DNA of 12,461 bases from Candidatus Bathyarchaeia archaeon. Its GTDB lineage: Archaea; Thermoproteota; Bathyarchaeia; Bathyarchaeales; Bathycorpusculaceae. The notes below the pieces were generated by a model that did no database searches, was not told the origin of the DNA, and worked only from the letters and a program-made list of their open reading frames with translations. Below are positions 1 through 12,461 of this stretch, piece after piece. The stretch spans positions 1-12,461 of the forward strand of contig JAVZLK010000043.1 of the NCBI GenBank assembly GCA_038883795.1, read 5' to 3'. The translations under genes and the position numbers were made by a program. The number at the start of each line of letters is the position of its first letter. The stretch's first letter is position 1.

Positions 1-425
1 CTCTGGGGCATAAGCAACTTTTTGACGTAATTTCTAAAAGCAGTTAAGAAAATGTGGTTTTACAAACTGGCAAAGTAAATCCAGAACCTTATAAACAACG
101 GAATCCCGAATGGAAAATAATCGAGTATTCTACACGGTTTTATGAGCTTGTTGCTGGCGCCGACATAGTGGTTACACATTTTGGTTCCACAATTTTAGAA
201 GCGCTGATATACAAGAAACCTACGGTTGTTGTTCCTAATCCAGAATGGACGAGAACCGCTGGCGTTGAAGATGCAAGGTATTTGGTGGAAAAAGTAAATG
301 CGGTGCTGGTTTCAAAGATCACTTTAAATAATTTGTTAAATGCGATTGAAGAATCAAGGGAAATGCCACGACCAAAATTCCCCGACGGAGCTGAAAACTT
401 AGCCAAACTAATTCTTGGACTTTGA
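1..425 (+). pseudogene. Alg13/GT28 C-terminal-like (Agl24/MurG-type GT-B) glycosyltransferase, 5'-truncated by the window and interrupted by an in-frame TAA at 45-47 (true nonsense allele or sequence error)
   Basis: Frame 3 from base 3 reads LGHKQLFDVISKSS*ENVVLQTGK...ADIVVTHFGSTILEALIYKKPTVVVPNP. The LQTG, THFGSTILEA and KPxVVVPN motifs match the Alg13/GT28-C domain. The listed 54..425 ORF starts at an internal Val just after the stop. Confidence 0.65.
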
Positions 426-436
426 AGGGGAAAAAC

Positions 437-1354
437 ATGAAGGTTTTAGTAACTGGTGGTGCTGGTTTCATCGGAAGCCACTTGGCAGATGCATTGGCAA
501 AGAAAAATGATGTAATAGTGTTTGACAATTTCTCTTCTGGCAAAAAAGAATTTCTCAGCAGCGTAAATTGTAAGCTAATTAGGGGAGACATAAGAAAGCT
601 GGAGAGCATAAATGGAGCTTGTAGAGAAGTTGACGTAGTCTACCATTTCGCTGCTGATCCAGATGTTAGAAGAAGCACTAGCGAACCACTAGAAAACTTC
701 AGCATAGATGCGTTTGGGACTCTTAATGTTCTGGAAGCCTGCAGATTAAATGATGTTAAACATATTGTTTTTGCTTCTTCCTCGGTTGTCTACGGCAACG
801 CAAAGATTCCAACACCGGAAGAAGCGCCTATTGCCCTCATAAGCAATTACGGCGCCGCCAAAGTTGCTTCTGAATTTTACTTGTCAACCTACTCCCACCT
901 TTACGGATTAAAGGCAACTGTGCTGCGATACGCTAACATCATCGGGCCAAGACTGACTCACGGCGTAATATACGATTTTTATCACAAATTAAAGAAAAAT
1001 CCAAAAAGACTGGAAATCCTCGGAGATGGAAACCAAAAGAAATCATATCTCCATGTGAGCGATGCTGTAGACGCAACTTTATTGGCGGCTAGAAAAACTG
1101 AAAAATACAGTGTTTTCAACGTGGGCTCCGAGGAAACTATAACCGTAAAAGAAATCGGTTGCCTAGTCGCTTCACTATTGGGTTTAGAAGGTGTCAAATA
1201 CGAATTTACTGGAGGAAAAATAGGCTGGCCTGGAGACGTACCCTTAATGTTATTGTCGATAGAAAAACTGAAAAGTCTAGGTTGGAAACCAAAATACTCC
1301 ATTGAAAAAAGCATCAAAGACACCATGAATTGGCTAAAAACCTGCTTTCCATAA
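437..1354 (+). CDS. NAD-dependent epimerase/dehydratase (extended SDR, UDP-glucose 4-epimerase-like)
   Basis: Motifs TGGAGFIG, GDIR, HFAA, FASSSVVYG, YGAAK (YxxxK), LRYANIIGP and GWPGDV. ATG at 437 follows purine-rich GAAGGGG (424-430), so it is preferred over TTG 422. Confidence 0.9.
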   Translation: MKVLVTGGAGFIGSHLADALAKKNDVIVFDNFSSGKKEFLSSVNCKLIRGDIRKLESINGACREVDVVYHFAADPDVRRSTSEPLENFSIDAFGTLNVLEACRLNDVKHIVFASSSVVYGNAKIPTPEEAPIALISNYGAAKVASEFYLSTYSHLYGLKATVLRYANIIGPRLTHGVIYDFYHKLKKNPKRLEILGDGNQKKSYLHVSDAVDATLLAARKTEKYSVFNVGSEETITVKEIGCLVASLLGLEGVKYEFTGGKIGWPGDVPLMLLSIEKLKSLGWKPKYSIEKSIKDTMNWLKTCFP

Positions 1355-1492
1355 CCAATTTCGCAAGGTTACAGCGGCTATATTCTGCAGCATAGCTTTT
1401 GTAAGGTTTAACTTATAGACAAGCGTAGGCGAGAAGAAGTTTACTGACATGATGACTTGGAGCCCTTCAAGGCTCTTATCAGTCTTTGGTTT

Positions 1493-1508
1493 CTAAAAAA
1501 ATAATAAA
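1493..1508 (-). terminator. Putative archaeal oligo(T) terminator of the minus-strand operon
   Basis: The minus strand reads TTTATTATTTTTTTAG immediately after the TAA stop at 1509-1511. Confidence 0.5.
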
Positions 1509-2750
1509 TTATCTTTTTCTTTTTAATCCAATGAGCTCGACACAGATTTGAGGTAAAAATGCAGCGAAGACTGTTGAAAAGGGTTCTAATTTCCTTAGTT
1601 GGCTTCCTTTACCCAGAACCATGAACCCTTGGTCTTTTAATTCTTTAATGCTGTATTTAGATAAATAGAGGCAGTATGCTTCGTTTAATGGCGCACCATT
1701 ATTAGGACAACGCACAAGTATAGATCTTCCTATTTCTTCAAGTTTTTTTAACAGTTCCTTACCTTTATCTTTATGAAGATACTCTAAAAGGCTCCAGACA
1801 ACGCATAAGTCAAAGGCTTTAGGTCTAAACGGAAGATGCGTTAGAGAGCATAAAACGTAATCCTTATGTATTCTTATTCTTCTACTAGCATGTATAAAGC
1901 AGATGTCCTCGGAAACTCCTACGCTGTAACAGTCGGTTAGCCGGGGCAAATAATTGATAAGAAAAGGCTGTGTAATTGGTATTGTACCTACATCAAGGAC
2001 ATTATTAAATGACCCAAATGAGAAATTTAATATGACGACACCGATTTTAAGAAGTATTCGCTTTGATACATCTTTTAATGTCTTCATTAAATAAGGTTCT
2101 GCTAGTTTTAGACTCACAGTTCCCGTAGTTTTGTGTATCACATGGAAGGTATCCTTGTGTTTCAGCACCAGCCTAAAATCATCTTCTTCTAATTTCCCGA
2201 TGTTGAAGATAGGCGCAGTGGATGAATTGTGATAGACGGATAAAGGCAATACATAGGTTTTTAATCCAATCAAATTAGCTCTTAAACAATAGTCAGCAAC
2301 GTAAGAGTGAAATTTGAAGCCTTCATCAAATTTCAAATGTTCAAAAACTGATGCAGGGGTAATGAGCAATTGTTCGTCTAAAGACATCACCTCAACTGGA
2401 AGCTTTATGGGCCGCCCCCAAATTCTCCCCCTATCTACAATAAACCCCCTAGGGCGACCCTTATGGTCCATGCCGGACACGCCTGCTGCACCTAAATCTT
2501 TAAATGATTTCAAGAAGACCTCAGCTTTTCCCAACCAATCTTTGCCGACAAGTTTGACATCTTGGTGAACAAACATTAAAAACTCCCCTTTCGCTTTTAG
2601 AGCTGCTTCATTCAAAGCCTTAGTTAAAGGGCGAGAGGTCGGGTTACCTGCCAAAATAAGGTCAAATGCTTTTTCCTGAAGATTAAGGCTTGTGAGCAAG
2701 TTTAGTTTTAACGTCTTTTCATCATTAAATACACATATTATTGAGAACAT
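1509..2750 (-). CDS. Fusion of a GT2-like glycosyltransferase (HQD-type, Glyco_tranf_2_5-like) and a C-terminal class I SAM-methyltransferase-like domain
   Basis: N-terminal SIICVFND, NEAALKAKGEFLMFVHQDV, LDEQLL and FDEGFKFHSYVADYCL. C-terminal VLDVG and LPFRPKAFDL..LLEYL. ATG 2750 is preceded by SD-like GAGGGGTG; alternative start is 2783. Confidence 0.8.
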   Translation of the reverse strand: MFSIICVFNDEKTLKLNLLTSLNLQEKAFDLILAGNPTSRPLTKALNEAALKAKGEFLMFVHQDVKLVGKDWLGKAEVFLKSFKDLGAAGVSGMDHKGRPRGFIVDRGRIWGRPIKLPVEVMSLDEQLLITPASVFEHLKFDEGFKFHSYVADYCLRANLIGLKTYVLPLSVYHNSSTAPIFNIGKLEEDDFRLVLKHKDTFHVIHKTTGTVSLKLAEPYLMKTLKDVSKRILLKIGVVILNFSFGSFNNVLDVGTIPITQPFLINYLPRLTDCYSVGVSEDICFIHASRRIRIHKDYVLCSLTHLPFRPKAFDLCVVWSLLEYLHKDKGKELLKKLEEIGRSILVRCPNNGAPLNEAYCLYLSKYSIKELKDQGFMVLGKGSQLRKLEPFSTVFAAFLPQICVELIGLKRKR

Positions 2751-2808
2751 GCCACCCCTCGCTTCGTACCTGTCTTTTTTCATTTATGACTAAATTCCAC
2801 ATTGTGTG

Positions 2809-3744
2809 CTATTCTATGTTTTCAATTGCAGTTTTATATGTTTGATAGATCACTTTTGCTGCCTCCTTTATCCCTCCCTTTTCCTCATTCGAAAGCTTGT
2901 CATATAACGATGAACCGATAGATCGCCCGAGTTTTATCGGGACCCCGACAAAAACTGGTTCGGGTAATCCCTCAAATTTTGTTGGAGCCGCCACAGAGAG
3001 TATTTCTCCTCTATCCTTTATTATAGCCTCAACAATGTTTTTGAAGGAGGCCGCTGGACCATATTCCGTTCCTCCAATATTATCTATTACAAACTTTGAA
3101 ATTGTTTTCACATAGGACCCAATTTCTTCTTTGTGCAGGATTTTACTATTTGACTTAGCATAAATTTCCGCTTGTACACCGTTTACTTTCGTTGTTGACC
3201 AGAGGACGACTGCAGCTTCACCGTGTTCTCCTCCGACCCACCCTTGCACCTTGGATACTGGCACTTTTAGATCAGACGCCAACTTAGATCGAAATCTCAT
3301 GGATTCAAGGTTCGTTCCAGTACTTATTACAAAATCAGCTTTTGAGTACTTTTTGCACACCATAGCCATTGCATCGACAGGGTTTGTTATAACGATATAT
3401 TTTGCGCCCGGGTTTCTCGGAGAAACTGTTTCTGCAATAGATTTTACTATTTTTGCGTTTTTCACAGTCAAGTCTCTTCTGCTCATTTGAACTCCGGGTA
3501 TTCGGGGCTCTCCCGCAGCTATTAAAATGATGTCTGCTCCCGTAACTTCTTCGTCTTTCTCGCATGCAAATATTTCAACATCCAACCTCAGACTTGCTGC
3601 AACATGCTTGAGTTCCTCTGCAAAGGCAGGGGCAAGTCCGGGTTTTGTATCACATACGGTTATTGCATCGGCAAAACCTGCACACATGAGGGTGTATGCT
3701 GTAGGACGCCCCACTCGTCCAGTCCCTATTTGGGCGATATGCAT
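2809..3744 (-). CDS. Lactate/malate dehydrogenase family protein (LDH-like MDH fold, divergent active site)
   Basis: GTGRVG Rossmann motif, VCD, AAGEPRIPGVQMSRRDL, ITNPVD, GTNLESMRFR, GEHG and TEYGPA. ATG 3744 follows GGGAGG (3755-3750) directly after the rmlD stop. Confidence 0.88.
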   Translation of the reverse strand: MHIAQIGTGRVGRPTAYTLMCAGFADAITVCDTKPGLAPAFAEELKHVAASLRLDVEIFACEKDEEVTGADIILIAAGEPRIPGVQMSRRDLTVKNAKIVKSIAETVSPRNPGAKYIVITNPVDAMAMVCKKYSKADFVISTGTNLESMRFRSKLASDLKVPVSKVQGWVGGEHGEAAVVLWSTTKVNGVQAEIYAKSNSKILHKEEIGSYVKTISKFVIDNIGGTEYGPAASFKNIVEAIIKDRGEILSVAAPTKFEGLPEPVFVGVPIKLGRSIGSSLYDKLSNEEKGGIKEAAKVIYQTYKTAIENIE

Positions 3745-3755
3745 CTTCGCCTCCC

Positions 3756-4634
3756 TCATCGACATTTGCCATCGGCTAAGCTTATGTGACCTTTTTCAGC
3801 TAGATAATCACGGAGGGCTTCTCTCCAACTCCTCATTTTTATGCCATAGTTCTGAAGTTTTACGCTTTTTAGCGCCGAAAAACGTGGTCTTTTAGCTTTC
3901 ATTTGCAACTGGTCAGTTTTGATTGGTGTCAGGTCAGGGGTTAGGCTTGTTATTTTGAATATTTCTTCTGCAAATTGAAACCATGTGCAGAAGCCTTGAT
4001 TTGTTACGTGATATGTTCCGAAAGGAAGCTTTGCGTTTATTATTCTTTTTATCACAAAAGCTGCATCTCGCGTGTACGTGGGACTCATCCACATATCATC
4101 TACAACACTTATTGGCTCCTTCTTCTTAGCTTTGGCTATCATCGTCTCGACAAAATTTCCCCCTTTACCGCTGGCCCCAGCAGCACCGAACAAACTTGCC
4201 ACTCTAATAATGTAGTGCTTTGGATTTTGCCTAGTGTAAAGTTCACCCGCCAGTTTGGAGATTCCATAAGTGTTAATTGGATTTGGCACATCCTCTTCTG
4301 TGTATGGCTCGTTTTTAGAACCATTAAAAACATAATCTGTGCTCATAAAAACTGTTACGGCCCCAACTTCTTTTGACGCCATGGCCACGTTTCTGGCGCC
4401 AATTGCATTTACAGCAAATGTCTTTGTCGGATCATCTTCGCACTGATCAGTTTTATGGAATGCAGCAGTATTTATCACCACATCGGGGCGAATTGTTTTT
4501 AATAACTGACAAGAATTATAGTCTGTTACCTCTATGTCTTGGTGCGTTAAACCCACCGTTTCGTGTTCTTTTGCCAGCGTTTTCATAAGATCCGTGCCAA
4601 GTTGCCCCGTTGAGCCTATGACAACTATTTTCAT
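3756..4634 (-). CDS. rmlD: dTDP-4-dehydrorhamnose reductase family
   Basis: GSTGQLG, PDVVINTAA, STDYVF, PINTYGISKLAGE, SPTY and AKRPRFSAL. ATGA overlap with the upstream SDR. Confidence 0.9.
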   Translation of the reverse strand: MKIVVIGSTGQLGTDLMKTLAKEHETVGLTHQDIEVTDYNSCQLLKTIRPDVVINTAAFHKTDQCEDDPTKTFAVNAIGARNVAMASKEVGAVTVFMSTDYVFNGSKNEPYTEEDVPNPINTYGISKLAGELYTRQNPKHYIIRVASLFGAAGASGKGGNFVETMIAKAKKKEPISVVDDMWMSPTYTRDAAFVIKRIINAKLPFGTYHVTNQGFCTWFQFAEEIFKITSLTPDLTPIKTDQLQMKAKRPRFSALKSVKLQNYGIKMRSWREALRDYLAEKGHISLADGKCR

Positions 4635-5647
4635 AGAATTACTCCTTTAACCTCGATTTCCTTAATGAGTGCGTGCATTTCGAGCAAGTGTTTATACCAT
4701 TTGACCGTTATCGTCTTAGGGTCATCAGCGTTTAATCTTCCATCCTTTAAAGCATCAAAAACTTCTCTTGCCCCATTTTTTGGCGTGTACTGCGGCTTAA
4801 AGTTTAAAGTCTTTTTTATTTTGTCAAAGCTCACTCTATAACTTCTTGCATCAGGCGAGCCATACCACTCGTAATTAAATGGCAAGTTAATGGATTCTGC
4901 AACCAGCTTTGCTAGGTCAAATATTTGCATGTTTTGCTCATTGCTTCCTACATTAAAAATTTGGCCGTTGACAAGTTCATTGTCTGCCTCCAAAACTGTA
5001 AGAAAGGCGTTCGACGTGTCTTTCACATGAATAAATGGACGCCATTGTTTTCCATCTCTCATTATGGGTATTTTTCCGTTCTTGAAAAAGCCAAGAACCA
5101 TTCCGTTTATCGCCAAATCAAACCTCATCCTTGGAGAGAAACCGTAAACTGTCGCTTGTCTTAGAGCGGTTACAGTAAAATTTTTGTTAGCTAATGGCAT
5201 AATTTCTTTTTCTGCAAGAACATTCGCTTTTGCATATGTTGTCAGGGGATTTAAATTGGATTCCTCTGTCAAAATGCCTTCTTGGAAACCGTAAACGCTA
5301 CAGGTACTTGCTAGAACGTATCTTTTAACTCCATGCTTTTTGGAGAGTTTGGCCACCCTCACTCTTCCTTTATAGTTTATTTCAAGCGTCTTTTGAGGGT
5401 CCAGTTCTCCGCTTGGGTCATTTGACAGAGAAGCTAAATCAAAAACCGCGTCTATCCCTTCCAGTATTTCAGGGTTAAACCATCTAACATCACCCTTAAT
5501 CAACGTTATTTTGTCCACTATAGCTTTAATCGGGTCTAATCCGAAAAAGAGTCTATCTAAACATGTTACTTCATAGCCTCTTTCCAAAAGAAGTCTTGTA
5601 AGGATTGAACCAATGTATCCTGCTCCACCAGTTACCAAAACTTTCAA
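4631..5647 (-). CDS. Atypical extended SDR NDP-sugar oxidoreductase/epimerase (not a canonical RmlB)
   Basis: TGGAGYIG, GDVR, LASLSNDP, ASTCSVYG, YAKAN and RQATVYG..RMRFDL. TTG start with GGAGG at 5660-5656. Confidence 0.85.
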   Translation of the reverse strand: MKVLVTGGAGYIGSILTRLLLERGYEVTCLDRLFFGLDPIKAIVDKITLIKGDVRWFNPEILEGIDAVFDLASLSNDPSGELDPQKTLEINYKGRVRVAKLSKKHGVKRYVLASTCSVYGFQEGILTEESNLNPLTTYAKANVLAEKEIMPLANKNFTVTALRQATVYGFSPRMRFDLAINGMVLGFFKNGKIPIMRDGKQWRPFIHVKDTSNAFLTVLEADNELVNGQIFNVGSNEQNMQIFDLAKLVAESINLPFNYEWYGSPDARSYRVSFDKIKKTLNFKPQYTPKNGAREVFDALKDGRLNADDPKTITVKWYKHLLEMHALIKEIEVKGVIL

Positions 5648-5659
5648 GTTATTTTCCTC

Positions 5660-6175
5660 CTATTTATGTGGCGGCTGGAACCAATCCCATGGCTTGCCAA
5701 CTCTTGGATCGTCTTTTTTACCGTTTATTTCCGTCGGTATTATTTTTGGGTCGTTCCATGGTCTTCGGATTTCATCTGGGGTTTTGTAGTCATAGATTCT
5801 CGTGACGAAATACATGGTTAATGAGGGTGTGTTGCTGACTGTTTTGGTTCCATGAAGGTATTTTCCAGGTATGCGAACAATCGAGGGTTTTTTGCCGCTG
5901 GCTACGATTTCAACCATTTTTCCAGTTTCCTCTTCATACGCACAGATTTTCATAGCGCCTTTTAAAACAACGAAATAATCCACTTGACCTCTTTCGTGTT
6001 TATGCCATGCTCTAACAATGTTTGGATAACTATAGCTTATGTTTGCTTGCGCTATCCATTCTTCTTCAAGGAACTCTTTCCAATCTTGTCTTAGGGCTTC
6101 AGCGAAAAAGCCTCTTTCGTCGGGTATTATGTTTATTTCTTGAATTTTCACCCCTTTTAAGGGATATTCCTTCAT
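5660..6175 (-). CDS. rmlC: dTDP-4-dehydrorhamnose 3,5-epimerase family (cupin)
   Basis: DERGFFAE, QANISYS, VRAWH (catalytic His motif), IPGKYLHG and Y..PDE..R.PWNDP. ATGA overlap with the rmlA stop. Confidence 0.88.
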   Translation of the reverse strand: MKEYPLKGVKIQEINIIPDERGFFAEALRQDWKEFLEEEWIAQANISYSYPNIVRAWHKHERGQVDYFVVLKGAMKICAYEEETGKMVEIVASGKKPSIVRIPGKYLHGTKTVSNTPSLTMYFVTRIYDYKTPDEIRRPWNDPKIIPTEINGKKDDPRVGKPWDWFQPPHK

Positions 6176-7230
6176 ATTTCTACCTCTGAGTAGTCACCTA
6201 TGTTTAGTTTCAAAGTTTTGTGTTTCTGGTTTCTAATAATTTTCGCGTTTCGTCCTATCAAGCTTTCTTCTAGTCTCTCAACGTTTTCTATAATGGTATT
6301 TTCCATGATTACGCTATATTCTATCGAGCTTTCCACGATTTGCGCGTTTTTTCCAATGCTTGTGTAGGGGCCTATGAAGGAATTTTGAATTATGCAATTT
6401 TCGCCTATTATTGTCGGCCCTCTTACAGTGCTGTTAATTATCTTCGCGCCGCTCTGAATTGTGACTCTACCTTCAACTTTGCTTTCTTCTATTTCTCCTT
6501 TTATTTCTTGTTTTACGTATTCATCTAGAATTTTAGCATTAGCGAAAAGTATGTCGTCCTTTTTGCCTGTGTCAAGCCACCATGTGTCAAGCCTCTCAGC
6601 TTTAACCTTGCAACCTTGCTTTATCATCTCTTGTATGGCATCCGTTATTTCAAGCTCCCCGCGCCACGAAGGCTTTATGTTTTTTATAGCGTTGAAAATT
6701 TTGTTCGAAAATAGGTAGACACCTACTATGGCAAGGTTACTTGGAGGGATTTTTGGTTTTTCAACCAGTTTAATAACGTTGTTTTTCTCATCCAATACTG
6801 CGATTCCAAACCTTGTTGGATCTTCAACTTCCTTCAGCAGTATTAAGGCATCTAGGTTTTCATTTTCGAAACTTTTAATGAGCGTGTTAAAACCCTTTCC
6901 AATTAAGTTGTCGCCCAAACACATTATGAAATCATCCTTGCCGAGGAAGTTTTGTGCTGTTTTCACAGCGTGAGCCAGTCCCAGCGGTTCTTGAGGTATG
7001 TAGGTAACATTAATGTTCCATAAAGAGCCATCTTTGACATAATTTTTAACGTCTTGGCCTGTCTCTGGAGCTATTATTATGCCAACATCTTTTATGCCTG
7101 TTTTGGCTACGTGATCCAAAACATAGCCTAAAATGGGTTTATTCGCAACTGGAATTAACTGTTTTGCAGTAGTTAGGGTTAATGGTCTAAGTCTTGTTCC
7201 CTTGCCACCGCTTAAAACCAGAGCTTTCAT
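6172..7230 (-). CDS. rmlA: Glucose-1-phosphate thymidylyltransferase, long form with C-terminal left-handed beta-helix
   Basis: LSGGKGTRLRPLT, KQLIPVANKP, GLAHAV, LGDN, VEKP, RGELEITDA and WWLDTG, followed by hexapeptide-like repeats (IIGENCII, SIGKNAQI). Confidence 0.93.
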   Translation of the reverse strand: MKALVLSGGKGTRLRPLTLTTAKQLIPVANKPILGYVLDHVAKTGIKDVGIIIAPETGQDVKNYVKDGSLWNINVTYIPQEPLGLAHAVKTAQNFLGKDDFIMCLGDNLIGKGFNTLIKSFENENLDALILLKEVEDPTRFGIAVLDEKNNVIKLVEKPKIPPSNLAIVGVYLFSNKIFNAIKNIKPSWRGELEITDAIQEMIKQGCKVKAERLDTWWLDTGKKDDILFANAKILDEYVKQEIKGEIEESKVEGRVTIQSGAKIINSTVRGPTIIGENCIIQNSFIGPYTSIGKNAQIVESSIEYSVIMENTIIENVERLEESLIGRNAKIIRNQKHKTLKLNIGDYSEVEI

Positions 7231-7254
7231 AACAAATTTAACGGCAAGCGCGAT

Positions 7255-7270
7255 TATTATAACTTTCTTT
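7255..7270 (-). promoter_or_regulatory. Archaeal BRE + TATA promoter for the rmlA block, probably giving a leaderless or short-leader mRNA
   Basis: The minus strand reads AAAGAAAG-TTATAATA, ending about 25 nt before the ATG at 7230. No SD motif precedes rmlA. Confidence 0.65.
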
Positions 7271-7323
7271 CAACTGCGCCAAGTTTTCAAAGGGAAGAAG
7301 TTGCTCAGCCTGTATACGCAACA

Positions 7324-8409
7324 TCAACAGAAATTTAGTTTGCTACCACGTTTTGTAAGAATTTCTGAAACAGATCTTGACGAAAGCCCTGAGGACCATG
7401 ACCCATATTTTATGTAAGTTTTTAGGATTTGCGAGTAAAATTTCACGATAGGAATTTTTATTACCGGATAAGTTTTTGCCGTGCAATTTAATTTTCTAAG
7501 CCAATTCCTTAACGAATAGCCTAAGAATATTCCATTAATAAACTCTCTTAGTATAAGTTTGTCACGTCTTGCATATGCGGTTACCAGATAAAAGGCGAGT
7601 TTCTCTAAGAGTTTTAGAGGATAAAACCTATCGTAAGCCATTATTATTGCAATCATGTTCCTCCATGGGAAGTACACCATCATATGACTGAACCTTTTGG
7701 TTGTTACTGAACCAAAGTGATGGCCAGCTACAATTGGCACGTAGGCAATTTTTGAACCGGTACACCAAAGTCTAAGTCCTAATTCTAAGTCGTCAGCATA
7801 CATAAAGAAGGGAGAAAAAAAGAGGCCCCCACCCTTAAGCAAGGAGTCAACTCTAAAAACCGCGTAAGCACAGCTAATGTAACTGACAAACGTTTTCTTT
7901 GAGGCTTTGAAGTCACGCCCATAAACATATGTATACCAGAAATTTGTTACAAAAATCCCTGCCGAATCAACTTTTGTGCCGTCCCAATTTAAAATTAAGC
8001 CTTGTACTCCCCCTATATCGTCATTATCCTCCAAGAAGCCGACAAGTTTCTTTAAAGAATCGGGTTCAGGTAAAAGATCGTTGTTTATTAAGGCAACGTA
8101 CTTGGCTTCCTTACTTCTTTTTGTAAGCGCTATGTTATTGGCAACGGTAAAACCATAATTCTTAGGCAGCTTTAAAAACTTGACAACTATATCCTTCGGT
8201 GCAAACTTTTTCACAGCATCTTTAATGTACTCGAAGCTTCCATCAGTAGAACCGTTGTCGACAATAATTATTTCTAAAGGTCTATAACCTATACTAATTA
8301 TGCCCTTTAGCGACTCCAGAACAATTGTTTTAGTCGCCAGCGAATTGTAATTTACGGTAATTACCGTAACTAAAGGTCTATGAACTTTGTTATCTTTAGA
8401 TTGCTCCAT
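7324..8409 (-). CDS. GT2 family glycosyltransferase (WbbL/rhamnosyltransferase-like)
   Basis: VTVITVNYN, VDNGSTDGS, NYGFTVANN, INND and FFMYADDLELGLR. Start is uncertain (ATG 8409 or GTG 8430). Confidence 0.88.
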   Translation of the reverse strand: MEQSKDNKVHRPLVTVITVNYNSLATKTIVLESLKGIISIGYRPLEIIIVDNGSTDGSFEYIKDAVKKFAPKDIVVKFLKLPKNYGFTVANNIALTKRSKEAKYVALINNDLLPEPDSLKKLVGFLEDNDDIGGVQGLILNWDGTKVDSAGIFVTNFWYTYVYGRDFKASKKTFVSYISCAYAVFRVDSLLKGGGLFFSPFFMYADDLELGLRLWCTGSKIAYVPIVAGHHFGSVTTKRFSHMMVYFPWRNMIAIIMAYDRFYPLKLLEKLAFYLVTAYARRDKLILREFINGIFLGYSLRNWLRKLNCTAKTYPVIKIPIVKFYSQILKTYIKYGSWSSGLSSRSVSEILTKRGSKLNFC

Positions 8410-8444
8410 TCCTTCATCACTTAATTGCACAGTTAGCTTATGTA

Positions 8445-9299
8445 CTAGAACACCTCTGATAATAGAAACTTTATTTTCTGTTTCTGGTAGTTTTTAAGCC
8501 ATTTCCTAAATTCTTCTCGATGTTTATCGCCTCTCAGCCAAGAATACGTCCAACCGTAGAGGCTTAATGGAACGCATAAAAGATAAGGTTTCTCAGTTAA
8601 CGAAATTTTTGCAAGTCTGCCCAAAAAGTAAAGTGGATGATATCCAAAACGGTAAGTAGTCTTTCCTAATCTCACTCTTTGCTTCAGTATGCTGCCTAAA
8701 GGCTGTGCATGAAAAGGTCTCATATGGATGCTTTTCGCCTCTTTCAAGAATAAAGTTTTCCAACCTTTCATCTGCGCTCTAAAAAGCAGAAAAGCATCTT
8801 CTGAATCCACTATTGGCATAAAACCTCTATCGCTTATGTCAAACCACGTCTCCATTCTTATAACCATGTTGGCTCCAACTATTGAGCTTGCTCCCTCGTT
8901 TATTAAGACCCCCCCAACTATTCCCAACCTTTCATCCACACTGAACCTCTCCATCATCTTTCTGAAATAATCCGGGAAAAGGAAGATGTCCGCATCTATC
9001 TTTGCTAAATATTCATATTCTTTAATGTTGACAGTCTTCAGTCCGTAATTGAAAACTTTAGGTATTTCAGTGGTATGCACACGGTCAACCTTACGTTTGC
9101 GCATTACAAACTTTATCAAATCTCCATGTTTATTGGCGATGGATTTGACAAGTTCTGGTGTTCTATCTGTGGATGCATCGTCTACCACAACTATTGTGGA
9201 TGGTTGTTTAGTTTGGTTTATCACGGAACTTAAACATTTAACTATAAAATTCTCCTCGTTATGAGCACATACAAGTACAAGAATCTTATCACTGGACAT
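8445..9299 (-). CDS. GT2 family glycosyltransferase
   Basis: CAHNEE, VVDDASTDRT, KIDADI (DxD), SED and a GYHPLYF C-terminal region. Confidence 0.9.
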   Translation of the reverse strand: MSSDKILVLVCAHNEENFIVKCLSSVINQTKQPSTIVVVDDASTDRTPELVKSIANKHGDLIKFVMRKRKVDRVHTTEIPKVFNYGLKTVNIKEYEYLAKIDADIFLFPDYFRKMMERFSVDERLGIVGGVLINEGASSIVGANMVIRMETWFDISDRGFMPIVDSEDAFLLFRAQMKGWKTLFLKEAKSIHMRPFHAQPLGSILKQRVRLGKTTYRFGYHPLYFLGRLAKISLTEKPYLLCVPLSLYGWTYSWLRGDKHREEFRKWLKNYQKQKIKFLLSEVF

Positions 9300-9308
9300 T
9301 AATTTCTA

Positions 9309-10298
9309 TCATCCTATCAGAAATTTGTATAATAACCTCTGAGCACCAGACTTGTATTTAAAATTCCTTATCACGTCCCTATCCGCCAGTTTCTTCGCTT
9401 TAGCTAGATGCAACCTGTATCCTCTGTACTTGGCAAGTACCCCGAGACCATCCAAGTAGCCGAAAAACATGTAAACATTGTTTCTGAGATCATATCCTTT
9501 TGCAACTGTTCTTGCGACAATATGCATAAGTTTGGCAAGCAAAATCTTTACGAAATATTTGTTTCCAAATAGTTTGTAGGCTGTTAGCACTTGATTTCTA
9601 GTGGCTAGTCTAACTATTTTGGATCTGTATCGTCCAGAAGAACCTCCGACAAAGTGAATCAATTTGCTATCCATAACGTATCCTATTTTGCCACCCGCGA
9701 ACAAAGTTCTCAAACTCAAGTCTAGGTCCTCGACCGCCATGAAATAAAACTCGTCAAAAAGGTATTCTACTTCTTTTAACCATTTTCTATGAATAAGGAA
9801 ACATGCCCCGCTGGCAAACGCCGAATCAACTATATCTCTTTTTACGTCACCTTTAGGGGAGTATACGCTGGCGTCAAAGTAAACTGTAATGTCTCTGGTT
9901 TTGCCTCCTTCTTGATCTGGCAGTTGAATGCTTGCTAGGAGTTTGTACTCAGGGTTGTTGAGGGCAGCTTTAACTAGTTTCTCTAGCCATCTCTCTTGCA
10001 CTATTGTGTCGTTGTTTAAGAAGAGAAGATATTCTCCCTTTGCGTATTTTAATGCTATATTGTTGGCTTTTGCAAACCCGTAATTTTTGTCTTGCTCCAA
10101 GAGCTTGACATTTGGGTAATTACTTTTAACGAATTCACAGCTTCCATCGCTTGAACAATTATCAACTAAAATTATCTCATAGTTTGTGTAGCCCTGCTTA
10201 TACAATGAGTCTAAACAGTTCTTTAACCATTTAATGCCGTTGTAATTTACGATAATAATACTAATCAATGGAGATGCTGGATTCACAGCGGTAAACAC
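9309..10298 (-). CDS. GT2 family glycosyltransferase (WbbL/rhamnosyltransferase-like)
   Basis: ISIIIVNYNG, VDNCSSDGS, NYGFAKANN, LFLNNDT, SGACFLI and FDE..EDLDLSLR. GTG start. Confidence 0.9.
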   Translation of the reverse strand: MFTAVNPASPLISIIIVNYNGIKWLKNCLDSLYKQGYTNYEIILVDNCSSDGSCEFVKSNYPNVKLLEQDKNYGFAKANNIALKYAKGEYLLFLNNDTIVQERWLEKLVKAALNNPEYKLLASIQLPDQEGGKTRDITVYFDASVYSPKGDVKRDIVDSAFASGACFLIHRKWLKEVEYLFDEFYFMAVEDLDLSLRTLFAGGKIGYVMDSKLIHFVGGSSGRYRSKIVRLATRNQVLTAYKLFGNKYFVKILLAKLMHIVARTVAKGYDLRNNVYMFFGYLDGLGVLAKYRGYRLHLAKAKKLADRDVIRNFKYKSGAQRLLYKFLIG

Positions 10299-10324
10299 CC
10301 TTTTAGACCTTTGAATACGCAGAA

Positions 10325-10338
10325 TAAATAAACTTTAA
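10325..10338 (-). promoter_or_regulatory. Putative BRE/TATA promoter for the three-GT2 cassette
   Basis: The minus strand reads TTAAAG-TTTATTTA, ending about 27 nt before GTG 10298 in a 75-nt gap. It shares the AAAGTT junction with the rmlA promoter. Confidence 0.5.
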
Positions 10339-10373
10339 GGCGTGGAAGAGTTCAGCGCTACAATAGCAATTTG

Positions 10374-11309
10374 TTAAATTAATCTTGAGGCGTTACTTTG
10401 TTTCAGCAGTTCACCTAAACCATTGTGTAAGGTGAAGTTTGGTTTGTATCCAAGTTTGTGTTTAGCTTTTTCTATGTCTGCCCAACTTCTTCTGATGTCT
10501 CCTTCCCTCGGTTTCGCATAGACTGGTTTAATATTTTTAAAACCAAATTTGTTGATTAAAATTTTTGCAAGTTCTTTTATGGAAGTTTCTTTTCCAGAGC
10601 CTACGTTGATTTCGCCTGCACATTCTTTGGCATTCATAGCTTTGTAGAAGGCGTCAACAACATCTAAAACGTAAACGAAGTCTCTTGTTTGCGACCCGTC
10701 ACCGAAAATTATTGGTGGTTTGCCAGACCTTAATTGGCGGATGAACCGTGAAATAACGCTGCTGTATGAGTCCCCTTCTTGTCTTGGACCATAAACGTTG
10801 AAAAGTCTGAGGGAAACAGTTTTCAAACCGTAGAGTTTGTTGAAGACCTGGCAGTATTTTTCTGTTGTGAGTTTTGAAACGGCGTATGGCGATAAGGGGT
10901 TTGTTGGGTGTTCCTCGTTTATTGGAAGGTATTGTGGCTCGCCATAGACAGCGCATGATGATGCATAAATGAACTTTTCAACATTGTTTTTGATACTTTC
11001 CTCTAAAATGTTTAGGGAACCACAAACATTTACTTGGTTAACAAGTAGCGGGTTTTTGACGGAAAATGGAACATCGACAAGCGCCGCCAAATGAAAAACA
11101 ACTTCAACATCTTTTAAAGCCTTCTTAACAAGTTCTTTATCGCGAATGCCGCCTTTAAGGAAGAGGAGATTTCGATTTTTCAAGTCAAGATTCTCGGTTT
11201 TGCCCGAGGACAAGTCATCAAGAACCACCACGTTACAATCTTCCTTTAAAAGCCTTTCAACCAAGTGGCTTCCGATGAAACCAGCACCACCAGTTACTAA
11301 AACCTTCAT
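10374..11309 (-). CDS. NAD-dependent epimerase (UDP-Glc/GlcNAc 4-epimerase, GalE/WbpP-like)
   Basis: TGGAGFIG, FHLAA, ASSCAVYG, PLSPYAVSK, LRLFNVYGPRQ, GDGSQTRDF and REGDI. ATG 11309 overlaps the GH57 TGA (TGATG). Confidence 0.9.
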   Translation of the reverse strand: MKVLVTGGAGFIGSHLVERLLKEDCNVVVLDDLSSGKTENLDLKNRNLLFLKGGIRDKELVKKALKDVEVVFHLAALVDVPFSVKNPLLVNQVNVCGSLNILEESIKNNVEKFIYASSCAVYGEPQYLPINEEHPTNPLSPYAVSKLTTEKYCQVFNKLYGLKTVSLRLFNVYGPRQEGDSYSSVISRFIRQLRSGKPPIIFGDGSQTRDFVYVLDVVDAFYKAMNAKECAGEINVGSGKETSIKELAKILINKFGFKNIKPVYAKPREGDIRRSWADIEKAKHKLGYKPNFTLHNGLGELLKQSNASRLI

Positions 11310-12461
11310 CACTGTTGTCTCCTAATTCTCTCAACAACAATTTTAGCTAAAGATTTTCTAAGCTGCTCTCCCTTTATCCCTAACAATTTCAGTTTCCTTA
11401 ACTGCTCCACCAAAACCTTGTCGTGAAGCGAATTCTCAGCCCATTTTTCAAAGTCTCCGCGGTTATTGTGGAACTCCAGAGATTTTACATCAACCTTCTT
11501 AATAGCTTTCAATAACCCTTTTAGACTCCAAGCCATCATGCCAGTGAAATTTTCTTCTCCTATGCCAGTGTAAAACAAGAAGGGTTCATTAGCTGCTATA
11601 GCCTCTCTTCTTACTCTACTTTCAAAGTCTAGGATGGTTGCTTGCGCTGTCACGAAAGCATCTGTTGGCGTGTTGAAGGGGCTAAAGTAAGAGTGGACTT
11701 CACCTGGCGCTCCTCCAGCGGTGAACATGTAGTAGAGGTGGTCGCTTGTTTGGAAAAATCTCCATAAACGCAAAAGTTCCTTGTCACCTGCCTCTTTCAC
11801 GAGGGGTTCAAGTCTTCTTACACTTGTGTAGTAAGCCCACTGCATAGTGTTTCCAAGCCAACAACTCGCGTCTCTTTCCAAATCAGCCCAAGAAACAGTT
11901 CCTCCCAGCTCTGGAACATCAATTTCGCCAATAACGTCATGTTTTTCCACAACTTCGGAAGGTGTTGCCAAACGCAAATGCCACCATTTTAAAATTTCTC
12001 GTGGCAAGTGCCTCAGAAATTCATGTATTCCAGTTTCAGGCCAATGGTGCTCTCCGAAGGTTTCATAGTCTGGGAAAATGTTGATGCATTTCCCAGGAGT
12101 TGCCGCCAGCCAACTTGCGTACTTGTCAGCGGTTAGAGGCCATTCATTCCACCATCTGGCTGAAAACCTGAAACCAATGTCATCTGTCAGCTTATAATTC
12201 CGCAGTAAAATCTTAATCTTCTTGCAGCCTTTAGGCTTGTAAAGGTGGTTGGGTGATTTTCCATGTAAGATTCTTTCCACGCCTTCTGTGAAAATTCCTG
12301 CAAATCCCAGTTCTTCCGCGGTTTTTGCTATGGCGTTATTATAAAGTAATTCTGTGTTTTCAAAGACTTTTGGGCTATATTTTAGTAAGTCTCTCATTGT
12401 TTGCCTATGCATTTTCACTTGTTCAATAAATTCGTCTTTTTCTGGGTAAAGGCTTGCAAGC
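11309..12461 (-). CDS. Glycoside hydrolase family 57 (alpha-amylase-like) with C-terminal DUF5752-like domain; 5' end lies beyond the window
   Basis: The frame stays open to the edge (LASLYPEKDEFIEQVKMH). Motifs are NTELLY (nucleophile Glu), LTDDIGFRFS, DYETFGEH (acid/base Asp), SWAD and QTSDHLYYM, with tail PFLFYTGIG..SL..SLEFH..RGDFEKW. Confidence 0.92.
   Translation of the reverse strand, partial: LASLYPEKDEFIEQVKMHRQTMRDLLKYSPKVFENTELLYNNAIAKTAEELGFAGIFTEGVERILHGKSPNHLYKPKGCKKIKILLRNYKLTDDIGFRFSARWWNEWPLTADKYASWLAATPGKCINIFPDYETFGEHHWPETGIHEFLRHLPREILKWWHLRLATPSEVVEKHDVIGEIDVPELGGTVSWADLERDASCWLGNTMQWAYYTSVRRLEPLVKEAGDKELLRLWRFFQTSDHLYYMFTAGGAPGEVHSYFSPFNTPTDAFVTAQATILDFESRVRREAIAANEPFLFYTGIGEENFTGMMAWSLKGLLKAIKKVDVKSLEFHNNRGDFEKWAENSLHDKVLVEQLRKLKLLGIKGEQLRKSLAKIVVERIRRQQ

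Follow-up and report, generated by a model that had tools for sequence, protein, structure and literature searches.

The window analysed here is a stretch of 12,461 nucleotides from a hot-spring archaeon of the Bathyarchaeia. Six minus-strand open reading frames occupy positions 1509-7230 (Table 1) and make up an rml-like run without an rmlB, as the initial annotation had proposed. Read from the window, rmlA/cupin and SDR/rmlD each overlap by 4 nt, and the other gaps are 12 and 25 nt. A second rmlA-cupin-SDR-rmlD-MDH copy was found on another contig of the same assembly, with proteins 78-89% identical to those of the window.

Table 1. Features of the rml-like run, in order of position in the window
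Feature	Position	Strand	Basis and remarks
Oligo(T) tract TTTATTATTTTTTTAG, T3-A-T2-A-T8	1493..1508	-	Direct reading; after the last-gene TAA at 1511-1509; putative signal
Putative glycosyltransferase, 424 aa, possible methyltransferase-like C-terminus, last gene	1509..2783	-	PF13712
Malate-dehydrogenase-type gene (LDH/MDH family)	2809..3765	-	Probable start Met8, 3744
RmlD-type C4 reductase	3756..4634	-	TIGR01214, 302.5 bits (cut-off 224.05)
Cj1427-like extended SDR, 338 aa, RmlB slot	4631..5647	-	TIGR01181 below cut-off; best solved relative Cj1427
Small cupin, 171 aa, probably a short archaeal-type 3,5-epimerase	5660..6175	-	PF00908 and PF14667 matches; RmlC slot
RmlA, long form, glucose-1-phosphate thymidylyltransferase type, C-terminal left-handed beta-helix	6172..7230	-	TIGR01208
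Candidate TATA-box-like element AAAGTTATAATAAT	7253..7266	-	Direct reading; 23-36 nt 5' of the rmlA ATG at 7230

The module shares its gene order, and three of its four families, with a canonical RmlABCD cluster for dTDP-L-rhamnose, and both RmlA-long and RmlD scored above the curated cut-offs. The difference is in RmlB, which is replaced by an SDR lacking Thr-Asp-Glu. RmlA-long reached 488.6 bits on TIGR01208 (cut-off 320.25) and 198 bits on PF00483; its score on TIGR03992, the model of archaeal bifunctional sugar-1-phosphate nucleotidylyltransferases, was 261 bits and below the cut-off of 292. RmlD matched the Bacillus anthracis RmlD structure 3SC6 with 209.8 bits. RmlDs that are paired with an RmlB scored 192.2-269.5, 226.7 and 244.7 bits on the RmlD equivalog model, all lower than the window RmlD.

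The cupin scored 39.6 bits on the RmlC model TIGR01221 (cut-off 155.75), 47 bits on PF00908 and 51 bits on PF14667, and its top match among solved structures was the C-terminal domain of Cap5F. An atypical rmlC had been regarded as a special feature of the locus. This view was not borne out, as canonical RmlB clusters of this class also carry the cupin type in their RmlC slot: homologues were 52-59% identical in eight such clusters and 32-37% identical in five more. His58, His60, Asp66, His108 and Tyr128 were invariant across both groups. Judged by its sequence, the window cupin is the ordinary RmlC-slot protein of Bathyarchaeia.

Of 67 archaeal loci drawn from many lineages, 57 had the full core of RmlA, epimerase, SDR and RmlD; RmlA adjoined the SDR in 59 of the 67 and RmlD in 65. 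The conserved unit is four genes and not the six first suggested. The LDH-like gene had been counted as a pathway member, but it encodes a crenarchaeal-type malate dehydrogenase (top solved matches 6IHE and 6IHD from archaea, 224 bits), adjoins the module in just 19 of the 67 loci and was also found 3' of RmlD in a canonical RmlB cluster. It is a co-oriented neighbour outside the conserved core. The last gene had been read as a GT2/methyltransferase fusion and as part of the pathway. Its N-terminus is weakly GT2-like (PF13712, 33.1 bits, residues 15-178), while the methyltransferase half fell below the cut-off (PF08241, Methyltransf_11, 19.5 against 21.2 bits). It has no counterpart at E <= 1e-15 in any of the 67 related loci and lies outside the conserved module.

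The three extended SDRs in the window carry the motifs FASSSVVYG, LASTCSVYG and ASSCAVYG, as first read. The SDR of the module scored 81.2 bits on the RmlB model TIGR01181 (cut-off 365.1) and 105.8 bits on the GalE model (cut-off 262). It has T115-C116-S117 where RmlB has Thr-Asp-Glu. Its family has Thr/Ser-Cys-Ser at this site, with the Cys and Ser kept in 76 of 76 sequences. As the motif has no acid residue, the known dehydration apparatus is absent. Tyr138 was invariant in the family, and the lysine of YxxxK (position 142), missing from the window SDR, was retained in only four of the 76 members, most others having Asn, Ser or Ala; a Lys or Arg is found two residues past Tyr138. An acid-bearing loop, SNDPSGELD, was conserved across the family and includes an invariant Asn76-Asp77-Pro78; it was flexible in the AF2 model, with pLDDT <50 at residues 74-76. 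A relative with 40% identity was flanked by a nucleotidyltransferase and a sugar C-methyltransferase, and its slot is again a position that supplies a keto sugar.

The nearest solved relative of the SDR was Cj1427 of Campylobacter jejuni, by sequence and by fold. Cj1427 was best in a single-sequence search of solved proteins (127.5 bits; next 85.9) and with a profile of 20 SDR sequences (172.7 bits; next 118.2; best RmlB 90.6). With the AF2 model (pLDDT 91.2), it was rank 1 in Foldseek (TM 0.79/0.88, 31-32% identity). Cj1427 is described as a C4-dehydrogenase that acts on GDP-heptose with no dehydration, and its product is passed to Cj1430, an RmlC-like C3/C5-epimerase, and Cj1428, a C4-reductase (PMC10680097). 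According to the same description, dehydrogenase and 4,6-dehydratase routes are alternatives in C. jejuni and use related epimerases and reductases (PMC10680097). Both proteins lack the acids after the Thr (T-N-S in Cj1427, T-C-S in the window SDR) and share the motif ATV(Y/F)G.SPRMR.DL, and in both systems the next enzymes are an epimerase of the RmlC family and a reductase of the SDR type. There are also differences. Cj1427 retains the YxxxK lysine (YGIDK) and has no counterpart of either the SNDPSGELD loop or the conserved helix, some 30 residues long, at the C-terminus of the window SDR family. Its pathway runs on GDP-heptose, whereas dTDP-hexose is expected for the window module, and its reductase is of the fucose-synthase type, not the RmlD type.

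No canonical rmlB was detected in the source genome: the 11 matches to TIGR01181 reached at most 202 bits and all fell short of the cut-off, and none of the 11 extended-SDR open reading frames carried a T-D-E, T-S-E or S-D-K motif. The absence noted by the initial annotation for the operon extends to the assembly, which is 87% complete in 81 contigs. Among 401 Bathyarchaeia genomes, the SDR was present in 28, RmlB in 114 and both in none. RmlB was found in 0 of 28 SDR-bearing genomes and in 114 of 373 others (chance figure 5.8e-5 when counted over genomes and 1.4e-4 over genera, with related genomes not being independent). Of the 28, 23 were at least 90% complete and one was a single contig; ten of the 27 besides the source were searched in full. 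In five SDR-bearing genomes of other lineages, canonical RmlB was likewise not found. Such an exclusion is expected from functional replacement, and also from alternative alleles at one locus.

Genomes of the same family have RmlA (68-70% identical), cupin (55-56%), RmlB and RmlD where the window has RmlA, cupin, SDR and RmlD, and the swap within a matching order suggests replacement in place. The SDR of a Thermococcus MAG and that of Asgardarchaeum each lie between RmlA and a textbook RmlC (288.6 and 273.4 bits, respectively; cut-off 155.75), with RmlD next in line. RmlA and RmlD of the Thermococcus MAG cluster scored 534.5 and 313.4 bits, and no RmlB was found in either genome. A 60-residue RmlB remnant adjoins the SDR module of Methanodesulfokora. 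Two other genomes each had one operon with an intact RmlB (463.6 and 466.8 bits), a second RmlD and an SDR-RmlD pair. Each of the two had a single RmlC-family gene, the spare epimerase copies having been lost or decayed, and in one of them the spare RmlA was lost or decayed as well. Both oxidase-reductase pairs were kept while spare shared genes were shed, which fits two products better than one.

It is probable that the SDR, and not an RmlB, provides the 4-keto sugar. It is the only possible keto-sugar former in the four-gene module. Our best reading, to which we give a little under even probability, is that it oxidises C4 without dehydration and that the module makes a 6-hydroxy L-hexose such as dTDP-L-mannose. 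From its family, RmlA-long would form dTDP-glucose, and the Cj1427-like SDR would convert this with NAD+ into dTDP-4-keto-glucose with the 6-hydroxyl retained. The cupin would then epimerise C3 and C5, and the RmlD-type reductase would reduce C4. The reduced cofactor could be set free for use by RmlD, or a 2-oxoacid could re-oxidise it in the manner of Cj1427, which has tightly bound NADH and recycles it with 2-oxoglutarate. The simplest product would be dTDP-beta-L-mannose, or the L-talo form if reduction is opposite, and neighbouring glycosyltransferases may transfer it to a surface glycan. Speaking against this product, neither L-mannose nor L-talose is, to our knowledge, known from natural glycans.

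The main rival is that the SDR is a functional RmlB analogue that converts dTDP-glucose into dTDP-4-keto-6-deoxyglucose, so that the module makes dTDP-L-rhamnose. We consider this quite possible, at slightly over one chance in three. The invariant Cys116 and the Asn76-Asp77-Pro78 loop are candidates for replacing the Asp/Glu pair, the roles of Cys116 and Asp77 being guesses. Several observations point this way: the RmlB slot among canonical RmlA, RmlC and RmlD, the exclusion in 401 genomes, the suggested in-place replacement, the Methanodesulfokora remnant, a cupin type that works with RmlB and must do so in the two genomes with both enzymes, and an acid-bearing loop that Cj1427 lacks. The slot, the exclusion, the remnant and the cupin also speak against a non-dehydrating SDR, as does a window RmlD that outscores RmlB-paired ones. 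However, neither RmlB catalytic position carries an acid or base in the SDR; the nucleotide-sugar 4,6-dehydratases known to us all have such a residue at one of the two. The nearest characterised relative is, as described, non-dehydrating (PMC10680097). Moreover, RmlB + RmlD and SDR + RmlD stand intact in one operon in two genomes, which would be a double redundancy if both gave the same product. Neither reading accounts for the missing YxxxK lysine of 72 of the 76 family members. The proposal of C4 oxidation without dehydration gained a precedent, but is tentative for an SDR that takes the place of RmlB in clusters of otherwise canonical make-up, some of which include a textbook RmlC.

It is unlikely that RmlA-long activates something besides glucose-1-phosphate, such as a different hexose, a hexosamine or a different nucleotide, with the SDR, epimerase and reductase then remodelling that sugar into a product other than rhamnose or L-mannose. 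The TIGR03992 score, the GDP-heptose substrate given for Cj1427 (PMC10680097) and the distant family member beside a C-methyltransferase would fit, but RmlA-long is far above the TIGR01208 cut-off, RmlD and in some loci RmlC match equivalog models, canonical RmlB clusters make use of RmlA and cupin of these same types, and the conserved core has no heptose or aminosugar genes. Least probable, and already close to refuted, is that nothing is unusual, with a canonical rmlB in the unassembled 13% and the SDR an accessory tailoring enzyme such as a dTDP-L-rhamnose 4-epimerase. The incomplete assembly and the two genomes with RmlB and SDR together would allow it, but RmlB is missing from all 28 SDR-bearing genomes of the class, 23 of them at least 90% complete, and from five of other lineages, and the source assembly holds two module copies without one.

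Overall, the initial annotation was supported in part: RmlB absence and the precedent for C4 oxidation stood, and its claims on the cupin, the MDH, the glycosyltransferase and streptose did not. The dihydrostreptose genes of the streptomycin cluster are StrD, StrE, StrM and StrL, with StrE a normal dTDP-glucose 4,6-dehydratase. RmlA-, RmlC- and RmlD-like enzymes act on a dTDP-sugar there too, but with StrE the route is not dehydratase-free, so the parallel fails, and the window module gives no pointer to ring contraction or branching. Literature searches returned no description of an RmlB-less SDR module. The arrangement is common in uncultured archaea and may yield a sugar so far undescribed. 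A further analogue of the non-dehydrating reading is GDP-mannose 3,5-epimerase, which makes GDP-L-galactose and GDP-L-gulose. As proposed for the module, it oxidises C4, epimerises beside the keto group and reduces again, turning a D- into an L-hexose nucleotide with the 6-hydroxyl kept; it does so as one SDR with a retained cofactor, whereas the window module would need three proteins.

The operon of the window carried an extended SDR in place of the RmlB (dTDP-glucose 4,6-dehydratase) of a canonical rml cluster, and this SDR is outside the RmlB family. Six minus-strand ORFs occupied positions 1509-7230, with 4-nt overlaps or 12-25 nt gaps between genes. Putative signals were a TATA-like box ahead of rmlA and an oligo(T) tract after the last stop. 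The RmlD contained both the STDYVF and the YGISK motif. The motifs quoted in the initial annotation for the three extended SDRs of the window (SSSVVYG, STCSVYG and SSCAVYG) were correct on re-reading. Its description of the last gene as a GT2/MTase fusion held for the GT2-like part, which exceeded its Pfam cut-off, and not for the methyltransferase-like C-terminus, which stayed below threshold (PF08241 19.5 vs. 21.2; PF13649 18.3 vs. 27).

The window is one entire 12.5-kb contig of a 2.18-Mb assembly (87% complete), and the DNA runs containing it are labelled hot-spring metagenomes. With the co-oriented genes upstream of it, the operon belongs to a longer glycan island.

Features of the window and of related loci, with profile scores and cut-offs in bits
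Sequence	Coordinates	Strand	Feature	Scores and remarks
Window	6172-7230	minus	RmlA, long form	TIGR01208 488.6, above cut-off 320.25
Window	5660-6175	minus	Cupin in the RmlC position, 171 aa	TIGR01221 39.6, below cut-off 155.75; PF00908 47, above its cut-off; PF14667 51
Window	4631-5647	minus	Extended SDR, 338 aa	GalE 105.8 (cut-off 262) and TIGR01181 81.2 (cut-off 365.1), both below
Window	3756-4634	minus	RmlD	TIGR01214 302.5, above cut-off 224.05
Window	2809-3765	minus	LDH/MDH-family protein	NF004863 199.8, below cut-off 283
Window	from 1509	minus	Last gene of the run, 424 aa, N-terminus weakly GT2-like	PF13712 33.1, above cut-off 27
Window	7324-11312	minus	Three GT2 glycosyltransferases (368, 284 and 329 aa); epimerase-like SDR (312 aa)	Upstream of the operon, same orientation; SDR: LegB 226 and GalE 210, both below cut-offs
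Window	11309-12418	minus	Protein with C-terminal part of a GH57 domain, then DUF5752	ORF may pass the contig end
Window	54-1354	plus	GT28 C-terminal/PssE-like fragment (123 aa), then epimerase-like SDR (310 aa, motif SSSVVYG)	Pair converges on the end of the operon
Window's assembly (G000), contig C1	~91.7-96.1 kb		Second rmlA-cupin-SDR-rmlD-MDH copy (L006, L030)	On the largest contig
Window's assembly (G000), contig C7	65158-66048		Third LDH/MDH-family gene	32% identity with the MDH of the operon
L027, relative's locus	6442-9644		SDR relative between a short nucleotidyltransferase and a sugar C-methyltransferase (PF08421/PF08484)	40% identical; YxxxK kept
L054, Ca. Methanodesulfokora washburnensis	2198-2377		C-terminal RmlB remnant (last ~60 residues only)	Between an intact second-type RmlD and a cupin-SDR-RmlD module
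L069, Bathyarchaeia	232-8838		RmlA - cupin remnant (37 residues) - RmlB - RmlD(2) - NUDIX - RmlA - cupin - SDR - RmlD(1) - MDH	RmlB 466.8, above cut-off
L078, Bathyarchaeia	1524-8855		RmlA - cupin - RmlB - RmlD(2) - NUDIX - SDR - RmlD(1) - MDH	RmlB 463.6, above cut-off
L090, Deltaproteobacteria MAG	7895-8917		RmlB-family protein	TIGR01181 347, just under cut-off

In the RmlB motif Thr-Asp-Glu, the Asp and Glu eliminate water across C5-C6. The SDR reads T115-C116-S117 instead. All 76 members of the family alignment (40-91% identical to the window protein) share the Cys and Ser of a Thr/Ser-Cys-Ser motif, while a genuine RmlB encoded at a related locus has STDEIYG. The catalytic Tyr138 was invariant in this alignment. 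The YxxxK pair was absent from the SDR, which reads Y138-A-K-A-N142: position 142 (Tyr+4) is Asn in 52 members, Ser in 16, Ala in 4 and Lys in 4, and position 140 (Tyr+2) is Lys or Arg in 74 of 76. Lys142 is retained by the four most divergent members, three of which are linked to rml genes. As the TIGR01181 score, the Thr-Asp-Glu and the Tyr-x-x-x-Lys of RmlB are all lacking, the SDR does not belong to the RmlB family; a profile built from 20 family members scored RmlB structures at only 70-91 bits.

The nearest solved relative was Cj1427, a sugar C4-dehydrogenase of Campylobacter jejuni. With the single sequence it scored 127.5 bits vs. 85.9 for the next protein. With the 20-member profile it scored 172.7 bits, followed by UDP-glucuronate 4-epimerase (118.2), and the best RmlB reached 90.6. 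A structure model of the SDR (pLDDT 91.2) gave Cj1427 as the first Foldseek match (E 1.5e-26, 31-32% identity; entries 6VO6 and 6VO8, assigned to Cj1427 by their titles). Like the SDR, Cj1427 (motif Thr-Asn-Ser) has the catalytic Thr/Tyr and no acid/base dehydration pair. However, Cj1427 keeps the YxxxK lysine (YGIDK), and the SDR has an extra C-terminal helix. Because of the missing lysine and this helix, the SDR is a relative of Cj1427 and not a plain member of its type. The family is large: 7,990 of 8,000 candidates scored significantly, and none of the best 120 fell below 79% identity to the query.

A search of the genome with TIGR01181, as the initial annotation had suggested, matched 11 SDRs; the best reached 202 bits and none exceeded the cut-off. 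An acid/base pair after the catalytic Ser/Thr was found in none of the 11 extended-SDR ORFs of the genome. Among 401 sampled genomes of the class Bathyarchaeia, with the five best candidates per genome scored, the SDR was found in 28 (E ≤1e-100) and RmlB in 114 (E ≤1e-90; 109 above cut-off), and no genome had both. The chance probability of zero overlap was ~6e-5 by genome and ~1e-4 by genus, with related genomes not being independent. Full searches of ten of these SDR-bearing genomes, including the single-contig Ca. Bathyarchaeum tardum, returned no RmlB above cut-off, and none was found in five genomes of other lineages (a Thermococcus MAG, Asgardarchaeum, Undinarchaeota, Borrarchaeum and Methanodesulfokora). 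Genome incompleteness is not the explanation of the missing RmlB. That an RmlB is present in the genome and was overlooked is very improbable, given its absence from all 28 SDR-bearing genomes of the sample, ten of them searched in full, and from the five genomes of other lineages.

The RmlB-family protein of the Deltaproteobacteria MAG has S-Y-K replacing T-D-E and was not counted as an RmlB. Its gene comes after the module, and a GDP-mannose 4,6-dehydratase gene lies upstream.

The SDR was at least 57% identical to that of the window in 67 loci. The long form of RmlA was present in 59 of these, the cupin in 56, a canonical RmlC instead of the cupin in 7, and RmlD in 65. All four functions (RmlA, epimerase, SDR and RmlD) were found together in 57 loci, and several of the incomplete loci were cut by contig ends. 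The six-gene order whose conservation across archaea the initial annotation had raised was thus conserved in its four-gene core; the MDH-type gene was adjacent in 19 loci, and the terminal GT had no counterpart in any of the 67. The sources were Bathyarchaeia, Nitrososphaeria, Methanomethylicia, Korarchaeia, three Asgard lineages, Aenigmatarchaeota, Undinarchaeota, Thermoplasmata and a Thermococcus MAG, plus one Deltaproteobacteria MAG. Within Bathyarchaeia the module was patchy (28 of 401 genomes; 18 of 132 genera). Such a patchy occurrence, combined with 57-91% identity between phyla, suggests that the module was transferred as one unit.

The second copy of the module in the window's assembly was 78-89% identical at the protein level to the window copy and lay within a larger glycan island that also holds two further SDRs and an aminotransferase-like gene. 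This copy may be a real paralogue or may stem from the binning of two strains into one assembly.

The low RmlC score of the cupin is a trait of an archaeal epimerase family and not evidence of an odd substrate, because cupins of the same family fill the RmlC slot of canonical RmlB clusters. The best solved match was the Cap5F C-terminal domain. In 13 loci of the class, homologues of the cupin adjoined a canonical RmlB (eight were 52-59% and five were 32-37% identical to the window's), and three genomes of the window's own family had the order RmlA (68-70%) - cupin (55-56%) - RmlB - RmlD. The catalytic residues of RmlC are a His, a Tyr and a Lys. His58 and the conserved Tyr128 were present in the cupin, and Asp66 aligned with the Lys of the AQAK motif of a canonical RmlC; the same was seen in cupins accompanied by a true RmlB. 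His58, His60, Asp66, His108 and Tyr128 were invariant in SDR-linked and RmlB-linked cupins.

A substrate signature was sought in the cupin and in RmlD, and none was found. The motif YLHGTK in SDR-linked cupins vs. YWHGFK in RmlB-linked ones failed as a marker: among 54 SDR-linked cupins, 3 have the RmlB-linked form, seven SDR loci use a canonical RmlC with HGF, and two genomes retaining RmlB have a YLHGTK cupin as their sole epimerase. A Trp-to-Ser change in RmlD was rejected as a sign of a 6-hydroxyl substrate, as archaeal RmlDs paired with a true RmlB also lack the Trp; the accessible part of an RmlD paper (PMC4832382) gave no residue-level help. We consider it improbable that the module acts on another substrate.

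The initial annotation had suggested that the LDH-like enzyme could regenerate NAD+. LDH/MDH enzymes have a substrate-loop Arg and a catalytic His in GEHG, and both were kept: EPRIPGVQMSRRDL aligned to KPRKPG--MSRRDL of 6IHE, with a two-residue insert in the substrate loop, and GGEHGE was conserved. The best solved matches were archaeal malate dehydrogenases (224 and 213 bits). The 19 module loci with this gene were all labelled Bathyarchaeia or Bathyarchaeota. Orthologues (at least 50% identity) occurred in ~22 of 121 genomes of the class, mostly without the module, and in another genome of the class the gene comes after RmlD in a canonical RmlB cluster. The gene was the sole LDH/MDH-family match in three module-bearing genomes, and it is probably a housekeeping MDH whose synteny with rmlD is shared by two families. 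A functional link to the module by analogy with the 2-oxoacid dependence of Cj1427 is conceivable, but the gene distribution gives it no support. Many related genomes have a gene of the type found on contig C7 as their sole LDH/MDH-family member.

According to the accessible part of the report on Cj1427 (PMC10680097), this enzyme oxidizes C4 of GDP-glycero-manno-heptose without dehydration, holds NADH tightly and recycles it with 2-oxoglutarate in a ping-pong mechanism. Its product passes to the RmlC-like C3/C5 epimerase Cj1430 and the C4 reductase Cj1428. In C. jejuni, the Cj1427 route and a 4,6-dehydratase route are alternatives at a single capsule locus; the two use related epimerases and reductases and yield different sugars. 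The SDR likewise lies beside an RmlC-family epimerase (63 of 67 loci) and RmlD. In our favoured reading, the module would be this dehydrogenase/epimerase/reductase route applied to a dTDP-hexose, and would amount to an rml pathway with its second step exchanged. The absence of the known dehydration residues and the kinship to a non-dehydrating enzyme both count for a different product, and we give a non-dehydrating route close to an even chance. The SDR could instead be a cryptic dehydratase that replaces RmlB and gives the same product, which we regard as quite possible, if on balance doubtful. It occupies the genomic position of RmlB, and the two were mutually exclusive across the 401 sampled genomes. 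RmlA and a textbook RmlC (288.6 and 273.4 bits vs. 155.75) flank the SDR in the Thermococcus MAG and in Asgardarchaeum, with RmlD coming next, and in Methanodesulfokora the RmlB remnant of 60 residues adjoins the module. However, the exclusivity argument is weakened by C. jejuni, where alternative routes at one capsule locus give different sugars.

Two loci with both enzymes (L069 and L078) bear on this choice. In each, an intact RmlB (TDE where checked), a second RmlD type and a NUDIX hydrolase are inserted inside an SDR-type operon. L069 has a duplicated rmlA, and both genomes have one RmlC-family gene each. Spare copies of the shared genes were lost while the RmlB-RmlD and SDR-RmlD pairs were both retained; the retention of both oxidase-reductase pairs is easier to understand if they make different sugars. 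Building on a non-dehydrating SDR, we tentatively propose, at somewhat less than an even chance, that SDR-RmlD forms a second branch, which starts at dTDP-glucose alongside RmlB-RmlD and has RmlA and the epimerase in common with it. The product would be dTDP-L-mannose or dTDP-L-talose, the active site of the SDR would have a moved or lost catalytic lysine, and gene transfer would have distributed the branch across Bathyarchaeia, Asgard archaea, Korarchaeia, Methanomethylicia, Nitrososphaeria, Thermococci, Thermoplasmata and DPANN lineages. To our knowledge, L-mannose and L-talose are not known from any natural glycan. The parallel to streptomycin in the initial annotation does not fit, because the streptomycin cluster contains a dehydratase.

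Our literature searches found no description of an RmlB-less archaeal module, and the accessible part of a rhamnose survey preprint (10.1101/854612) discusses other missing-gene cases and not this one. Either outcome would be a new result. If no dehydration takes place at the SDR, an L-hexose nucleotide absent from current lists of natural sugars would be made by many uncultured archaea, and genome surveys that score the rhamnose pathway as incomplete would misread a different pathway. If the SDR does dehydrate, it would be a dTDP-glucose 4,6-dehydratase that has no Asp/Glu pair and, in most members, no SDR lysine; the textbook view of the reaction would then change, and archaeal rhamnose synthesis would have been under-counted.

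The distant SDR relative at L027 had no dehydratase nearby. C-methyltransferases of its neighbour's family act on 4-keto sugars, and this context fits a general role of the SDR family as a supplier of keto sugars.
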